Source: Candidatus Thorarchaeota archaeon (GTDB lineage: Archaea > Asgardarchaeota > Lokiarchaeia > Sigyniarchaeales > SOKP01). From it: a stretch of DNA of 64,000 bases. The translations under genes and the position numbers were made by a program. Positions 1 through 64,000 of this stretch are shown here, piece after piece (within the stretch, counting starts at the first letter, position 1; every line of letters starts with the position of its first letter). The stretch covers positions 22,945 through 86,944 of the forward strand of contig JBHLRJ010000001.1 of NCBI GenBank assembly GCA_048882645.1. The letters run 5' to 3'. The notes below the pieces were generated by a model that saw only the letters and a program-made list of their open reading frames with translations, was not told where the DNA came from and made no database searches.

Positions 1-72
1 TCTTTAATGATCATTTAAAAATTTACCAACAATGGCTTCCTCCCGGAATGGACATATTTCTCTAAAATCTGG

Positions 73-1056
73 TTATTTTAGGCTGTATAACCTACGAGCA
101 TTTTCCCAATATATCTTCTTTAAAACATCTTGTGGTAAATCCAATCCATTTATTTTAGTATTGTTATCGTTTTCTGGATCCGGAAAAGGTAGGGGTAAGT
201 CTCGAATTTTTGTTTCTAAGAGTGCTTGGAAGGTAAAATAACGAGTACGATAATAATCTGAAATTGGTTTATTTCGATCTTGCACAATGTCTGTGCCGAA
301 AAGAATTCTATCTGAGAATTTAATAAAAAACTCTCTTGCGTTTTTGGGATACCTTCCAAGCTCGCGTGCCATCCACCTCGCTGAAGAAGTATCTATATAG
401 TAGTTTGGATATAATTCAAACCACCTTGCCAAATTTTCTAAATGCTCAGGTTGACTCCCAAAATGAGCCTGTTGTACTTTTAAATTTGGGAAACTTGACA
501 GAATTTCCTCAAAATCTTCGATATGTTCTCTTTTAGTTCCATATCGACTAACTGGTTGATAAACCTTCTCATACCAAAGATCTGGATCACTAACGTGAAT
601 TAATAATATGAGCCCTAATTCTGCTATCTTAGCAAATATTGATTTAAAAAAGGGATCAGATAACCTGATTTTTGGTGGATCAATTTTAAGTTGTTCTTTA
701 ACAAAATCTCTCACTCTCGGTCCAAACCAAAATTTTACAACAGGAAATTCTTGTTGATAAATCTCATCAATTAAATCTAATATTAATTTGAGGTTTGGCT
801 TTGTTTTAAAAAGCTCCCTACTTCTGAAATACTTTGCTAATACAAACTTATTAGGGAATTTATTCTCTAATTCTTCATAACCATTTCCCCAAATAATTCC
901 AATTGATTTTTTGATATTAAATTCTTCTCTAAATTTAATTAAATTTTGAATACCCCCTATCCTCCCTAAATGAACATGGGCATCAAATTTCGGACCATGA
1001 TATTTCGATCTAACTATTGAATCATCATTATTGTATTCTGGAATATATTTTTGCAC
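73..1056 (-). CDS. amidohydrolase-family (TIM-barrel metal-dependent) hydrolase
   Basis: 327-aa ORF. N-terminal 'FDAHVHLG' metal-ligand block and C-terminal 'ILFGTDI' block are typical of amidohydrolase_2 proteins. Recognised by eye. Confidence 0.6.
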   Translation of the reverse strand: MQKYIPEYNNDDSIVRSKYHGPKFDAHVHLGRIGGIQNLIKFREEFNIKKSIGIIWGNGYEELENKFPNKFVLAKYFRSRELFKTKPNLKLILDLIDEIYQQEFPVVKFWFGPRVRDFVKEQLKIDPPKIRLSDPFFKSIFAKIAELGLILLIHVSDPDLWYEKVYQPVSRYGTKREHIEDFEEILSSFPNLKVQQAHFGSQPEHLENLARWFELYPNYYIDTSSARWMARELGRYPKNAREFFIKFSDRILFGTDIVQDRNKPISDYYRTRYFTFQALLETKIRDLPLPFPDPENDNNTKINGLDLPQDVLKKIYWENARRLYSLK

Positions 1057-1173
1057 TAGTAATTCACGATGATGATAGGTTCTTTTTTAGTAAAATCACA
1101 TATTTCAAAAAAGATCTATTCTTTGAATAATTAATAATATGAATCTTAAGCTAATTATTTTTTGAAAAGTGTG

Positions 1174-2160
1174 TTAGAGATTTTTAATAGTTTTCACGAC
1201 CTCTTCTATTATTAGATCATTTACAAATTGGGGAATGACACAACCTGGTGCGATTATTAATCCTGAACCATTGAAGTTTTTATAAACCGATGAGATTGTT
1301 GAAGAAACTTCTGTAGGATCGGATATATCTTTCCATGATTCTGCGTTTAATCCCCCAAGAAGTCCCCCATTAAATATTTGTCTCGCTTCAGAGAGGTTCG
1401 GTGGTGTCTGCTGATCATGCCAGTTAATCGCGTCTATAGGTAGTTTGGTAGCAAAATTATAGTCAGGATTGTCACCATGGAGATGAAGGACAAGGAAATT
1501 ATCCTTTTTTAATGTTTTTTCAATTAGTGACTTAATTGGTATAAATTCTAGTTCCATTCGCTCCTCATAGGTTAGTTTATTGTTAAAGTGTTGTGTGGCT
1601 AGAAAAATGCCGTCAGCTCCGGCATCTAGTGAAGCTTTGGTAAAATCTATCATAGCTGAAACGATTATCTTAAATTGTACTCCAATCAGTTGAGGAGCCT
1701 CTTTATAATGCGAAATTATACTAGGATCGATTTGGGATGCAACCATGAAAGGTGAAAAAACAGTCATCATAGTTGGTACTTTCCCCTCAACTTCCTGATG
1801 AATTAATTTCATAGCTTTAATCTGATTACCGAATTCATTAACCATTACATCAATCTTTCTAATGTTCTCCCAATCCTTTAGCCTTTTGATTGGATATTTC
1901 ACACATATTCTAGAACCAGAATCGGAATCATAACCTCCCAATTCTGCTCCAAAATCAGAAGCAAAAGCACGACCAGAAATTGAGATTTTCATAATATCAG
2001 AATCAAATTTATTTTGGAAATCCATCTGCGCTTTTAAAAGTCCTTCAGGCGTTTTATCAAATTCCGGGAAATGTTTCCAAATAGCATATGGTACTTTTTC
2101 AGTGGATTCTGCTTTAAATGCCTTTTTAATAAGTTCGAATTTATCCATTTTTATCTCCAA
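1174..2160 (-). CDS. uroporphyrinogen-decarboxylase (URO-D)/MtaA-like family protein
   Basis: 328-aa ORF with length and blocks resembling COG0407 URO-D-like methyltransferases/decarboxylases: 'KVPYAIWKHFP', 'GADGIFLATQ', 'LHLHGDN', 'IAPGCVIP'. Confidence 0.6.
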   Translation of the reverse strand: MEIKMDKFELIKKAFKAESTEKVPYAIWKHFPEFDKTPEGLLKAQMDFQNKFDSDIMKISISGRAFASDFGAELGGYDSDSGSRICVKYPIKRLKDWENIRKIDVMVNEFGNQIKAMKLIHQEVEGKVPTMMTVFSPFMVASQIDPSIISHYKEAPQLIGVQFKIIVSAMIDFTKASLDAGADGIFLATQHFNNKLTYEERMELEFIPIKSLIEKTLKKDNFLVLHLHGDNPDYNFATKLPIDAINWHDQQTPPNLSEARQIFNGGLLGGLNAESWKDISDPTEVSSTISSVYKNFNGSGLIIAPGCVIPQFVNDLIIEEVVKTIKNL

Positions 2161-2304
2161 TTTCCTTGATTGATGGTAAATTTTAGATGCTTATTATTTT
2201 AACATTAAGTATAACCCTTGATTTAAAGTTTATGAGATAATTTAAAAGTAATAAAAAAAAAGATATATTAAAAATTATAATATGACCTAAGAAATGATAA
2301 ATTA

Positions 2305-2832
2305 TTGTTATTAGTTGAGAAAAGAATGAATGATACTGAAAAAACCTTCTCAGATGCAATTAATGAGCAATATGGTGCTGCAATCGGGATGTTAGAAAAA
2401 AACTTAGAAAGTTGCCCTGAAGACGAATGGGATGATAGAACTAATGGTCCCCCATTCTGGCATGTAGCTTTTCACGTCATGTGGTACCTGGATTGGTACC
2501 TTTCGGATTCAAAAGAAGCCCGTAAAAGTTTTAAATCGAAATTTGGTAAAGAACCATCTCAAAATTTAAATCAAGCACCAAAAATAACACTAACACGTAG
2601 CCAATTATTAGATTACTTATCAGATATTAAAGAAAAAGCAAAAAATCGGTTTAAAGAGTTAACTTCAGATGAAATGATACAGCCTTCTGTATTTGAATGG
2701 CACGGAAATAGCGTTTTAAGTTCACTACTATATAACCTTCGCCATTTAATGCTCCACATAGGAGCTCTTAATTTAAGACTTCACAGGAAAGGTGTAAAAT
2801 TGGATAACTGGATTAGTAATCAACAAATTTAG
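2305..2832 (+). CDS. DinB-family protein
   Basis: 175-aa ORF with spaced His-containing helices 'FWHVAFHVMWYLDWY' and 'LRHLMLHIGALN', typical of the DinB four-helix-bundle superfamily. Confidence 0.55.
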   Translation: MLLVEKRMNDTEKTFSDAINEQYGAAIGMLEKNLESCPEDEWDDRTNGPPFWHVAFHVMWYLDWYLSDSKEARKSFKSKFGKEPSQNLNQAPKITLTRSQLLDYLSDIKEKAKNRFKELTSDEMIQPSVFEWHGNSVLSSLLYNLRHLMLHIGALNLRLHRKGVKLDNWISNQQI

Positions 2833-2906
2833 TTTCCTCTTATCATATTGGAGAGGGAAAATTTTTTTCTAAAAATTTTTAAATTTAACATCCTATATTA
2901 AAAATT

Positions 2907-3368
2907 ATGCCAGAAAGTATCAAGTCATTAAAGTTTGTATATGATTATGCAAAAAGCCTTTTTGAAAAGCGAAAAGATAATCATTTTGAGGACTCCATGA
3001 GAAAATCCTTATTCGAAGAGGAAGAAACCGCTCTGAATGTATTTGTGCATGCGGTCACTCTACTAAATTGGGCAATGAAAAAAACTTCGAATCCCGATGC
3101 TGATAATAAGGAGATCGCTATAAAGTTAGATCCTGAATCCACCGCACCATTATATGAACAATTATTAGATTTATTTGACAATGCAATTAAAGCTTATGAA
3201 GAGGTAAGAATTAAATTTACTGAAGAAGATCTTCAAAAGAAATTTAAATCCCCTTTTGGGAGAGAGATGACTTACGAAGATTGGTTTGCATTCAATATAC
3301 ATCACACTATCGGTCATATTTATCAAGCGTTTAGATTACAGGCCATTTACCTACGACATAAAGTTTAG
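2907..3368 (+). CDS. DinB-like protein (weaker match)
   Basis: 153-aa ORF 74 nt downstream of the previous gene on the same strand. C-terminal 'FNIHHTIGHIYQAFRL' His-rich helix is DinB-like. Confidence 0.4.
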   Translation: MPESIKSLKFVYDYAKSLFEKRKDNHFEDSMRKSLFEEEETALNVFVHAVTLLNWAMKKTSNPDADNKEIAIKLDPESTAPLYEQLLDLFDNAIKAYEEVRIKFTEEDLQKKFKSPFGREMTYEDWFAFNIHHTIGHIYQAFRLQAIYLRHKV

Positions 3369-3469
3369 TTTAACGACTAATAGGAATAAAACTAAAAGGA
3401 TTTCAAAAAAAGAAAAAAAAGATAAAGTATTATTATTAGTATTATAAATCAAATCCTTCTAATACTAAA

Positions 3470-3691
3470 CTAGAAGTATTTTATAGCTAGTAAAATATCA
3501 TCCCTAGTTACCTTCTTTCGTTTTGCATGTTTGGTTAAGGTTAAAGCAGTTTTTGTGATTTTTTCAGCTGATTGACCCATCCAATCAACAAGTTCATCTA
3601 CAGCGTCTCGAGCTACGATTATTGCACCATTGTGTTTCATTAAACGCCTAATTGGAGACCAGGAAATATATTCGGACATTTTTAAATTCAT
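3470..3691 (-). CDS. archaeal histone (HMfA/B-type histone fold)
   Basis: 73-aa ORF. 'SPIRRLMKHNGAIIVARDAVDELVDWMGQSAEKITKTALTLTKHAKRKKVTRDDILLAIKYF' is collinear with HMf-type histones, including the 'RKxxT..D' loop. The true start is possibly Met5 at 3679. Confidence 0.8.
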   Translation of the reverse strand: MNLKMSEYISWSPIRRLMKHNGAIIVARDAVDELVDWMGQSAEKITKTALTLTKHAKRKKVTRDDILLAIKYF

Positions 3692-4206
3692 TCCTCCACT
3701 TATTTATTATTTTGGTTTAATAATTTTAATTTAAAATTTTTGATTAAATTAAACTTATTATATAAGCTAAGATCTTACACATATTTAAAGATTTTGATGT
3801 AAACTTAAGTTTATTGAGAAAAAAATAAAAAAAGTCTAACGACAAAATTCGGAATCGTGAAAGTGACCATTCTCGTGCAACTTATTTTATTTTTCTGGAA
3901 AAACGAAATTCATTAAATCTTAGGATTGAGACTATTAAAATCAGAAAATAGTTCTTCATATTAGCATTTAAAGAGTGATAATTTAGAATATTTTGAAATT
4001 AAATCAAATACTGAGAAGCTAAATTTAGAAATTTTAGAATTTACAAGAGTTAGTTATTTTCACAAAAAATTAACAAAGAGGTGAAAAAGAAGAAAATTAT
4101 AGATGATTGATGCTGATAAACCAAATTTTATTTATGGATTAGGAGATTAACTTCAAATAATAGAAATAAATCATCTCAGGTTGAAAATCTTCAAATATAG
4201 GTTTTT

Positions 4207-5193
4207 TTACCATAATATTTGTTCAAAACTACAGTTCTTACAGGCAATTTCCTCCCCTTTATTTGGAAAATAAGGGAGGATTGCACCACAATACTTGCAC
4301 TCCAAATCATAAATTTGTTCTGGAGATGAAACAATCTCTCTTATTAGAAGATGCTCTTTAAATTCATGAGTAAAAAGTGTTAAAAATGATATAAGAACAT
4401 GATGATTAGTTGATATAACAATAATCTCGATTTTATTTGATATTATTTGACCAATAACTAATACATCCTCTTTTGATTCAAGTTCAGAACCAAAATACCA
4501 AAGTATTTTTTTAGCAGGATCTTTCGCTATTAATTGGAGGTGGTTCCTAATAAAGACTTGTTCTAATAGATTGAAATATAATTCTGTATCAAATTCTTCT
4601 ACTTTCCCTATTCCAATGCTTTTAATAGCTCTTTTCATTCCTTGCTTTTGAGAAAATTCTTGGATATAAGTACTTGGAATTATTTTAGGAATTATTGTTA
4701 TTTCATCAAGCATTAATTCTATCGGCGTTGTATTAAGAGCTCTTACAAAATCTTTAGTGGTTACATAAGTAATTACCGTTTTTATCTCTCCTTTATTGCC
4801 TAAAGATGTTGGAGTAAAATGTAAATTAATTTGTCTTGAACTTTTTTCATTCAATTCGTCAAATTCAACATTAATTTTTATCATTTTCGCTTCTTCGATA
4901 GGTTCAGGGATATATATTGTCGGAGGATAACTTCTAGTTAGGGTCAATGATTTTGAATAATCAATTTTAATTTTCACTGCAGTAATAGGTGCTAAACTTT
5001 CATTAATTAATTGAAGCGAATACAAATAATGTCCACCATGTGGTTGGAAATCATATGCGAGTTTTATTTTATCTTCCTGGTCGATTGTTTCAAATGTGAA
5101 TTGATCTTGTTTTTTTTCTACTTTACTTTTAAAAATTACTAGATTTTGTGGTTGTGGGACCTCTAGTTCTTTATTTTGATTCTTCTTGGTCAT
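4207..5193 (-). CDS. uncharacterised protein, paralog A (predicted beta-sandwich + alpha/beta module + C-terminal Zn-ribbon)
   Basis: 328-aa ORF, collinear with the neighbouring 5398..6360 product. Shared blocks: 'SYPP', 'LHFTP/LHFSP', 'GEIxTxITYV', 'PIE', 'LWYFG/LWFFG'. C-terminal 'LECxxCGxILPYxPNKGExIxCxxCxFEQIxW' gives CxxC...CxxC. Confidence 0.75.
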   Translation of the reverse strand: MTKKNQNKELEVPQPQNLVIFKSKVEKKQDQFTFETIDQEDKIKLAYDFQPHGGHYLYSLQLINESLAPITAVKIKIDYSKSLTLTRSYPPTIYIPEPIEEAKMIKINVEFDELNEKSSRQINLHFTPTSLGNKGEIKTVITYVTTKDFVRALNTTPIELMLDEITIIPKIIPSTYIQEFSQKQGMKRAIKSIGIGKVEEFDTELYFNLLEQVFIRNHLQLIAKDPAKKILWYFGSELESKEDVLVIGQIISNKIEIIVISTNHHVLISFLTLFTHEFKEHLLIREIVSSPEQIYDLECKYCGAILPYFPNKGEEIACKNCSFEQILW

Positions 5194-5397
5194 AGTGAGG
5201 TTTGTAATGTATTTTTCTTGAATGTGAGTTGAATTCCCTATTTTAGATAAAATAACAATTTTATTTATGTTATTTAATATTAATTCTTTTCTTTATTAAA
5301 ATTTAATAATAAGAGAAATATTTAAGAAAATTAAAAAGATTTCAGATAAGTGTTAATCTCCCTTTTACTCTTTAGCCTATTTAATAAATAAGATTGT

Positions 5398-6360
5398 TTA
5401 CCAAAAGATTTGCTCAAAATAGCATTTATTACACTGAATTTTTTCTCCCTTATTTGGTAGATATGGGAGAATATTGCCACAATTCACACATTCTAAGTGA
5501 TAGAACTTATCAAGTTGATCTCTGAGTTTCTCAATAACCCCAAAGAAAAATGGGATAAAATAGATAGGATCTTTTGACAAATTAATTATTTCAATCATAT
5601 TTATGCGTATTTTAATAAGAATTAAAATATCATATCCAGAGAGCACTTCGTTACCAAAGAACCATAAATTTCCTTTATCTTTATCATTAGAAATTAATTG
5701 GAAATTACGAAACTGAGGCAATTTTTCTAAAACATCGAAAAATTTACTTAAATTCTTTTTCTTACTTTTTTCAAATCCAAGGCTTATCATATCTCTCTTA
5801 ATACCAGGATATTGTGTAAAATCTCTAATACTTGAAGTGGGGATCAGTTTGGGAGATATATTCACCATTTTAATTTGGATTTCTATAGGATTGGATTTAA
5901 TAACTTTCGGAACGCCATCATTGTTCACATAAGTTATAATTGTGTTAATTTCACCTGTTGCTGTAGGAGAATAAGGAGAAAAATGCAGGAATATTTGTTT
6001 AGAGTCATCTAATCTATTAAATTTAATAGTTAGTGTCTTGACTTTTTCTTCGTAATCCTCAGTGGAAGAAATAATATCTATCTCTGGAGGATAAGATTTG
6101 AAGTATTTTAAGAATCTTGGATATAATACTTTAATTTCAACATCAGAGATCGGTCTTGAGCCTTGATTATTTAAAAAGATTGAATATCTATAGCACACTC
6201 CATGAGGACTTAACTTATTTGCACAATTAATTTTACTCTCTTCATCAGCTTTCTCTACTGAGTATTTATCTGTTTCCTCTGTAGTGCTAGCTTCTGTAGA
6301 TTTCAATGCAACAAATTTCTGCATCCGGTTTTGATGCTCTTCTCCTTCCTTATCGGGCAT
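5398..6360 (-). CDS. uncharacterised protein, paralog B (same architecture as 4207..5193)
   Basis: 320-aa ORF in tandem with paralog A on the same strand, with the same conserved blocks and C-terminal Zn-ribbon 'CVNCGNILPYLPNKGEKIQCNKC'. Confidence 0.75.
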   Translation of the reverse strand: MPDKEGEEHQNRMQKFVALKSTEASTTEETDKYSVEKADEESKINCANKLSPHGVCYRYSIFLNNQGSRPISDVEIKVLYPRFLKYFKSYPPEIDIISSTEDYEEKVKTLTIKFNRLDDSKQIFLHFSPYSPTATGEINTIITYVNNDGVPKVIKSNPIEIQIKMVNISPKLIPTSSIRDFTQYPGIKRDMISLGFEKSKKKNLSKFFDVLEKLPQFRNFQLISNDKDKGNLWFFGNEVLSGYDILILIKIRINMIEIINLSKDPIYFIPFFFGVIEKLRDQLDKFYHLECVNCGNILPYLPNKGEKIQCNKCYFEQIFW

Positions 6361-6470
6361 ACTATCTTAGAATTATATAGTGGTTTTAATATTTAAATTA
6401 AGAGAATGGATTTTTTTAGATTAATAATAATTTAAATATTTTTTAACTTTAATATCTTAATTATTTTGTA

Positions 6471-7139
6471 ATGCTTAAAGAATTAGATACCTTATTTCAG
6501 AGTTCCACAATTAGACCAACATTTGAAAAAGTACATGTTATACTAGCATTATTCATATTTGATGAAAATCCAGAAGGAATTGGAAGATACCGATTAAAAA
6601 AGGAGTTATTGATTGGAGAGGGTACAGCAAAATCGTTAATCAATAAATTAAAGGCTGTGAAGTATATATCTGTTTTAGATCAAACAAGAAGAAAAGGGCA
6701 CATTCTTACAAGTACAGGATTAGAATACTTAAAGAAAATTATGAAGGTAATACCATTAATGGAAAAAGGAGATTCAACAATTTTAAAAGATATAATAATA
6801 GATTCTGAGAATACATCAAGCTATTTCTGTTTAGTGAAAACAGGCATTAAAAAAATTCGAGATGGTGTAAGTCAAAGAGATGCTGCTATTAAAGTTAATG
6901 GCTCTGGAGCAACGTGTATTGTTTACGATGGTAATAATTTAGTTTTCCCTACCAAATCTGATTCAGAAAGTCTTAATAATGATATAGTTGTTAGTGATAC
7001 TCTAAATGATTATTTTAAAGCTGTGTTTTTAAAAAAAAATATTAAGCTACAGGACACCGATGTAATCGTTATTGGATCTGGAATCAACCCTCAGTTAGCA
7101 CGGTTAGCAACACTTAGTGCGGCTTTAACGTTAATTTGA
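6471..7139 (+). CDS. winged-helix (wHTH) domain protein with uncharacterised C-terminal domain
   Basis: 222-aa ORF. The N-terminal 'GIGRYRLKKELLIGEGTAKSLINKLKAVKYISV...GHILTSTGLEYLKKI' pattern is wHTH-like. It may correspond to the archaeal DUF4443-type family (from memory, unverified). Confidence 0.5.
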   Translation: MLKELDTLFQSSTIRPTFEKVHVILALFIFDENPEGIGRYRLKKELLIGEGTAKSLINKLKAVKYISVLDQTRRKGHILTSTGLEYLKKIMKVIPLMEKGDSTILKDIIIDSENTSSYFCLVKTGIKKIRDGVSQRDAAIKVNGSGATCIVYDGNNLVFPTKSDSESLNNDIVVSDTLNDYFKAVFLKKNIKLQDTDVIVIGSGINPQLARLATLSAALTLI

Positions 7140-7159
7140 ATATTTTGTGAAATAATATT

Positions 7160-7657
7160 ATGAAACTTGAAAAAGATATAATTCTGTTTCTAACTGAAAA
7201 AATTGTGACAGAATTAAAAGAATGTAAAAGAGATTCAGATCCTATTGAAGCTTGCGGACTCATTTTTGGAGATATTAAAAATGTTAAAGTTTCTAAGGAA
7301 GATTATCAATATCATTATATCGGTAAACAGTTTTATTGTCTTAAATCAAACATTGAATCATATGGCTCATTTGCTTTAATTCAAGATACTGATAAATATT
7401 ATGAAATTCATCAAGATGCTATTTATAATAAGAAGTTACGAATGATAAGCATATTTCACTCACATCCGGTTCCTCCTTACCCGAGTTCAATTGATATAAA
7501 AAATATGAAGTATCTTGATGAGGATATAGGAGAAACCAAAAATCCATTTAAAAACCAAATTTGGACGATAATGGATATGAGCACAGAAGAGATCAATGGT
7601 TTTATATATTACAATAAAGAATTATTACAAATTGTTATACAAATTAAGAATAAGTAG
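7160..7657 (+). CDS. JAB/MPN (JAMM) domain metalloprotease-like protein
   Basis: 165-aa ORF 20 nt after the previous gene. It has the catalytic Glu context 'IEACGLIFGD' and 'FHSHPVPPYPSSIDI' (HxH...SxxD, JAMM-like, spacer one residue shorter than the consensus I recall). Confidence 0.7.
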   Translation: MKLEKDIILFLTEKIVTELKECKRDSDPIEACGLIFGDIKNVKVSKEDYQYHYIGKQFYCLKSNIESYGSFALIQDTDKYYEIHQDAIYNKKLRMISIFHSHPVPPYPSSIDIKNMKYLDEDIGETKNPFKNQIWTIMDMSTEEINGFIYYNKELLQIVIQIKNK

Positions 7658-7674
7658 TGTAATAATTAATTATA

Positions 7675-8346
7675 TTATTCCACTTGCTTAAAACCTTCAG
7701 CATCAATAGTGCAAATTTGTAAATTAAATCCTGATCCCGCATCCCTTTCTCGTGAACTTGAGATTGCCGTTTTTAACAGATCTATACCAGCTGATTTGGT
7801 TAAATTAGGCTTCCAATCAGCTTCAAGTACACCAAGTGTAAACGGGCTTCCACTCCCAAAACTTATGAAATTTTCTTCTTCATAGAGAGTTCCTAAAAGA
7901 TCAATACCGTAAAGTTTCCCAGATTTCTCTTTTTGGGAATACCCACCAACAATCATCATAGACATGAAAAAACTTCTTCCACTAAAAAGTATATTACGGG
8001 TAATGCTGGCCACATATTTAGGATCTGGAACAATTCCATCTTCAACTTCCTTCAATCGTGATAATGCCCGCAATTGATTAACAACATACTGGCAATCAGC
8101 AACCCCCCCTGCAATAGTTGCTGCTGTGAAATCATTTATTTCAAATAATTTTTGAGCTTGTTTTGATGCTACAGTAAAACCAGCAGTCGCTTGGGACTCT
8201 GTTCCCATGACAACGCCATCTTTAATAATAATACCAACCGTAGTAGTACCTGATTGAATTGCATTTTGAAGTGCGTTTTCGTCGAAAATACGTGAATTCC
8301 TATTATTATTTATCATTTTAATTCCTTTTACTTGAAAATTAATCAA
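7675..8346 (-). CDS. psmB: proteasome subunit beta
   Basis: 223-aa ORF. A propeptide is followed by 'TTTVGIIIKDGVVMGTESQATAG' (N-terminal Thr nucleophile context) and the Ntn-hydrolase blocks 'IAGGVADCQ' and 'GSGS'. Confidence 0.9.
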   Translation of the reverse strand: MINFQVKGIKMINNNRNSRIFDENALQNAIQSGTTTVGIIIKDGVVMGTESQATAGFTVASKQAQKLFEINDFTAATIAGGVADCQYVVNQLRALSRLKEVEDGIVPDPKYVASITRNILFSGRSFFMSMMIVGGYSQKEKSGKLYGIDLLGTLYEEENFISFGSGSPFTLGVLEADWKPNLTKSAGIDLLKTAISSSRERDAGSGFNLQICTIDAEGFKQVE

Positions 8347-8493
8347 TTATTAATAATCGATATATTATGTTAAATAAATATTATTTCTATTTTTATTTTT
8401 CCTTAATAGATCATAATTTCGTTCAGATTTTAAAAAAATTTTAAAGATATCCTTCTTTATCTCTACCATTAACTAAAATATGGTCAATATTTC

Positions 8494-8877
8494 ATGGCAA
8501 GGTCTCAAGCGAGGTCAAAGAGAAAGTATACGGGTAAAAAATATAAGTATTTTAGAAAAAAAAGGAAAAGAGAACTTGAACGACCGACAATTGATGCTTC
8601 AATGGGAGAAGAAAAAAAGAAGAAGCAGCGTGTGTTAGGAGGAAACGTAAAAATTCGACTTTATTCAACAAATTATATTAATGTAACAGACCCTAATACG
8701 AATAAAACCTCTAAAGTCAGGATTCTAAGATTTGAACGTAATGATGCTTCCCAAGATTTAAATAGAAGACATATATTGACAAAAGGAGCAATTGTTGAGA
8801 CTGAACTTGGAAATGTAAAAATAACTAGCCGCCCAGGTCAACATGGTAATCTTAATGGAATACTGATTACAAGGTAA
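8494..8877 (+). CDS. rps8e: 30S ribosomal protein S8e
   Basis: 127-aa basic ORF with 'SKRKYTGKKYKYFRKKRKRELERP' and C-terminal 'ITSRPGQHGNLNGILI', characteristic of S8e. Confidence 0.85.
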   Translation: MARSQARSKRKYTGKKYKYFRKKRKRELERPTIDASMGEEKKKKQRVLGGNVKIRLYSTNYINVTDPNTNKTSKVRILRFERNDASQDLNRRHILTKGAIVETELGNVKITSRPGQHGNLNGILITR

Positions 8878-8904
8878 AATTATACTTTTTCTCCATAAAT
8901 CGGA

Positions 8905-9630
8905 TTACAACATAACTTTTGATTTATAATACGTAAGTCCATCTAACATTTGATCAGGGTGTATCTTCTTCAATTCCTCAATAGGATGCCATCTTAGATT
9001 ACCTTCCCACTCTTCATGTTGAGCATGTATAAGTTCATTGGGATTATAATTAAATGATTCACTAATCACAGTAGAAATTAGAAATGTTACAGAAACACCA
9101 TTCCATCCACCTAGTATTGCTATAAGCATGTTTTCCGATTTAAAAGGTAAATTAACTTCTTCATACAATTCGCGTAAGAGGGAAACTTCTGGTTTTTGTG
9201 CTAAATCATTACTTTCCAATAATCCTCCAGGGCATGTTGTGACTCCTGGAAAGTAGGTTTTAGTCAGAGATCGCTCACCAACCAAAATATGTTTTCTATT
9301 AGGAGAAAAAACAAGATATTGTGTACCACACACCCCAATCCCCTTATTCACAGGAATTTTTTTCTTAACCATATATATAACAGTAGAAAATTTAATGAGA
9401 CTAACATTCAATTGAAGATAGTCATTTTTGTATTGAAAACTATCCAAAAATAATAAATTACCATCATAATCATTAGGGTTTTCTCTTAAATGATTATTCC
9501 AGTTTTTTCGAATATGAGGATAATTATCAGGTGTTAAAGAAAACTCTTGGAATGAAATTTTATTCCATTTGATGTAATTTAATAACAATTCACCATCCCA
9601 TTTTACTTGTAAGCTATGTCGTTCTTCCAT
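8905..9630 (-). CDS. NUDIX hydrolase with N-terminal extension
   Basis: 241-aa ORF. Nudix box 'GGLLESNDLAQKPEVSLLRELYEEVNL' fits the Gx5Ex7REUxEExGU pattern. Confidence 0.75.
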   Translation of the reverse strand: MEERHSLQVKWDGELLLNYIKWNKISFQEFSLTPDNYPHIRKNWNNHLRENPNDYDGNLLFLDSFQYKNDYLQLNVSLIKFSTVIYMVKKKIPVNKGIGVCGTQYLVFSPNRKHILVGERSLTKTYFPGVTTCPGGLLESNDLAQKPEVSLLRELYEEVNLPFKSENMLIAILGGWNGVSVTFLISTVISESFNYNPNELIHAQHEEWEGNLRWHPIEELKKIHPDQMLDGLTYYKSKVML

Positions 9631-9652
9631 GATTTAATAGATTTGATAATAT

Positions 9653-10024
9653 CTATTCCTGAATTTTTATATTCTTGACATTCGCTTTTTTTCCTTCAAT
9701 TATTTCTGTATTATTGCTTCCACAATGAGAACACTGAAATAATTGTAATCCTGTTAATTGTGCATCCCGATTTAATGTAACTACCGATTCTTTATTACAA
9801 TCACGACAAGTAATTTTTCCAGGAGTAATTTTAATAATCAATTTCGCATTCTCTGCGATTGAACCCTTTGTAGCCATCTCAAAAGAACGTTGGAGAAGTT
9901 CAGGAACAATAAGAGTGAGTTCTCCGATTTCAAGATGTACTTCAGTGATTTGCTTAGCATTGTATTTTATTGCTGTAGCTTCAGCTACTTTAAATATATT
10001 ATAAGCGAAAGAAAATTCATGCAT
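9653..10024 (-). CDS. hypA: hydrogenase nickel-incorporation/maturation protein HypA
   Basis: 123-aa ORF. The N-terminal 'MHEFS' Ni-binding motif, 'EVHLEIGELT' and the Zn site 'CRDC...CSHCGS' are the classic HypA layout. Confidence 0.8.
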   Translation of the reverse strand: MHEFSFAYNIFKVAEATAIKYNAKQITEVHLEIGELTLIVPELLQRSFEMATKGSIAENAKLIIKITPGKITCRDCNKESVVTLNRDAQLTGLQLFQCSHCGSNNTEIIEGKKANVKNIKIQE

Positions 10025-10035
10025 GATATTGAAAC

Positions 10036-10332
10036 TTAGCTTTTTGATTGTAATTTTCTAATTTCTTTAGCTACTTCTACTAATACTTTTGATTTTTTTT
10101 TTCCTTTTGTATCAATTATAACTCTTCCAGCGTCATCCCACCAACTTCTAGAATATTTATAATGGTGCTCAATTTCAGCATTATAACCCAGATTTTTAGC
10201 TGCTTTCACGATAACATTTAGATTAATTTTATCAACTGCATATTTTTTAGGAAGCCGTCGACCTTTACTTCGGCTCCGTTTTGCATCGAAATATTGTGGC
10301 CAAAATATTAAAAACGGCTTTCTTGATCTCAT
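10036..10332 (-). CDS. srp19: signal recognition particle protein SRP19
   Basis: 98-aa ORF. 'IFWPQYFDAKRSRSKGRRLPKKYAV' plus 'NLGYNAE' match the SRP19 pattern. Confidence 0.8.
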   Translation of the reverse strand: MRSRKPFLIFWPQYFDAKRSRSKGRRLPKKYAVDKINLNVIVKAAKNLGYNAEIEHHYKYSRSWWDDAGRVIIDTKGKKKSKVLVEVAKEIRKLQSKS

Positions 10333-10491
10333 AAAATTAACAAATAGCTGGTTTAATTTGAAAAATTAATAAGAATAAAAACTCTTTAAGTAATATAAAA
10401 ATTATTAGTTAAATTTATAGCAAACACTGGGAAATAAATTTTATTTATGAATGAATATATTCTTTTATGTAAATAAGTCGAGGAAATCTAT

Positions 10492-12042
10492 ATGGATTTA
10501 AGAGAATTAGTAGAAAATCAAGCAAAAAAATACCAAGATAGAGTTTTTTTATATTGGAAGGATAAAACTGTCTCCTATGCTCAATTAAACGAACTAACTA
10601 ATAAAGTTGCGAATTTTCTGTATGATTTAGGAATTAGAAAAGGAGATAAAGTAAGTGTTTATCTCCCTAACATGCCTGAATATGTGTATTTATATTTGGG
10701 CATTCCCAAAATTGGGGCTGTTACTGGTCCTGTAAATGCATTATTCAAAACTCGAGAAGTTAAATTTGTTGTAGGGCATTCAGAAGCTAAAGCAATAGTT
10801 ACTATTCCACAATTCATGGAGATAGTTAATGAAATTAAAACTGATCTTCCTGATTTAAAACACGTGATAATTATTGGGAATCCTGTGGAAAATACTCTTA
10901 ATTTTCAGGAACTGATGGATAAATCATCAAGTGAGCCTCCTCCCCATGTAGAAATTAATGAAAAAGATGATGTGGCTGCTATTCTTTACACATCAGGAAC
11001 AACAGGCTTTCCTAAGGGTGTATTGCAAACTCACTTTAATATCCGTAGAAATGCTGAAATGATTCAAGAATTTTTAAAAGCTAAACCAGACTTTCGCTTT
11101 ATGCTCATTCTACCACTTTTCCATGTCAATGCTCAAATTGTTACTGTTATGGCACCGTTTTCAATAGGAGCTAGCTGTATTTTAACACCAGGGTTCTCAG
11201 CCCAAACACATTGGGAAACAGTTGCAAAGTATAAAGCATCCACCTTCAGTGCAGTACCAACTGTATTATCTATATTACTTCGGATGCCACATGAAAATTT
11301 AGATCTTTCTTCTTTAGAATTTATAATCTGTGGAGCTGCTCCCTTACCTGTAGAAGTGTTTCGAGAATTTGAAGATACATTCAAATGTAAAATTGTAGAA
11401 GGTTATGGTCTTACTGAAGGTACATGCGCTTCTTCTGTAAATCCTTTACCTACAGAAACTGAAGATAGACGAAAAGTGGGAAGTATTGGTATCCCTCTCC
11501 CAGGGAATGAGATGAAAATTGTAAATGATAAAGGTAATGATGTCTCTCCGAATACGAAAGGTGAAATTGTTATTAAAGGAGATAATGTAATGAAAGAATA
11601 TTTCAAGAATCCTGAAGCAAACGCTGAAACACTTAAGGAGGGGTGGTTATATACAGGAGATATTGGTCACATGGATGAGGATGGATTTTTCTTTATAACA
11701 GACCGTAAGAAAGATATGATAATTAGAGGAGGAGAAAATATATATCCCCGAGAAATAGAAGAGGTGCTCTATTCACACCCCGCAGTGTCGTTAGCAACAG
11801 TTATAGGAGTAAGAGATAAGATATATGGTGAACTTCCTAAAGCTTTCATTGTATTGAAAGAAGGAGAGTCAATAACAGCTGAAGAAATTATTGAATACTG
11901 CAGAAAAAATTTAGCCGATTTCAAAATCCCTAAATATGTGGAATTTAGAGATGACCTAGAGAAGACACCTACAGGTAAGATAATGAAACAACCCCTACGC
12001 GAAGAAGAGGAAGCCAAAAGTGGAAAAATATTCGATTCTTAA
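10492..12042 (+). CDS. AMP-dependent acyl-CoA synthetase/ligase (fatty-acid--CoA ligase-like)
   Basis: 516-aa ORF. AMP-binding motif 'LYTSGTTGFPKGV', plus 'EGYGLTE', 'YTGDIG' and 'PKTPTGKI'-like 'EKTPTGKIMK'. Confidence 0.85.
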   Translation: MDLRELVENQAKKYQDRVFLYWKDKTVSYAQLNELTNKVANFLYDLGIRKGDKVSVYLPNMPEYVYLYLGIPKIGAVTGPVNALFKTREVKFVVGHSEAKAIVTIPQFMEIVNEIKTDLPDLKHVIIIGNPVENTLNFQELMDKSSSEPPPHVEINEKDDVAAILYTSGTTGFPKGVLQTHFNIRRNAEMIQEFLKAKPDFRFMLILPLFHVNAQIVTVMAPFSIGASCILTPGFSAQTHWETVAKYKASTFSAVPTVLSILLRMPHENLDLSSLEFIICGAAPLPVEVFREFEDTFKCKIVEGYGLTEGTCASSVNPLPTETEDRRKVGSIGIPLPGNEMKIVNDKGNDVSPNTKGEIVIKGDNVMKEYFKNPEANAETLKEGWLYTGDIGHMDEDGFFFITDRKKDMIIRGGENIYPREIEEVLYSHPAVSLATVIGVRDKIYGELPKAFIVLKEGESITAEEIIEYCRKNLADFKIPKYVEFRDDLEKTPTGKIMKQPLREEEEAKSGKIFDS

Positions 12043-12044
12043 TC

Positions 12045-12054
12045 TTTTTTTTTT
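12045..12054 (+). terminator. oligo-T tract (candidate archaeal transcription terminator)
   Basis: Run of 10 T starting 3 nt after the stop codon of the acyl-CoA ligase gene. Archaeal RNAP terminates at oligo-dT. Confidence 0.35.
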
Positions 12055-12131
12055 AATCATGAGTAAAAATAAATAGAATTTATTATTCTTTATAATACGA
12101 GTATAAAAAAGACTATATGGAATATATTTTC

Positions 12132-12141
12132 TTTATTAAAA
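12132..12141 (+). promoter_or_regulatory. TATA-box-like element upstream of tRNA-Pro
   Basis: 'TTTATTAAAA' is centred about 23 nt upstream of tRNA nucleotide 1, consistent with archaeal TATA spacing. AT-rich background makes this weak. Confidence 0.3.
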
Positions 12142-12158
12142 TTTACACTCTTTTAATT

Positions 12159-12262
12159 GGGAGGGTGGTCTAGCTTGGTATGATACCGTAAAGTGCTATC
12201 TTTTACGGCATAAAACTTGGCTGGGGGCCAAGTGGTCGGGGGTTCAATTCCCCCCTCTCCCA
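12159..12262 (+). tRNA. tRNA-Pro (anticodon GGG) interrupted by a ~30-nt intron at a non-canonical position
   Basis: Hand-folded. Acceptor GGGAGGG/CTCTCCC; D-arm GTCT-AGCTTGGTA-TGAT; anticodon arm CTTGG-CTGGGGG-CCAAG (GGG at 12223-12225, G37); variable TGGTC; T-arm GGGGG-TTCAATT-CCCCC; discriminator A. About 12186-12215 must be removed. It is a GC-rich island in AT-rich DNA. Confidence 0.75.
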
Positions 12263-12279
12263 TTTATTATGATCTGTAT

Positions 12280-13752
12280 TTAACGCCACCAATCTCTTTC
12301 AGCTAACCTCCGATATTCCCTTTCTAATTCTTTAATTTCTTCAGAATAGTCTTTGAAAAACCATTTTGGTTTATTTTGAAGAAACATTCTCTCCCGTAAT
12401 ACATCATAATGAGATTTACCTCTTAAGCTTGTGAGTTTTGCTATATCTTCAGATTTTAATTTACCGCTAGCTACCAAATCCATCCGGGTTTTAAATTGAT
12501 CTTCAAGTTTAATATCTCTAAGGATTATAGAAACGGCTTTAGCTATTTTGTTTATAATTTCACTTAATTCCGATTTGTGATCTTGTTTAAATTCATCAAT
12601 CTTGTACAGGAAAGTATATATCTCATGTAAAATCTGTTCTTTATCTTGATAACTTATTAAATTTTTAGGATGAAGTTTTAGTGATAAGTAATTTATAACA
12701 TTCTCTCTAAGCTTAGAAGTAACACCTATTCTATTCATTTCCTTTTCTAATGTTACTAAAAATTTTCTCTTTAGGTACTGTTTGAACCTTATTATGATGG
12801 CTTCAGTTTCCCTTTGATCTGAACAAATTTCAATAATTTCACCTCTAGGAGTTGAATAAGTAAATCCATAACCTTCTGGACCTAATCCCCCATAAATAAC
12901 CATGGATAAACTATAAAACTTATAATGATTTTTATTTAAGATATTTTCCTTATTTTTTAACACGTTCTCGGGATAAACAAGATGTATTTCACGGTAGAGA
13001 CGTGACAGACGTTCTCCATTAAAAGTATTAATGAAGACGTAACGCGGACTAAATTCTAAAGTTATAGTATCCTTATTTGAAGTTTCTGAATTTTGTCTAG
13101 TTTCAACTTTTTTAATAAAATCTTCCACTTTTCCTAAATTTCTCACACTTAACCCATAAATGGTGAAACCATCTGTCCAGTTTTTTAAAAAATTGGGATC
13201 CCTTACATATTCTCTTTCAGGAGAGCTTAACCATATCAAATAATCATTTGGCATTACTTTACAGACATAATATATTAATGAATCCGAGAAACTACCAAAT
13301 AAATCTTTTAAGTTAATCGCAAGTAATGGGTCCTCCTCTTTTATTTCCTTAACTACTTCTAATTCCTCTTTAGTTAAATTTCTCTCAAATAAGTTGTATT
13401 TATTAAAAAAACCAACAAGTCTAATAATTCTACTTACATCTACACCAAGACCACCCACATGTAATTTACTAATAATTTTATAGACATCAATATTCGAGAC
13501 ATCAATAAAGATTCCTAATTTGTCAGAATAATTAAACAACTGACTAAATTCATTAAATCGGCTAGAACGTAGTAATTTGGAAAGAGCACTATAATAAGTT
13601 CTTTCAAGATTAGATTTGAATTTCTCATAATTTTTTGAATCGACAATAGACGAGGGATTGTTTTCTGTAAATTTATCAACTCGGCTTATGAATTCTGAGA
13701 TGTTTTGCGATTTTAACGACTTAGTAAGAGCTTGAAATTGTGATGATTCCAT
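12280..13752 (-). CDS. hypothetical protein (no recognisable family)
   Basis: 490-aa uninterrupted ORF in an AT-rich genome where long ORFs are unlikely by chance. No motif recognised. Confidence 0.6.
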   Translation of the reverse strand: MESSQFQALTKSLKSQNISEFISRVDKFTENNPSSIVDSKNYEKFKSNLERTYYSALSKLLRSSRFNEFSQLFNYSDKLGIFIDVSNIDVYKIISKLHVGGLGVDVSRIIRLVGFFNKYNLFERNLTKEELEVVKEIKEEDPLLAINLKDLFGSFSDSLIYYVCKVMPNDYLIWLSSPEREYVRDPNFLKNWTDGFTIYGLSVRNLGKVEDFIKKVETRQNSETSNKDTITLEFSPRYVFINTFNGERLSRLYREIHLVYPENVLKNKENILNKNHYKFYSLSMVIYGGLGPEGYGFTYSTPRGEIIEICSDQRETEAIIIRFKQYLKRKFLVTLEKEMNRIGVTSKLRENVINYLSLKLHPKNLISYQDKEQILHEIYTFLYKIDEFKQDHKSELSEIINKIAKAVSIILRDIKLEDQFKTRMDLVASGKLKSEDIAKLTSLRGKSHYDVLRERMFLQNKPKWFFKDYSEEIKELEREYRRLAERDWWR

Positions 13753-13922
13753 AGTTAAAAAAAATTTTGGCAGTAGGGAATTTATAAGATACTTAAATTA
13801 GTGGTGTTGATGATCATTATTTAATTTGATTAAAATAAACATCTCCTAATTATTATAAGTTTTTAAGTATAGTTGATCTTCTTTTTAATTAAAAATATTA
13901 AAAAATTATAAAGTGAATTAAA

Positions 13923-14228
13923 ATGAGTGAAATACAAGAAACAGATAAAGCAATGCGAATTATCGCAATCATAGGGGGATTTATCGCTTTAGTAGAATCA
14001 TTATTAGTGTTAATAAATTTAAGATTACTGTCTTATGGTGAATTCTTTGGAATTTGGAGTGGGATCCTGGGGATAATCTTTGCAATTTTAGCTATTTTTT
14101 TAGGTATTAAACCAATTCGATATACTCCAGTCTTTCTAGGTATTTTAGGCATAGCTCTCATTGTTTTTGGGATCTTAATAGGGGGTATATTCGTACTGCT
14201 GGCGGCTCTTCTAGGAGCACTTACATAG
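13923..14228 (+). CDS. small integral membrane protein (about 3 TM helices)
   Basis: 101-aa ORF made almost entirely of hydrophobic Gly/Ile/Leu-rich segments. Confidence 0.55.
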   Translation: MSEIQETDKAMRIIAIIGGFIALVESLLVLINLRLLSYGEFFGIWSGILGIIFAILAIFLGIKPIRYTPVFLGILGIALIVFGILIGGIFVLLAALLGALT

Positions 14229-14397
14229 TTTAAATAAAATTTAAGTTATTTTCTTTTTCTAGTTTATAGTACTTATTTAAATAAGGAATAAATTATCATT
14301 CCAAAGTAATATTTTATACAAATAAGATTTAATTTCTAATTAAAAATTTTATAAATACAATTTTAGATTATAATAATCTCAGGAGATAGTAAAGAAA

Positions 14398-15216
14398 TTG
14401 AAGTTAAGCTCAAGGATAAGATTAAACAATGGAATAGATATACCAATCTTAGGTTTGGGTACATGGCCACTTAAGGGAAAAGAAGCATATCAAGCTGTAT
14501 TATGGGCATTAGATATAGGATATAGATTAATAGATACAGCATCATTTTACGGTAATGAAAAAGAAATTGGAGATGCTTTGCATGAGACTGAAGTTGCTCG
14601 TGAAGATATTTTTATTACTACAAAGGTATGGAACAGTGAACAAGGATATAATAGTACATTGGAAGCATTCGAAAGGAGTTTAAAGCAGTTAAATTTAAAG
14701 TTCATTGATCTATATCTGATTCACTGGCCAATCAGTGGTTTAAGAAATGAAACATGGAAAGCCCTTGAAGAGATTTATGACAGCGAAAAAGTTAGAGCTA
14801 TTGGAGTTAGTAATTATACAGTTAAACACCTGAAGGAATTATTAGAACTATCTATTTTGATTCCGGCAGTAAATCAAGTTGAATTTTCTCCATTTTTGTA
14901 TCAAAAAGACTTATTAGAATACTGTCAATCCAAAGAAATCGCTGTAGAAGCCTATAGTCCGCTAACTCGTGGAAGAAGATTAAATAATAGTATATTACAA
15001 GAGATAGTGCGCAAATATAATAAAACACCGGCGCAAGTTTTAATTCGTTGGGGTTTGCAACATAATATTATTGAGATACCCAAATCAGGAAATAAGGATC
15101 ACCTTATTGAAAATTCACAAGTGTTTGATTTCAATTTAGATGAATATGATATGAATAAACTTGATACGTTAAATGAAGATTATCGTATTATAGATGATCC
15201 GCATTTAATCGATTAA
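14398..15216 (+). CDS. aldo/keto reductase
   Basis: 272-aa ORF with a TTG start. 'LNNGIDIPILGLGTW', 'IDTASFYGNEKEIG', 'LYLIHWP' and 'IPKSGNKDHLIEN' are AKR family blocks (2,5-diketo-D-gluconate reductase-like). Confidence 0.85.
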   Translation: MKLSSRIRLNNGIDIPILGLGTWPLKGKEAYQAVLWALDIGYRLIDTASFYGNEKEIGDALHETEVAREDIFITTKVWNSEQGYNSTLEAFERSLKQLNLKFIDLYLIHWPISGLRNETWKALEEIYDSEKVRAIGVSNYTVKHLKELLELSILIPAVNQVEFSPFLYQKDLLEYCQSKEIAVEAYSPLTRGRRLNNSILQEIVRKYNKTPAQVLIRWGLQHNIIEIPKSGNKDHLIENSQVFDFNLDEYDMNKLDTLNEDYRIIDDPHLID

Positions 15217-15322
15217 TTTTATCTCTAATTCGAATGCCTGAATTCATTTGGTATTCTATGCCAAATGAGCCAGCGTGAACGGTTCTTAACTTGATTATTA
15301 ATCTTTAATACTAAAACTAAAT

Positions 15323-16192
15323 TTAAGATAAAGCTAATGCTAAAAGCAATGCTCCTTGAATTTCGGACAACTTGCCAACTCTGGATGTATCAATGATTAT
15401 CTTGCTATGAGTTTTGTGATCATCAACCATATAAATCGCTCCATAAGCTCTTCCTCCCCCCAAGTGAACTAATGTCCGGTAAATTAAATTCCCTGAAATT
15501 CCCTCTGGAGCAATAATTAAATTAGATTTATTTGCAACAGCATTTTCAATTAGTATTTCATCATGAGTAATGTTTAATTTAGGGTATCTTCTTTTTATTG
15601 AGTCTACAACCTCTTCTCCTTCTCTGATGGACTTATCGATTTTCTTATTTCTACCAATATCTCCAATCCGTCCGCCACTTAAAACGCTAATAAGAGGCTC
15701 AATACCTAAATTCTCTAATTGTTTTATTGAACTTTCTATGAATTCAAGTTTAGATTCCTTATTATTACACTCGTCAATACCAACTGGTCCATAAAAGAAT
15801 TGATGTCCATTTACTGTTTCAAGGAGAGCTAATCTCTTGATAGTCTTTAGATTTAAATAATTTTTTGAATGAACTAAGAATTTACTTGAACTTAAAGAAC
15901 CTCGAACAATAGCATTAATTGTATTTTTTTCTAAGTAATCAAAAATATCCTTTTCAGGTTCAAAGGATTCAATAAAAAAGAGTTTAGAGTCATATTTTGA
16001 AGGAATATCCTTACTGATTTGGTTTATAAAATCCTTATTCCCAAATATGTATACCCTTGAAGAAAATTTTTTTAAGAAATTTTGAGATGCAATTAAAATT
16101 TTTTGGTTATGTAGTTCTGAGGAACCTAACCCGATACCAATATTACCACTTTTTACTTCTGCCAGTAATTCAAATTTATGTATTAAAGACAT
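15323..16192 (-). CDS. phosphate acyl/acetyltransferase-fold protein (PTA/PTB-like; possibly MtxX-like)
   Basis: 289-aa ORF. 'SVLSGGRIGD' and 'APEGISGNLIYRTL' resemble the PlsX/Pta/MtxX superfamily. Assignment is tentative. Confidence 0.4.
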   Translation of the reverse strand: MSLIHKFELLAEVKSGNIGIGLGSSELHNQKILIASQNFLKKFSSRVYIFGNKDFINQISKDIPSKYDSKLFFIESFEPEKDIFDYLEKNTINAIVRGSLSSSKFLVHSKNYLNLKTIKRLALLETVNGHQFFYGPVGIDECNNKESKLEFIESSIKQLENLGIEPLISVLSGGRIGDIGRNKKIDKSIREGEEVVDSIKRRYPKLNITHDEILIENAVANKSNLIIAPEGISGNLIYRTLVHLGGGRAYGAIYMVDDHKTHSKIIIDTSRVGKLSEIQGALLLALALS

Positions 16193-16204
16193 AATAGTAA
16201 ATAA

Positions 16205-17281
16205 TTAAAAAAATATAAACAAAAAATATACTATTAAAACCGTTAGTACATCATACACTCCATGTGTTATCATGACTGCAAGGAGATTCTCTTTTCGCCA
16301 ATGATAAAGCCACCCCAATAGTAGAGAAATTGCGAAATATGGAAAAAAAGATAAAAGAAAATAGAATACGGCAAGCAGTGGGGAAAGAATAGCTACAGTG
16401 AATACTCCTATTAAATGTATCATAGTAAAGATAATTGCTGTTATTAGTATTCCCCATGTGTTTCCAACTTTCCGAACTAATCCTTTTTGCAAAAATCCTC
16501 GAAAGAGAATTTCTTCAGATGTTCCAATTACCACTATCATTACTACACATAAAAGTATTAAGCTTCCTATATCTTGAGGTATAATACCTGTTTCTAAACC
16601 GCCAGTATCCCGTACAATTTGAGTTCCAAAAGCGAACTCTATTATTATTTCAAGAAGAATTGAAATTCCGTTAACCATTATCACTCCTGCGACAGCAAAG
16701 CCTAACCCTATAAAGATTTCTCTTACTATACCCTTTTTATCATAACCCCTTGTTGTAAATCCTAATAGGATAAAACGATTCTTAAGAGTAGGATTCTCGA
16801 GATATTTACCAGCAAAAATTAGGGGGAAGAGAAGAAAAACCAATTCAACTAAGGAAATTAAGGCTGTAAAGTATGAATTTGAAATTAAATTTAAGTCAAA
16901 CGATACAAAGATTATTAAGAAACTAATTGCAAATACGATTAAATTCATCATAAAATACGAAGCCATAGTTAATCCAATTGATATCCCGGGACCCCATATT
17001 TTATGTTCTTTAATATTAATTAAATCTTTATCTGCAATTTTAGGGCGTTTATGTGTAATATAAGTAGGTAGATATTTGGGAGTATATTTTGATACTTTAT
17101 ACGGAGATTCTGATGGTAACGTTTTATGATCTTTTAAATATTTAAGATTTGTGCCACATTTAATGCAGAATCTAAGGTTTTGTATGTTTGGAAGCTCATT
17201 TCCGCATATTGGGCAAAAAGACCAATCTGATTTGGAAGGATCTGATTGTTTATGTAAATTTTGGTCTTCTTTTTCATTCAT
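16205..17281 (-). CDS. CPBP-family (CAAX/Abi) intramembrane protease with N-terminal Zn-ribbon
   Basis: 358-aa ORF. N-terminal 'CPICGN...CIKCGTNL', multiple TM helices, and CPBP motifs 'SEEILFRGFLQ', 'FTMIHL' and 'ITHGVYD'. Confidence 0.8.
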   Translation of the reverse strand: MNEKEDQNLHKQSDPSKSDWSFCPICGNELPNIQNLRFCIKCGTNLKYLKDHKTLPSESPYKVSKYTPKYLPTYITHKRPKIADKDLINIKEHKIWGPGISIGLTMASYFMMNLIVFAISFLIIFVSFDLNLISNSYFTALISLVELVFLLFPLIFAGKYLENPTLKNRFILLGFTTRGYDKKGIVREIFIGLGFAVAGVIMVNGISILLEIIIEFAFGTQIVRDTGGLETGIIPQDIGSLILLCVVMIVVIGTSEEILFRGFLQKGLVRKVGNTWGILITAIIFTMIHLIGVFTVAILSPLLAVFYFLLSFFPYFAISLLLGWLYHWRKENLLAVMITHGVYDVLTVLIVYFLFIFF

Positions 17282-17369
17282 TACAAGAATAATAAAGTTC
17301 GTAATTACTAAAAACTTTACATTTCAAACTATAACGTATTATAGAAGATTTATAAAATCGCAAGTTATT

Positions 17370-19277
17370 TTAAACTAAGCTTCTAAGAACTTTTAAAGTT
17401 CGAGTAGCTTGAATGTTATTCTGAAAGATTTCTTTATATATAACTGGAAAATTAATGACCTTTTTCACTTCTTCAACTTCTAGTTTGAATTTTATTGAGG
17501 GCATCCAAAAATCTTTGTTGAAATGCTGGTATTCAATCATGACTACTGAAAGGAATTTTCCTTTTTCCTTTGGAATGATTCTTGCTTTAATTTTCCTTTT
17601 TTCATTTGCTTTAAGCTTTTTAATACTAGTAAAGCTCATTTTATTCTGAAACGCTTCTGGCATGAAGAAGTAAATCTTAATATTCTTTATATCGATAGAA
17701 TTGGGATTTTCAATATTAAGAGTTATGGTTTCTGGATTATTAACTTTTAATTTTTGATGTGAAATTTCGATATCTATAAACAGAGGATAGGGTAAAATTT
17801 CTTCATTTAGAGTAAAGCTCATATCAATTAGTTTCTGTATGTTAGGTTTAATTTCTGATATAAATTTATCTCGTTGCTCTTCTATAGATAGAATTTTCTT
17901 ATTTCTATAATCTTCAAAATTTTTCAAGATTCGGTTAATAGATTTTGTAATAAATTTATCAAATTCGGTATGTTTACCAGATATGAGAGAGATCAATTTT
18001 TTATAATATTCTGACCCAAGATTTCTAAGAAGCGGTTTTTGAAATAGATTAGTAGCGAAATTTTTAACTAGTTCCTCCATCTTGATCAAATCATCGTGTC
18101 CAATCTTGAAAGTTTCAATTAGATTTCCATTATATATTTTTTTTTGCATTAAATTATTGACAATATCAAGAGCTTCAATAGTTTCTTGGTTATAGGATTC
18201 TAAAGCTTTATTTATCATTATTCCTATCAAATCATCGAATTTTTCAGCATTCTTATTCTTTATATTAATGAATTCAGAACGATAGGAATCTAAGTATTTA
18301 ATTAGCCTCCCAGAATGTAGTTTAAGAAGATTTCTTTGATATTTTTGATATTTATCAGAAACATCTTCAATCCAATTTCTTACCCGATTCAATTTATCTA
18401 ACTTTTCTTCACATTCAAAAATGAGATTATCATCAACAGGTTCCGCTAATAACAATGGATCATCTACTCGAACTTTCTCAAGCAATAAAAAGGTGTTTCT
18501 CTCTAATTTATAAACATTTTCTATCTGAGTATATAGATTATATGAATTAACATCACTTACTTCAATTTGTGAAAGTTCTTTAAGTAATTCCTCTAAATTG
18601 CCAGAAAAGAAACTAGGATTTTTATCTAGGATGTTCCTTAATATAGCAGTAAATCTGGTCAGAATTGAATATATTCCTCTTTTTCGGTATAATTTTGACC
18701 CATTATTTTCTAGTGCGATAATATTACAATAATCTACAATATTTTGAAAATTATTTTGAGCATAACAATAAAATTTAGAACATTTTTCAAAATTAGTTGT
18801 AAGTTTGGCAAGATAAGTAAAGTATAATCCTAGTAGAGATTTATTAATAATATAGGATTGATCTCGATAATCTTGATACTTTTTCTTGACCACACCATCT
18901 ACTAGATATTTTAATAAAAATTGTTCTACGATTATCTCAAAATTTCCAGATGCTCGGATTAAAAAGAACAATTTAAGTGGATCAAAATCAATTCTATCTA
19001 ACTTAGTTATTATTAGATGCCGATATTCTTTAAATCTTGAGTTGATTTCATAAAAATAAGAGGAAATACGAAATTTTCTTCTTTCTAATTCTTTTTTATT
19101 AATAATATTCTCTTTCCTCATTGAAGATAGATGCATTATGTCTGACATATAGTATTTATAGGTGTAGAACGATTCCATATAGAAATTTCTTGCCCCACAA
19201 TAAGGACACTGAACGATTGATCCCTTTACAACGGGTAGACAACTACCACACTTCTTACATGGAAGGTGCGACATCAA
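17370..19277 (-). CDS. uncharacterised protein: N-terminal Zn-ribbon, long helical region, C-terminal beta-sandwich-like domain
   Basis: 635-aa ORF. N-terminal 'CKKCGSCLPVVKGSIVQCPYCGARNFY'. The C-terminal ~110 aa have a strand-like alternating pattern ('ITLNIENPNSIDIKNIKIYFFMP...KGKFLSVVMIEYQ'). Confidence 0.65.
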   Translation of the reverse strand: MMSHLPCKKCGSCLPVVKGSIVQCPYCGARNFYMESFYTYKYYMSDIMHLSSMRKENIINKKELERRKFRISSYFYEINSRFKEYRHLIITKLDRIDFDPLKLFFLIRASGNFEIIVEQFLLKYLVDGVVKKKYQDYRDQSYIINKSLLGLYFTYLAKLTTNFEKCSKFYCYAQNNFQNIVDYCNIIALENNGSKLYRKRGIYSILTRFTAILRNILDKNPSFFSGNLEELLKELSQIEVSDVNSYNLYTQIENVYKLERNTFLLLEKVRVDDPLLLAEPVDDNLIFECEEKLDKLNRVRNWIEDVSDKYQKYQRNLLKLHSGRLIKYLDSYRSEFINIKNKNAEKFDDLIGIMINKALESYNQETIEALDIVNNLMQKKIYNGNLIETFKIGHDDLIKMEELVKNFATNLFQKPLLRNLGSEYYKKLISLISGKHTEFDKFITKSINRILKNFEDYRNKKILSIEEQRDKFISEIKPNIQKLIDMSFTLNEEILPYPLFIDIEISHQKLKVNNPETITLNIENPNSIDIKNIKIYFFMPEAFQNKMSFTSIKKLKANEKRKIKARIIPKEKGKFLSVVMIEYQHFNKDFWMPSIKFKLEVEEVKKVINFPVIYKEIFQNNIQATRTLKVLRSLV

Positions 19278-19424
19278 ATTCAGTATCCGTCTATATTATT
19301 ATGAATTATAGAAAATTATTCTTATACCATTATAAACTTATGCCAAGTTATTAAATTTTTTTCAATTTAATGTATAATATCACAATATTTTGATTCATCA
19401 TGTGAAAACTTGCATTAGAAACAT

Positions 19425-21185
19425 CTAATGTGTAAAATAACAAAATAGATTGTTCTCTTTTAATTCGATTGGGTTAACGAATCCAAATCGCTCAAATTGT
19501 ATTGTTTTTTCCATAGGAATTTGCAATAGATTTATTTCTCCAAATCCTTTAGACAATGAGCCATCTGGCTTTAATATTGATACGTTTACTTTTTCATTAT
19601 CAGGCACCCAATGGATTATTGAAAAATCTCTATTTAGTTCTTTACTGTGAAATGAGCTTTTAATTTCTTTATTTTTTAGATCAATAGAATTTATCTGAAT
19701 ATTAATCAGATCTTTTAATCGAATAATTTGATCTCTTTTAAGGTTGTTAGCATCTTTAGAAGCGATTAATACTTCCATTTGATTGTTTTTTAAAGTACAT
19801 TCAATCCTTCTTTTTCCCCTTTTGGGATTTGTTGGAAGAAGTAAAGGTTCTGCTATATATTCATCCGTAGGAACTTCATTGATGACACAAGTAATTGGAT
19901 CTTCGACATAGAAATATCTATCAGAAAATTCATCTATTATATCCTGGTTCTTTGAGTATAGCCAATTTACAGAAAATGTGATTCCTGATTGAGACATACC
20001 CAAATCTAACAAAACTTCTCTTAAAGCTTCCGGCTTGATACCTCGCTTCTTTAAAGATTGTAAACTATTAGTGCGCGGATCGTCCCACCCCTGATAATTC
20101 CCTTTTTGAATATTATTTCGAGCATCTGTTTTACTTAATTTTAAGTTGGGAAACTTCATTCTGCCGTAATAGATGAGTTTTGCTTTTTTCCACCCAAAGT
20201 GATCCCAAACAAATTCCTCGATTATACCTTCTTTTACTAAATCAATACCCCTAATAATATGGCTCACTCCAATTAAATAATCATCAATGGCCCATGAAAA
20301 TTCGAGCATTGGCCATACAAGATACTTATTCCCAACTTTGGGATGTTCAGCTTCAGAGATTCTCATAATTATTTGATCTCTTAACGCAGGATCTTTCTGA
20401 TCCATACCAGTTTTTAATCTAATTACTACTTCTCCCTCATGATACTTGCCATTAAGCATAGCCTCCCACACATGAAAATTTTTTTCGATTGTTTGCGTTC
20501 TATGAGGGCAATTTTCACCTTTCTTTTTATATTTCTCCCGAAATTCATTGGCAGAACAAAAACATGCATACGCCATATGATCTTTAATTAACTTCTCACA
20601 ATATTCATAGAATATTTCTAATCGATCACTTTTATAAAAAATTTTAGAATAATTTACACCCAACCAGTCTAAACCTTCTTTAATTAAGTTATACGCTTCA
20701 GGAAGGACATATTTGGCTTTTGGACTGTTCCTTAAAGACTTAGGACTTCCAATTGTATCATCATAAAAAAGTATAAGTTCACCATTATATTTTTTCACGT
20801 ATTCATCATTCAACACTATCATTCGAGCATTACCAATGTGTAAAGCCCCACTAGGATAAGGTGCTAAGCGTAAAACTACCTTCTTATAATTATCTGCATC
20901 AGGTAAAGGTGGTAATTCCTTCTTTTCCTCTTTATTTCTTTTTTCTTCAAAAGCATTTGGATCTAGTTTTATTAATTCTTCTTTTTGCTCTTCGATACTC
21001 ATTTTTTCAATTTCTTTAATGACTTGCTCTAAGAGAGGATTAATTCTTTTAGCTTCTGAGCGCAGATCCTCTCTTTCAGCCATTAATTTGCCCATGACTG
21101 CTTTCTTATTTGGTTTTCCTCCAAATTCCACAGCATTTTTCAAACCATTGATCCAAAGAATTTGTTTAATTTCTTCTTCATTCAT
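19425..21185 (-). CDS. gltX: glutamyl-tRNA synthetase (archaeal/eukaryal type)
   Basis: 586-aa ORF. Class I 'APYPSGALHIGNAR' (HIGH), 'LKLSKT' (KMSKS-like), and 'WDDPR' and 'RGI' blocks are typical of archaeal GluRS. Confidence 0.9.
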   Translation of the reverse strand: MNEEEIKQILWINGLKNAVEFGGKPNKKAVMGKLMAEREDLRSEAKRINPLLEQVIKEIEKMSIEEQKEELIKLDPNAFEEKRNKEEKKELPPLPDADNYKKVVLRLAPYPSGALHIGNARMIVLNDEYVKKYNGELILFYDDTIGSPKSLRNSPKAKYVLPEAYNLIKEGLDWLGVNYSKIFYKSDRLEIFYEYCEKLIKDHMAYACFCSANEFREKYKKKGENCPHRTQTIEKNFHVWEAMLNGKYHEGEVVIRLKTGMDQKDPALRDQIIMRISEAEHPKVGNKYLVWPMLEFSWAIDDYLIGVSHIIRGIDLVKEGIIEEFVWDHFGWKKAKLIYYGRMKFPNLKLSKTDARNNIQKGNYQGWDDPRTNSLQSLKKRGIKPEALREVLLDLGMSQSGITFSVNWLYSKNQDIIDEFSDRYFYVEDPITCVINEVPTDEYIAEPLLLPTNPKRGKRRIECTLKNNQMEVLIASKDANNLKRDQIIRLKDLINIQINSIDLKNKEIKSSFHSKELNRDFSIIHWVPDNEKVNVSILKPDGSLSKGFGEINLLQIPMEKTIQFERFGFVNPIELKENNLFCYFTH

Positions 21186-21318
21186 TAATGACTCATCTAG
21201 TAGTATAGGAAGACCCCATAAAAAAATTTCATCTAAACCTTTAAGAGGGGGTATTTCTGATTTATAGAAAAAACCTATTTTTGTGAAGGAAATAGAAAAT
21301 ATTAAAGTTTAACTGAAT

Positions 21319-21328
21319 TTTATAATAA
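21319..21328 (+). promoter_or_regulatory. TATA-box-like element upstream of tRNA-Arg
   Basis: 'TTTATAATAA' is centred about 29 nt upstream of tRNA nucleotide 1. Weak in an AT-rich background. Confidence 0.3.
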
Positions 21329-21352
21329 TTACCTCTCATATATATATGCAAA

Positions 21353-21457
21353 GGCCCGGTAGTCTAGTAAATTCTAAGAGCCGTTCTTATTATATAGAAT
21401 GGATAGGGCGCTGGCTTGCGGAGCCAGATATCGAGGGTTCAAATCCCCCCCGGGCCA
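21353..21457 (+). tRNA. tRNA-Arg (anticodon GCG) interrupted by a 32-nt intron in the D-loop
   Basis: Hand-folded. Acceptor GGCCCGG/CCGGGCC; D-stem GTCT/GGGC (two G-U); D-loop AGT[intron]GGATA; anticodon arm CTGGC-TTGCGGA-GCCAG (GCG at 21418-21420); variable ATATC; T-arm GAGGG-TTCAAAT-CCCCC (one A-C mismatch); discriminator A. The insert 21369-21400 has the terminal inverted repeat ATTCTA/TAGAAT. Confidence 0.75.
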
Positions 21458-21471
21458 TTCTCACATCTTTA

Positions 21472-22239
21472 TTATATATATTTTAAAATTTCTGAGATAT
21501 TGTTAATCTTAATTAATTCAGGAAATTCAAGTTCTTTTTCATAAGGAAATTTGTAGATTCTTTCACACAGTATAGTATGCATACCTGCTCTATCCCCACC
21601 TACAATATCAGCATATTCATCTCCACACATAAGACATTCAGCATTTTCGGTAAGCTCCATTTTTTCTAATGTATAATAAAAGATTTCAGGATCAGGTTTT
21701 CTCTTCCCAAATTCAGCAGAGGTAACAACCGCATCGAAATATGCAAATAATTTATACTTTTTCAATAAATTTTCAATAGTTTTATGATTAGGGTGATTAG
21801 AGAGAACACCTAATTTTAGATCTTCATATTCAGATAATATTTTTAATGTCTTGGGTACGTTAGGAAAGGGTTTCCATTCTTCTATCTCAAAAGAATGATA
21901 AATTTCAGCTAATTTTTCATATGCAGTCACATCTAAACGATCAAGGTTTTTTATGAGATTTTCTTCATACATGGATTCCAGCACAGTTTGATATATCGTA
22001 GATGTTGGATATTCTGTTTTTGTTTTAATTCCTTTTCTGAAAAACTGTTCTCTTTGCTTTGCAAATTTCCTAATAAATTCATCCTCTGCTAAACTTTCAT
22101 TCCAAACATCAAGACTTTTTAATAACTTAATAGACTTTAGTAATCCTTTCTTAAAACATTCATAGTATTTCTCTACAGATGGATCCTCAAAATTAAATAA
22201 AGTAAAGCCGAAGTCGAATATAATTCCTTTAATCGTCAT
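21472..22239 (-). CDS. HAD-superfamily hydrolase
   Basis: 255-aa ORF. Motif I-like 'IIFDFGFTLF', 'VLSNH', 'KRKPDPEIF' and 'MCGDEYADIVGG'. Confidence 0.7.
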   Translation of the reverse strand: MTIKGIIFDFGFTLFNFEDPSVEKYYECFKKGLLKSIKLLKSLDVWNESLAEDEFIRKFAKQREQFFRKGIKTKTEYPTSTIYQTVLESMYEENLIKNLDRLDVTAYEKLAEIYHSFEIEEWKPFPNVPKTLKILSEYEDLKLGVLSNHPNHKTIENLLKKYKLFAYFDAVVTSAEFGKRKPDPEIFYYTLEKMELTENAECLMCGDEYADIVGGDRAGMHTILCERIYKFPYEKELEFPELIKINNISEILKYI

Positions 22240-22371
22240 AGTGTTAATATTATTAAAAAAACATCCTCAATTTTAATTTAACTAAATTATGTGAGAATTC
22301 TTTCATTTCTGTTAAATGTTTAATAAAAAGCGAATTATTAATATTTTCATTAAAATTTAGTGTGAAAAAAG

Positions 22372-22893
22372 ATGTCAATTGAAAAATGGCTTTCAGATAA
22401 GGATTCAAAGGAAGAAAAAATTAGAAGAGAGAAAGCTTTTAAAAACCTCAGTGAAGTTGAAGTTAAAGAACTAAAGAAAAAGAAAATTCGAGCTGTAGTT
22501 CAAAAAGCTAATCAAGAGTTAAACGAGCTTAATGAAAGGGATAATTTTTTACATAAAATTATTGAATTTAAGGAGTGGTTGATTCAAAGATCATATTTAA
22601 AAGGAGATATTGAAAAAATTGAGACATGGATTAAAAATTTATACTTCGAAATTCAACATAATTCGAATCAAAAAGAAAATTTGATTGATAGGAAAAGCCT
22701 AATTGAAGAATATAAGTCTATTCCACCAACTTTTTTGGATGAGAAAACTCGAATAGCTATAAATAAAAAGATTCGAGGAACAAAAAAAACTAATTCTGAT
22801 AATTACTATTTAAGAAAATTAAAACGAATTACACAGGAAAAGCTTATTGAATCAAAATATTATAAGATATTGGAGAAACTATTGAAATTGTAA
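22372..22893 (+). CDS. hypothetical Lys/Glu-rich helical protein
   Basis: 173-aa ORF with a charged, coiled-coil-like composition. No motif recognised. Confidence 0.45.
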   Translation: MSIEKWLSDKDSKEEKIRREKAFKNLSEVEVKELKKKKIRAVVQKANQELNELNERDNFLHKIIEFKEWLIQRSYLKGDIEKIETWIKNLYFEIQHNSNQKENLIDRKSLIEEYKSIPPTFLDEKTRIAINKKIRGTKKTNSDNYYLRKLKRITQEKLIESKYYKILEKLLKL

Positions 22894-23003
22894 AATTATA
22901 TTAAAAATATCTTGAATAAATCAAGTAAAAATCATAATATTTTTTATTTCATACAGATTTATATTTTGTATAACAAAAATTAGACATCTTTTGAAATAAT
23001 ACA

Positions 23004-24092
23004 ATGATTCTTATTTGCCCAATCGCTGGAGTGGGTAAAAGACTTCAGCCCTTCACGTATTCTAAGCCAAAAGCTTTCTTAAAGATTGCAGGAAAAAGAT
23101 TAATTGACCATATTCTTATAAAGTTAAAAGAATCTTTTCCAAAAGACACGGATATTTGTTTTATTGTTGGTTATAAGAAAAGACAAATAACAGAATATCT
23201 TAAAAAAAATCATTCAAATTATTTTAAACTCCATTATATTGAGCAAGTTCCTTTAGGATATGAAGCAGATGTACCCTTTTTTAGTGGTTTGGGTGATGCT
23301 ATTTTATTAGCTAGAAGCTATGCAAAAAATGATGATATTTTTGTATTTTTAAGTGATAGATTACCAATGGAAGACTATTCACAAATTTTATTGAATTTTC
23401 ACCAAGATATATGCGATGGTGTAATTAATGTCAAACAAGTAGATTTTCCAGAATATTATGGAGTTATTGAACTTGATGAAAATCAAGTCGTTAAAAATAT
23501 AATTGAGAAACCAAAAGAACCAAAGTCAAATTATGCCGTATCTGGAGCATATTTATTCGGAATGAGCATCGCACCACGATTATTTGAGTTGCTAGAAGAA
23601 CAAAGTAAATTTCCATTAGAAAATGGTCAAGAACATACATTAACTCCTGTAATTCAACAATTAATAGAAGAAGGATTTAAGTTAAAAATAAATCAAATGA
23701 AGAGGGAAATTTTAGATTTTGGAAGACCAGAAAGTTTATTAGCTGGAAATCGTCTATTGCTTTCTGAGGTTAAAATTCCAGATCCTACATATGAAAAATT
23801 AATCCACTCTGGTCATATAATTGATTCTAAGATAGTACCACCAGTGTTCGTAGGTAAAGAAACGAAAATTTCTGACTCTGTTATTGGTCCAAATGTTTCT
23901 ATTGGAGATAATGTTACTTTGAAAAAATGCATCATATCTAATTCTGTAATTGGTGATGGAGCAAATCTAAAAAAAATCATATCTTCCGAGAGTATTATAG
24001 GAGATTATTCCACCTTAGAAGATTTGATTAAAAAAAGTATTACTATTGGAGATTCTTCTTTTATTACTACTTCCAACACGAAATCGGTTTAA
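23004..24092 (+). CDS. sugar-1-phosphate nucleotidyltransferase with C-terminal left-handed beta-helix (hexapeptide repeats)
   Basis: 362-aa ORF. N-terminal 'CPIAGVGKRLQPFTYSKPKAFLKIAGKRLIDH' (GxGxRL...KP) and C-terminal repeats 'IGPNVSIGDNVTLKKCIISNSVIGDGANL'. Confidence 0.8.
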   Translation: MILICPIAGVGKRLQPFTYSKPKAFLKIAGKRLIDHILIKLKESFPKDTDICFIVGYKKRQITEYLKKNHSNYFKLHYIEQVPLGYEADVPFFSGLGDAILLARSYAKNDDIFVFLSDRLPMEDYSQILLNFHQDICDGVINVKQVDFPEYYGVIELDENQVVKNIIEKPKEPKSNYAVSGAYLFGMSIAPRLFELLEEQSKFPLENGQEHTLTPVIQQLIEEGFKLKINQMKREILDFGRPESLLAGNRLLLSEVKIPDPTYEKLIHSGHIIDSKIVPPVFVGKETKISDSVIGPNVSIGDNVTLKKCIISNSVIGDGANLKKIISSESIIGDYSTLEDLIKKSITIGDSSFITTSNTKSV

Positions 24093-24119
24093 AACACTCA
24101 GTTAAAAAAAAGTAGAGTA

Positions 24120-25550
24120 TTAATCAAATTGTGGTCTTCTATCTTGCCAAGGAGCAATTTCTTCAAAAGCTTGGGAAACTTGTAGTACTGTTTTTTCATC
24201 GTAACGAGGACCAACAATCTGCATTCCAATTGGTAATTCAAAATCTGACCAACCAGAGGGAATTGAGGCCGCAGGGATACCAGTTAAATTAAAGGGGTAC
24301 GTAAAATTCATCCAACTCATGATACTTAATGTTTTTTTGCCTATTGTTGGAAATACAGTCCCTGTTTCTAACCACCCTGGTTTAAAAGCAGTGCATGGTA
24401 TAGTAGGTGTAATTAATATGTCGTATTCTTCAAAATATCGATACATAGCTTCATAAAGTTGTTTTCTTTTTTCATTTGCTTTTCCAATATTCATTCCAGT
24501 ATTATCTAATCCTAATCTTATTGAACTAATTAAATTCGCAGTAAGATCTTCAGCTCTATTCTTAAAATCTTTTTGGAAATCATATGCATAACCTACTGTA
24601 ACTAAAGTTTTAAATGCGGTCTCTGGATTTTTTATTTTAATCTTAGCTTCTTCCACATTCCACCCAAATTGGTCAAAGAGTTGAACTTTGTCAAGTATAT
24701 TATCTTTAACTTCATCATCTAGAATCTTACCAAATCCCAACGTTGTAGAATATCCAATCTTCAGTCTATTTGGTTTTTCATTTAAGATTTCCAAATAATT
24801 GATTTCATCATCAGGAAAGGAATTGTTATCACTGGGATGATAGCCCTTCATAACATTTAACATTAGGGCTGCATCTTTAACATATCGTACAATTGGACCA
24901 TAATGATCCATTGACTTAAAATGTATACCGATTCGAGGGTAACTTGGAATGCGTCCAAAAGTAGTTTTCAAACCAAAAACTCCGCAACAGCTACTAGGAA
25001 CCCTTATTGAACCACCACCATCAGAACCTAGTGCTAAAGGTCCTAAACCACTTGCAACCGATGAAGCTGCGCCCCCACTAGAACCTCCAGAATTTAAATC
25101 AAGATTCCAAGGATTTTTAGTTTCTCCAAAGATTTTATTATTAGTTAGTGCGATACAGCCAAATTCAGGCGTATTTGTTTTACCAAGTATAACACATCCA
25201 GAATCTATTAACCGTTGAACAACTATATCATTTTGTTCTGGGATAAAATTTTCAAATAATTTAGATCCATGTGTTGTTAATATACCTTTTGTATCCATTA
25301 AATCTTTAATAGATGTAGGGATTCCATTTAATAAACCTAATTTCTCATTCTTTTTTACTAATTCATCCGCTTTATTTGCCATATCTCTTGCGATATCGAA
25401 AGTTGTTGTACAATAAGCGTTCAATAGAGGATTTATTTTTTCTATTCTCTCTATTATTGTTTCTGTAATTTCAATTGCAGATAACTCTTGGGTCTTTATT
25501 TTTTCTCCCATTTCATAAGCAGATAAATAACATATATCTTCTTTCTTCAT
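24120..25550 (-). CDS. amidase (amidase-signature family)
   Basis: 476-aa ORF with the AS signature 'GGSSGGAASSVASGLGPLALGSDGGGSIRVPSSCCG'. Confidence 0.85.
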   Translation of the reverse strand: MKKEDICYLSAYEMGEKIKTQELSAIEITETIIERIEKINPLLNAYCTTTFDIARDMANKADELVKKNEKLGLLNGIPTSIKDLMDTKGILTTHGSKLFENFIPEQNDIVVQRLIDSGCVILGKTNTPEFGCIALTNNKIFGETKNPWNLDLNSGGSSGGAASSVASGLGPLALGSDGGGSIRVPSSCCGVFGLKTTFGRIPSYPRIGIHFKSMDHYGPIVRYVKDAALMLNVMKGYHPSDNNSFPDDEINYLEILNEKPNRLKIGYSTTLGFGKILDDEVKDNILDKVQLFDQFGWNVEEAKIKIKNPETAFKTLVTVGYAYDFQKDFKNRAEDLTANLISSIRLGLDNTGMNIGKANEKRKQLYEAMYRYFEEYDILITPTIPCTAFKPGWLETGTVFPTIGKKTLSIMSWMNFTYPFNLTGIPAASIPSGWSDFELPIGMQIVGPRYDEKTVLQVSQAFEEIAPWQDRRPQFD

Positions 25551-25666
25551 TTTCTCTAAACATTTTAATTTGTGTTAAAATTTATTGAGAAGTGAATAAA
25601 TATAAATCTTGCCTTGTATGTGATATATCACTATATTCTAAGTATAAATAAAACAGTACTCTTGTC

Positions 25667-26416
25667 ATGCGAGGAGTTTTTTTCGATCTTTTTGGTACAT
25701 TAATGATATACACTGATAGTCGGAAAGCCTGGGAAGATTGGCTGTCAGTATTGTATAAAAATTTCAAAAAAATTGGCTTGAGTGAACCTAAGGAAACTTT
25801 TGCTATTAAATGTAATGGGTTTATGAATAAACCTGAACCAAATTTTAAAAATCTGAATCTAACAATTTTTGAACAAAGGCTTTATGCTTTTACTATTGAA
25901 TTAAAATTAAAATTAAGGCACGAAGAAATAAAGAGAATTGCTATTGAAGCTATAAATGCTTGGCAAAAGTATGTACCATTAGATCCAGACGTAATTCCTG
26001 TATTAGAATATTTGAAAAGAAGTAAAACAATTGCGTTAGTATCTAACTTTGATCATCCTCCATATATCTATTCATTATTATCAGATTTGAGAATTAAGCA
26101 TTTTTTTGATTCGATTATAATCTCAAGTGAAGTTGGAGTCAAAAAACCAGATCCTTTAATTTTTAAATTCGCTCTAGAACAAACTAACTTAAGACCCAGT
26201 GAAGTATGTTATGTAGGTGATACTGAGGAAGATATGATAGCTGCTGCTAAGGCGAAGATATATCCTATTTTAATTCACCGTAAAATACGCACAGCTGGGG
26301 AATTAATTTATGATTTTCAAACAGAAGAAGCCCCATATAATCAAAAAAGTCAGGAACTAGAGATAAATTATGGAATAAAAATAGAGCGTTTAAAAGATTT
26401 AATTAATAGATTTTAG
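25667..26416 (+). CDS. HAD-superfamily hydrolase
   Basis: 249-aa ORF. 'VFFDLFGTL', 'LVSNFD', 'VKKPDPLIF' and 'YVGDTEEDMIAA'. Its 3' end overlaps the convergent ALDH gene by 4 nt. Confidence 0.7.
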   Translation: MRGVFFDLFGTLMIYTDSRKAWEDWLSVLYKNFKKIGLSEPKETFAIKCNGFMNKPEPNFKNLNLTIFEQRLYAFTIELKLKLRHEEIKRIAIEAINAWQKYVPLDPDVIPVLEYLKRSKTIALVSNFDHPPYIYSLLSDLRIKHFFDSIIISSEVGVKKPDPLIFKFALEQTNLRPSEVCYVGDTEEDMIAAAKAKIYPILIHRKIRTAGELIYDFQTEEAPYNQKSQELEINYGIKIERLKDLINRF

Positions 26417-27912
26417 TTTTTAAATAATTGCTCTTCCATAGTTGCTGAGCTATTATAAATGATTTTGGTTTGAACCATCTCTTGCGGATAATATTTTATT
26501 CCAGGAGGAAAGGAACTATCTTTCCAGCCTCCTAAAGCAGTACTAATATTAGCTTGCATAGGTTTTGAATTGATATAGAGACTTCCTGCTTGTAATTCAG
26601 TAACAAATTTATCTATATGCTTAGATGGAGTGTAAACCACAGCTCTCATTCCATAATTTGAATGATTTGCTAAAAAGATAGCATCTTTTAGGTCTTTGGC
26701 TTTGGTGATACTTCTTACAGGACCAAAGGCTTCCTCACGCCATAGAAATGGAGCTTTATTAAAATCAAGGATATTATCTCTTGGAATTTCAACTAAAGTT
26801 GGCTTATAAAATAATCCATAACTTTCTCCAGTATCTATTTTTTCAGCACCACATAAAACCTTTACGTCCTTATGTTTTTGGGCTTCATTAACCATCACAT
26901 CCATCATCATTAATATTCTCCTTGAACCTAATGGTCCAATATCGGTAGAACTATCTCGAGGATCTCCCATTTTAAGTGTGTCCATTTCTTTTAGTAACAT
27001 ATCGATATATTCATCATAAATATCTTGATGCACGATTATCCTTTTCATAGAAAAGCACTGCTGTCCTGAATTAGTATATGATGCTTCTACATTCCATTTT
27101 GCCACTAATTGCAAATTAACGCCAGGCATTACTATTCCAGCATCGTTTCCTGCACATTCGAATACAAAGTTTTTAAATGGTTGAGTTATCATATCTACAC
27201 CTAGATATTTTTGGATATTATTTTTCAAAAAATTTGCATAATCAATTAATATTTGCTTAGCAGTATGAGAGGCTGCAACGCAAACTATATTCTTAACCAA
27301 ATTCGATTCAATAAATACCTTTGTGGCAAAATCACCAGGACTAATTACTAAATCATAAGCTTTATTAAAGGGAAAATTACTATTATTAATTCTATCAATG
27401 CAATATTTCATTGTTAAAGGACATGCTGTAGAAGGTTTAATTATTGCAGGGTTACCCGTTAAGAAACTTGCCCCCCAAAAATACATAGGCAAACTCATAG
27501 GAGTATTGCGAGGTGTTATTCCAATAGTTAATCCCATAGGTTGTTTTTTTATTACAGAAACTTTATTTGTTTCTAGATCGGGAAGGTTCTCATCTTTTAA
27601 TTGAAAAACTCCACTTTCAAGCAACCAATCTATATTGTTATATGCTTTGGTTATCATCTGAAACTCCCATTCGGAATATTTAATGGGAAGACCTCCCTCT
27701 GCAACGATAATATTTTTAATTTTCTCTTTATCCTTAAGTAAAACTTTAGCGATATCCTTTATAACATCGAGTCTTTCATCGAGAGTAGTATGTAATAATT
27801 TATATTCCCATTTAGCGGTCTCTCTTATCTTTTTCTTTATTGATTCTTCGGTATCAGCTTCAAGTGAATCTAAAACTTCTCCAGTATATTTGTTTATGAT
27901 ATCTAGTTTCAT
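26413..27912 (-). CDS. aldehyde dehydrogenase family protein
   Basis: 499-aa ORF. It has a near-consensus Glu motif 'FECAGNDA', a Cys motif 'SGQQCFSMKR' and 'EEAFGPV'. Confidence 0.8.
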   Translation of the reverse strand: MKLDIINKYTGEVLDSLEADTEESIKKKIRETAKWEYKLLHTTLDERLDVIKDIAKVLLKDKEKIKNIIVAEGGLPIKYSEWEFQMITKAYNNIDWLLESGVFQLKDENLPDLETNKVSVIKKQPMGLTIGITPRNTPMSLPMYFWGASFLTGNPAIIKPSTACPLTMKYCIDRINNSNFPFNKAYDLVISPGDFATKVFIESNLVKNIVCVAASHTAKQILIDYANFLKNNIQKYLGVDMITQPFKNFVFECAGNDAGIVMPGVNLQLVAKWNVEASYTNSGQQCFSMKRIIVHQDIYDEYIDMLLKEMDTLKMGDPRDSSTDIGPLGSRRILMMMDVMVNEAQKHKDVKVLCGAEKIDTGESYGLFYKPTLVEIPRDNILDFNKAPFLWREEAFGPVRSITKAKDLKDAIFLANHSNYGMRAVVYTPSKHIDKFVTELQAGSLYINSKPMQANISTALGGWKDSSFPPGIKYYPQEMVQTKIIYNSSATMEEQLFKN

Positions 27913-27916
27913 TTTG

Positions 27917-28951
27917 TTAACACATCCTAATTCCTATTGCTTTTTTATTTGTTCCATTAGTTTTAATAAAGGCTTGATACCAGTCTACTGTTTTTGATAA
28001 TCCTTCTCGAATTGGTGTAATTTTATATCCTAATTTTTCAATAGCATTTTTTGAGGAAAATGCCCAATTATATTTCATTCCAATTATCATATCTGGGGTA
28101 ATGTAAGGGATTCTTTTCTTTGTTATGTTTGCTTTAAACTTACATAATCGTCCATATAAAATTCCCATCCACATTGGGAGTTTTCTAGGTTTTTTCACAT
28201 CAGCTAATGTGGCAATTAAGTCAAGATAATCTCTGAGTTTTACATTCTCCCCACCAAATATAAATTGCTGACCTAAGACATCATTTCTACCAATTACACT
28301 TACCATTCCATCAATTACATCATCTAAATATGTCATGCAAAAAATGGAATCTCCTGTTCCGGGAAGTCCTAAAAATTGTCCTGCTACAATATCAAATAAC
28401 ATTTCACCATAAATATTGAAATCTCCGGGTCCATAAACAAATCCGGGGTAAAATATTATTGTCTTTAGACCCTTTTTAATATATTCTTTTATCTTTTCAC
28501 GTGCTAAGTATTTAGTTCGTTCATATTCATTAATAAAGAAATCTACATGAGGAAATGATTCATCTGTTGGTTCAGTTGAATCTTTTGGATTTGGACCAAG
28601 CGCACCGAAAGAACTCATATATAAGAGGATTAAATTGTTCTTTAAAGCTACTTCAGCAATGTTTTCTGTACCATGAACATTTATATCATAATATGAATCC
28701 TTTTGTTTTGCCCAAACTTTAACTAATCCCGCTAAATGAAAAATTGCATCAACACCGGCTACAGCTTTATGTAAACTGTTAATATCTCGAACATCTCCAA
28801 TTATATAGTCAATATCTTTCATTTCTTTAAAAGGAGTAATGTCGCTATTCTCTCTAACGAGTAGTTTTAATTTGTAGTCTAACTCATTAAGTTTTTTTAC
28901 CAAAGCGACACCAATAAACCCTGTTCCACCTGTTACTAATATAGAAACCAT
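27917..28951 (-). CDS. NAD-dependent epimerase/dehydratase (extended SDR)
   Basis: 344-aa ORF. 'VTGGTGFIGVALV' Rossmann motif and 'YERTKYLAR' (YxxxK). It lies 4 nt upstream of the ALDH gene, a likely operon. Confidence 0.8.
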   Translation of the reverse strand: MVSILVTGGTGFIGVALVKKLNELDYKLKLLVRENSDITPFKEMKDIDYIIGDVRDINSLHKAVAGVDAIFHLAGLVKVWAKQKDSYYDINVHGTENIAEVALKNNLILLYMSSFGALGPNPKDSTEPTDESFPHVDFFINEYERTKYLAREKIKEYIKKGLKTIIFYPGFVYGPGDFNIYGEMLFDIVAGQFLGLPGTGDSIFCMTYLDDVIDGMVSVIGRNDVLGQQFIFGGENVKLRDYLDLIATLADVKKPRKLPMWMGILYGRLCKFKANITKKRIPYITPDMIIGMKYNWAFSSKNAIEKLGYKITPIREGLSKTVDWYQAFIKTNGTNKKAIGIRMC

Positions 28952-29133
28952 AATATAAAAACCAAAATATTGATTAATAGCTTCGTATTTATGTTAAGAG
29001 TTACATTCAGAGTTAAATCTTGTGAATTTTTTCTGAAATTTTTAATTTTACTCCTAATCGAAAATCTTAATTTCTTCCATTCTTTTATTATTGTAATATA
29101 TAAAGAATTAGCCTAGCTAGAGGATATAAATTC

Positions 29134-30948
29134 TTGAAAAACCACGACTCACTAAGTCTTTCAGAATTTAAGTTTGAAGAAGATGATTTTTTAAAGGCTA
29201 GACACAAGGATGCAAGAAGCTGGGTAATAAAACATATTTTATATAAGTCGAATAAATATCTAGTAGTTTTATTCTTAACTCTAATTATTTTAACATCTTT
29301 TTTTGGGTCCTACATTTATGTCATAATAGGTAATGCGATTAAAGCTTTTGAGGGCGGAACACCTAATCAAGTAATTAGGTATACATTCATAATATTATTC
29401 CTTGGGTTAGGAACTCCTTTCGCGGGATTATTAGCAAGAACATTTCGAGAAATTGTGGCACAACGAATTGAGAGAGACGTACGCAGAGAATTTTATTTAA
29501 GTTTGCTCGGTAAAAGTCAATCTTTTCATGATAATCAGAGAATAGGGGATATTATGGCAAGAGCCACGAACGATGTAAGATTTTTGAATTTTTTAATATC
29601 GCCAGCGTTAGCCATGATATTGGATTCAGCTATTAATCTTATTATGCCAACCATACTAATTGGTGTCGAATATAGACTTGAATTAACCCTAATCCCGATT
29701 GTATTCAGTATAATTTTTATTCTTTATCTGAGAAGATTTCTAAAAAAATTAGCACCACCGACAATAGCACGGAGAATTGCCTTTGGTTTTATGAACACTG
29801 TTTTAAATGAATCTTTAAGTGGTATTGAGGTTGTGAAATCTATGGCTCAAGAGGAGGATAGCATTGAAAAATATAAAGAAAGTGCTCTAAGTTATCGGGA
29901 CGCTGGTATTGAACAAGGAGATATACAAGCAAAATATCTACCAATTTTATTTCTTTCTGTTACAGTTACTTTAGGTCTGACAATAAGTGCCTTATACGAT
30001 AGAACAATCATGCCTTTTGGTAATATTGTTGGTTTAGTAGGATTATTATTACGGTTACGTTTTCCTGTTAATGCTTCAATAAGGTCATTTCTAATGGTAC
30101 AAGAAGCGATGGTGGGAGCAAAAAGACTACTAGAGATAATGAATAAGAAATCAGAAATTTACGACTCTGAAGATGCTATTTCAAAAGAAATAGAAGGTAC
30201 AATTAAATTTGAAAACGTTACTTTCTCTTATCCTGGAACTCAAAATAAAGTCCTAAACAAAATTAATTTTGAAGTTTCTAAAGGTCAAACTGTCGCAATA
30301 GTCGGAACGACTGGATCTGGCAAAACTACCCTTACAAAGTTGATATCACGCCTTTATGATGTTGATAATGGTCGAATTTTAATAGATGGAATTGATGTTA
30401 GAAACTATTCATTGCAATCTCTACGAGATCAAATTGCATACATTGAACAGGATATCTTTATCTTTTCAGATTCACTTTTCGATAACATTTCATTTGGAAG
30501 AGAAACATCTGAGGAACAAGTAATAGCAGTTGCTCGAGAAGCACAAGCTCATCAATTTATAGAAGATTTACCGGATATGTACCAGACAGAAGTAGGAGAA
30601 AGAGGAGTACAACTAAGTGGAGGTGAACGCCAACGAGTTGCGATTGCTCGTGCTTTTCTTACAGAGCCAAAAATATTAATTTTAGATGATTCAAGCTCCG
30701 CAATAGATTCGGAAACAGAAGAAAGAATCCAAAAAGCCATATTTAAAATTTTAAAAGGAAGAACTACCTTTATTATTACTCATAGACTTTCTCAGATAAG
30801 ATGGGCTGACTTAATCCTAGTATTAAACCAAGGAGAAGTTGTTAATAAAGGATCGCATGAATATTTACTAAAAAATTCAAAAGAATATCAGAAAATCTTT
30901 CTCAAACGTTTTGATAAAACGCTAAATGAACTGTTAGGAGTGGATTAA
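29134..30948 (+). CDS. ABC transporter, fused permease/ATPase (exporter type), subunit 1
   Basis: 604-aa ORF. N-terminal 6-TM region, Walker A 'GTTGSGKTT', signature 'LSGGERQR' and Walker B 'ILILDD'. Confidence 0.9.
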   Translation: MKNHDSLSLSEFKFEEDDFLKARHKDARSWVIKHILYKSNKYLVVLFLTLIILTSFFGSYIYVIIGNAIKAFEGGTPNQVIRYTFIILFLGLGTPFAGLLARTFREIVAQRIERDVRREFYLSLLGKSQSFHDNQRIGDIMARATNDVRFLNFLISPALAMILDSAINLIMPTILIGVEYRLELTLIPIVFSIIFILYLRRFLKKLAPPTIARRIAFGFMNTVLNESLSGIEVVKSMAQEEDSIEKYKESALSYRDAGIEQGDIQAKYLPILFLSVTVTLGLTISALYDRTIMPFGNIVGLVGLLLRLRFPVNASIRSFLMVQEAMVGAKRLLEIMNKKSEIYDSEDAISKEIEGTIKFENVTFSYPGTQNKVLNKINFEVSKGQTVAIVGTTGSGKTTLTKLISRLYDVDNGRILIDGIDVRNYSLQSLRDQIAYIEQDIFIFSDSLFDNISFGRETSEEQVIAVAREAQAHQFIEDLPDMYQTEVGERGVQLSGGERQRVAIARAFLTEPKILILDDSSSAIDSETEERIQKAIFKILKGRTTFIITHRLSQIRWADLILVLNQGEVVNKGSHEYLLKNSKEYQKIFLKRFDKTLNELLGVD

Positions 30949-30953
30949 TTTAG

Positions 30954-32783
30954 ATGGCAAGAAGAATGGGATATTTTGGATTAGAAGAAGAGGGATATGA
31001 TAGAATCTATTCAGATAGGGAATTATTTTCAAGAGTTATAAAATTATTTAAACCTTATAAACGTTCAATGATAATTGTAATTATCTTCCTTGTTCTATCA
31101 TCAGTAACTTCTGGATTAACTCCTTTTTTAATGACTCAAATCATCAATCACCTCGAAATGAATTCAGATTCATTCATTTTAATATTGTTTATTATTATCA
31201 CCTTTGTCATAAATTCGTTAGGATACATATTTAACTATATAAATCAGCGTACTAAAAATCGAATGGTGTATGATGTATGTTACCATTTACGTAGGCAAAC
31301 CAATTTAAGAGTTCTTGAACAAGATCTCTCTTTTTTTGATAATTATCCAACTGGGAAAATAGTAAGTCGAATAAATTCAGATGGACAGAAATTTGGGGGT
31401 TCAATTACTATGTTTACGGATTTAATTGCCTCATTTTTAATGTTAATAATTGTAATAATCCCTATGATCATTTTAAGTCCTATATTAACAGGAGTTTTTA
31501 TGATAATGGTTCCAATAGTATTCGCATTTACTCTTTCTTTTCGTAAAGTGTCACGAAGAAAATCTATGTATGGTCAGCGTTCTTTGGCACAAGTGAATGC
31601 ATTTGTTCAAGAAACTATGTCAGGAATTCAAATAATAAAAAGTTTTCGTCAAGAATCCAGTCAATTCGATAATTTTGAGGCAATAAATAAACAATCTTAT
31701 AAAGTGAATATGAGTAGAGCTTTATATTTGACTATTCTATTTCCGAGCTTAGATTTCCTTATAGCTGTATTATATGCTTTACTTATCTTTTTTGGGGGTA
31801 ATTTTATGATCCAAGAAGAGCTAAATGGTTCAGTAATTTTTCTGTTTCTCCAAAGCTCGTTAATATTATTTGCACCTTTACTTCAAATTGCGAGCTTTTG
31901 GCCTCAATTTCAAGAAGGTTTAGCCGCTGCAGAAAGAATTTTTGCTCTTCAAGATTCTCAATCTTATATTAAACAAGGCAACTATGTTTTAGACCCAATA
32001 AAAGGAAAAATAGAGTTTGAAAATCTAAGATTCGAATATGTATCAGGACATCCAGTATTCGAGGATTTCAACTTAGAAATTCAACCAGGAGAAACTGTTG
32101 CAATAGTAGGACATACAGGTGCAGGAAAATCAAGCTTAACCAAGATATTATTGCGTTTATATGAATTCCAATCTGGAGATGTTCGTATAGATAATCATAG
32201 CATACGAGATATTTCACTTTCAGAATTTAGAAGATCTGTTGGTTTTATACCCCAAGTTCCATTTCTCTGGGCCGAAACAATAGAAAACAATGTTAAATAT
32301 GGGTCACCAGAAGCAACGAGAGAAGATGTAATATGGGCACTTGAACAATCCGGTGGTATGGAATGGGTTCAACATCTTGATAATGGGATTGAAACGTTTA
32401 TCCTAGAAAGGGGAAAAGTCTTATCAATGGGACAACGTCAGTTAATTGTATTCGCAAGGGTTTTATTGCAAAACCCATCAATTTTAATATTAGATGAAGC
32501 AACTGCATCAGTTGATCCCTTTACAGAATTACAAATTCAAGAAGCAATGGAAAGAGTTATGCAAGGACGCACTACTATAGTCATAGCTCACAGACTTACT
32601 ACTGTAAGACATGTCGATCGAATAATTGTACTCGATCATGGAAAAATAGTTGAGGAAGGTAATCATGAAACCCTTCTTCAGAATAATGGGTATTATGCAA
32701 AATTATACAATACGTATTTTCGACATCAATCATATGAATTTATTGAAGAGGTTAAAGCAACGCATATGGAAGAAACCTTATAA
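30954..32783 (+). CDS. ABC transporter, fused permease/ATPase (exporter type), subunit 2
   Basis: 609-aa ORF 5 nt downstream of subunit 1. Walker A 'GHTGAGKSS', degenerate signature 'LSMGQRQL' and Walker B 'ILILDE'. Probably a heterodimer partner. Confidence 0.9.
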   Translation: MARRMGYFGLEEEGYDRIYSDRELFSRVIKLFKPYKRSMIIVIIFLVLSSVTSGLTPFLMTQIINHLEMNSDSFILILFIIITFVINSLGYIFNYINQRTKNRMVYDVCYHLRRQTNLRVLEQDLSFFDNYPTGKIVSRINSDGQKFGGSITMFTDLIASFLMLIIVIIPMIILSPILTGVFMIMVPIVFAFTLSFRKVSRRKSMYGQRSLAQVNAFVQETMSGIQIIKSFRQESSQFDNFEAINKQSYKVNMSRALYLTILFPSLDFLIAVLYALLIFFGGNFMIQEELNGSVIFLFLQSSLILFAPLLQIASFWPQFQEGLAAAERIFALQDSQSYIKQGNYVLDPIKGKIEFENLRFEYVSGHPVFEDFNLEIQPGETVAIVGHTGAGKSSLTKILLRLYEFQSGDVRIDNHSIRDISLSEFRRSVGFIPQVPFLWAETIENNVKYGSPEATREDVIWALEQSGGMEWVQHLDNGIETFILERGKVLSMGQRQLIVFARVLLQNPSILILDEATASVDPFTELQIQEAMERVMQGRTTIVIAHRLTTVRHVDRIIVLDHGKIVEEGNHETLLQNNGYYAKLYNTYFRHQSYEFIEEVKATHMEETL

Positions 32784-32841
32784 ATATACCATAAAATTTA
32801 TTTACCCTTTATGTATACCTAAGCATTGAAAGATTCAAGTT

Positions 32842-33402
32842 TTGACAATGCGCTATAAGAATTATGAGAGATTCCTTTCTCAAATAGATTTACCTTTTCT
32901 AGAAACAGATGATAATGTTTTAGCAGAAATATTCAGATTATTAGAAAGGAAGTTTAGATTGCAAAGATCCTCAAAACAAAGTTTCATAGATTTAGGTTCT
33001 GGAAACGGAAAGGTAGTAATTTATTCTGCACAAAATTATGGAATACGTTCAATCGGTATAGAAATTGATCCAAACCTTGTAAAAGAAACTAAAGAAACTA
33101 TAAAATCTCTGAAGCAAGATAAAAAGCTTAGCAGAAAGAATTTAAGAAAAATCAAAATTTATAATGGAGATTTTTACACATACGATTTAACAAACCATAA
33201 TTATGTTTATCTCTATTCTTTACCTACAATGCAGAAATATCTTAAACATGTAATTGTTACAGCAAAAATAGGAACAATTTTTATTTCTCACCTGTACCCA
33301 CTAAAAATATTTAATCAGATTTTAGAATTAGAGTTAAAGCTAAACCATAATATATATGTCCCAAATAAACAAATCTCTACATATTTTTATAGAAGAATTT
33401 AA
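32842..33402 (+). CDS. class I SAM-dependent methyltransferase
   Basis: 186-aa ORF with motif I 'FIDLGSGNGKVV' and 'GIEIDPNL'. Confidence 0.6.
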   Translation: MTMRYKNYERFLSQIDLPFLETDDNVLAEIFRLLERKFRLQRSSKQSFIDLGSGNGKVVIYSAQNYGIRSIGIEIDPNLVKETKETIKSLKQDKKLSRKNLRKIKIYNGDFYTYDLTNHNYVYLYSLPTMQKYLKHVIVTAKIGTIFISHLYPLKIFNQILELELKLNHNIYVPNKQISTYFYRRI

Positions 33403-33528
33403 TTATCTCTAAGAAAAATTGATGTTCTTTATTACTCCAAAAAATATAATTATAAATAGAATAACTATAATTAAATATATAATTTTAAATTGAGAAAGAT
33501 ATCTTCATAAAAAAGGTGGAATAATCGA

Positions 33529-34236
33529 ATGACTGTCGCTTGGCAAGGTTGGTTAGATGGATTGACTGCATTTGGTATAATATTCTTTTGCGCTATCTTT
33601 GGATTATTAAGTTTTTATAAATCGATAAAATTAAAAGCTAAACTTCTCTCCGTTGCGGGTATACTTATGTTTTTTGTTGGTTTCTTATGGCTTGGGCCAA
33701 CAGTCGACTTTTTCGTAAAACTTATCACAGATCATAACATTTTCCCTCCTCAAATTTATGTTCTTCTAAGTTATTCTTGGGTTGCGCCAGCACTCTTGTT
33801 TGCAATGTATTTGGGTGGAGAACTTCTAATGCCAAAATTGAAATGGGTATTAGTGGGAGTATTCTTAGTATTAGGGGTAGTATTTGAACTTTTTCTTTGG
33901 TTCAGTCCTTGGCAATCATTTGATCATATTAGAGTAGATCCTCTAATTCCAAATGGTTTAATTGATGCTAGTTTTAATAATTCCCATCCCACTTTTATAT
34001 TAGTTGCTATATTCTTAGTTTCTGCCCTCATTTTCTTAGGAATAGGTTCTATAATTAAGGCAAAACAAACAACTGGCATATTAAGAAAGAAATTTATATA
34101 TATGGCGATCGGATTTATCATATTTGTTTTAAGTGGGGCTCTAGATTCAATTCTTACTATACCTGTGGCTATTGGAGCAGTTAGAGTAGTGATGATGACT
34201 TTTTCTATATGGGAATATCTGGGCTTAAAAACCTAA
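33529..34236 (+). CDS. integral membrane protein (multi-pass), unknown function
   Basis: 235-aa ORF with about 6-7 hydrophobic segments. Confidence 0.55.
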   Translation: MTVAWQGWLDGLTAFGIIFFCAIFGLLSFYKSIKLKAKLLSVAGILMFFVGFLWLGPTVDFFVKLITDHNIFPPQIYVLLSYSWVAPALLFAMYLGGELLMPKLKWVLVGVFLVLGVVFELFLWFSPWQSFDHIRVDPLIPNGLIDASFNNSHPTFILVAIFLVSALIFLGIGSIIKAKQTTGILRKKFIYMAIGFIIFVLSGALDSILTIPVAIGAVRVVMMTFSIWEYLGLKT

Positions 34237-34248
34237 ATTTAACTTCTC

Positions 34249-34257
34249 TTTTTTTTT
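34249..34257 (+). terminator. oligo-T tract (candidate terminator)
   Basis: Run of 9 T starting 13 nt after the stop codon of the 33529..34236 gene. Confidence 0.3.
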
Positions 34258-34301
34258 ATTTTTATTCTAAGATTAAAAATTTAGGACGGTTTAAGAAGAT
34301 G

Positions 34302-34661
34302 TCATTGATTTTTTAATTTTAACATTATATTTCTTAAATACATTTTTATAAAGTATCTTTGGCTATTACAATAATCCAACTTTTGACTTGTACTTAAATC
34401 TGGACAATTAGTTAATATAGATTGAATGTCATTTGATATGGCTAAATAATCTGCTTCTCCTCCAAATCTATTTGAATAAAGATCGTCAACTTTCTTATTT
34501 AAAATGTCCTTAGGCCTGGTTTCTGGAGTATTTAAATTAACTTCAAAAGAATATGTTTTTTTATAATTATTTAAAGAATTAATTAACAATTCTGAAATAT
34601 AATCAAAAGATTCTTTAGAATCAATATTATTGAACAAGTCTGAAACAAGATCGGAAATCAA
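34302..34661 (-). CDS. hypothetical protein
   Basis: 119-aa ORF with a TTG start. No motif recognised. The reading frame stays open upstream (see rejected notes). Confidence 0.4.
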   Translation of the reverse strand: MISDLVSDLFNNIDSKESFDYISELLINSLNNYKKTYSFEVNLNTPETRPKDILNKKVDDLYSNRFGGEADYLAISNDIQSILTNCPDLSTSQKLDYCNSQRYFIKMYLRNIMLKLKNQ

Positions 34662-35003
34662 ATTTCTATTCGTTCTTGAGTTATTTTTATAATTTAAGTT
34701 TTCGGATTTTGTAACACTTGAACTCTTTTCTTCGTATATTTCAGAATATGTGTTATTTACAAAGCCTTTAGAAATTATCTGCCAACTCAGAGAAATTTTT
34801 GATTTGACATATATTGCAGCAATTGCATATTTAAAATAAAAGCCTCTATTAGTTTAGTGGAAATTCGACAAATTTAGATATTGAGAGAAGGGTCTTATTA
34901 TATCTCAAAAGATTTGGAATTTACACAGATTTGACAAAAAAGATCATTTATAAAGCCATATAACGAATTAATATTATTTCACATATCCCATACTTGACAG
35001 ATC

Positions 35004-36407
35004 ATGAATCAAGAAAAAAACAACATAGAAAAGGAACATTCTCTAAAAAAAGCAATTCTATATAGTTTTGCCGGTTTTACGGATGTTATTTTCTTACAAT
35101 TTTTTACATTTTTAATTTTCACTTTTTATTATTCAGTCGTCCAATTAAACGTTGCGTTGATTACAATCGCCTTTATGATATGGAGTGTGTGGAATGCTAT
35201 AAATGATCCGATTCTCGGAGCCATTTCTGATAAAACAAGCTCTAAGTGGGGTCGTCGAAAACCATTCATTATAGCTGGGCTTGTTCCCCTACTATTTGTA
35301 AATGTATTGCTTTGGACTCCTCCTAAAGGCAATACCCTCGTCACTTTCTTCTATTTTCTTATTATAATTATTATTTGGGAGCTATTTTATACAATGTACT
35401 CATTAAATCAGACATCGTTGTTTCCGGAAATGTTTCGAGATTTAAAACAACGAACAAAAGCAAACACTTCAATCCAAATCTTTCAAGTTATCTCTTTATT
35501 GATTGCGTTTATTTTACCAGGTCTTTTTATCCCCCAATTTGATGATCCACAATATTTTTCTGAATATGGGATTGCTGCAGTAGTAATTTCAATAATATGT
35601 AATGCATCAGGATTCATTTTTATAATATTCGGAATAAAAGAAAGAGTTGAATTTTCTAGGGATCCTGAAAAAGCACCTTCTTTCCTAAAATCTCTGAAGT
35701 ACACATTTAGAAATAAATCATTTAGATTCTATTTAGTTGGTAATTTTGCTCTCTGGTATTCATTCGGTATGTTGCCTACCGTCTTTCCACTATATGGTGA
35801 TTTTGTTTTGGGAGTTGAAGAAGCTTTTATACAATCTTTAATGCTTGGATCTGGATTTATAGCAGCTATAATTTTCATGTTTTTTTGGAGAATTATAATT
35901 AACAAACTTGGGGCTAAAAAGTCTTATATTTTAGCATTAGCAGTATTTATTGTGACATTATCACCGTTCATGTTCATATCAAACAAATTAGGAGGTTTTA
36001 TTACTTTGATAGTCTGGGGATTCGGTTTAGCAGGCGTTTTAATTGTCAGGGATGTTACAATATCAGCAATAATAGATGAAGATGAGTTAATTACTGGAAT
36101 TAGAAGAGAAGCGGGATTCTATGGTATAAATGGTTTCATCGTGAAGTTAACTAATGTATTTATTTATATAACAATAGCACTTGTATTTATCGGGACAGAT
36201 TGGGCGATATTTGATCCCTCATCAATAGCAACAAAGAATGTGTTTGGTTTGCGTAGCTTAATGTTCATTTTTCCAACCATATTTTTAGTACTTGGTATAA
36301 TTTCAATGATTTTCTTTCCGATTAATAAGCAAAAATATGACAGGATAACTGAAGATGCTAGTAAGCTACACCAGGAAAAGAAAGAAAAAATATTATCTGT
36401 TGAATAA
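35004..36407 (+). CDS. MFS transporter, glycoside-pentoside-hexuronide (GPH) cation symporter family
   Basis: 467-aa ORF with 12 predicted TM helices and the GPH-type loop 'NDPILGAISDKTSSKWGRRKPFI'. Confidence 0.8.
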   Translation: MNQEKNNIEKEHSLKKAILYSFAGFTDVIFLQFFTFLIFTFYYSVVQLNVALITIAFMIWSVWNAINDPILGAISDKTSSKWGRRKPFIIAGLVPLLFVNVLLWTPPKGNTLVTFFYFLIIIIIWELFYTMYSLNQTSLFPEMFRDLKQRTKANTSIQIFQVISLLIAFILPGLFIPQFDDPQYFSEYGIAAVVISIICNASGFIFIIFGIKERVEFSRDPEKAPSFLKSLKYTFRNKSFRFYLVGNFALWYSFGMLPTVFPLYGDFVLGVEEAFIQSLMLGSGFIAAIIFMFFWRIIINKLGAKKSYILALAVFIVTLSPFMFISNKLGGFITLIVWGFGLAGVLIVRDVTISAIIDEDELITGIRREAGFYGINGFIVKLTNVFIYITIALVFIGTDWAIFDPSSIATKNVFGLRSLMFIFPTIFLVLGIISMIFFPINKQKYDRITEDASKLHQEKKEKILSVE

Positions 36408-36416
36408 ATAAATTCC

Positions 36417-36424
36417 TTTTTTTT
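36417..36424. terminator. oligo-T tract between convergent genes
   Basis: Run of 8 T about 10 nt after the MFS stop codon. Confidence 0.3.
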
Positions 36425-36460
36425 CTTAAACATATAGAAAGGGTCGAAAATAGATTTAAA

Positions 36461-37945
36461 TTAATTGAGCGTAACTTTAAATCCATGATTTTTTAAATAG
36501 TTTCCATAGCTCCATAGATGATAAATACACTTAGCTGCTGCGGATACAGAATCATATACAACTATCCCGTTTTCTCTTGTTCTTATATAGAACTCGTCTA
36601 TTTTGTCTATTGATTCTTTTTGTGGCCTAGAGGAGTTATATATACTAATAAGGTTTTTATTTGATTGAGGTGAAATAGAGTTAGCAAAACTTCTAACTAC
36701 TTCCCCCATATTAAATTCTCGAAAAATGTGCCATTCGGGATTTATTGTAATCATTATAGTAGAAATGTGTGGTTCCTTATCAATTACTTTCATAGTCTTA
36801 ACCATGTTTTCATAACCACCATTAGCACCAAATTCTAATGGATTTGATAAATTAGAATTAATTTCAGGTACAAATTCATTTATCGATTTTTGTGCTTTTT
36901 CTGTTATTCTTGGTACTTTTAGACCATAAGCTTCACACTCATCCGTCATTTCTACCGCTGGACCGCCCCCACCAGTAATCAAAGCAGCACCAAGAGTTTC
37001 AGGGATTTTATAGGATAGACACGTTTGGATCATATCTATTAATTCTTTAAAATTATTAACAAGAATAGCACCTGTTTGACGTGCCATTGATTTCCAAAGT
37101 TTTATGTTTCCTGCCAAACCTCCAGTATGACTCATTACAGCACTATGACCCCCCTCTAATTTTCCACCTTTCCATATAATGACAATTTTCTCCTTAGTAG
37201 TTTCTTTTAGCAGCTTAAAAAATTCATTTCCTCCTTTCTTTAAATTCTCAATGTACATAGAAATTATTTTAGTTTTTGGATCATTCTTAAAGTATCTCAG
37301 GAAATCAATGAGATCCAGATCAATCTGATTACCTAGAGAAATAATTTTTGAGAATTTATAACCATGTTCAGTTCCTGCAAATGCATGCCTATTGGCTAAT
37401 CCCCCCGATTGACTTATAAAAGCAACATTCCCCGCTTCTAATGGAAGTCGGTGAGTGAAAGCAATTCGTCCTTTTGGATTATAAAGCCCCATACAATTAG
37501 GACCAAGAATCCGAATATGTCTTTTTGAAGCTTTATTTATAAGCTCTTTTTCAAGTTTCTTTCCTTCCTCTCCCAGTTCTGAAAATCCACTTGAGAAAAT
37601 ATGCGCAAAAAGCACTCCCTTTTGCCCTAATTCATCTACTATTTGTGGTGTGATTTTAGCAGGAACTGCAATGATTCCTAGGTCGATGGGTGGATCATTT
37701 GGTAAAGAAGAAATTGAACCGTATACCTTGTAGCCATGAATTTCCTCGCCTTCATATTTTGAATTAACGGGATACACAGGATTAGGGAAATTATACTCCC
37801 TGAATGTTTCCAAATAGTGCGTTCCACCCCAATTCTTTCCCTTACTAACACCAACTACCACAACCGCACGGGGATTAAATAATCTATTAAAGGGGATGTT
37901 TGTTCTTTCGAAAGGAATATTTTGATTTCTTAGTTCTTGCTCCAA
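36461..37945 (-). CDS. ADP-forming acyl/acetyl-CoA synthetase, alpha-type subunit (CoA-binding + CoA-ligase domains)
   Basis: 494-aa ORF. 'AVVVVGVS', 'GPNCMGLYNP', 'FISQSGGL' and the phosphohistidine loop 'MSHTGGLAG'. Confidence 0.8.
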   Translation of the reverse strand: MEQELRNQNIPFERTNIPFNRLFNPRAVVVVGVSKGKNWGGTHYLETFREYNFPNPVYPVNSKYEGEEIHGYKVYGSISSLPNDPPIDLGIIAVPAKITPQIVDELGQKGVLFAHIFSSGFSELGEEGKKLEKELINKASKRHIRILGPNCMGLYNPKGRIAFTHRLPLEAGNVAFISQSGGLANRHAFAGTEHGYKFSKIISLGNQIDLDLIDFLRYFKNDPKTKIISMYIENLKKGGNEFFKLLKETTKEKIVIIWKGGKLEGGHSAVMSHTGGLAGNIKLWKSMARQTGAILVNNFKELIDMIQTCLSYKIPETLGAALITGGGGPAVEMTDECEAYGLKVPRITEKAQKSINEFVPEINSNLSNPLEFGANGGYENMVKTMKVIDKEPHISTIMITINPEWHIFREFNMGEVVRSFANSISPQSNKNLISIYNSSRPQKESIDKIDEFYIRTRENGIVVYDSVSAAAKCIYHLWSYGNYLKNHGFKVTLN

Positions 37946-38084
37946 TAAAAAATCTGTGTTTTGTTTGTTGCTTCTTGTAAAAATAAGTCACCTATAATTA
38001 AAACTCCAAAATTATATATTTTGAAATGTACCAATGGTAAAAAATTTTGTTAAAAAGGAAAAAAAAGAGTAAGAAAAAAGTTAT

Positions 38085-38660
38085 TTAAAGCTTAGATCCA
38101 CAATTAGGACAAAAATTTCCTTTGGCTTCTATTTTATGACCACAATAAACACAATAATTCTTATTTTCAGAAGGCAAAGGAGCTTCTAATTTTTTAGCAG
38201 GAGCAATGTATTCAGGTGCTTGAGAATATGTAATCCCTTTGCCCAATATAATTTCTCCCGTTTCGGAATTAAAACTATATTGAACAATTCCTTTATTTCG
38301 TAAGTCAATTAATACTCGTAAGATATCCTTGGGTCGCATACCAATTTCTAATGCAATGTGTTCAAGCTTATGTGTTCCTTCAAAATTCCTCTGAGCAAGG
38401 GCGTTTTTAACAACTTGTTTATATTTTGCATTTCTATAAAGTTGTTGAAATCCTCCTATAAAGATAAAGAATGCAGGGATGAATAACCAATAACCCCAAT
38501 GGGCAAGCCCTATAAATTGAACATTAAATGCTAGGAAGAACAATGATAAAATTGCCACAAAAAGAAATACTGCTCCAGTAGCAAAAGTTCCAATAGCAGC
38601 TTCATAAGATTCTTTATAATAATATCTGTTTTTATACTTATCTTCACTCATTTTTATCAA
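38085..38660 (-). CDS. membrane-anchored wHTH protein with C-terminal Zn-ribbon
   Basis: 191-aa ORF. Two N-terminal TM helices, the wHTH-like 'LEHIALEIGMRPKDILRVLIDLRNKGIVQY' and C-terminal 'CVYCGHKIEAKGNFCPNCGSKL'. Confidence 0.6.
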   Translation of the reverse strand: MIKMSEDKYKNRYYYKESYEAAIGTFATGAVFLFVAILSLFFLAFNVQFIGLAHWGYWLFIPAFFIFIGGFQQLYRNAKYKQVVKNALAQRNFEGTHKLEHIALEIGMRPKDILRVLIDLRNKGIVQYSFNSETGEIILGKGITYSQAPEYIAPAKKLEAPLPSENKNYCVYCGHKIEAKGNFCPNCGSKL

Positions 38661-38760
38661 TATTTTTTAATAGTTTAAGTTAGTATATTGTAAAGTATAA
38701 AAGAATTTTATTATAGCTTCAAGAGTCCAATCTTTAAAATTTTTAATACAAGTACAAATA

Positions 38761-39432
38761 TCAAGAGGTAAGTTCTTTTAGCCATGAAGAATCTATTTTT
38801 AATTGTTCATAAACATCTTTATCCCCAAAATCTCCTCTGAATTGATCTCTTGCCATTTTAATAACTCTAAATTTCCAATTCTTTTCCTTAATACCATATT
38901 GTATTGCATCAGTAAGTTCGACCTCACCTCTTTCAGTGGGTTTTAATATTTTTAAAATATTAAAAATCTCCTTGGCTAAAATAAGGATCCCACAATTGTT
39001 AAGATTGGATTTTGATTCTCCTTGCTTTGGTTTTTCAATTATATCTATCAGGTGATTGTTTATGGATTGTATTGCCCCTCCCCTAAATGGATCCTTAGAA
39101 TAATTAGCAATTAATAAATAATCTTTATTTTCTCTCTTATGGATCTCAATAATTTCTTTATAAATCTTATATGGAACCAAAATGTCGCCCCACGTTAAGA
39201 AAAAGTGGTGATCCTTTATTAAATCTTCACATAATAAAACAGCACCTCCTGTACCGTTAATTACATCCTGTTCGACATATTCTATCTGGATTCCCCATTT
39301 TGTTCCCCCTTGAAAGTAGTCTAATACTTGCTCTTTGAGATAACCGACAACAAGAATTACTTTTTTCAAACCTGCAAATATCAATCCGTTTATGATATAC
39401 TCTAACAAGGGTTTTCCATGAATTGGAATCAT
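38761..39432 (-). CDS. sugar-1-phosphate nucleotidyltransferase (5' end probably extends to ~39504)
   Basis: 223-aa ORF from the first ATG. The same frame upstream encodes 'LKAIVLCAGYGKRLKPYTDVYQKS', the canonical GxGxRL nucleotide-binding loop, so the real start precedes the ATG (see finding). Confidence 0.8.
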   Translation of the reverse strand: MIPIHGKPLLEYIINGLIFAGLKKVILVVGYLKEQVLDYFQGGTKWGIQIEYVEQDVINGTGGAVLLCEDLIKDHHFFLTWGDILVPYKIYKEIIEIHKRENKDYLLIANYSKDPFRGGAIQSINNHLIDIIEKPKQGESKSNLNNCGILILAKEIFNILKILKPTERGEVELTDAIQYGIKEKNWKFRVIKMARDQFRGDFGDKDVYEQLKIDSSWLKELTS

Positions 39433-39500
39433 AGATTTCTGATAAACATCAGTATAGGGTTTTAAACGTTTACCATAACCTGCGCATAAAACAATTGCTT

Positions 39501-40607
39501 TCAGTAAAGCTCAACTCCATTACTAGTTTTAATTACATATGCTTTAGCATCATTTTTTTCAATAGAATCTTTAAGTGCTTGTTCATTACCGGGAGAAAGT
39601 GCAAACATAGTTCCTCCAAAACCAGAACCATTTATTTTTGCACCATAAGCTCCTGCTTCTAAGCAATCTGTTATTATATTATCAATCTTTTGTGTTGATA
39701 TTTCAATATTGTCTCTTAACTGTTCATGATGTTTATTTAGTAGAGTACCTAATTTTTGATAAAAAAGATCTTTTACCTGCAATTTTGGTTTGATAGGAGG
39801 AATCCATTGATCGAAAATCAAATTTTTTGCCATTAGTGTTATATCCCGGTTAATTATATTTCCAATAATTTTCTTTCGATATTTATTTTCAAGATTAGGT
39901 AAAAATTGTTCTATTTCTTCAAAAGTGGAGGAAAATCGATCAAAATTTGGCATGACTTTATTAATAATTTTAAAAGCTTTAATTGAAATCTTCTTTACTT
40001 TGAAAATGTCTTCGACTGTATCTTTCTTCTCAAATGAATTACCCAAAACAAATCCTTCAAATTTATTTTTTAAATTCATAACATGTGCATCAATTTTTTC
40101 TGATTCTAAGAAGTTAATATAACCATAAGTAGAAGTAAAATGGTCCATCATGCCCCCAGCTTCACCAAATTCATTTACTTCTGAATTGTAGCCTTCTAAA
40201 GCTAGACTTTTTAGTTCAATTCCTGATTTAGTATCATTTATTAAAGATAAAAAATATAACCATGCGATTACTAATGCAGAAGAACTCGCGGCTCCCGCAC
40301 TTATTGGAATATCTCCGGTGATTTTGATTATATAACCTTTTGAGAACTTAAATCCTTTTCGAATGAATTGATTATATGAACTTCTAAGATAATCTCGTTT
40401 TGAAAAATAATGTATCTCTTTATTATTCAATTGAATTTCGAGACGTTCATCGACATCTGGAAGATTTATTATAAATTTGGGTAAATCCAGTCTTTTTGCC
40501 TCAAGGTAAATATACTTTGAAATTGCCATCGAAATTGTAGGATAGTTTAAATAATCTTGGTGTTCTCCAAATAAGCATATCCTTCCAGGAGCTCTTATAC
40601 GAATCAT
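39501..40607 (-). CDS. GHMP-family sugar kinase (galactokinase-like)
   Basis: 368-aa ORF. Motif I 'APGRICLFGEHQDYLNYPTISMAI', motif II 'GDIPISAGAASSSALVIA' and motif III 'INGSGFGGTMFAL'. Confidence 0.8.
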   Translation of the reverse strand: MIRIRAPGRICLFGEHQDYLNYPTISMAISKYIYLEAKRLDLPKFIINLPDVDERLEIQLNNKEIHYFSKRDYLRSSYNQFIRKGFKFSKGYIIKITGDIPISAGAASSSALVIAWLYFLSLINDTKSGIELKSLALEGYNSEVNEFGEAGGMMDHFTSTYGYINFLESEKIDAHVMNLKNKFEGFVLGNSFEKKDTVEDIFKVKKISIKAFKIINKVMPNFDRFSSTFEEIEQFLPNLENKYRKKIIGNIINRDITLMAKNLIFDQWIPPIKPKLQVKDLFYQKLGTLLNKHHEQLRDNIEISTQKIDNIITDCLEAGAYGAKINGSGFGGTMFALSPGNEQALKDSIEKNDAKAYVIKTSNGVELY

Positions 40608-40742
40608 TTTTTTATGAATAACTATATTATTCTGGTATCACAGAAGTATTATAATTCTTTTTTTTTCCAATTTCGTAGATAATATTAATTCGGATTAAGC
40701 ATTTCTAGCAGTATTAAACATATATGAGATAATCTCCTGAGT

Positions 40743-41495
40743 TTGATGATTTGCGACCTTCTTATTATTAAAGATGGATTACCGTTATTATCCAGCAACT
40801 TTACAGATTCTTCTAATCCTAATAATATTTTTACTCAAGAAGATAACCTCATTATGATATCTGGTTTTTTTTCTGCTTTGGATTCATTTTCAGATTCATT
40901 TGAGGATTTAGGTGCCATCAGTGAATTAAAACTTTCTAACAATGATTTAAAATTATCATTCTTAAGGGATGCACGTGTCCCAAATTTAATTTATCTGGCG
41001 TCTTTTGATGATAAAACTGAAAAGAAAAATGTGGAAGATTTCCTAAAAAGGATTTCTAAAAAATTTTTCCAAAGATACAGCATTGATGAAATTGAGAATT
41101 GGAATGGGAGATTGACTTTTTTCAAGCCATTTGAAGATGATATAAGGAAATATGCCGAAGAAGAAAAAAAATTTTATGATGAAAATTATAATGGTAAAGT
41201 AGTTGAGTGGTTAAAGAGCTTTGAGGATGAAGCTGATAATGAGCTGGAATTAATTGAAGAGCCTGAACCAGTTGAAACGACACCAGAATATTATGAATAC
41301 ATACCAGCCATCACCACATCTCAAAAGATCAACCCAAAACATTATTTAACGGGTGAAACTTCGTGTATGATATATGAAAAAATAGATGGAAAAAAAACAA
41401 TTATCGAAATAACTGAAGAATTACAGATTGACCCCAACAAGGTCTATAGTATTTGCAAAAATCTTATCAAAATGGGAATAATATCATTTGGTTGA
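40743..41495 (+). CDS. longin/roadblock-like small alpha/beta domain protein with acidic linker and C-terminal wHTH
   Basis: 250-aa ORF (TTG at 40743, ATG at 40746). The N-terminal ~115 aa show a beta-beta-alpha-beta-beta-beta-alpha pattern ('LLIIKDGLPLLSS', 'IMISGFFSALDSFSDSF', 'ISELKLS', 'LKLSFLRD', 'LIYLASFD', 'VEDFLKRISKKFFQRY'). The C-terminal 'MIYEKIDGKKTIIEITEELQIDPNKVYSICKNLIKMGII' is wHTH-like. Fold call is by eye. Confidence 0.5.
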   Translation: MMICDLLIIKDGLPLLSSNFTDSSNPNNIFTQEDNLIMISGFFSALDSFSDSFEDLGAISELKLSNNDLKLSFLRDARVPNLIYLASFDDKTEKKNVEDFLKRISKKFFQRYSIDEIENWNGRLTFFKPFEDDIRKYAEEEKKFYDENYNGKVVEWLKSFEDEADNELELIEEPEPVETTPEYYEYIPAITTSQKINPKHYLTGETSCMIYEKIDGKKTIIEITEELQIDPNKVYSICKNLIKMGIISFG

Positions 41496-41498
41496 AAA

Positions 41499-42443
41499 TT
41501 AATAACGATATATGTCAAATTTCCAAGCCCTCCCACCAGCTTCATTAATAGCGTTAGCAACTTCTTCTTTTTTGCCAGGTGCTATCGCTACTATACACCC
41601 ACCCCCTCCAGCACCCATTTGTTTAGCACCTAATGCTCCTGCATCCTTTGCAGCATTGCATAATGAGACAATCTTTTTTGTATCAGCTTTAATTATAGCT
41701 TCTTGTTCTTGTTGAATATTCATTAGATGCCCTAGCCTTTCATAATCTGCTTTTAATAAAGCTTCCCTACCTTCATACACACAATTTTCTATGATATAAA
41801 AGGCTTTCAAAGTTGTTGGATCTTTCTCTTTGAGTTGTTTTTTAACTCTATTTAAAATCAGGAATGCTTTTCGTTCTTCCTTAGAATCCCCAACTACTAT
41901 CGGTAGGTTACCTACATCTAAATGCTCCACACTCGGAGTTTCTCCAGTATGAATGAATACAATACCACCAAATACTTCTGTATACTGATCTAATCTTCCA
42001 CATTGAATGCCTAAGTCATGATTCTCTCCTAAATATGCTAATTCAGCAATTTCTATGTTTGAAAATTTTAGTTCGAGTGCTTGATTTAATGCTTTAATAA
42101 AGCCAATAGACAAAGCCGCTGAAGTGGATAATCCCGCTCCAATAGGTATATCTGAAGCGACTTCAAGAATAAATCCCTTTTTGATATGTTCTTTTAACCT
42201 TTCATACAAAACACTCCAATATGCTAAATCAACATTCCGAGGAGGTGACTCACCAATCTTAAATTTTATCTTTTCTTTTGTATTATGACTATAAAATTCA
42301 ATAATTTTATCCTGTCTTTCTCGATATTTTATCGTCATCATCAGATTTATAGCCATTCCGATAACAGGTTTACCTAACAGGTCAACCTTATCTCCCATTA
42401 GACAAATTCGACCAGGAACCTGTACTGTGACCTTTTTCATCAT
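41499..42443 (-). CDS. GHMP-family kinase (galactokinase/mevalonate-kinase-like; substrate unclear)
   Basis: 314-aa ORF. 'VPGRICLMGDKVDLLGKPVIGMAI', 'SDIPIGAGLSTSAALSIG' and 'KQMGAGGGGCIVAI'. Confidence 0.8.
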   Translation of the reverse strand: MMKKVTVQVPGRICLMGDKVDLLGKPVIGMAINLMMTIKYRERQDKIIEFYSHNTKEKIKFKIGESPPRNVDLAYWSVLYERLKEHIKKGFILEVASDIPIGAGLSTSAALSIGFIKALNQALELKFSNIEIAELAYLGENHDLGIQCGRLDQYTEVFGGIVFIHTGETPSVEHLDVGNLPIVVGDSKEERKAFLILNRVKKQLKEKDPTTLKAFYIIENCVYEGREALLKADYERLGHLMNIQQEQEAIIKADTKKIVSLCNAAKDAGALGAKQMGAGGGGCIVAIAPGKKEEVANAINEAGGRAWKFDIYRY

Positions 42444-42513
42444 TATGTTCTAACTTTGATGGCGGAATTTGGGGTAATTATTATATTCTTAATAGAGGAA
42501 TTAGTGTTAAAAA

Positions 42514-42819
42514 TTATTTTTGTTTTCTTTTTTGCTGCACTTTTTTTCTTTTACGGTCAGCTTCTTGAATTTCCTCCTCTAACTCATATAATTGTGAATC
42601 TTTTTTACCTTGTAGCTTAAATTGTCCTTGAATTTTGCTCTCTTCGCGTTCTCCAGTTTTAGATATTTTTTCAAATGATAATTCTATGGGAAAAGCTTGA
42701 TCTAAGGCTAGGTTTATAAAGTTGATAAAACCTATATGCTTACTTGGAGGAATATTGATTTTAAGATTAACAACTTTATTTTTTTTGGTTTTAGTTTTCA
42801 AAATTAGACGTAGTTTCAA
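42514..42819 (-). CDS. hypothetical small basic protein
   Basis: 101-aa ORF with Lys-rich termini. No motif recognised. Confidence 0.4.
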   Translation of the reverse strand: MKLRLILKTKTKKNKVVNLKINIPPSKHIGFINFINLALDQAFPIELSFEKISKTGEREESKIQGQFKLQGKKDSQLYELEEEIQEADRKRKKVQQKRKQK

Positions 42820-42943
42820 AGATTTTCAATCCCTTTCTTGTTTAAATGATTTATTTATATATTTAAAATTATCAAACTAAAAAAACTATGTTATTTTATA
42901 ATGCTAAATATATTTTAATTTAACCTATAAAACCGTAAAAAGA

Positions 42944-43573
42944 ATGGCTTCGAAATTTAGAGTACGATATTTTTTTAGACCTTTGGTAACTATAATAGCA
43001 AAAGGCTTAATTAAGATTAAAGTCACACCAAATTTAGCAACAGTTATTATGCTTTGTTTTTCAGTCTTATGTTTTATCTCCTTAGCTTTTTTTCAAAACC
43101 TTTTATGCTTTTCCATTTTTGTGGTTATTACAGGAATAATGGATGGATGTGATGGAGCAATTGCTCGATTAACAAATAAATCGACAAAATTTGGAGGCCT
43201 TTTTGATTCATTCATGGATAGAGTATCTGAGTTTTTCATATTTTTAGGATTGGGTATATATAATAAAGATCAATTCCTTTGGAATTTGATTGATATGAAA
43301 TTGATAATTTTCATATCGTTCTTCAGTTCGATATTGATCAGCTATAGTAGGGCGCGAGCAGAGGTATTCTTCAAAGGAGACTATGACATAGGGCTTATGG
43401 CAAGATCAGAAAGATTGTTCTATTTATTTATCTCAATGATGTTTGCATTCTTTTTTGGATTCATGAAGGAACTCTTATTTATCTATTTATGGTTAGTTGT
43501 AGGAACATATTTATTTAGAATGATACGTATCTATTACCGAATAAAAAGTAAAGACAATAATTTGAACAAATAA
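42944..43573 (+). CDS. CDP-alcohol phosphatidyltransferase family protein
   Basis: 209-aa membrane ORF with the family signature 'DGCDGAIARLTNKSTKFGGLFDSFMDRVSE' (DGx2ARx8Gx3Dx3D). Confidence 0.85.
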   Translation: MASKFRVRYFFRPLVTIIAKGLIKIKVTPNLATVIMLCFSVLCFISLAFFQNLLCFSIFVVITGIMDGCDGAIARLTNKSTKFGGLFDSFMDRVSEFFIFLGLGIYNKDQFLWNLIDMKLIIFISFFSSILISYSRARAEVFFKGDYDIGLMARSERLFYLFISMMFAFFFGFMKELLFIYLWLVVGTYLFRMIRIYYRIKSKDNNLNK

Positions 43574-43587
43574 AGTTTTTCTCCGGT

Positions 43588-44343
43588 TTAGTTTTTATTA
43601 AATTCGATTCTAATTCTGTCCCCATCCTTTAAATCTAACTCGTCTCTTAAGTAAGGGGCAGCGATGATCTCAACAATATTTTTCTTGTGGTGTGTTCTTT
43701 TAATCCTCAATATGGCTGCATTTAGTTTCTTTTTTTGGTCATCTATACGAGATACTTTACACTTATAACAATCCACTGAACCATAGGTTCGTTTTCCGTA
43801 TTCTTCTTCTTCCTTTTCAAATCCATTAATTCTGACAGGAATACGATTCTTTAAGTTTTCATCTAAAAGTTGTTTGTTAAGATCACTCATTTGGAGATTT
43901 AATGTTCCATACCAAGGATCAAATCCCAATTTTTCACAAAATTGTTCATAATACTCCTTAATTCTAATATAATAACCTCCCTCTCCCATTCCTTCTGTAA
44001 CTTCTCCAACTATTAAAATTTCTTCAAGGATTTGTTTTAAGTTTTTATACATAGTAAGAAGCACATCAGCTCCTTCCTTCGTAATTCGAATTATCTGTTC
44101 TTTTCCAACTATCCTTCTCTGAATCCACCCGATATCTTCCAACTGATTAATCCTTCTGGATGCTGTTTGTTGAGATAAATTAAGTACTTTGCCAAATTCA
44201 ACACTGCTAATATGAATAGCTTTTTGACTACCTATATTTTGGCAAAGATGGTACAATGCAAACCAATTTGCATAGTTATCAGGGGTAATATCTTCATTCT
44301 CTTCCATTTTCAGTTTTTTTCGAACTATTCTCCTTATATCCAT
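43588..44343 (-). CDS. ribK: wHTH-fused CTP-dependent riboflavin kinase (RbkR-like regulator/kinase)
   Basis: 251-aa ORF with an N-terminal wHTH ('LSQQTASRRINQLEDIGWIQRR'). The C-terminal half is collinear with archaeal RibK ('GMGEGGYYIRI', 'PWYGTLNL', 'IVEIIAAPYLRDELDLKDGDRIRIE'). Confidence 0.85.
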   Translation of the reverse strand: MDIRRIVRKKLKMEENEDITPDNYANWFALYHLCQNIGSQKAIHISSVEFGKVLNLSQQTASRRINQLEDIGWIQRRIVGKEQIIRITKEGADVLLTMYKNLKQILEEILIVGEVTEGMGEGGYYIRIKEYYEQFCEKLGFDPWYGTLNLQMSDLNKQLLDENLKNRIPVRINGFEKEEEEYGKRTYGSVDCYKCKVSRIDDQKKKLNAAILRIKRTHHKKNIVEIIAAPYLRDELDLKDGDRIRIEFNKN

Positions 44344-44770
44344 TAATAATTTTTTTTTTTATTAAACTTGAACTATGGAGTTCATACTTATCATAGTATG
44401 TTTTGAGTCTTTTCACTTCAATATGATTTAATCCTTTTTCTTTAAGTCCTTTCTTTAATATCTCTATGCTATATTTCTGATCTGGTCCTAGTAGAATGAT
44501 ATCTGGGTTGATTTCTTGAACTGTTTTAAGAGTATCATTATCACTTCTTCCTAATCGTGCGTCTTTAACATTTTTCAAGTTGCATATAACTTCCAATCTT
44601 TGTTCTTGGGAAAGAACTGGGCGTTCTCCAGAAAATATCTCCCGATTTTTGTCAGTAGCTACGACAACATAAACATCTCCTAATTTCGCAGCTTCATTGA
44701 TAAGATAAATGTGACCTGCATGAATAAGATCAAATGTGCCTGCGACCAATACCCTTTTTTTTTGATTCAT
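44294..44770 (-). CDS. ribL: FAD synthetase RibL (cytidylyltransferase-like FMN adenylyltransferase)
   Basis: 158-aa ORF. 'VLVAGTFDLIHAGHIYLINEAAKLGDVYVVVATD' and 'DIILLGPDQ' are collinear with archaeal RibL. It overlaps the ribK ORF by 50 nt (14 nt if ribK starts at Met13). Confidence 0.85.
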   Translation of the reverse strand: MNQKKRVLVAGTFDLIHAGHIYLINEAAKLGDVYVVVATDKNREIFSGERPVLSQEQRLEVICNLKNVKDARLGRSDNDTLKTVQEINPDIILLGPDQKYSIEILKKGLKEKGLNHIEVKRLKTYYDKYELHSSSLIKKKIINGYKENSSKKTENGRE

Positions 44771-44792
44771 TTTACTTCATTATTTTATAGAT

Positions 44793-45440
44793 TTAATGAT
44801 CCTTCCTTTCGTTTTCAAAACACTTCTTCAAGTCATCCATCTGAATTGCTAAAGAAACATCTCCCCTTGTTTTTTCAATTATATTTCTTGCTACATCAAC
44901 TTTATGTCTTAATTCTTGGGTTACACCAATCGGGTAGTCGATAGAAAAAAGATTTGTGTAAATCTCATCCATGTTTTCCAATATTATGTTCAGCTCTTTG
45001 GTTTGAGATTTCCTTATATTATCTAAAGCATATCTTCTTAACTCACCAACTACATCTGCCAAACCTAATGCAAAGTTTAAAGGATCAATCCCCAATTCAG
45101 ATGGTGAAGGGATATCTTTATTATTTATTATTGAATAAAAAGCAATTAACTCTGTCATTTCTTGTTCTGGGGTCTTCAGATATTTAGAAAAAAATCCCCG
45201 ATTTTTTTCTATTAATTTAACTAAATTCTCATGATGATTTTTTATTAGATTTAATTTTTCGTGAAATTTATCAAATTCTTTCCTATGTATATTTTTTATA
45301 CCAATGCTACAATCTCGTACAATATCTCGAGACAAATGTAAAATTTCTTCTCTATCATGATAGAGGAGCTCCAGTAATTTTGAAATCTCTGAAAATGCTT
45401 TTTTAAGATTCATTATTATAGAGAAAAAATCTAGAAACAA
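44793..45440 (-). CDS. translin-family protein
   Basis: 215-aa ORF, with the likely start at 'MNLKK'. An all-helical protein with the translin-type block 'ALGLADVVGELRRYALD'. Confidence 0.65.
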   Translation of the reverse strand: MFLDFFSIIMNLKKAFSEISKLLELLYHDREEILHLSRDIVRDCSIGIKNIHRKEFDKFHEKLNLIKNHHENLVKLIEKNRGFFSKYLKTPEQEMTELIAFYSIINNKDIPSPSELGIDPLNFALGLADVVGELRRYALDNIRKSQTKELNIILENMDEIYTNLFSIDYPIGVTQELRHKVDVARNIIEKTRGDVSLAIQMDDLKKCFENERKDH

Positions 45441-45538
45441 TTATTTTGAATTCTGTATATAATTATATATCAAAAGTAAGAAAAGTATTTAGAATTTATT
45501 ATAATGTATTAGTTAAATACTAAACAAAAGGATTTAAC

Positions 45539-47599
45539 ATGAAAATCTTATTAATTCACTCTCAAGATGTTGAAGTCACTAAGAATAAAGAAGCAACCAG
45601 TAATCCACAAGAGTTTGCAGAGGATTATATAAAAATGGAAGGCCTTGTATTGGTGTGTTACGTATCAGTTGAAGATCAAGACACTTATGATACTGATTTG
45701 ATAGCAAAGCAAGCTGCGGAAGAGATTGAAGTAGCCATCTTACAAATTACGGGGTTTCCTGAGCAAATTAGACAAAAAAATGAAGAAATAAGGATATTTA
45801 ATAAAAAAGTAGAAAAAGGTGAAATAAAGGGAAAGCCAAGGAAAGAATTAGAACTGATTAAAGATAGGGATTATTATCAAGTTGATAAAGTCTTAGTATA
45901 CCCTTGGGCACATTTAAGTAAATTTCTTAGTAATGAGGTAAGTGCGATGGACGTATGCCCAAAAATAGTCAGATTTTTGGAGGAAAAAGGTGTAGAAGCT
46001 AGATTTTCTCCTTTTGGGTGGTATAAGTCGTTTAAAATTAACTGTTTAGGTCATGAATTAGCCGAGATGTATCGAGATGTTAAATTAGCTATTAAACCTG
46101 AGGAACAGATTAAAAATTCTGTATTTAAAGTAATTACACCTGCAGGAAAGAGTATTAGGTTAGAATTTGATAAGGATCAAAAAGTTATCACCCCAGAAGA
46201 GATAAAAGATGAAGATTTCAAATTTTTCCTAAAATCTGAATTAGGTTCAAGAATAGTTGACAAGGCAGTTGAACCTGTTCACATAAAAGTAATGAAAGAA
46301 TTTGAATTGGTTGATTTTGATCCAAATACCGATGCTGGGAATTTTAGATGGTATACAAAAGGAGTTATTATGAAAAACTTAATTAAAAATTTCGTTGAAG
46401 ATAGGATAATAGACTATGGTGCAATCCTTATTGATACTCCAATCATGTATAATGTGAAAAATAAGAAATTGACAGCTCAAACTGCCCGGTTTCCGGCAAG
46501 AAGTTATTGGCTTGAATCTGGAAAAGATAGATTCATATTAAGATATGCTAGTGATTTTCTTTTATTCGATTTATTCTCCCAAATGAATTTAAAACCTCAC
46601 TACTTTCCATTAAAAGCATATGAATATGAGCAATATGATTTCAGGAGAGAACAAGAAGGAGAGTTATCAGGATTAAGAAGGTTACGGGGTTTTATCATGC
46701 CAGATATGCACACGATGTGCAAAAATTTAGAATCCTCTATTGATGAGTTCAAAAAACAATATAAGCTAATTAGAGATTTAGAAAAAGATTTAGGTATAAA
46801 CTCATATAGTATTTTTCGTGCCACAGTAGAATTTTGGGAGAATAATGAAGATTGGATAATTGATTTGATAAAATCAGAGCGATCACCAGCTTTGATAGAA
46901 TTATGGGAGGAGAGATATTATTATTACGTATTAAAATTTGAAAGGAATGTACTTTCAGCCCAAAATAGGAGCTCAACATTGGCTACTAACCAAATAGATG
47001 TTGAAAGTTCATTAGAATCCATGATCGATACTGATGGCAAGGAGAGACAGAAATATAATATTTCATTCAAAGATACTGATGGTCAAGTAAAATATCCCAT
47101 CATTCTTCATAATTCTCCTACGGGAGGTTTAGAAAGAGTGTTATGGGGCTTGATCGAATCTGCGGTCCGAAATAAGGATAAAATTGTTCCGGGTTTTAAA
47201 ACATGGTTATCACCAATACAAGTTAGAATAATTACCGTAAGTGATGACCAGAATGAGTATGGGGAAAAGTTATTAAGTATCATCAATCGTGAGTCCTTTA
47301 GGGCAGACTTCGATGATCGGGAAGAAACGGTGGGTAAAAAAATCAGGCAATCAGAACTAGATTGGATCCCTTATACAATTATTATAGGTAAAAAAGAACA
47401 AGAAAATCAAACTATCTCTATAAGAAAAAGAATGATTGGACAACCTTTTGAACCAAAAAAGCAAACTTCTAAACAACTAAATAATGTAAAGCTGGAAAAA
47501 TTACTAGTATTTCTCGAAGATGATACTAGAAATTTCCCTAAGTACAAATTACCAATACCATTTAGAAGGTTTTCAACGAGAATATCGTTCAGAAAATGA
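45539..47599 (+). CDS. thrS: threonyl-tRNA synthetase (archaeal type with N-terminal editing domain)
   Basis: 686-aa ORF. Class II motif 2 'FRREQEGELSGLRRLRGF', motif 3 region 'GGLERVLWGLIE' and a C-terminal anticodon-binding domain. The N-terminus 'MKILLIHS' is as in the archaeal DTD-like editing domain. Confidence 0.9.
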   Translation: MKILLIHSQDVEVTKNKEATSNPQEFAEDYIKMEGLVLVCYVSVEDQDTYDTDLIAKQAAEEIEVAILQITGFPEQIRQKNEEIRIFNKKVEKGEIKGKPRKELELIKDRDYYQVDKVLVYPWAHLSKFLSNEVSAMDVCPKIVRFLEEKGVEARFSPFGWYKSFKINCLGHELAEMYRDVKLAIKPEEQIKNSVFKVITPAGKSIRLEFDKDQKVITPEEIKDEDFKFFLKSELGSRIVDKAVEPVHIKVMKEFELVDFDPNTDAGNFRWYTKGVIMKNLIKNFVEDRIIDYGAILIDTPIMYNVKNKKLTAQTARFPARSYWLESGKDRFILRYASDFLLFDLFSQMNLKPHYFPLKAYEYEQYDFRREQEGELSGLRRLRGFIMPDMHTMCKNLESSIDEFKKQYKLIRDLEKDLGINSYSIFRATVEFWENNEDWIIDLIKSERSPALIELWEERYYYYVLKFERNVLSAQNRSSTLATNQIDVESSLESMIDTDGKERQKYNISFKDTDGQVKYPIILHNSPTGGLERVLWGLIESAVRNKDKIVPGFKTWLSPIQVRIITVSDDQNEYGEKLLSIINRESFRADFDDREETVGKKIRQSELDWIPYTIIIGKKEQENQTISIRKRMIGQPFEPKKQTSKQLNNVKLEKLLVFLEDDTRNFPKYKLPIPFRRFSTRISFRK

Positions 47600-47619
47600 A
47601 TTAAATAAGAATTTTAATA

Positions 47620-48246
47620 TTGCATCTAATGACAACTAAAGTAATTATCTTTGATTTAGGGGGAGTAGTTATTGATTTGGATTTTTCCAATTTCTATAAT
47701 AAGATAATCACTCAATCTCCTTTAAATAAACCTCAAACTCCAATTATTTTAGAGTTTTTTCGCCAATCGGACATATATCATCAAGGAAATATGACTGATA
47801 GTGAATTTTATCAACTCGCTTGTGATCTCCTCCAAGTTTGTATGGTGAATCAATTGGATTTTTTCGATGCCTTCAATAGCATTATTTCAGATATTAATCT
47901 TGAGATTATTGAGTTAATCCGACATTTGCGAAATACTAATAAATATAAACTAATTGCATTATCTAATGTAAATTCTAGTCATTGGAAGTATATCATGAAT
48001 AAAAAGTGGGATTTTATTGACTATTTTGATGAATTGATCCTCTCTCACGAAATCCATTTGATCAAACCTAATCCTAAGATCTTCGAAATTGCAATTAAAA
48101 AATCAGGTTGTAAGCCTGAAGAAATCGTTTATATTGATGATGGACTTAATAATATTCGATCTGCTAAAGAATTTGGGATATATGGAATAAAATTTACTAA
48201 CAAAGAAGATTTAATTAAAGAGTTCAAGAACTTACAGATTCTGTAA
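47620..48246 (+). CDS. HAD-superfamily hydrolase (subfamily IA-like)
   Basis: 208-aa ORF. 'IIFDLGGVVID', 'ALSNVN', 'LIKPNPKIF' and 'YIDDGLNN'. Confidence 0.75.
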   Translation: MHLMTTKVIIFDLGGVVIDLDFSNFYNKIITQSPLNKPQTPIILEFFRQSDIYHQGNMTDSEFYQLACDLLQVCMVNQLDFFDAFNSIISDINLEIIELIRHLRNTNKYKLIALSNVNSSHWKYIMNKKWDFIDYFDELILSHEIHLIKPNPKIFEIAIKKSGCKPEEIVYIDDGLNNIRSAKEFGIYGIKFTNKEDLIKEFKNLQIL

Positions 48247-48268
48247 TAGTAAATAAGTGTAATATACA

Positions 48269-48793
48269 TTAAAGCTCCCCAGCATCTTCTAAACATGCTT
48301 TCGCAATGAGTTCAAACGCTTTTTCTACATTTTCTCCGGTTTTTGCTGAGGTCTCCATATATTCACAGTTTAGTCTTTTAGCCGAATCTTCAGCTTCTTC
48401 TCGATCAACTTCTCGTTCTAAATCTACTTTATTTCCAAGGAGAATCATAGGAATAGCTTTTTTTACAGTTTTTTTAATTGAACTTATCCATCCAGGAATC
48501 TTTAATAGTGTTTGACTAGATGATAAATCAAATACGCCAAGAGCACCATTACTTCCCTTAAAATAGATTGTACGGAGTTTATGAAATTGAGGTTGTCCTC
48601 CTATATCCCAAAGTAAAAGACGTACATTCTTCCCACCAATGTCTACATCTTTGATAAGGAAATTACTGCCAATAGTTTTTTTTAAATCATCACTAAAATA
48701 ATCTTTAATGTAGCGTAGTAAAAGACTTGTTTTTCCTACACCTCCAGGTCCAAAAAGAGTTATTTTGAATTTATATTGCCCTTTCCCTGACAT
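48269..48793 (-). CDS. Ras/Rab-like small GTPase
   Basis: 174-aa ORF with all five G-boxes: G1 'GPGGVGKTS', G2 'KKTIG', G3 'WDIGGQ', G4 'GNKVD', G5 'ETSAK'. No C-terminal CAAX/CC prenylation motif. Confidence 0.9.
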   Translation of the reverse strand: MSGKGQYKFKITLFGPGGVGKTSLLLRYIKDYFSDDLKKTIGSNFLIKDVDIGGKNVRLLLWDIGGQPQFHKLRTIYFKGSNGALGVFDLSSSQTLLKIPGWISSIKKTVKKAIPMILLGNKVDLEREVDREEAEDSAKRLNCEYMETSAKTGENVEKAFELIAKACLEDAGEL

Positions 48794-49061
48794 CTTTCAA
48801 CTCCTTACCATAAACATATATTCAATTTATATCCTTAAAAATTAGAATTTATATTAATTTATTATGATAGAGATCTAATAAATTTAGTAATAATAAATTC
48901 ATTTATTATTATTTCATATTATTCTTCAAAGATATTTATATATTTACAAAGAGAAAAAATGTTAGATTACCAAGTTAGGCTTTTTCAAACTATTAATCTA
49001 TCTTGAACGAATAATCCATGTCATTTGCCTTATTGGAGTTATTAACTGTTTTTTGGGAGAT

Positions 49062-50366
49062 TTATTTCGTTTTTTTTCCCTTCTTCCCAAGTTGACTCAT
49101 TAGCCACTCGGGACTCCCAACTCCATCAAAATACTTTGACCAAATATACATCAGAAATCCTAAAAGGGCAGCATAACCACAGAACATGATAGGGTAAAAC
49201 ATAATTGAAAAAGAACCAAGATAAAGAGGGAGGAATAAATATTGAATTAGAAACAATGAAAGACTAGTTTTACCATAAAAATTCACCATTTTTATGACAT
49301 CAGTATTCCTTTTTTTAATATCAATATAATAAAAAGAAACTCCAATTATAAGTAAAGCAGCTCCAAGGTTGTATAACATATTCGAAGCTGTACCTCTTAC
49401 CATGAAATCGAACATCCCTGGAAACACAGTTCTAAGCTGGACGGGCAATCCTTGTTGTTGATTTGCAATTCTTAGTAAATCAATATGCAGATATTCTGAT
49501 TTCACCACATAATTTGATAGAAAAGGTATGTAAATATAATTATCATCTGGTGCCACATTTATTAACCTTAGACCTAGAGCTAAACCAATTATAACCAAGA
49601 CCGCTCCCCATCTCATAAAAGTTTTAAAAAGGTTTTTATATGCTTCAGCCGTTCCTGAAATCATTGCTTCATAGAGTAATTCACCAAAAATCGTAGATAG
49701 AAAACATGTAGATAAAAATGGAAGAATAGGAACTTGTGGAAGTGGTGATGTTATTATAAAATGTAAGATCCAAATTCCTACATTATCATCCTTAAAAACA
49801 TAGAGTAGTTCTCTAATAAACGGTGAGATAAATATTATAAAAATACCTAAAACTGCACGTGTAAATTTACTGAATTTCAGTGAATAGTAAGATAAAATCT
49901 GGGAAAATCCTATAAACATGAGCACATTCCATCCCCAAAGATTCAAGGGAAAGGGGTATGCTACACCGGAGGTTTGAAGTGATAATGGATTAAATAATAT
50001 TCCAATTATAATTATAACAAAACCTCTCATAAATACCCGATTTCGAATAGATTTATCAGAAACTGTATCTTTCTTTCTTTTAATACTAAAAACGACACTA
50101 AGAGCTGAGAGGAAAACAAATAGAGTCGGACCTAAAATATCTAAAAATGCGAATACCAACCCATATATATACCTCCAATCGCTATCAAACCAAGCAAAAG
50201 CAGCATGAGCTAAAATAATAAATATCATGGCAAGACCTTTAACGAAATCGATAGAGGCAATTCTTTTTTTTGAATCTCTTATCCCCTTGCCAGAGACATT
50301 TTCTTCGAAATAATTGTTCAAGTACTGTGTTTCTGAACTTTGGATATCATTTTTGGTATTTGACAT
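49062..50366 (-). CDS. multi-pass membrane protein, DUF1624/HGSNAT-like putative transmembrane acyltransferase (paralog 1)
   Basis: 434-aa ORF. 'RIASIDFVKGLAMIFIILAHA' resembles the HGSNAT/DUF1624 N-terminal motif. It is collinear with 51990..53399, including the C-terminal 'GVGSPEWLM'. Confidence 0.65.
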   Translation of the reverse strand: MSNTKNDIQSSETQYLNNYFEENVSGKGIRDSKKRIASIDFVKGLAMIFIILAHAAFAWFDSDWRYIYGLVFAFLDILGPTLFVFLSALSVVFSIKRKKDTVSDKSIRNRVFMRGFVIIIIGILFNPLSLQTSGVAYPFPLNLWGWNVLMFIGFSQILSYYSLKFSKFTRAVLGIFIIFISPFIRELLYVFKDDNVGIWILHFIITSPLPQVPILPFLSTCFLSTIFGELLYEAMISGTAEAYKNLFKTFMRWGAVLVIIGLALGLRLINVAPDDNYIYIPFLSNYVVKSEYLHIDLLRIANQQQGLPVQLRTVFPGMFDFMVRGTASNMLYNLGAALLIIGVSFYYIDIKKRNTDVIKMVNFYGKTSLSLFLIQYLFLPLYLGSFSIMFYPIMFCGYAALLGFLMYIWSKYFDGVGSPEWLMSQLGKKGKKTK

Positions 50367-50627
50367 CTTTGAACATCTCCTAGTTTATAGTTTTCAATAT
50401 TGAAATTAAAAAAGAAAAATCTAATCTCCTAATTAAATATTTATATATTTTATTGTAAAATCTATGTCAGTAGAAATTTTTTCTTAAAGCTCAAAACATT
50501 CGATTTAGGGATCTAATATCAATAAGTAGGGAAGCTAATTCTACGTTTTGAATACTATCCATAAAATCAACTAAAAGGATTGAGATTAATTTAATTTTTA
50601 TATGATTTAAAACTCATGAGACTCACA

Positions 50628-51905
50628 TTATCTTTGTCTATAAAAAGTTATTAGAGTATAATAAAGTAAGATTATTAATATAAGTCCACCGATATTAAAA
50701 GGGACAATTTGATATGTGAGATAAAAGATCCCCCAAAAAGCCACGAGTAATATAGCGAACAAATAATGGAGATATTTAAAAAATGCATACAACCTAAAAT
50801 TCTTATTTAATAAAAGAAAAAAGATCAAGAAGGGAGCCAATACAACAATATGATGGGGCCAAGAATCGAAATATACCAAGAGTGTAATAGTAATTGCTGA
50901 TAAATATCCATAAATTAACTTATTTGTATTATCTGTTGAAGAAATAAACAGTAAATATAAGGGGAGAAAGGATATAAGAATAATAATACTAAAGACCAAG
51001 ATATTATTGACATCTAAATTAACCAAGTCAAATACGATTAATATAACTCTCGTAAGACTGAAGGAGGGATTAATTTCTAAATCTCCACCAACTTGATATG
51101 TATATTTACCGGCAAGGTTTACTTCAATAAAACCATTTAACATTTCAGGATATACTATGAAAAAGATTCCTGAAAACCCGATTAATATAATAGGACCACA
51201 TAATCTAATTACTGACTGTTTGAAGTGAAATGTTAACTTTTTAGATGCTCTATTGTAACTTATCAAAAGGATAAATGGTAATATAAGTATTAAAGTAGGT
51301 TTAATTAGTATTCCTAGTCCTAATAAACACCCTCCAAGAAAATTGTTTCGATTACCTCCGTTTAAAAAGTAAAAAAGCGAAGCGAGAACGAAAAAGCAAA
51401 CAAGAATGTTGATCTGGCCTAAAAAATAATTCATAAATTGTGGGAGCATTATTAAAAATAGAGCATTTTGATGAAGCACAGATTTATTTTCTATCTTGTA
51501 GAATATGTCTTTAAAATTATTTAAGCTATAGTCAATATTTACATTTGAGCTAATCTTTTTATAGACTTGAATGATTTTAAACATTAAATAAATATTTAGA
51601 AAATTTAGGAAAAAATTGAAGATTTGAAATACAAAATAACCTAATTCTACTCCTAATACTGAAAAGGGTGTAAAGAAATAAGCAGCCAGAGGAAAATATC
51701 TAAAGGGAAATAAATAAAGGGAAGCATCATATAAATTTGGTAAATCTGTTATAACGATATTACCTGCATTATAAAAAGTTAAGAAGTCATTATTATCAGC
51801 ACTCATTAAAAAACTATCTAAAAAATAAAAGAAGATAAACGTAAGAACTAGGTAAAATCCATTAACGAAAAATGCTATTAGGAAAAATTTCTGAGTGTTA
51901 TTCAT
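50628..51905 (-). CDS. multi-pass membrane protein, GT-C-type glycosyltransferase-like (DUF2029/GT87-like)
   Basis: 425-aa ORF with more than 10 TM segments. The first loop 'DFLTFYNAGN...LYD...FRYFPL' resembles the DUF2029 mannosyltransferase-like family. Tentative. Confidence 0.5.
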   Translation of the reverse strand: MNNTQKFFLIAFFVNGFYLVLTFIFFYFLDSFLMSADNNDFLTFYNAGNIVITDLPNLYDASLYLFPFRYFPLAAYFFTPFSVLGVELGYFVFQIFNFFLNFLNIYLMFKIIQVYKKISSNVNIDYSLNNFKDIFYKIENKSVLHQNALFLIMLPQFMNYFLGQINILVCFFVLASLFYFLNGGNRNNFLGGCLLGLGILIKPTLILILPFILLISYNRASKKLTFHFKQSVIRLCGPIILIGFSGIFFIVYPEMLNGFIEVNLAGKYTYQVGGDLEINPSFSLTRVILIVFDLVNLDVNNILVFSIIILISFLPLYLLFISSTDNTNKLIYGYLSAITITLLVYFDSWPHHIVVLAPFLIFFLLLNKNFRLYAFFKYLHYLFAILLVAFWGIFYLTYQIVPFNIGGLILIILLYYTLITFYRQR

Positions 51906-51989
51906 AAATAATTCTCAATTTGCTCCTTTTATGTGATTAGATATAAAATAATTATTTAATATTAAAAAATATTGAGATGTACAAGAGGA

Positions 51990-53399
51990 TTAGGTATTAT
52001 CCTCGTTTTTTGACAGTTTTTTCATAAATTCTTCCATTTTTTTCACTCTTTCCCTTTTAATCTTATTGTACACCTTTTTAGAAGTTTTCTTAACCGCTTC
52101 TCCTGATTTTTGACCAACTCTACCAATTTGTATCATAAGCCATTCTGGTGAGCCAACACCTTTAGCATATTCCATCCAAATATACATAAAAAGCCCCATG
52201 AAGCCAACATAAGAAAGACCGACTACTAGAAATAATGGAATGTTAAATTGATCAACAAATAAGGGGATAAATAAAAAATGAATTAAGAATAAACTTAATG
52301 AAACTTTACCATAGTATATCAACATTCTAACTACATTAGTTGATTTATTCTTTATGTCAATAAAATAGAAGAATATCGAGATAATAAATAGAGCAGCACC
52401 TTGATTATAAAACATATTAGCACTTGTTCCTCGAATTAAAAAAGTAGGCATTCCAGGGATAACAAACATACTTTGATCATTTGCAAGTGTTAATAACCTT
52501 ATATGGGGGTATTCAGAGGATATTATTGCACCACCATCTTCTATAGGGGTTTGGAGTGCCCACCCTGGTTGCCAGTTAGTAATATTTAGCCCCACAGGAA
52601 AAATAAAGAATATTCCTATTAAAATAAATAATAATCCCCATATGAAAAATATTCGAAACAAACCTACGTAAGCATCATCGGTTCCTTTATTCATTGCCTC
52701 AAAAATATATTCCCCAAATATAGTTGAGATAAAACTTATCGAAACCCATGGCAAAAGAGTTAAATGAGGAGTTGGAGAAGTTATAATGTAATGGAGAATA
52801 ATAAATAGAACATTACCTTGTTCTGTTCCAAGATAAAGGAGATCTCTTAAAACGGGTGAAAAAAGGATAATTAATAAACCGATTATAATACGTTGAGTTT
52901 TACTTAATTTCAAGATATAAAAAGCGAATATTTGAGAAAACCCAATAAAAGTAATTATATTCCAGCCCCAGATCGCAATCTTAAGCCTGCCTCCTTCAAT
53001 AATCACTATATTAGTTATCATTCCGATTACGATCATTACAATTCCCCGAGTAAAAATTCGATTCCTAATAATTTTTTGGGGAAGAATCCCTTCTTTTCTT
53101 TTAATGCTGAAAATTACACTCAAAGCTGAAAGGAAAACAAACAATGAGGGACCAAGTATATCTAATAGAGTAAAAAGAATCCCATATAAATATCTAGATT
53201 CGCCATCTAGCCAACCACTAGCAGTATGAGCTAATATAATAAAAACGATCGCAAATCCCTTCACAAAATCAATTGATTTGATACGTCTGGGAGAAGCATA
53301 ATCTTTAATATCTTCAAGAGGAATTTCTTGTTTCAAGTAATTAAAGAGAGGTGGTGATTCTGTTTCTGTGACTGAATCAATCCGGGACATTTTACTCAC
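51990..53399 (-). CDS. multi-pass membrane protein, DUF1624/HGSNAT-like putative acyltransferase (paralog 2)
   Basis: 469-aa ORF. 'RRIKSIDFVKGFAIVFIILAHT', a shared 'LDILGPxLFVFLSALSV(V/I)FSIKRK' block and 'GVGSPEWLM'. Confidence 0.65.
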   Translation of the reverse strand: MSKMSRIDSVTETESPPLFNYLKQEIPLEDIKDYASPRRIKSIDFVKGFAIVFIILAHTASGWLDGESRYLYGILFTLLDILGPSLFVFLSALSVIFSIKRKEGILPQKIIRNRIFTRGIVMIVIGMITNIVIIEGGRLKIAIWGWNIITFIGFSQIFAFYILKLSKTQRIIIGLLIILFSPVLRDLLYLGTEQGNVLFIILHYIITSPTPHLTLLPWVSISFISTIFGEYIFEAMNKGTDDAYVGLFRIFFIWGLLFILIGIFFIFPVGLNITNWQPGWALQTPIEDGGAIISSEYPHIRLLTLANDQSMFVIPGMPTFLIRGTSANMFYNQGAALFIISIFFYFIDIKNKSTNVVRMLIYYGKVSLSLFLIHFLFIPLFVDQFNIPLFLVVGLSYVGFMGLFMYIWMEYAKGVGSPEWLMIQIGRVGQKSGEAVKKTSKKVYNKIKRERVKKMEEFMKKLSKNEDNT

Positions 53400-53519
53400 T
53401 TATTTAATAATTTGATTGGTAATTGATTATCTAACAAAAATTAATATTTTCAAAATTTATTTTAATATTATTCTTTTTGAATTTTTATAGTTTTTCAAAA
53501 ATATAATGCGAATTGATAA

Positions 53520-53930
53520 TTGATGGAATTTAAAAAATTACTTGTTCCTTTACTTCTTGGGCTAATTGGCCCGATACTAGTAATCTTATCAGAATTTTTT
53601 CCATGGTTTTCAGAGTATAATTTAATTGAACTATATACAATCTTTTTTACTACAGGGGATACAAATTCCTATCTATTTCTCTTTCCTTTAATAAGCGGAT
53701 TTATTTGCTTGATAGCAAATATACTAGTTATTGTTAATTCGAAATTCAGAATCAAATCAGTTATCATCTCTTTCATTGGATTAGGATTTCAAATTTTCTT
53801 TTTTATTCACCATATTGCTCAAGAAATCGAGTTTCTTCCAAATGCAAATATTGGTTTGTATTTAGGAATTTTTGGATTTATTTTTATTATCATTAATATA
53901 ATATATGTGTTGAGTATAGTAGAAAGATAA
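53520..53930 (+). CDS. small integral membrane protein (4 TM)
   Basis: 136-aa hydrophobic ORF. Confidence 0.5.
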   Translation: MMEFKKLLVPLLLGLIGPILVILSEFFPWFSEYNLIELYTIFFTTGDTNSYLFLFPLISGFICLIANILVIVNSKFRIKSVIISFIGLGFQIFFFIHHIAQEIEFLPNANIGLYLGIFGFIFIIINIIYVLSIVER

Positions 53931-54044
53931 TTTCGAGGTTTATAAACAATTAGTAGGAAACAAAATAACGGGAGAGTAAATGAAGAAAACCAAGACGCAG
54001 AATCAAGTTTCTATTATGCTTTAGGTCATGAAATCCGTAGAAAA

Positions 54045-54830
54045 ATGATAAAAATTATTGGTGACAATGAATTCTCTTCCTTTACACACCTCAAAAAAGA
54101 ACTTGGGGTGAGCACTGGTACAATATACCATCATTTAGAGACACTTTCAGATTTAATAGAACAAAGGGCAGATAAAAAATATTATCTAAAAGAATTAGGA
54201 ATTTATGCTTATAATTCTTTGAAAGAAAACATTGAAACAATTAAAGCACCAGAGAGAGAATTTAAATCTGCTATTTTAAGAAAGTTCATGATAATAACAA
54301 CTAAACGTCTCATATTATTCAATGAGTCAGATAAGATATTTACGATCTTAATATCAATTGGTATATTGGTTTTTGGCACATTATTTTGTATATTAAATAA
54401 TTTTGCTTCCTTCTTGTTATTTTTCATTGATATAAATAGGAATAGTTTAGATACTTTTTTTCAAATCTTAGTTAACTTAAGTTTTATTTTGAATTTTTTA
54501 GTTTTTTTTATAATTATTGAAATCATCTCTCGTGTCTTTTATAGGAAGAAGGAAAATTCTCTTAAATTCTTTTTATCTTTTGCAATAATTCAGTTTCCAA
54601 TGCTTTTTTATCTTATCATCCACTTAGTTTTTCAATATACAGAGTTATTAAGTATAAATATCATTAGCCTAATTGACAATATTTTAATGATCCTTTTTCA
54701 AGTTTGGTCATTATGGTTATTATCCTATAGTATGAGTGTCAAGAAAGGAATTAAAATAGAAAATTGTTTGATTATATCATTACTTATAAATTATAGTGGG
54801 TTTACGATTATATTACTCACATTTATCTAA
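54045..54830 (+). CDS. ArsR-like wHTH protein fused to a multi-pass membrane domain (5' end probably upstream of 54045)
   Basis: 261-aa ORF from the first ATG, with 'FTHLKKELGVSTGTIYHHLETL' as the recognition helix, followed by about 5 TM segments. Upstream, the in-frame 'FYYALGHEIRRK' supplies wHTH helix 1 (see finding). Confidence 0.65.
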   Translation: MIKIIGDNEFSSFTHLKKELGVSTGTIYHHLETLSDLIEQRADKKYYLKELGIYAYNSLKENIETIKAPEREFKSAILRKFMIITTKRLILFNESDKIFTILISIGILVFGTLFCILNNFASFLLFFIDINRNSLDTFFQILVNLSFILNFLVFFIIIEIISRVFYRKKENSLKFFLSFAIIQFPMLFYLIIHLVFQYTELLSINIISLIDNILMILFQVWSLWLLSYSMSVKKGIKIENCLIISLLINYSGFTIILLTFI

Positions 54831-56127
54831 GAATCTCAAAATTAAGACTCTTCATTGATTTTATAATTTCTTCCACCCTTATTCTAGATGAGAGCAAATT
54901 GTCTGTTTTGGTTGCTATAAAACTCGTAAATTGGTTAGATCCTCCCATCAATATTGGAGGAGTGATAAATTCAGGGATCTTTCTTACAAGTTTATTCAAA
55001 TATTGCTTCATATCCTCATTGTTAATTTCTGATTCATTATAACAAAACTCCATTCTTGAGAAAAGAGAGAATTTCAAATGTTTCACATCCGGAGATTCTA
55101 AGCTACCTAGGGTTGAATCTAAAATTAGTTTTGCTGGATTATGGTTAATTACATTTCTTAATCCTATATATGAAGTTGTTAATCTTGGATTAATTTCTAT
55201 AAAATGGTACTCTGATTTTTCTTTATGAATAAAATCCATACCAAAATAGCCTCTAAATGCTGAGAAGTCGATTTTTTTAAACATTAGTTCTAACTCTAAG
55301 GTAATTTCTTTATGATTTTTTACAGGTGTATATCCCCCATAATATTCAGATTTATAATTATGATTTTGAAGATTAATATCTTGAGAATTTATGCTTAAAA
55401 TCAGGGGAAAACTAATATGAGAATTTATAATATTGGTGAAACCTATTAATGAAGCGCTTAAATCACTCCCATCAATAAATTCTTGAATAATATAAGTTCG
55501 ATTGTCATTTAATATGTTTTTATATTCATGAAAAAACTTCAAAATTTGATCATGTGTTTCAAAATAATAAATCGATTCTGCTCCAACGCCATCTTCGGGC
55601 TTTATCACGACTGGACTTTTTAATTTATCAAATTTTTGAAAAATAAAATCCTGATCTAATCTTCCACCATTCAAGGGAATTTTATAGGCTTTAGGTGTTC
55701 TTATTTTATATGATTTAAAAAATTGATAATTATTTAGTTTTGAAGATCCCACTACAATACCTTCTAAATTAATGCTTAGAAGAATCTTATCAAACTTTTT
55801 AACAAATTTGGTTAACATATATAAAATATTTGATGATTCAGGCGCAATAATAAACACATAATTGCATTTTTCAAGAGAAATTTTGAATTTTCTGAGATAA
55901 TCTTCATTGTTATTTATCTGGACTATATTATCTGCTAGTAAAAACTTCGATAAATCAAAAATTCTAAAATCTAATAAAGTAAAAATTTCAAAATCTAGTA
56001 GTTTGAAATCGGTGATAATTGAGTTTAACATCCCAAAACCTTCACATAAAAGAGATATCGGGATGTTAACTTGACTAAAACCTCCTCCTGAGGCAAATTC
56101 AAAAATAAGAATTCTTTCTTTTTTCAT
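54823..56127 (-). CDS. ATP-grasp domain enzyme (carboligase-like)
   Basis: 434-aa ORF. 'VVIKPEDGVGAESIYYF', 'YIIQEFIDGSDLSASLI' and 'GYFGMDFI...HFIEINPRLTTSY'. Confidence 0.75.
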   Translation of the reverse strand: MKKERILIFEFASGGGFSQVNIPISLLCEGFGMLNSIITDFKLLDFEIFTLLDFRIFDLSKFLLADNIVQINNNEDYLRKFKISLEKCNYVFIIAPESSNILYMLTKFVKKFDKILLSINLEGIVVGSSKLNNYQFFKSYKIRTPKAYKIPLNGGRLDQDFIFQKFDKLKSPVVIKPEDGVGAESIYYFETHDQILKFFHEYKNILNDNRTYIIQEFIDGSDLSASLIGFTNIINSHISFPLILSINSQDINLQNHNYKSEYYGGYTPVKNHKEITLELELMFKKIDFSAFRGYFGMDFIHKEKSEYHFIEINPRLTTSYIGLRNVINHNPAKLILDSTLGSLESPDVKHLKFSLFSRMEFCYNESEINNEDMKQYLNKLVRKIPEFITPPILMGGSNQFTSFIATKTDNLLSSRIRVEEIIKSMKSLNFEILR

Positions 56128-56245
56128 GTAAAGTTATACTCTCTCTATTCAGAATTAGAATATCACTTTATAAAAATATTATTATAGATTAGTTTTAAAA
56201 TGATGGTTAAATAACTTTAATTAACTCAAATTTAACAAAAACTGC

Positions 56246-57490
56246 GTGAATGTAGTAATGACTTTTTTTACAGAAGAAATGCAGCAAAGAATTAGATATC
56301 TGCATTTCAAGATAAAGCATATTGAAAATGCTTTAGAAAAAGATGATGAATATTTTAGTCTAGATGATCTAAATCTTATATTAGAATATACTAAGATCTT
56401 GAATAAAAACTATCAAAAAGAAAATCACTTTGAAATTTTAAAGGATTTAGATATTACACCCTCCTTTCAAGATTTCTTGGCGAATAGAGAGATAGATATT
56501 CAAGATATTATGTTTGAATGTGCTCGTGTACTTTGGATTATGGCTAAGGCATATTCTCAACTTTCTGAGAAATATGAGGAAGAAAAAGATTGGGAAAATG
56601 CAATAATAGCTATGACAGAATGTAGCAAGATTTATAAAACCTCTGCCTATTTTAGTGCTGCAGCCATATTCCAAAAAGATATGGGAAATATTCTTAGTTC
56701 AGAAAATTTAGAATTAAATTCAGAAGAAGCTAGAATTCTTGCTCAAAGCATAGGAGCATTACATGAAGAAACAAATAACAATATCTATTTTGCTTCAAAG
56801 TTATATGCGGGGCTTAGTCTATTGTCAAAAAGGTTGTTTTATTTGAAGCAACATGGTGAAAAAAAGAAGCAACAAATTCGGGCTCAATTTCATTATGATA
56901 TGGGAAAAGCGTGTTTCCTTAAAGCTAAAGCTTCTGTTGAATCCTCAATTACCAATATAAATAAAGAAAAAGTAAAAAAACTACATCAAAAAGCAATTTG
57001 GTACTATGAAAAAGCTAAAGAAATTTGGGATGAAATGCTTAAAACTCTTACCTTAACTAACGAAGAAAAAGAAAACATTAAATTAAATTTGTCAATAGTT
57101 GAAGAAAATCTTAAGGAAAGCGAATATGAAGAATTGAGCTATGAAGAAATCAAAAAAATACAGGATCCAGAACCAATAATAATTATACCTGAAAATTTGG
57201 CTCCTTTTGTACCAAAAAATATTATCTATTTAACTAAATTTGTGCCGAAAGATTTAAACATTAAAAGATTTAAAGGATATCAAAGAAAGAAATTAGAAGA
57301 AAAAATACCTTATAGTAAGAAAGAGAAGTTAATAGATCAGAAAGCTGGTGTTGTACGAACACTAAATGAATTAAAATTGTTAAAAGAAAATAATGAAATT
57401 GATGTGGAAAAATATGCTGAACTTATGGAGAAATACTCCACTAAATTGAAGATGATTGAATCAGCAATAGGAAAAATTGCTAAAAAATAA
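56246..57490 (+). CDS. uncharacterised helical-repeat (TPR/BRO1-like?) protein with C-terminal coiled coil
   Basis: 414-aa ORF (GTG start). All-helical with paired amphipathic helices, followed by a 'PEPIIIIPENLAPFVP' linker and a Lys/Glu-rich tail. Confidence 0.55.
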   Translation: MNVVMTFFTEEMQQRIRYLHFKIKHIENALEKDDEYFSLDDLNLILEYTKILNKNYQKENHFEILKDLDITPSFQDFLANREIDIQDIMFECARVLWIMAKAYSQLSEKYEEEKDWENAIIAMTECSKIYKTSAYFSAAAIFQKDMGNILSSENLELNSEEARILAQSIGALHEETNNNIYFASKLYAGLSLLSKRLFYLKQHGEKKKQQIRAQFHYDMGKACFLKAKASVESSITNINKEKVKKLHQKAIWYYEKAKEIWDEMLKTLTLTNEEKENIKLNLSIVEENLKESEYEELSYEEIKKIQDPEPIIIIPENLAPFVPKNIIYLTKFVPKDLNIKRFKGYQRKKLEEKIPYSKKEKLIDQKAGVVRTLNELKLLKENNEIDVEKYAELMEKYSTKLKMIESAIGKIAKK

Positions 57491-57491
57491 C

Positions 57492-57959
57492 TCAAAATTT
57501 AAACTCGTTCCCTGGTAAAGGCTCTTTTTCTTTTTCTATGTATTTTTTCCGATTTTCTTCTATTTCAAAATTTCTACGTGTTTCTTCTAGAAATACTAAA
57601 TCATAAACCTCTTTTAATGAAAGGACAATCAATGTTGATTCTAAAATGAGAATTAATATGACCATTATTATTTCCAAGTTGTGTAAATCTCTAAAAAGAA
57701 GTAAGCTAAAAGCAGCATTATGTGGAACATAAATAAGTGTAACTCCCCCAATTCTTTTCCCAAATTTAATAATATTCTTATTCTCTAATTTAAAAGTTCT
57801 TTCTAAATTTGATACTTCCCATAAATAATAAATACAAAAACCAAGATTAATAGAACATAAAACAATAATAAGATCTCTTTTTTGGGCTGTAGACCCGAGA
57901 TATGGCTTTAAAACAATCGAACCAATTAGAAAAGTTAATGAAAAGAGAAGAACAATCAA
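57492..57959 (-). CDS. integral membrane protein (4 TM) with charged C-terminal tail
   Basis: 155-aa ORF with hydrophobic segments. It ends 1 nt from the convergent gene. Confidence 0.5.
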   Translation of the reverse strand: MIVLLFSLTFLIGSIVLKPYLGSTAQKRDLIIVLCSINLGFCIYYLWEVSNLERTFKLENKNIIKFGKRIGGVTLIYVPHNAAFSLLLFRDLHNLEIIMVILILILESTLIVLSLKEVYDLVFLEETRRNFEIEENRKKYIEKEKEPLPGNEFKF

Positions 57960-58107
57960 TGCAAGGCTTGTCAGACCGTCCTTAAAATCTTTTAAGTCTA
58001 AGATCTCTCACCGGGGTTTAAGAAATAAAATCAATTTCGAATTTACCTAAAGAAATTATAGATAAATAAAAATTTAATTTTTTATTTTAAGCAACCTTTT
58101 CAATTTT

Positions 58108-58377
58108 ATGTCTGAACAAATTGCAATTTTATTGTATATTAAAAATATGCTAGCAGATTTAATTTACATCAATGGAATAATCGCAACAGAGCTTATTAAA
58201 GTAACAGAAAATACTGAAACAATTTGCCGTGGTAATGATTATTTAGATACAACAACATGTCCCGCTGAACATTATGAATTAAATAAAAAAATTATTGAAA
58301 TCTTAAAAAGATACCAAAAATCATCTGAAGATTTTGCCGGATTAGATACTCATGTTTTAAAAAAACACCAAGAATAA
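58108..58377 (+). CDS. hypothetical small protein
   Basis: 89-aa ORF immediately upstream of the IscU-like gene on the same strand. No motif recognised. Confidence 0.4.
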   Translation: MSEQIAILLYIKNMLADLIYINGIIATELIKVTENTETICRGNDYLDTTTCPAEHYELNKKIIEILKRYQKSSEDFAGLDTHVLKKHQE

Positions 58378-58395
58378 ACTTTTAAAAGAATTATT

Positions 58396-58839
58396 ATGTC
58401 AAACAATTTTGATGAATTTGTTAATAAGCTTCAAAAAGAAATAAATGAAATTGAAATAAATAATCACAACGAGAGAATAGTTAATTTATGTTATAATTCT
58501 GAAAATTGGGGAAAACCTCCAAAAGAAGAAATAACAGTTTCTGAAGAACGCTATGGAGGATCTAAAGGATATTTTCTTGGATTATATTTAAAGATTGAGG
58601 GAAACATTATCATTAAAGCTAATTTCATTACTGATGGTTGTGGTGTAATGATTGCGACAGGGAGTCAAACTACAATTTTAATCAAAGGTCATTCTATTGA
58701 ATTTGCCGAAAAGATCAAAGGTGAAGATATAGAAAAAGCACTAACAGGTTTGCCCAAGAATGAGGAACATTGTTTAGATTTGGCTATTGAAACTCTAAGA
58801 AGTGCAATTAAAAAATATAAATCTAGAAAATTAAATTAA
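58396..58839 (+). CDS. IscU/NifU-N-like Fe-S scaffold homolog (divergent)
   Basis: 147-aa ORF. 'FITDGCGVMIATGS' and 'EEHCLDLAIETLRSAIKKYK' align with IscU 'FKTYGCGSAIASSS' and 'IHCSILAEDAIKAAI'. The first Cys motif (xCGD) is absent. Confidence 0.6.
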   Translation: MSNNFDEFVNKLQKEINEIEINNHNERIVNLCYNSENWGKPPKEEITVSEERYGGSKGYFLGLYLKIEGNIIIKANFITDGCGVMIATGSQTTILIKGHSIEFAEKIKGEDIEKALTGLPKNEEHCLDLAIETLRSAIKKYKSRKLN

Positions 58840-58844
58840 AGTTT

Positions 58845-59588
58845 ATGATGATAGATATAAATATTGAGAATATAGATATTCCTATATTATCAGACAACAT
58901 AGCTCTTAAAGGGTCAATCTATTCATCTTCAAATACACCTTCTAAGGCTAAGTGGATTATTAATCTTGCTGGTTTTATGAATCACAGAGAAAGTTATCTC
59001 GTAAAATTTTTTTCTGAAAAATTTGCTGATGGTGGATACTATGTGCTTTCTTATGACTACCGTGGTCATGGCGAGACACAAAAACAGACTGGATCTAAGT
59101 GGTTTCAAATGATCCCACAAATATTTTCAGATATTCATATTGTAATGGAATGGATAATTAAGACCCAAAGGGAGAGACTTTTAGATAATAAAATTGCATT
59201 GTTTGGAAGGAGTTTAGGGGGAGCAATTATACTTACTCATGGATTTATAGATGAGCGAGCGAAAATTCTGATTGCCCTTAGCACAAGATATGATTATCGT
59301 ACAGTTCAAGGAAGATATCAATCTATAGAAGACTATGAAGGTGAAGATTTAATATATAAAATTAGCCCAAAACATTTCCTAAAAAAAGAGTCGAGGAATA
59401 ATGAGAGAATTATGATTGCACATTGTAAAGATGATGATACTGTCCCTTTTGAAAACTTTATTCAAATAAAAGAACATCTAGGATTAAATAGTGAAAATGC
59501 AATCGAATTTGATACTGGAGGGCATACTTTTTCAGGCCATAGAGAAGAAATTTTCAACTATTCCCTAAAATTTTTAAGAAGGTTGTAA
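58845..59588 (+). CDS. alpha/beta hydrolase
   Basis: 247-aa ORF. Nucleophile elbow 'LFGRSLGGAI' (GxSxG), late 'DDD' and 'GGH' consistent with a Ser-Asp-His triad. Confidence 0.7.
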   Translation: MMIDINIENIDIPILSDNIALKGSIYSSSNTPSKAKWIINLAGFMNHRESYLVKFFSEKFADGGYYVLSYDYRGHGETQKQTGSKWFQMIPQIFSDIHIVMEWIIKTQRERLLDNKIALFGRSLGGAIILTHGFIDERAKILIALSTRYDYRTVQGRYQSIEDYEGEDLIYKISPKHFLKKESRNNERIMIAHCKDDDTVPFENFIQIKEHLGLNSENAIEFDTGGHTFSGHREEIFNYSLKFLRRL

Positions 59589-59641
59589 AAATAGAAAAAA
59601 AGAAAAATTAAAATGATTTATTATATAATGGTGAAGTCATA

Positions 59642-60544
59642 GTGGAAAAAATTTTAATAGCAGGTCCATCCTCCCAAATTCTTGGGGTAAGGGTTGCTCA
59701 AGAATTAGGGATTGAAGTACTGAATACTGAAACGAAACTGTTCCCAGATGGAGAAAATTACTTAAGAATAAATATTGAAAATGAGACTATTATTGCTGAC
59801 AAGGAAATTATAATAATTCAATCTACAGGTCCTAGTTTTAATGGTAATCAGAATAGTCGATTTATGGAACTTCTTATGATGATTGATTCAATAAAACGTA
59901 TGGGTGCTGCAAGAATTATCGTTGTAACTCCATATCTTGCTTATGCTCGGCAAGATAAAGTTTTTAGACCTGGGGAAAGTCAGTTTGCGAGTGTTATATT
60001 TAATATTATCAATTCATTTGGAATAGATGAGTTGTATGTTGTTGATATCCATGCACCAGAAGTTCTCAATTGGTGTTCTTGTAAAGCAGTTAACATTGAT
60101 TCCATGAAAGTTTTAGCTGATTATATAATATCTAAGGGTGCAAAAGATATAGTTGTTGTATCACCAGATAAAGGGGCGATTGCGAGGTCAAAAGCTTTTG
60201 CTAAACATTTTGGAGATAATGTCCCTGTAGAAGTTTTTGAGAAGGATAGAGATGTTAAAACAGGTGAAATCAAAATGACAGGTTCACTAACCTTGAAAGG
60301 AAAAGATGTTGTTATAGCAGATGATATCATTGCTACAGGAGGGACAATGGCTTCAGCAATAAAATTAGCAAAAAAAAGTGGAGCTAATAAGGTATTTGCA
60401 GTTGCAACTCATGCATTATTATTAGAACAAGCTAAGTTCCGGATATTGAAAGCAGGTGCAGACGAAATAATTGGATCAGACTCAATTGATAATGAAGTAG
60501 CTAAAGTAACATTAGCAAAGATTATTGCGGATTATTTAAAATAA
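59642..60544 (+). CDS. prs: ribose-phosphate pyrophosphokinase (PRPP synthetase)
   Basis: 300-aa ORF (GTG start). 'KLFPDGENYLRI', 'PYLAYARQDK' and the PRPP-binding loop 'VVIADDIIATGGTM'. Confidence 0.9.
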   Translation: MEKILIAGPSSQILGVRVAQELGIEVLNTETKLFPDGENYLRINIENETIIADKEIIIIQSTGPSFNGNQNSRFMELLMMIDSIKRMGAARIIVVTPYLAYARQDKVFRPGESQFASVIFNIINSFGIDELYVVDIHAPEVLNWCSCKAVNIDSMKVLADYIISKGAKDIVVVSPDKGAIARSKAFAKHFGDNVPVEVFEKDRDVKTGEIKMTGSLTLKGKDVVIADDIIATGGTMASAIKLAKKSGANKVFAVATHALLLEQAKFRILKAGADEIIGSDSIDNEVAKVTLAKIIADYLK

Positions 60545-60558
60545 GATTATATAACTGT

Positions 60559-61119
60559 TCAATACTCTTTTATAATTTTAAGAACTAAATCCCTAGTTTT
60601 ATTTTTTAAATCTTCAAGAGTTGAATTATTTAATATTCTATAATCCGCTTCTTCAAGTACTTGATCTAACCCAAATTCTAGTTCTCTTTTATCTCTTTCT
60701 CGTAATTCATCTAAGCTCTTGGGATCATCACTTCTTGCCCTTTCAAAAAGTCTTTGGAATCTTATTTCCTCATTAACAACTATAGCAATTATTGGAAATT
60801 TCCAGTATTTTCTAAAAATGTTTACTTCTGAAAGAGATCTTACTCCATCCACAAATATAATATCTCCCTCTAAATCTTTAATGAGTTCGACACATTTCTT
60901 AGCAATAATATCTTGTCCTCCGATTACACGTAATTCTTTTGCTACTCTTCCTAAATTTTCTCCATTTAATTTCAAATTCCTTTTTTTCGCTTCATTTCTA
61001 ACAACATCACCCATCGTAACTATAACACCAAGATCTCTTATTGCTTCTATTGCCGAAGTTTTACCTGAACCCGGTAATCCTGTGATCGTTAGAATTCGTT
61101 TCTTCTTTAATTTTGTCAT
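60559..61119 (-). CDS. P-loop nucleotide/nucleoside kinase-like protein (CoaE/UPF0200-like)
   Basis: 186-aa ORF. Walker A 'TGLPGSGKTS', 'FVDGVRS' and 'RERDKRE' resemble archaeal UPF0200/dephospho-CoA-kinase-like proteins. Confidence 0.6.
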   Translation of the reverse strand: MTKLKKKRILTITGLPGSGKTSAIEAIRDLGVIVTMGDVVRNEAKKRNLKLNGENLGRVAKELRVIGGQDIIAKKCVELIKDLEGDIIFVDGVRSLSEVNIFRKYWKFPIIAIVVNEEIRFQRLFERARSDDPKSLDELRERDKRELEFGLDQVLEEADYRILNNSTLEDLKNKTRDLVLKIIKEY

Positions 61120-61241
61120 CCTATAAATTTTTAAAAAATTGCATTGATTATAATTTAAATATCTAGAATTTGTTTAGATTCTATATAGAAAAAGAAATTT
61201 AGTTTTTAAAAATATAGGATAAGGGCATCACCTACAAAAAA

Positions 61242-62375
61242 ATGAAGAAGAAAAATATTGATCCTTTTGACACACCGGTTTTAGTAACATTAAAAGCATA
61301 TAAACGAATCGTGGGTTATGCTATTAGATATGCCAATGACAACATCAATGAGAGTAAATGGCGCGAGGTTTATGGAATTTTAATAGGATCAATTGAAAAA
61401 GAATCAAAAGTTGTAATTAAGGATGCCATTCCTATGGTTGTTGGCGATAGGGCTGGAGTTAAATATGAAAGTAAACAATATGTTGATATGGCTCAAATAG
61501 ATGCCTCTATATATGAGAGATCTGTTCAAGACGAGAAAAATGATTTTATAATTGGTTGGTGGCATACACATCCGGGTTTTTCTCGTCATGGATTTTTTTT
61601 CTCTCCAATAGATTGTATGACTCAATTAGGATATCAGATCCCGAATCCTTATGCTGTAGGATTAATTTTCGATCACTGTGAAACGAAATCGAGTTCGAAT
61701 TACTTAGGGATTGCAGGAGTCAGATTAAAAAATCCAAACCGTGGTCTTTCTTCCGCGTATGACCTAATAGAGTTGAGCTATGAATTAAAAGAATCGGAAA
61801 TGGTGAAAAAGGCTGAAGAAGTAATAAAAGAAATAAATAATAATATGGATAAAGTTTTAAAAGAACTTGAATATATTGAGGAGATACTTCGGAAAAAAGC
61901 ACTTGCCCAACTTCAGAGAAACTTCGGATTAATTTTGGTCCAAAAAGAAGAAATCAAAGTAACTGATAATGAGGAGGAAGCCGAAGAGGACGAAAGATTT
62001 TTATATGAATGGGATCCGGAATTTTTTGAAAAATCATATCGAATACCAAAATTCAGAGAAAAAATTGAAAGCACAATATCGGAAGCGTATGATGAATTAG
62101 ATCAATTAATTGAACAGGGAGAAAAGGAACAATATGAAATTAGAAAAGAAAAATTAGTAAAGAAAATACAAAATATCCTCAAAAAACCAAATGAGTGGTA
62201 TGAAAAATTAATGGATGATTTCTCAGCACGAATAGAGATAATCAGCCCTTTATTCTTTTATTTAGACACCAATGAAAGAAAGATTGTTGAATATTTTGAA
62301 GAAAGGAGTTCAGAATATTACAGAATATTAGATAATTTAAATACCCGAGCTGAATTAAATTTAGAAGATTTTTAA
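61242..62375 (+). CDS. Rpn11/CSN5-like JAMM (MPN+) metalloprotease with long C-terminal helical extension
   Basis: 377-aa ORF. Glu context 'WREVYGILIGS', then 'FIIGWWHTHPGFSRHGFFFSPIDCMTQ' (compare eukaryotic 'GWYHSHPGxGCWLSGxDxxTQ') and 'YAVGLIFD'. The C-terminal ~190 aa are Glu/Lys-rich helices. Confidence 0.8.
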   Translation: MKKKNIDPFDTPVLVTLKAYKRIVGYAIRYANDNINESKWREVYGILIGSIEKESKVVIKDAIPMVVGDRAGVKYESKQYVDMAQIDASIYERSVQDEKNDFIIGWWHTHPGFSRHGFFFSPIDCMTQLGYQIPNPYAVGLIFDHCETKSSSNYLGIAGVRLKNPNRGLSSAYDLIELSYELKESEMVKKAEEVIKEINNNMDKVLKELEYIEEILRKKALAQLQRNFGLILVQKEEIKVTDNEEEAEEDERFLYEWDPEFFEKSYRIPKFREKIESTISEAYDELDQLIEQGEKEQYEIRKEKLVKKIQNILKKPNEWYEKLMDDFSARIEIISPLFFYLDTNERKIVEYFEERSSEYYRILDNLNTRAELNLEDF

Positions 62376-62468
62376 GAGAAGAATAATTACATCTATTAAT
62401 TATACTTTAAAAATTTATGAAAACATTAATATTGAGAAGATTTTATTAGTAACATAACTTCTTTTTAA

Positions 62469-62828
62469 GTGAATTATTTTTTTCTCGAAAGAGGTTCTTT
62501 CATGGTTAATGACACCACTATTATTATTAGAAAACGAAGTGATAAAGAGAAATCTATTAAAGACGCGATATTTGCATTTTCTGGTGGTAAAAAATCACTG
62601 TTAATAAAGGGAGAAGGAGAAGAGATAAGTACAGCAGTAGAAGTTGCTGAGATTTTAAAAAATCGTATGTACCCAAGGCTAGAAATCGGCAATATATCTC
62701 TTGGAAGCCGTCCTTTTATTCATAGAAGGAATCATAGGTATAATGAAAAAAAAAAGAAAGATAATAAAAGTAAGATAGATATCATTTCAAATATTGAAAT
62801 TACGCTCCAAACGAAATCATTTACGTAG
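62469..62828 (+). CDS. Alba-like nucleic-acid-binding protein
   Basis: 119-aa ORF, with the probable start at 'MVNDTT'. 'IIIRK...SIKDAIFAF..GKKSLLIKGEGEEISTAVEVAEILKNR...EIGNISLGS...ISNIEITL' follows the Alba (Sac10b) beta-alpha-beta-alpha-beta-beta pattern. Confidence 0.6.
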   Translation: MNYFFLERGSFMVNDTTIIIRKRSDKEKSIKDAIFAFSGGKKSLLIKGEGEEISTAVEVAEILKNRMYPRLEIGNISLGSRPFIHRRNHRYNEKKKKDNKSKIDIISNIEITLQTKSFT

Positions 62829-62834
62829 TATAAA

Positions 62835-63002
62835 ATGTCTAATTTTAAGCATTTAGGTCCACTATTGGACGAAGCTCGTACAAATGAGGTTTGTGCACTT
62901 TGTAATAATTTTATTTATAAGCGTATATATTATGATGAAAATTCAAAAAAGAAAAGAAAAGTTGTTTTTGTGTGTAAAAATTGTTTGAAGAACGATGATT
63001 AA
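62835..63002 (+). CDS. small Zn-ribbon protein (55 aa)
   Basis: ATG 6 nt after the Alba-like stop. Hand translation: 'MSNFKHLGPLLDEARTNEVCALCNNFIYKRIYYDENSKKKRKVVFVCKNCLKNDD', with CxxC...CxxC. It is below the ORF-track length cutoff. Confidence 0.45.
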   Translation: MSNFKHLGPLLDEARTNEVCALCNNFIYKRIYYDENSKKKRKVVFVCKNCLKNDD

Positions 63003-63005
63003 TTA

Positions 63006-63821
63006 TTAGTTTTTCTTCAGTTTTTTCTGCTTTCTTTTCTCAAGGTATTTTTTCCAATCAAAGCTTAAAATAAAAAACATTACGGTGATTGTTGCAAGTA
63101 ATAGGATTGCCTCAGTTATTATGCTCGAAATATTATCGGATTTAATTCCCTGAGCAGAAAACCCAAGAGCCACAAATATCGGCCAACAACAATAAAAGAG
63201 CGTCGTAAAGTTCTTACCTAACCATCCAGGAATAATACTTTTCCAGAAAGGATATTTTATCATCCCTAGAGGGAGAAATAGTAGATCATCTGGAAGAGGT
63301 GTTAAAGCAAACAGGAAAATAAGGAGGGGTGTACGTTTTCCATTTTCAAGAATCAGTTTCCCAAATCCATCCACATTTTCAATAGTTTTTGATTTTCGCT
63401 CTTGGGCTATCTTCTTTGTACTAAAACCCACAACATATCCAGATGATTCCCCTAACGCACTACCTAATCCACCTATAATTGCAAGACCGAGAATTTGAAC
63501 CCAAAAGGAACCAGATTGCAGAATTTGGGTTAAACTCAATCCAATAGTTGAATACTTAAGAAATATTGAATTTGAAAGAGAAAACAATACGAAAGGAAAG
63601 GGAATTGGAAACCCAATCGAAGCAGATCCCAAAAAACAAATCCCAAAAGAGATTAACAATGCCCAAAGATAATTAGAACCCTCTGTTAAGAAGGTCAGAT
63701 TCTCTCTTGACTGAATTATAGCATTTTGAATGTCAGGTACAAAAAGAAAAAGAAGAATATAAATAAAAATAGCTATATAGAAAAAGATAAAAACACCTGC
63801 AAGCTTCTTAGAAACTACCAT
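63006..63821 (-). CDS. DedA/VTT ('SNARE-associated') family membrane protein
   Basis: 271-aa multi-pass ORF. 'PIPFPFVLF' and the 'LTPLPDDLLFLPLGMIKYPFWKSIIPGWLGK' re-entrant-loop-like blocks are typical of DedA/Tvp38. Confidence 0.7.
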   Translation of the reverse strand: MVVSKKLAGVFIFFYIAIFIYILLFLFVPDIQNAIIQSRENLTFLTEGSNYLWALLISFGICFLGSASIGFPIPFPFVLFSLSNSIFLKYSTIGLSLTQILQSGSFWVQILGLAIIGGLGSALGESSGYVVGFSTKKIAQERKSKTIENVDGFGKLILENGKRTPLLIFLFALTPLPDDLLFLPLGMIKYPFWKSIIPGWLGKNFTTLFYCCWPIFVALGFSAQGIKSDNISSIITEAILLLATITVMFFILSFDWKKYLEKRKQKKLKKN

Positions 63822-63824
63822 AGT

Positions 63825-64000
63825 TTAGGTTTTCTTTGATATTTTCGTATTCAATCCATTGTTGGCTTTCAAGATTAGATCAAGATTTGAATTCACTTTT
63901 CCAATCTTATTGATTTTATTAGGCATTTGGAGAGTTTCTACGATAATAATTAATTCATCAGTTTTCGGATTATAAATTATATCTCCTTTTTCGACATCTT
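63825..64000 (-). CDS. 3' end of an unidentified CDS running off the window
   Basis: Hand translation of the minus strand gives an open frame '...DVEKGDIIYNPKTDELIIIVETLQMPNKINKIGKVNSNLDLILKANNGLNTKISKKT*'. The stop is at 63825-63827, 3 nt before the next gene start. Confidence 0.35.
   Translation of the reverse strand, partial: DVEKGDIIYNPKTDELIIIVETLQMPNKINKIGKVNSNLDLILKANNGLNTKISKKT

Follow-up and report, generated by a model that had tools for sequence, protein, structure and literature searches.

In every eukaryotic heterotetrameric coat adaptor (AP1-5, COPI, and TSET), as well as in the BBSome, the appendage domains serve as interaction hubs. Among the Asgard signature proteins, "standalone Alpha_adaptinC2 (PF02883)" proteins were listed by Eme et al. 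2023 (Nature 618:992; Supplementary Information 4.3.1, ESP sequence table), who call the distribution of this family sparse. Archaeal adaptin appendage regions, consisting of an Ig-like and a TBP/helix-grip part, were described by Makarova et al. 2024 (mBio 15:e00335-24), for example, arCOG15284 in Meth_adaptin ESCRT loci; in WP_013898571.1, the appendage region is combined with a Zn ribbon. The appendage assignment of related euryarchaeal proteins has been reached independently, with an HHpred probability of 98%. Asgard multidomain ESPs that join Vps28/Vps23, UFL1, or longin to adaptin/COPI C-terminal domains were reported by Liu et al. 2020/2021, and a 2026 structure-based study of Asgard ESPs does not discuss appendages.

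Tandem paralogues A and B

The window, that is, the whole 64,000-nucleotide stretch of archaeal DNA analyzed here, harbors two adjacent open reading frames on the minus strand, present exactly as a preliminary description of this DNA had reported them:

4207..5193, minus strand: gene A, 328-aa ORF; ancestral-type copy of an appendage-like plus Zn-ribbon family
5398..6360, minus strand: gene B, 320-aa ORF; derived, fast-evolving tandem duplicate, proximal to the DUF4443 gene

BLASTP aligned A and B over 318 residues, with 37% identity and 57% positives; the E value of 1e-68 places this similarity far above chance. As proposed in that description, the alignment identifies A and B as full-length tandem paralogues. 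The motifs that it quoted (SYPP, LHF[TS]P, GEIxTxITYV, [TN]PIE, PK[IL]IP[ST], G[MI]KR, and LW[YF]FG) were all found in both proteins, as was the C-terminal LECxxCGxILPYxPNKGExIxCxxCxFEQIxW. In a 35-sequence family alignment, B keeps 28/28 family-invariant columns, four cysteines among them. No third copy of the module was found in the 64-kb window. Members of the family are soluble, have a length of about 329 aa, and come from Lokiarchaeia-type Asgard archaea (Promethearchaeia); orthologues are present in 59 species-representative Asgard loci, so that the family is conserved beyond one genome; the single-copy orthologues share 50 to 69% identity with A. With B as the query, a word-index homologue search returned no relative but B itself, which reflects the sensitivity limit of the index and not biology.

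Domain organization and C-terminal zinc ribbon

The AlphaFold2 (AF2) model of the whole A protein (pLDDT, 83.4; pTM, 0.77) clearly resolves a sandwich, a platform, and a ribbon. This agrees with the three-part architecture proposed earlier, namely, an Ig-like beta-sandwich (residues 39 to 161 of the model) with an alpha/beta domain and a ribbon of 4 Cys residues behind it. The domains of B were mapped by alignment onto the AF2 boundaries of A:

5080..5193, minus strand: A residues 1-38, disordered N-terminal tail with the short motif [QH]xLV[IF]FK
4705..5079, minus strand: A residues 39-163, GAE/E-set type beta-sandwich (appendage "ear" sandwich)
4339..4704, minus strand: A residues 164-285, conserved PKIIPS linker plus alpha/beta "platform," TBP-like/helix-grip (AF2 and Foldseek)
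4210..4314, minus strand: A residues 294-328, predicted C-terminal C4 zinc ribbon (C299, C302, C318, and C321), ending in EQxxW
5869..6243, minus strand: B residues 40-164, beta-sandwich
5512..5868, minus strand: B residues about 165-283, linker plus platform
5401..5505, minus strand: B residues 286-320, predicted C4 zinc ribbon (C291, C294, C310, and C313)

Residues 1 to 37 of A are modeled with a pLDDT of ~31, and within the tail motif L18, V19, and F21 are each at least 90% conserved. The strands of the sandwich span residues 43 to 161 (pLDDT, ~90), and the platform follows an alpha-beta-alpha-beta4-alpha topology. The connector between the platform and the ribbon is 9 residues shorter in B. 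The subdomains are all close to neutral or slightly acidic, and none carries a net basic charge.

The C-terminal region comprises short strands with a pLDDT of ~90 and holds two CxxC knuckles, CKYC-x15-CKNC in A and CVNC-x15-CNKC in B. The spacing of the knuckles and the conservation of the cysteines identify this region as a C4 zinc ribbon, with metal binding as a prediction. These cysteines are invariant in the 35-sequence family alignment and 96 to 100% conserved among 51 distant modules, which places the highest conservation within the wider superfamily in the predicted ribbon. Profile and sequence searches gave weak similarity of the ribbon to Zn-ribbon families, eS27, and TFIIB-type ribbons; against NCBIfam and PDB sequences, A, B, and the family profile yielded weak Zn-ribbon/eS27 similarity and nothing more.

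Similarity to adaptin, COPI, and BBSome appendages

The preliminary description could not assign the proteins to any family. That view is not supported: subthreshold matches to Alpha_adaptinC2 (PF02883) recur in 30/35 members, a structure search was headed by COPI, AP2, and BBSome appendages, and both the family and the archaeal appendage region had been published (Eme et al. 2023; Makarova et al. 2024). The PF02883 matches fall where the sandwich is expected but all lie below the gathering score, with a best E value of 2.9e-5; the score of A itself is 17.3 bits, with the gathering cutoff at 27.6. PTHB1_GAE (PF14728) matches were found in 7/35 members, and in distant paralogues with 19 to 32% identity to A, the PF02883 signal again lies at the beginning of the module. 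The platform families PF02296, PF09066, PF08752, and PF14806 gave no match for A or B at an E value of ≤10 and none in the 35 members at ≤0.1, and HMMER searches against solved appendages gave no sequence-level match.

The predicted structure of A presents a two-subdomain fold, in which the sandwich is followed directly by the alpha/beta platform. In Foldseek, the best 12 matches of the full A model were all two-subdomain appendages, with E values from 3.6e-10 to 4e-7. They were led by COPI (9qpq_H; 3.6e-10) and included beta2-adaptin (1e42; 1.6e-8), gamma-COP (1r4x/1pzd), alpha-adaptin (2vj0/1b9k), and BBS7 (6vbv_7). The alignments span 250 to 270 columns, indicating that both subdomains are covered, in order; the full-length superpositions have rmsd values of 13 to 15 Å. 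When searched alone, the platform produced no match at an E value of ≤1e-3. It aligned with beta2-adaptin 1e42 at a TMq of 0.51 (rmsd, 4.0 Å) and with gamma-COP 1pzd at a TMq of 0.43, and KA1, BamC, and Bet v1-type folds scored on a par with the adaptin platforms. An N-terminal alpha-solenoid trunk (Adaptin_N) or propeller is absent from A and B, which have only the 38-residue disordered tail in that position. Overall, the models indicate that the sandwich and the alpha/beta domain constitute an adaptin/COPI/BBSome-type appendage, with a GAE-like sandwich and a TBP-like platform.

Distant relatives and domain fusions

In distant relatives such as P0200, P0199, P0233, and P0239, the module lies 10 to 40 aa after a strong transmembrane (TM) helix. 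These TM-type relatives are receptor-like proteins that carry a signal/anchor and extracellular-type domains, and the module forms their cytoplasmic tail. Some distant paralogues have NHL or other propellers, with TM helices between the propeller and the module. In P0221, the module is fused to DDRGK and E3_UFM1_ligase winged helices, and in other distant relatives it is fused to PCI-like winged helices or TPR domains; Adaptin_N was found in none of the fusions examined. An adaptin-like layout, with an N-terminal alpha-solenoid and a C-terminal module, was sought among the 900- to 1,270-aa matches and rejected, since 0 of them carry Adaptin_N; they contain instead NosD, PKD, NHL, fn3, CBM, or LanC-like domains plus TM helices. 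The Asgard family profile reaches a module-TM-TPR protein of Methanomethylovorans at an E value of about 1e-5.

Conserved locus and duplication history

The surroundings of the module gene were compared in the 59 species-representative Asgard loci by tblastn with the window's own neighbor proteins. The order SRP19, HypA, S8e, proteasome beta, JAB, DUF4443, module, histone was found wherever flank was available, with the identity of the module down to 41%, and by this comparison the synteny is near-invariant. The following features bear on the locus and on the origin of the two copies:

6471..7139, plus strand: DUF4443/PH0730-like wHTH gene (Pfam; PDB 2p8t); conserved neighbor, context only
7160..7657, plus strand: Prok-JAB metalloprotease gene (Pfam); conserved neighbor, context only
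6361..6470, no strand assigned: B-DUF4443 intergenic region, divergent
5229..5270, minus strand: conserved upstream element of gene A, ACATAAATAAAATTGTTATTTTATCTAAAATAGGGAATTCAA, from an alignment of 56 intergenic regions

The HxHx6Sx2D motif of the JAB gene is intact, and its adjacency is real and conserved in every one of the 59 loci that has the flank available. The closest solved structure to the DUF4443 protein is the uncharacterized PH0730 (2p8t); a literature search found no paper on DUF4443, and the matches listed for it contain only close Loki-type orthologues. No Vps4, Snf7, or Vps28 was found in the Pfam-annotated flanks of four of the loci (L001 and L003-L005; 8 to 10 kb on each side), no coat gene occurs in the annotated neighborhood, and neither ESCRT nor coat genes were found around two distant homologues (L066 and L067).

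In a neighbor-joining tree, A groups with the distal copies of tandem loci, and B and the proximal copies form one long-branched clade. B shares 39 to 44% identity with the proximal copies in L005/L008, L009, L012, and L014, and a B-type duplicate occurs in only 4/59 species-representative genomes. The sequence ACATAAATAAAATTGTTATTTTATCTAAAATAGGGAATTCAA is a degenerate local version of an element that single-copy loci have at an equal distance from the ATG, and the element is kept before the distal copy in L008, L009, L012, L014, and the window. B has its own upstream TTTAAAT (6391..6397), 37 nt before its ATG, and the shared divergent intergenic region is conserved in the same alignment. A is the ancestral gene with the ancestral upstream element; B arose as an inserted copy, evolved rapidly, and retained every invariant residue.

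Proposed function and alternative explanations

From this fold and its genomic record, we infer that A and B act as a soluble protein-interaction hub or adaptor built on an appendage and a Zn ribbon, a reading to which we give a probability of about 0.6. The sandwich and platform would capture partner proteins, probably through short linear motifs, as eukaryotic appendages do, and the Zn ribbon would offer a second, highly constrained surface for binding or oligomerization. The free-standing protein would most likely serve as a soluble adaptor, either on the cytoplasmic side of the membrane or in ubiquitin-like-modifier-linked sorting, a role drawn from the paralogues in which the module follows a TM helix or is joined to TPRs or PCI/UFL1-type winged helices. 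B may have altered partner specificity or be a heteromeric partner of A. The near-neutral charge of the subdomains fits protein binding and not the binding of nucleic acids or acidic lipids, which the KA1/TBP-like fold matches had brought up and which we down-weighted.

The module might instead work with its neighbors, the Prok-JAB metalloprotease, the DUF4443 wHTH protein, and proteasome beta, in proteostasis or ubiquitin-like coupling. In one such scheme, a ubiquitin-like modifier could be bound by the Zn ribbon while the appendage presents substrates for deconjugation or degradation. We consider this unlikely; it overlaps with the adaptor reading and is not exclusive of it. The eight-gene order, the conserved divergent intergenic region, the intact JAB motif, and the fusions to DDRGK and E3_UFM1_ligase-type winged helices of the UFM1 pathway all point toward it, as does the ubiquitin-dependent membrane remodeling predicted for related fusions (Liu et al. 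2020). However, the module gene and the DUF4443-JAB pair are divergently transcribed and are therefore not one operon. The block also holds the unrelated housekeeping genes SRP19, S8e, HypA, and histone, so the synteny may be inheritance within one class. Moreover, in a Rosetta-stone test, the N-terminal extensions of 72 module paralogues did not resemble DUF4443 or JAB, and distant standalone or fused homologues are located in unrelated neighborhoods. A convergent or generic architecture is improbable in our view. It would combine a prokaryotic E-set domain (CARDB/DUF11-like), a helix-grip/KA1/TBP-like ligand-binding domain, and a Zn ribbon without appendage descent, and the protein would bind nucleic acids, lipids, or small molecules, for example, as an RNA/DNA-associated factor beside histone and ribosomal-protein genes. 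The sandwich alone is indeed a generic E-set (in the distant member P0214 it scores above threshold as DUF11, and cohesin and CARDB also appear), and the best matches of the platform alone, none reaching the 1e-3 limit, are METTL16 KA1, BamC-N, Bet v1/MLP, Flpp3, and MARK KA1. The METTL16 KA1 domain binds U6 snRNA, and the weak eS27 and TFIIB-type likeness of the ribbon and the neighboring histone and S8e genes are in line with such a role. Yet sandwich and platform in order match appendages at 1e-10 to 1e-7, 3 to 5 orders of magnitude better than the best sandwich-only matches, such as YcnI (2.4e-5), and the absence of net basic charge, the juxtamembrane position of the module in receptor-like proteins, its TPR and PCI fusions, and the independent HHpred assignment all argue against convergence.

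The preliminary description had likened the middle domain to roadblock/LC7 regulatory modules, which would act on a small GTPase, and had speculated on a link to the GTPase at 48269..48793. There is a superficial alpha/beta pattern, and that gene does encode a real Ras-family GTPase. It lies, however, 42 kb off in an unrelated context, among ThrRS, HAD, and translin genes. The alpha-beta-alpha-beta4-alpha topology differs from the alpha-beta2-alpha-beta3 order of roadblock domains, and together with the fold search it argues against a roadblock identity: the sole roadblock match of the platform, Ragulator 6b9x_B, ranked 31 (TMq, 0.24; probability, 0.28), and no roadblock or longin Pfam signal was found in A, B, or the family members. 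The roadblock reading is effectively refuted. A more speculative extension of the adaptor reading comes from analogy. Eukaryotic coats contain paralogous pairs of large subunits, such as alpha/beta2, beta/gamma-COP, and BBS2/BBS7. By likeness to these pairs, an A+B heterodimer could conceivably join separate Asgard Adaptin_N solenoids, longin-type mu/sigma-like proteins, and Arf/Ras-like GTPases in a split primordial membrane cargo-adaptor, with the Zn ribbon docking in place of a covalent hinge and the module-bearing TM proteins as built-in cargo receptors; we regard this as very improbable.

Comparison with known systems

This work is not a family discovery, and the preliminary description was reasonable in speaking of an adaptor but mistaken in calling the architecture undescribed. 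The proteins of Eme et al. 2023 (Lokiarchaeales_BC2_SHMV01000096.1_8, Bin_204, and Bin_229) match our family HMM end to end (hmmsearch; positions 1/5 to 329; E = 1.9e-114, 4.9e-116, and 1.6e-111), share 42 to 45% identity with A and 32 to 37% with B (BLASTP), and have all motifs in common with them, including the C-terminal CxxC...CxxC..EQxxW. By sequence, A and B are additional members of that known family. In that study, the Pfam sandwich alone was annotated, without the platform, Zn ribbon, synteny, or tandem duplication; what is added here is the full domain map, the fixed locus, the duplication history, and the reuse of the module, including in receptor-like membrane proteins, where it makes up the cytoplasmic tail. 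As modeled, the Lokiarchaeial "Alpha_adaptinC2" protein forms a complete sandwich-plus-platform appendage with an obligatory Zn ribbon. The reported sparseness is probably a detection effect, because the Pfam scores are subthreshold (precomputed PF02883 appears in only 2/120 among the matches listed); in at least 59 species, the family is found at a single locus that is fixed and conserved. Its proteins, being compact, soluble, and conserved, offer a target for structural and interaction work in cultured Lokiarchaeia, and the lineage-specific duplication supplies a natural A/B pair for tests of hetero-oligomerization and specificity.

The proteins of Makarova et al. 2024 resemble A and B in their two-subdomain appendage and, in some cases, in a Zn ribbon, a TM linker, and TPR or PCI/HTH partners. 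They were defined by a Vps4/ESCRT-III neighborhood, whereas A, B, and their orthologues, as judged from the four annotated loci and the shared eight-gene order, lie outside ESCRT loci. The fusions of Liu et al. resemble our distant relatives with DDRGK and E3_UFM1_ligase (P0221) or PCI-like winged helices; A and B, unlike those fusions, are free-standing and have no Vps28-C, longin, or winged-helix domain. Finally, the ears of eukaryotic AP2 alpha/beta2, COPI beta/gamma, and BBSome BBS2/7/9 (1b9k, 1e42, 1pzd, 9qpq, and 6vbv) share with A a GAE-type sandwich followed by a platform, and they are its best structural matches (E = 1e-10 to 1e-7). The sequence identity is only 9 to 12%, the platform Pfam families are unmatched, and the orientation between the subdomains differs in the A model, as the large rmsd indicates. 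Compared with these eukaryotic appendages, A and B lack the alpha-solenoid trunk and hinge and carry, in addition, a C-terminal Zn ribbon and an N-terminal tail.

A tandem gene pair with an adaptin-appendage-like fold

Two adjacent genes of the window, here called A and B, are new members of a known Asgard family of eukaryotic signature proteins (ESPs) that combine an adaptin-appendage-like fold with a Zn ribbon, and B is a fast-evolving duplicate.

4207..5193, minus strand: A, open reading frame of 328 aa
5398..6360, minus strand: B, open reading frame of 320 aa

These coordinates agree exactly with the preliminary description of the pair, and the full-length homology claimed there was borne out by a BLASTP alignment of the two proteins (318 residues with 37% identity and 57% positives, E = 1e-68), with all of the quoted motif blocks found in both proteins. 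B aligns end to end with the family and keeps 28 of 28 family-invariant columns; its sole loss relative to A is of 9 residues of the connector before the ribbon. The G+C content of the window is ~30%, and the open frame of A (4210..5292, minus strand) runs on without a stop for 33 codons ahead of the ATG at 5193, the start codon that the orthologue alignment supports. No third copy of the module (sandwich, platform and ribbon) was present within the 64-kb window. A and B are a real, conserved gene pair. A confident AlphaFold2 model of A, built from a 35-sequence family alignment (mean pLDDT 83.4, pTM 0.77), has the following parts.

Domain anatomy of A in the AlphaFold2 model
Residues 1-37: disordered (pLDDT about 31), with a conserved [QH]xLV[IF]FK motif inside
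Residues 39-161: all-beta sandwich
After the sandwich: conserved PKIIPS linker
Residues 174-284: alpha-beta-alpha-beta4-alpha domain (platform)
Residues 294-328: short hairpins with C299, C302, C318 and C321

The alpha/beta domain was recovered in a separate model of residues 165-290 (pLDDT 84.9). No curated Pfam or NCBIfam family scored above its threshold for A or B. Below threshold, PF02883 (Alpha_adaptinC2, the appendage/GAE sandwich) matched 30 of the 35 family members (best E = 2.9e-5), as well as the module start in paralogues only 19-32% identical to A, and PF14728 (BBS9 GAE domain) matched 7 of the 35. When the full model was compared with the PDB by Foldseek, the best twelve matches were two-subdomain appendages, among them COPI leaf 9qpq_H (3.6e-10), beta2-adaptin 1e42 (1.6e-8), gamma-COP (1r4x, 1pzd), alpha-adaptin (2vj0, 1w80, 1b9k) and BBSome BBS7 (6vbv_7). 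The alignments cover 250-270 columns and thus include both the sandwich and then the platform, in order. The full-length superpositions have a high RMSD (13-15 A) and low TM-scores (0.27-0.38), suggesting that sandwich and platform are oriented differently in the A model.

Taken alone, the sandwich is a generic E-set domain, certain distant members scoring as DUF11, CARDB or cohesin, so the appendage-specific evidence is the succession of sandwich and platform in that order. Since nothing at the level of sequence ties this platform to those of eukaryotes, we retain convergence as an alternative, by which a generic E-set sandwich and a helix-grip ligand-binding domain may have been combined without shared descent with appendages. 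When the platform was searched alone, no Foldseek match reached E<=1e-3, and those that ranked best, all TBP-like/helix-grip, included the METTL16 and MARK KA1 domains, BamC-N, Bet v1/MLP and Flpp3. The platforms of beta2-adaptin (95 columns, TMq 0.51, rmsd 4.0 A) and gamma-COP (TMq 0.43) were also among these matches, and the distal appendage subdomain has been placed in the TBP-like/helix-grip fold class (Makarova et al., 2024, mBio 15:e00335-24). A roadblock/LC7-type module, to which this part had earlier been likened, is rejected: its topology differs, and the sole roadblock match, Ragulator 6b9x_B, stood at rank 31 (TMq 0.24, Foldseek).

Locus and duplication history

At E<=1e-3, A has 245 relatives, all "hypothetical" proteins from Asgard MAGs and nearly all of 324-330 aa. 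A scan of GTDB species representatives gave 60 loci, all Asgard (Promethearchaeota/Promethearchaeia). Gene order in 59 module-carrying loci is, where the flank is present, SRP19, HypA, S8e, proteasome beta, Prok-JAB, DUF4443 (wHTH), module and histone, the module gene being divergent from DUF4443. In the window, the block at 6471..10332 (mixed orientation) reads DUF4443(wHTH) - Prok-JAB - proteasome beta - S8e - (NUDIX) - HypA - SRP19, an order matched in essentially all 59 related loci, which may reflect function or inheritance. At the contig end of a MAG labelled Odinarchaeota (L065, 7..117), only the Zn-ribbon end of a family member remains (65% identity over residues 292-328), followed by histone; this hints that the locus is present there, and submitter labels in this series look unreliable.

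The gene is single in 55 loci, and a tandem pair like that of the window occurs in four (L008, L009, L012, L014). By neighbour joining, B and the DUF4443-proximal copies of the four loci fall into one long-branched clade, and the distal copies share the subclade of A with some single-copy genomes. B is 39-44% identical to other proximal copies, and A is 66-68% identical to distal copies. The simplest reading of this crude tree would be one duplication, faster divergence of the proximal copy and then some losses. In the closest tandem-bearing relative (L005, 2893..5498), proteasome beta (213 aa) is followed by a Pfam-less 265-aa gene and a separate 73-aa proteasome fragment, which suggests an insertion or partial duplication.

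Roughly 130 bp are conserved upstream of single-copy genes. Across dozens of species (L006-L064), an AT-rich element, ATATAAATCAAnTTGTCnTATTATTATTTATC...GAAATTCAA, stops some 37-45 nt short of the ATG, and in all tandem loci it sits in the spacer preceding the distal copy. The window's own version is degenerate but recognisable.

5229..5270, minus strand: upstream element of A

The region upstream of B is different, with TTTAAAT at -37. Retention of the element before distal copies, together with this difference, makes A the ancestral copy, still under its original promoter region; B is very probably transcribed from a promoter of its own. The element is probably a promoter/5'-UTR or a regulator-binding site, and the divergently encoded wHTH DUF4443 protein is possibly the regulator.

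Other genes of the window were also observed.

2305..2832 and 2907..3368, plus strand: two DinB_2-superfamily genes that make up a second pair of tandem paralogues and keep their synteny, downstream of histone, in L006, L007, L010 and L012
7160..7657, plus strand: Prok-JAB, motif HSHPVPPYPSSID (HxHx6Sx2D, residues 100-112) with all ligand residues present, its spacing one residue below the canonical JAMM HxHx7Sx2D
48269..48793, minus strand: Ras-family small GTPase (PF00071, E=1e-47), with HAD hydrolase, ThrRS and translin as neighbours
49062..53399, minus strand: GT87 glycosyltransferase gene between two paralogous HGSNAT_cat-type membrane acyltransferase genes, possibly a surface-glycan modification cluster

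The GTPase, earlier linked to the pair, has no positional link to A or B.

Module use and proposed function

A profile search over 1.84 billion representative proteins gave 131 matches. In non-orthologues of 380-1270 aa, the entire module is C-terminal, and among its partners are weak PCI-like winged helices (a class of about 415 aa), DDRGK and E3_UFM1_ligase winged helices (above Pfam thresholds in P0221), TPR arrays, beta-propellers (NHL and others) and a NosD beta-helix with PKD, fn3, CBM, LanC-like and ConA-like domains. By hydropathy, many of the last-mentioned proteins carry a signal/anchor at the N terminus, extracellular-type domains and, 10-40 residues ahead of the module, a strong TM helix (P0200, P0199, P0233, P0239 and P0227, for example; others are multipass), making the module a recurrent juxtamembrane tail. 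Because of its Cys4 ribbon, we infer that this tail is cytoplasmic. The four cysteines are 96-100% conserved in 51 distant modules, above any sandwich or platform residue, and CxxC...CxxC is kept in 81 of the 103 matches that reach the platform end, indicating that the ribbon is an integral part of the module.

The A-type protein would act as a soluble protein-protein interaction hub, a function to which we give slightly less than even odds (about 0.45). Appendages serve as such hubs in AP2, COPI and the BBSome; every subdomain is near neutral in net charge, the domains fused to the module are of protein-interaction or membrane-receptor type, and constraint is strongest on the ribbon, as a docking or oligomerisation element would lead one to expect. 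The protein may also be linked to ubiquitin-like modification, given that JAB, DUF4443 and proteasome beta are its invariant neighbours and that the module is fused to UFL1/DDRGK in paralogues. However, the module gene is transcribed divergently, the conserved block also holds unrelated housekeeping genes, and a Rosetta-stone comparison came out negative, the fused N-terminal extensions being unlike the neighbours DUF4443 and JAB.

Relation to described systems

The preliminary description read the architecture of A and B correctly and missed the family, which is the known ESP family with the appendage-like fold. Its label "undescribed" does not hold, since Lokiarchaeales entries in the sequence table of Eme et al. 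(2023, Nature 618:992) belong full-length to the A/B family (matched by its HMM at E=1e-111 to 1e-116; 42-45% identity to A) and the fold class is in Makarova et al. (2024). Liu et al. (2020 preprint) reported Asgard proteins in which Vps28/Vps23 and UFL1 are fused to adaptin/COPI C-terminal domains, and a 2026 structure-based Asgard survey does not discuss appendages. We did not find a description of the complete family architecture, the fixed locus, the tandem duplication or the juxtamembrane use of the module. The identity of A and B will not surprise a specialist; the protein is a well-defined, tractable target for asking whether Asgard appendage-like proteins are truly adaptors.

Makarova et al. 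(2024) describe archaeal appendage regions as Ig-like plus TBP, one with a Zn ribbon and one joined via a TM segment to a GOLD domain, and propose that they are interaction hubs, functional analogues of ESCRT-0. One match to our profile is euryarchaeal, the module-TM-TPR protein WP_321416955.1 of Methanomethylovorans. On its contig (L067, 1..9938) it adjoins a TPR-Ser/Thr kinase, a PP2C phosphatase and two FGE-sulfatase-domain proteins, and these kinase and phosphatase neighbours echo the association given for archaeal ESCRT loci by the same authors.

Follow-up and report, generated by a model that had tools for sequence, protein, structure and literature searches.

The window, a 64,000-nucleotide stretch of DNA, carries on its forward strand a gene for a 377-aa protein in which an MPN (JAMM) metalloprotease domain is followed by a long, predominantly helical tail. 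This MPN domain groups with the eukaryote-like enzymes Rpn11, CSN5, BRCC36, and AMSH and falls outside the compact JAB families of prokaryotes, and within one family of Loki-type Asgard archaea the gene is conserved and present as a single copy. We consider it reasonably probable that the protein is an active, stand-alone isopeptidase for ubiquitin-like (Ubl) modifiers whose targeting or regulation depends on a helical arm specific to its lineage. No known prokaryotes are more closely related to eukaryotes than the Asgard archaea, and the protein bears on how one Rpn11-like enzyme of archaea gave rise to the many specialized, complex-embedded JAMM deubiquitinases of eukaryotes. The finding is a modest one: the catalytic domain is of a known kind, the tail is lineage restricted, and a three-residue insertion in the metal-binding motif is a minor loop variant. 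The positions of all features are collected in Table 1.

Table 1. Features of the JAMM gene and its product, with nucleotide positions in the window
Feature	Residues (aa)	Position	Strand	Basis
Whole gene, 377 codons plus stop	1-377	61242..62375	+	ORF list and translation
Putative archaeal TATA/BRE-like promoter element, TTTTTAAAAATATA		61203..61216	+	Read by eye; inference only
MPN/JAMM catalytic domain	10-183	61269..61790	+	Pfam JAB (32 bits), AF2, VIA-align
EVYGILIGS with catalytic Glu42	42-50	61365..61391	+	28-sequence alignment; CSN5/CsRpn11 alignment
Ins-1-like segment, VGDRAGVKYESKQY	66-80	61437..61481	+	CsRpn11 alignment, invariant residues, pLDDT
JAMM motif, GWWHTHPGFSRHGFFFSPIDCMTQ (H108, H110, S121, D124)	105-128	61554..61625	+	Invariant residues
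Three-residue insertion SRH, in the loop from HxH strand to S/D helix	114-116	61581..61589	+	Gap versus CsRpn11 and CSN5
C-terminal helical domain	184-377	61791..62372	+	AF2 full-length and tail-only models
Tail patch 1, KALAQLQRNFGL	219-230	61896..61931	+	Conservation in 140 family members
Acidic, poorly ordered linker containing DNEEEAEEDE	236-254	61947..62003	+	pLDDT; variable sequence and length
Tail patch 2, YEW ... IPKFREKIE	255-276	62004..62069	+	Conservation
Tail patch 3 and last helix, DTNER ... Y359 ... L363	342-366	62265..62339	+	Conservation

Class, active site, and loop insertion of the MPN domain

The protein matched the Pfam JAB model (PF01398) at 32 bits (cutoff, 22.5; E = 1.2e-7), scored 23 bits against Prok-JAB (PF14464), which is under the cutoff of 25, and fell far short of the NCBIfam desampylase model (NF041370; 18.5 bits against a cutoff of 130). 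A phmmer search of the PDB returned CsRpn11 as the best match (E = 1e-9; 28 to 29% identity over the core). With the single sequence as well as with the family profile, every PDB match with an E value of <0.01 was CsRpn11, Rpn11, CSN5, BRCC36, or AMSH, and the weaker matches listed were unrelated helical proteins; the family profile scored 58 bits against Rpn11 and 42 bits against CSN5. The AF2 model of the MPN domain (pLDDT mostly 82 to 95), whose core is preceded by only 10 residues at the N terminus, was superposed by VIA-align on the CsRpn11:Ub complex (6fnn_A; Z = 18.7, rmsd of 2.1 Å over 148 residues, 28% identity) and on yeast Rpn11 (5u4p_B; Z = 18.2). A preliminary description of this DNA had called the protein eukaryote type and set it apart from compact prokaryotic JAMMs such as a 165-aa one at position 7160. 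The JAB and Prok-JAB scores and the structure matches uphold that distinction, and the 165-aa protein is real and a Prok-JAB. Placement within the ordinary prokaryotic JAB families, which the same description had named as the contrary outcome, got no support; in a quick tree, two of the Prok-JAB genes of the genome, used as outgroups, lay on very long branches outside the clade.

The Rpn11/CSN5-like JAMM motif reported earlier for this open reading frame was found at residues 105 to 128, and the Glu context EVYGILIGS was confirmed. In an alignment of 28 sequences with identities down to 32%, the five catalytic residues (E42, H108, H110, S121, and D124) are invariant, as are Y44, G45, L47, and G49 in the EVYGILIGS stretch and P111, G112, and F119 in the JAMM motif. 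EVYGILIGS aligns with EVMGLMLG of CSN5 and EVAGLLVG of CsRpn11, and the motif contexts GW[WY]H[ST]HPG...S..D..TQ and EV.G...G are shared with Rpn11 (PSMD14) and CSN5. In the mechanism that we propose, Glu42 would position the catalytic water, His108, His110, and Asp124 would hold the zinc, and Ser121 would stabilize the intermediate. When aligned with CsRpn11, the Ins-1-like segment falls at the place of Ins-1 and exceeds it by about 7 residues; G68, E76, and Y80 are invariant among the 28 sequences, and the lower pLDDT (64, block 71 to 80) fits a mobile loop, which may clamp the extended C-terminal tail of a Ubl modifier. The inter-strand segment at residues 145 to 156 is short and variable and has no conserved Cys/His set in the family alignments; unlike AMSH, the protein has neither an Ins-2 second zinc site nor an N-terminal MIT domain. 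CsRpn11 of Caldiarchaeum subterraneum (PDB 6fjv and 6fnn; PMC6043591), the best sequence match among solved structures and a top fold match, is likewise a soluble archaeal MPN+ enzyme in which Ins-1 is present and Ins-2 is minimal or missing. However, CsRpn11 measures some 200 aa, is encoded next to a Ub-E1-E2-E3 operon, and shows x7 spacing, whereas the 377-aa protein has an additional helical domain of 194 aa, a longer Ins-1 region, no operon, and, in its subclade, x10 spacing.

This spacing refers to the stretch from HxH to S (H110 to S121), where the canonical motif has 7 residues and the 377-aa protein has 10; aligned by HMMER, CsRpn11 and CSN5 both show a 3-residue gap precisely at the SRH site. 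The longer spacer singled out in the preliminary description is a genuine insertion but not a trait of the family. It occurs in 12 of 121 close homologs, and canonical x7 spacing is found in the other 109, so that the family conforms to the E...HxH-x7-S-xx-D motif and the 377-aa protein deviates in loop length only. The bearers comprise one clade of 11 and one separate sequence, and their inserts differ (SRH, SRN, SRP, SGP, and SSQ). The insertion is a bulge of the loop, recently acquired and variable in sequence, with about two origins; it marks a small subclade and is not a family hallmark. The suggestion that it might itself be an Ins-1-like loop was not borne out; the Ins-1-like segment lies at residues 66 to 80. 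The insertion loop was modeled without secondary structure (pLDDT of 68) and presumably faces the substrate (prime) side, as in the AMSH-LP di-ubiquitin structure; the insertion is probably tolerated, and any effect would lie in tuning substrate preference rather than in metal binding. We rejected the idea of a second zinc site and that of the inserted His as a ligand, because His is present in only 2 of the 12 inserts.

It is highly improbable that the insertion distorts the zinc site and leaves the subclade protein a catalytically dead scaffold acting only as a binding module. The departure from x7 spacing, the lower confidence of the modeled loop, and the occurrence of MPN- pseudoenzymes in the same genome would all fit such a loss of activity. 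However, the five catalytic residues are retained in every insertion-bearing sequence, the insert varies freely between fixed flanks, and other Asgard MPN+ families that keep the motif have independently accepted 3- to 4-residue insertions at the same site. Moreover, the core superposes closely on an active enzyme, as described above, and the true MPN- paralog of the genome has lost HxH outright, unlike the 377-aa protein.

The C-terminal helical domain

The Glu/Lys-rich helical tail of about 190 aa mentioned in the preliminary description is real. It spans 194 aa, of which 31% are Glu or Lys and 42% are charged, and AF2 predicts it with high confidence to be almost wholly helical (helices at residues 184 to 227, 244 to 255, 259 to 265, 270 to 291, 295 to 340, and 343 to 369). 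The full-length model reached a pLDDT of 86 and a pTM of 0.81, and the model of the tail by itself reached a pLDDT of 84; in the linker, which varies in sequence and length, pLDDT was 55 to 66 and dropped to <50 at residues 249 to 255. In VIA-align, the matches to EMC9, BRCC36, and full-length CsRpn11 reach residues 346 to 355, which suggests that the last helix docks on the MPN core; superpositions of whole chains gave an rmsd of >20 Å. According to the prediction, the tail and the MPN domain fold into a single body, and the tail does not form a free assembly helix. The helical bundle for which AlphaFold modeling had been suggested as a check is present in the models, self-contained and joined to the MPN domain; evidence for an assembly helix of the lid/CSN/BRISC type did not emerge.

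Conservation in the tail is concentrated in three patches. In patch 1, K219, A222, Q223, Q225, N227, G229, and L230 are at least 95% conserved among 140 family members, and the patch is collinear in profile alignments with the Rpn11 segment KMLLNLHKkkwNDGL. Patch 2 contains the invariant residues W257 and P269 and the nearly invariant residues F271, R272, and E276, while patch 3 contains nearly invariant D342, E345, and R346 and invariant Y359. Together, the patches are likely to make up a surface for docking or regulation that sets where, or on what, the protease acts.

Searches for relatives of the tail returned nothing beyond the family. Tails of 28 members searched against Pfam and a profile searched against PDB sequences gave only chance-level matches (such as BAG1, designed bundles, and Est1), and a Foldseek search of the PDB with the tail-only model found nothing under an E value of 0.1. 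The best VIA-align match of this model among about 48,000 chains had a Z score of 10.1 (designed helical bundles and spectrin repeats), below the Z of about 13 that helical bundles reach through their arrangement alone. Compared by hhalign with the tails of five paralog groups, the tail matched with a probability of 9.6% at best, and a phmmer search with the tail in every frame of the genome recovered nothing but the tail itself. Longer relatives (500 to 614 aa) carry extensions without a Pfam domain. A homodimer prediction with two copies and the 28-sequence alignment scored 0.00, a value that counts neither for nor against dimerization.

These results bear on the proposal, also made in the preliminary description, that the tail serves assembly in the manner of lid, CSN, or BRISC subunits. 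Under this proposal, the tail would bundle with other MPN/PCI-like tails, and the protein would work only inside a complex. Eukaryotic MPN+ subunits do employ C-terminal helices for assembly (PMC6043591), the family profile is collinear with Rpn11 beyond the MPN core, to about residue 255, and the genome encodes seven eukaryote-type JAB paralogs (six besides the 377-aa protein), including one MPN- protein and several with long helical tails. PCI-domain genes, for which a search had been suggested, were represented by weak model matches, but these are not specific, since the same model matches 4 of 14 ordinary prokaryote control genomes. In addition, the tail is modeled as an intramolecular bundle, resembles no known domain and no paralog tail, and is restricted to roughly one family of archaea, and the adjacent genes include none of MPN- or PCI-like type. 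We therefore regard an assembly subunit as quite unlikely.

Rpn11 and CSN5 also possess post-MPN helices, but they have PCI subunits and an MPN- protein as partners and contribute two C-terminal helices to a shared bundle, whereas the 377-aa protein has no evident partner, and its tail has three times the length, shows no relationship in fold searches, and folds by itself. BRCC36 and AMSH/AMSH-LP, which give significant sequence and fold matches, are specialized MPN+ paralogs off the proteasome that use helical modules for partner targeting (a coiled coil in BRCC36 and the MIT domain in AMSH). Neither module is a homolog of the helical domain and, in contrast to the BRCC36-Abraxas pair, an MPN- partner is not encoded next to the gene, and the genome has no paralog of the tail. 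Other Asgard MPN+ families (an MPN+/MPN- stalked pair, an MPN-TPR fusion, and operon JABs) belong to a common Asgard radiation with varied helical modules; compared with these, the tail-bearing proteins form a separate clade with an unrelated tail. In our preferred reading, the 194-aa domain would be an elongated bundle of helices, particular to this lineage, that folds as a unit with the MPN domain. If this arm is a targeting device, the combination of a catalytic MPN core with adaptor helices would have been tried repeatedly in archaea. Docking of the arm onto a large machine, such as a proteasome-activating ATPase, Cdc48, the ribosome, or the ESCRT apparatus, is conceivable but unlikely. 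KxxAQLQRNxGL in patch 1 would then be a remnant of the post-MPN helix used by Rpn11 and CSN5 for assembly, and the protein would be a separately evolved archaeal equivalent of deubiquitinases embedded in large machines, of which lid-bound Rpn11 is an example.

Distribution, genomic background, and candidate substrates

The tail was found in 123 of the 134 genomes of its own family, where the gene is single copy, and in 2 of the 14 genomes of the sister family; it was absent from every sampled genome of other families. Among the sister-family genomes without it are two that consist of a single contig. Close homologs are 70 to 93% identical, and this conservation, together with the single-copy occurrence, speaks for a selected function. 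The tail-bearing proteins form a clade of their own with an SH-aLRT value of 100 in a quick tree built from archaeal sequences only, with no bootstrap. Eukaryotic MPN families were compared through score rankings against solved structures; no eukaryotic sequence was among the 317 library matches, as such sequences score too low against this query. A search of the literature on Asgard Rpn11, JAMM, and MPN-domain proteins and deubiquitinases found no paper on the tail-bearing family.

The neighboring genes encode a P-loop kinase, a PRPP synthase, Alba, a Zn ribbon protein, and a VTT membrane protein. No Ubl, E1, or E2 gene, such as accompanies archaeal Rpn11-like genes, was found in the gene neighborhood, and the window flanks contain no MPN gene. 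The kinase-JAMM-Alba-Zn-ribbon order is kept in a 48%-identical relative in which the whole region is collinear, and it is missing in more distant members and in the sister family; we therefore rejected the neighborhood as a functional link, and the context indicates no substrate.

Two of the JAB paralogs lie within Ubl-E1-E2 operons, on contigs C62 and C73, and the MPN+/MPN- pair lies at a separate locus on contig C57. The operon paralogs score 60 bits (C62) and 44 bits (C73) against Rpn11 by phmmer, up to about twice the 29 bits of the 377-aa protein, which is accordingly not the closest Rpn11 analog in the genome. The lower score of its MPN domain also suggests that its substrate may have diverged. 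The genome, which encodes roughly 3,500 proteins, contains components of a ubiquitin-like system, for which the preliminary description had proposed a search: matches were obtained for six ubiquitin-like frames, of which two exceed the Pfam cutoff, and there are two E1 genes, two E2 genes, and RING fingers. Several of the ubiquitin-like frames have C-terminal extensions past GG or AG and would need processing; a frame on contig C89 ends in QAGG plus one residue, and frames on C62 and C92 extend past AG.

JAMM domains in prokaryotes have several non-ubiquitin roles, and the protein could instead be a metalloprotease acting on a substrate that is not ubiquitin-like, for example in peptide cleavage or the trimming of protein C termini, with the arm binding the substrate. 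Consistent with this, the gene lies outside any ubiquitin operon, and its product is the weakest of the seven paralogs against the JAB model and is farther from Rpn11 than the operon copies are. However, invariance extends to the Ins-1-like loop and to the hydrophobic residues on either side of the motif, elements that grip the ubiquitin tail in solved complexes (PMC6043591); every significant solved relative acts on ubiquitin or NEDD8; and the genome has more Ubl genes than Ubl operons. A non-Ubl substrate is thus distinctly unlikely in our estimation. For the Ubl isopeptidase that we favor, the most likely task would be to remove or mature one of the several ubiquitin-like proteins of the genome. 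It would act apart from the two Ubl-E1-E2-JAB operons, as a specialized paralog with a role like that of AMSH or BRCC36 and not as the equivalent of Rpn11. At least one Lokiarchaeial family holds a whole set of eukaryote-like MPN+ paralogs with a different helical module on each, and the 377-aa protein is a strongly conserved single-copy member of this set with a tail domain not seen elsewhere.

The start of the gene matches the N termini of about 120 homologs that are 373 to 378 aa long. The putative promoter element, TTTTTAAAAATATA, lies 26 nt upstream of the ATG of the JAMM gene. In public annotation, the 377-aa protein already carries the name "MPN family protein."

Catalytic domain of the JAMM protein

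The 377-residue protein combines an N-terminal MPN domain (aa 10 to 183) with a C-terminal tail. The preliminary description had assigned an Rpn11/CSN5-type catalytic domain with the catalytic glutamate in the context EVYGILIGS, and both assignments held: this motif occupies aa 42 to 50, and GWWHTHPGFSRHGFFFSPIDCMTQ occupies aa 105 to 128. The protein passed the eukaryote-centred Pfam JAB model (PF01398; 32 bits, cut-off 22.5) and fell below the cut-offs of Prok-JAB (PF14464; 23 bits, cut-off 25) and the NCBIfam haloarchaeal desampylase model (18.5 bits, cut-off 130). Its significant matches among PDB sequences were, in rank order, CsRpn11 (the Caldiarchaeum subterraneum Rpn11 homologue; E 1e-9), CSN5, Rpn11, BRCC36, and AMSH. 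A 28-member family profile scored 58 bits against Rpn11, 56 against CsRpn11, 42 against CSN5 and BRCC36, and 41 against AMSH-LP; all PDB matches at E <0.01 belonged to the CsRpn11, Rpn11, CSN5, BRCC36, or AMSH groups, and the weaker ones shown were unrelated helical proteins. We modeled the protein with AlphaFold2 from the 28-member alignment (mean pLDDT 86, pTM 0.81). The MPN part of the model matched the CsRpn11:ubiquitin complex with a Z score of 18.7 (rmsd 2.1 Å over 148 residues, 28% identity) and yeast Rpn11 with a Z score of 18.2 (Foldseek E ~1e-10).

In the family alignment, E42, H108, H110, S121, and D124 were invariant down to 32% identity. The same was true of G68, E76, and Y80, located where the Ins-1 loop aligns. 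In CsRpn11, Rpn11, and AMSH, this loop pairs with the ubiquitin C terminus as a beta-hairpin (PMC6043591). The family alignments contained no long Ins-2, aa 145 to 156 being short and variable. Based on the JAB and PDB scores, the fold match, and the invariant catalytic and Ins-1 residues, we conclude that the catalytic domain is a eukaryote-like MPN+ domain which, as judged from sequence and model, bears every sign of catalytic competence. Set against these signs, an inactive scaffold is very improbable.

A three-residue insertion between HxH and the Ser/Asp helix

The preliminary description had also highlighted a three-residue insertion. The insertion itself is present: the H110-to-S121 spacer is 10 residues long, and HMMER opens a 3-residue gap within it when the protein is aligned with either Caldiarchaeum Rpn11 or human CSN5. 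The weight placed on it was overstated, since it is a sub-clade polymorphism rather than an evolutionarily weighty motif variant. The canonical HxH-x7-S spacing, mostly as HTHPGFGFFYSPID, was found in 109 of the 121 closest homologues, and the remaining 12 carried SRH, SRN, SRP, SGP, or SSQ. In a FastTree phylogeny of 140 family members, a single clade (support 99) contained 11 of the 12 insert-bearing sequences, with the remaining one placed apart, which calls for about two insertion events. The insert sits in the loop that connects the HxH strand (aa 102 to 109) to the Ser/Asp helix (aa 122 to 132), where the model has no secondary structure and a pLDDT of 68. Insertions of three to four residues arose independently at the same site in other Asgard MPN+ families, with the motif kept (HTHPFKSNPNSIFLSSID, HSHPHLFQHKIFFSPTD). 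We interpret the insertion as a loop bulge that is tolerated. We rejected its identification as Ins-1, which sits 35 residues upstream, and a role for the inserted histidine as a ligand, because only 2 of the 12 inserts contain one. Residues of the insert-bearing loop presumably contact the proximal ubiquitin in the AMSH-LP di-ubiquitin structure; if so, any effect of the insertion would fall on the substrate side.

A family-restricted helical tail

As the preliminary description proposed, the protein has a long C-terminal tail (aa 184 to 377) that is predicted to be helical. Glu and Lys make up 31% of it, and it contains three conserved patches (see table); it is no featureless coiled coil. 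Neither Pfam nor the PDB sequences contained a match to it, a Foldseek search of structures found nothing, and an exhaustive structural comparison gave only generic three-helix-bundle or spectrin-like matches with Z scores of 10 or less, under the caution level set for helical proteins. Within the source genome the tail matched only itself; when its profile was compared with those of the tails in five paralogue groups, the probabilities reached at most 9.6%.

Features of the JAMM gene, its protein product, and associated loci (window positions unless a contig or aa is given)
Feature	Location	Strand	Detail
JAMM ORF	61242-62375	+	377 codons, clean reading frame
TTTTTAAAAATATA element	26 nt upstream of the JAMM ATG	+	read as promoter candidate
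Predicted tail helices	aa 184-227, 244-255, 259-265, 270-291, 295-340, 343-369		AlphaFold2 model
Acidic linker	aa ~236-254		predicted disordered
Tail patch 1	aa 219-230		KxxAQxQxNxGL; at least 95% conserved, 140 sequences
Tail patch 2	aa 255-276		YxW ... PxFRxxxE; as patch 1
Tail patch 3	aa 342-366		DTxER ... Y ... L; as patch 1
Alba-family gene, basic insertion	within 62469-63002	+	Pfam Alba, 42 bits
Ubiquitin-type operon	C62:16330-21660 (L037)		Ubl, ThiF-type E1, UQ_con E2, JAB
Ubiquitin-type operon	C73:18287-20286 (L038)		E2, E1, JAB

Two hints tie the tail to the MPN core. The family profile is collinear with Rpn11 beyond the core ('LrkkklaqLqr...nyGLlL' versus 'LEEKMLLNLHKkkwNDGLTL'). When the model is superposed on EMC9, BRCC36, or full-length CsRpn11, the structural alignment reaches model residues 346 to 355 (with truncated CsRpn11 it ends at 179), which suggests that the last tail helix sits where those proteins have their C-terminal MPN helix. 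Neither hint is decisive, and the two disagree in detail. Each is compatible with a tail folded back onto the catalytic domain, an arrangement that the model's pTM of 0.81 likewise implies. The likeness to lid, CSN, and BRISC assembly helices claimed earlier was not borne out beyond the short collinear stretch with Rpn11, and we regard a subunit of a lid-like assembly as unlikely.

Among 1.84 billion cluster representatives, 317 proteins matched at E ≤0.001; about 22 were full-length (MPN plus tail), and the rest were tail or MPN fragments or other MPN paralogues. We ran the tail profile against 400 genomes of the phylum. It matched 123 of the 134 from the host's own family, 2 of the 14 from a sister family belonging to the same order, and none of the remaining ~250; every match was single-copy. 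We also placed 127 MPN domains, none of them eukaryotic, in a quick maximum-likelihood tree, where the tail-bearers formed one clade (SH-aLRT 100) among many Asgard MPN+ clades; two Prok-JAB outgroups from the source genome had very long branches. The protein contributes a further member to an Asgard radiation of eukaryote-like MPN proteins. What is new here is a previously undescribed, family-restricted helical domain fused to an already known catalytic domain. Homologue records are named as Promethearchaeota or Lokiarchaeota MAG proteins, which makes the host a Loki-type Asgard archaeon. They are annotated as 'Mov34/MPN/PAD-1 family protein' or 'proteasome lid subunit RPN8/RPN11', and we found no paper on the family in the literature on Asgard MPN, JAMM, Rpn11, and deubiquitinase proteins.

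Longer relatives from other genomes (P0136 to P0143, 430 to 614 aa) carry disordered C-terminal extensions in which no Pfam domain was found; their conserved acidic-aromatic ends (…LDEIFE…W, …EDELF…) look like short docking motifs.

Ubiquitin-type machinery, paralogues, and gene neighborhood

The source assembly (3.79 Mb, 168 contigs, 88% complete, 7.6% contaminated; the window lies on contig C1) contains seven PF01398 genes, additional Prok-JAB genes, and two ubiquitin-type operons. Against Rpn11 and CsRpn11, the operon JAB copies scored 60 bits (C62) and 44 to 47 bits (C73), compared with 29 (Rpn11) and 41 (CsRpn11) for our protein. By these scores our protein is a diverged extra paralogue rather than the genome's counterpart of Rpn11. 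The genome also yielded six matches to ubiquitin-like frames, two above the Pfam cut-off. They end in STAG or in AG plus an extension (YYNYKKR, KIKKFII), and a separate one on contig C89 ends in QAGG plus Ile; with residues beyond AG/GG, candidate processing substrates therefore exist. Further Ubl genes lie near the operons. RING fingers were found; PCI-model matches were weak, and the same model also matched 4 of 14 ordinary prokaryote control genomes. With moderate confidence, we favor the reading that the protein works alone as an active isopeptidase on a ubiquitin-like modifier and is targeted or regulated by its lineage-specific helical arm; a protease with a non-ubiquitin substrate seems improbable. 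Housekeeping or unrelated genes flank the JAMM gene directly (ATP-grasp, NifU, hydrolase, PRPP synthase, P-loop kinase, Alba, Zn ribbon, and VTT membrane protein).

The kinase-JAMM-Alba-Zn-ribbon order was absent from distant family members and the sister family, and reflects collinearity among close relatives. The region has 30% G+C, and TTTTTAAAAATATA is a possible archaeal promoter element by its sequence. A 55-aa CxxC...CxxC zinc-ribbon ORF starts 6 nt after the Alba gene, in the same interval and strand; the pair adjoins the JAMM gene in close relatives only.

Three other MPN genes cluster at C57:8290-15508 (L036:4391-11609). An MPN- copy (447 aa, 'ISRPG' replacing HxH) adjoins an MPN+ copy (500 aa). 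Each carries a coiled-coil tail of ~300 aa and exceeds the cut-off of UPF0172 (EMC8/9) in Pfam. Other products of the cluster are a 138-aa Zn-ribbon protein, the third MPN+ protein (316 aa), and a 734-aa AAA+(Mg-chelatase/MoxR)-VWA protein. Among the paralogues, the MPN domain nearest to that of our protein (phmmer E 2e-28) is encoded at C147:6394-7926 (L039, minus strand), in an MPN+ protein of 511 aa whose C-terminal domain is TPR-like (Rgg_C in Pfam, 28.8 bits). In eukaryotes, MPN-fold EMC8/9 binds TPR-fold EMC2, a pairing that this fusion recalls.

Elsewhere in the window, a 222-aa protein (PH0730-like N-terminal plus DUF4443 domains) is followed after 20 nt by a 165-aa Prok-JAB gene at 7160-7657 (both within 6471-7657, + strand). 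The gene at 56246-57490 (+ strand) encodes a helical protein of 414 aa that belongs to no Pfam family and gave only a sub-threshold DUF5375 match; its position is kept in the region of a 48%-identity relative (411 aa, L034).
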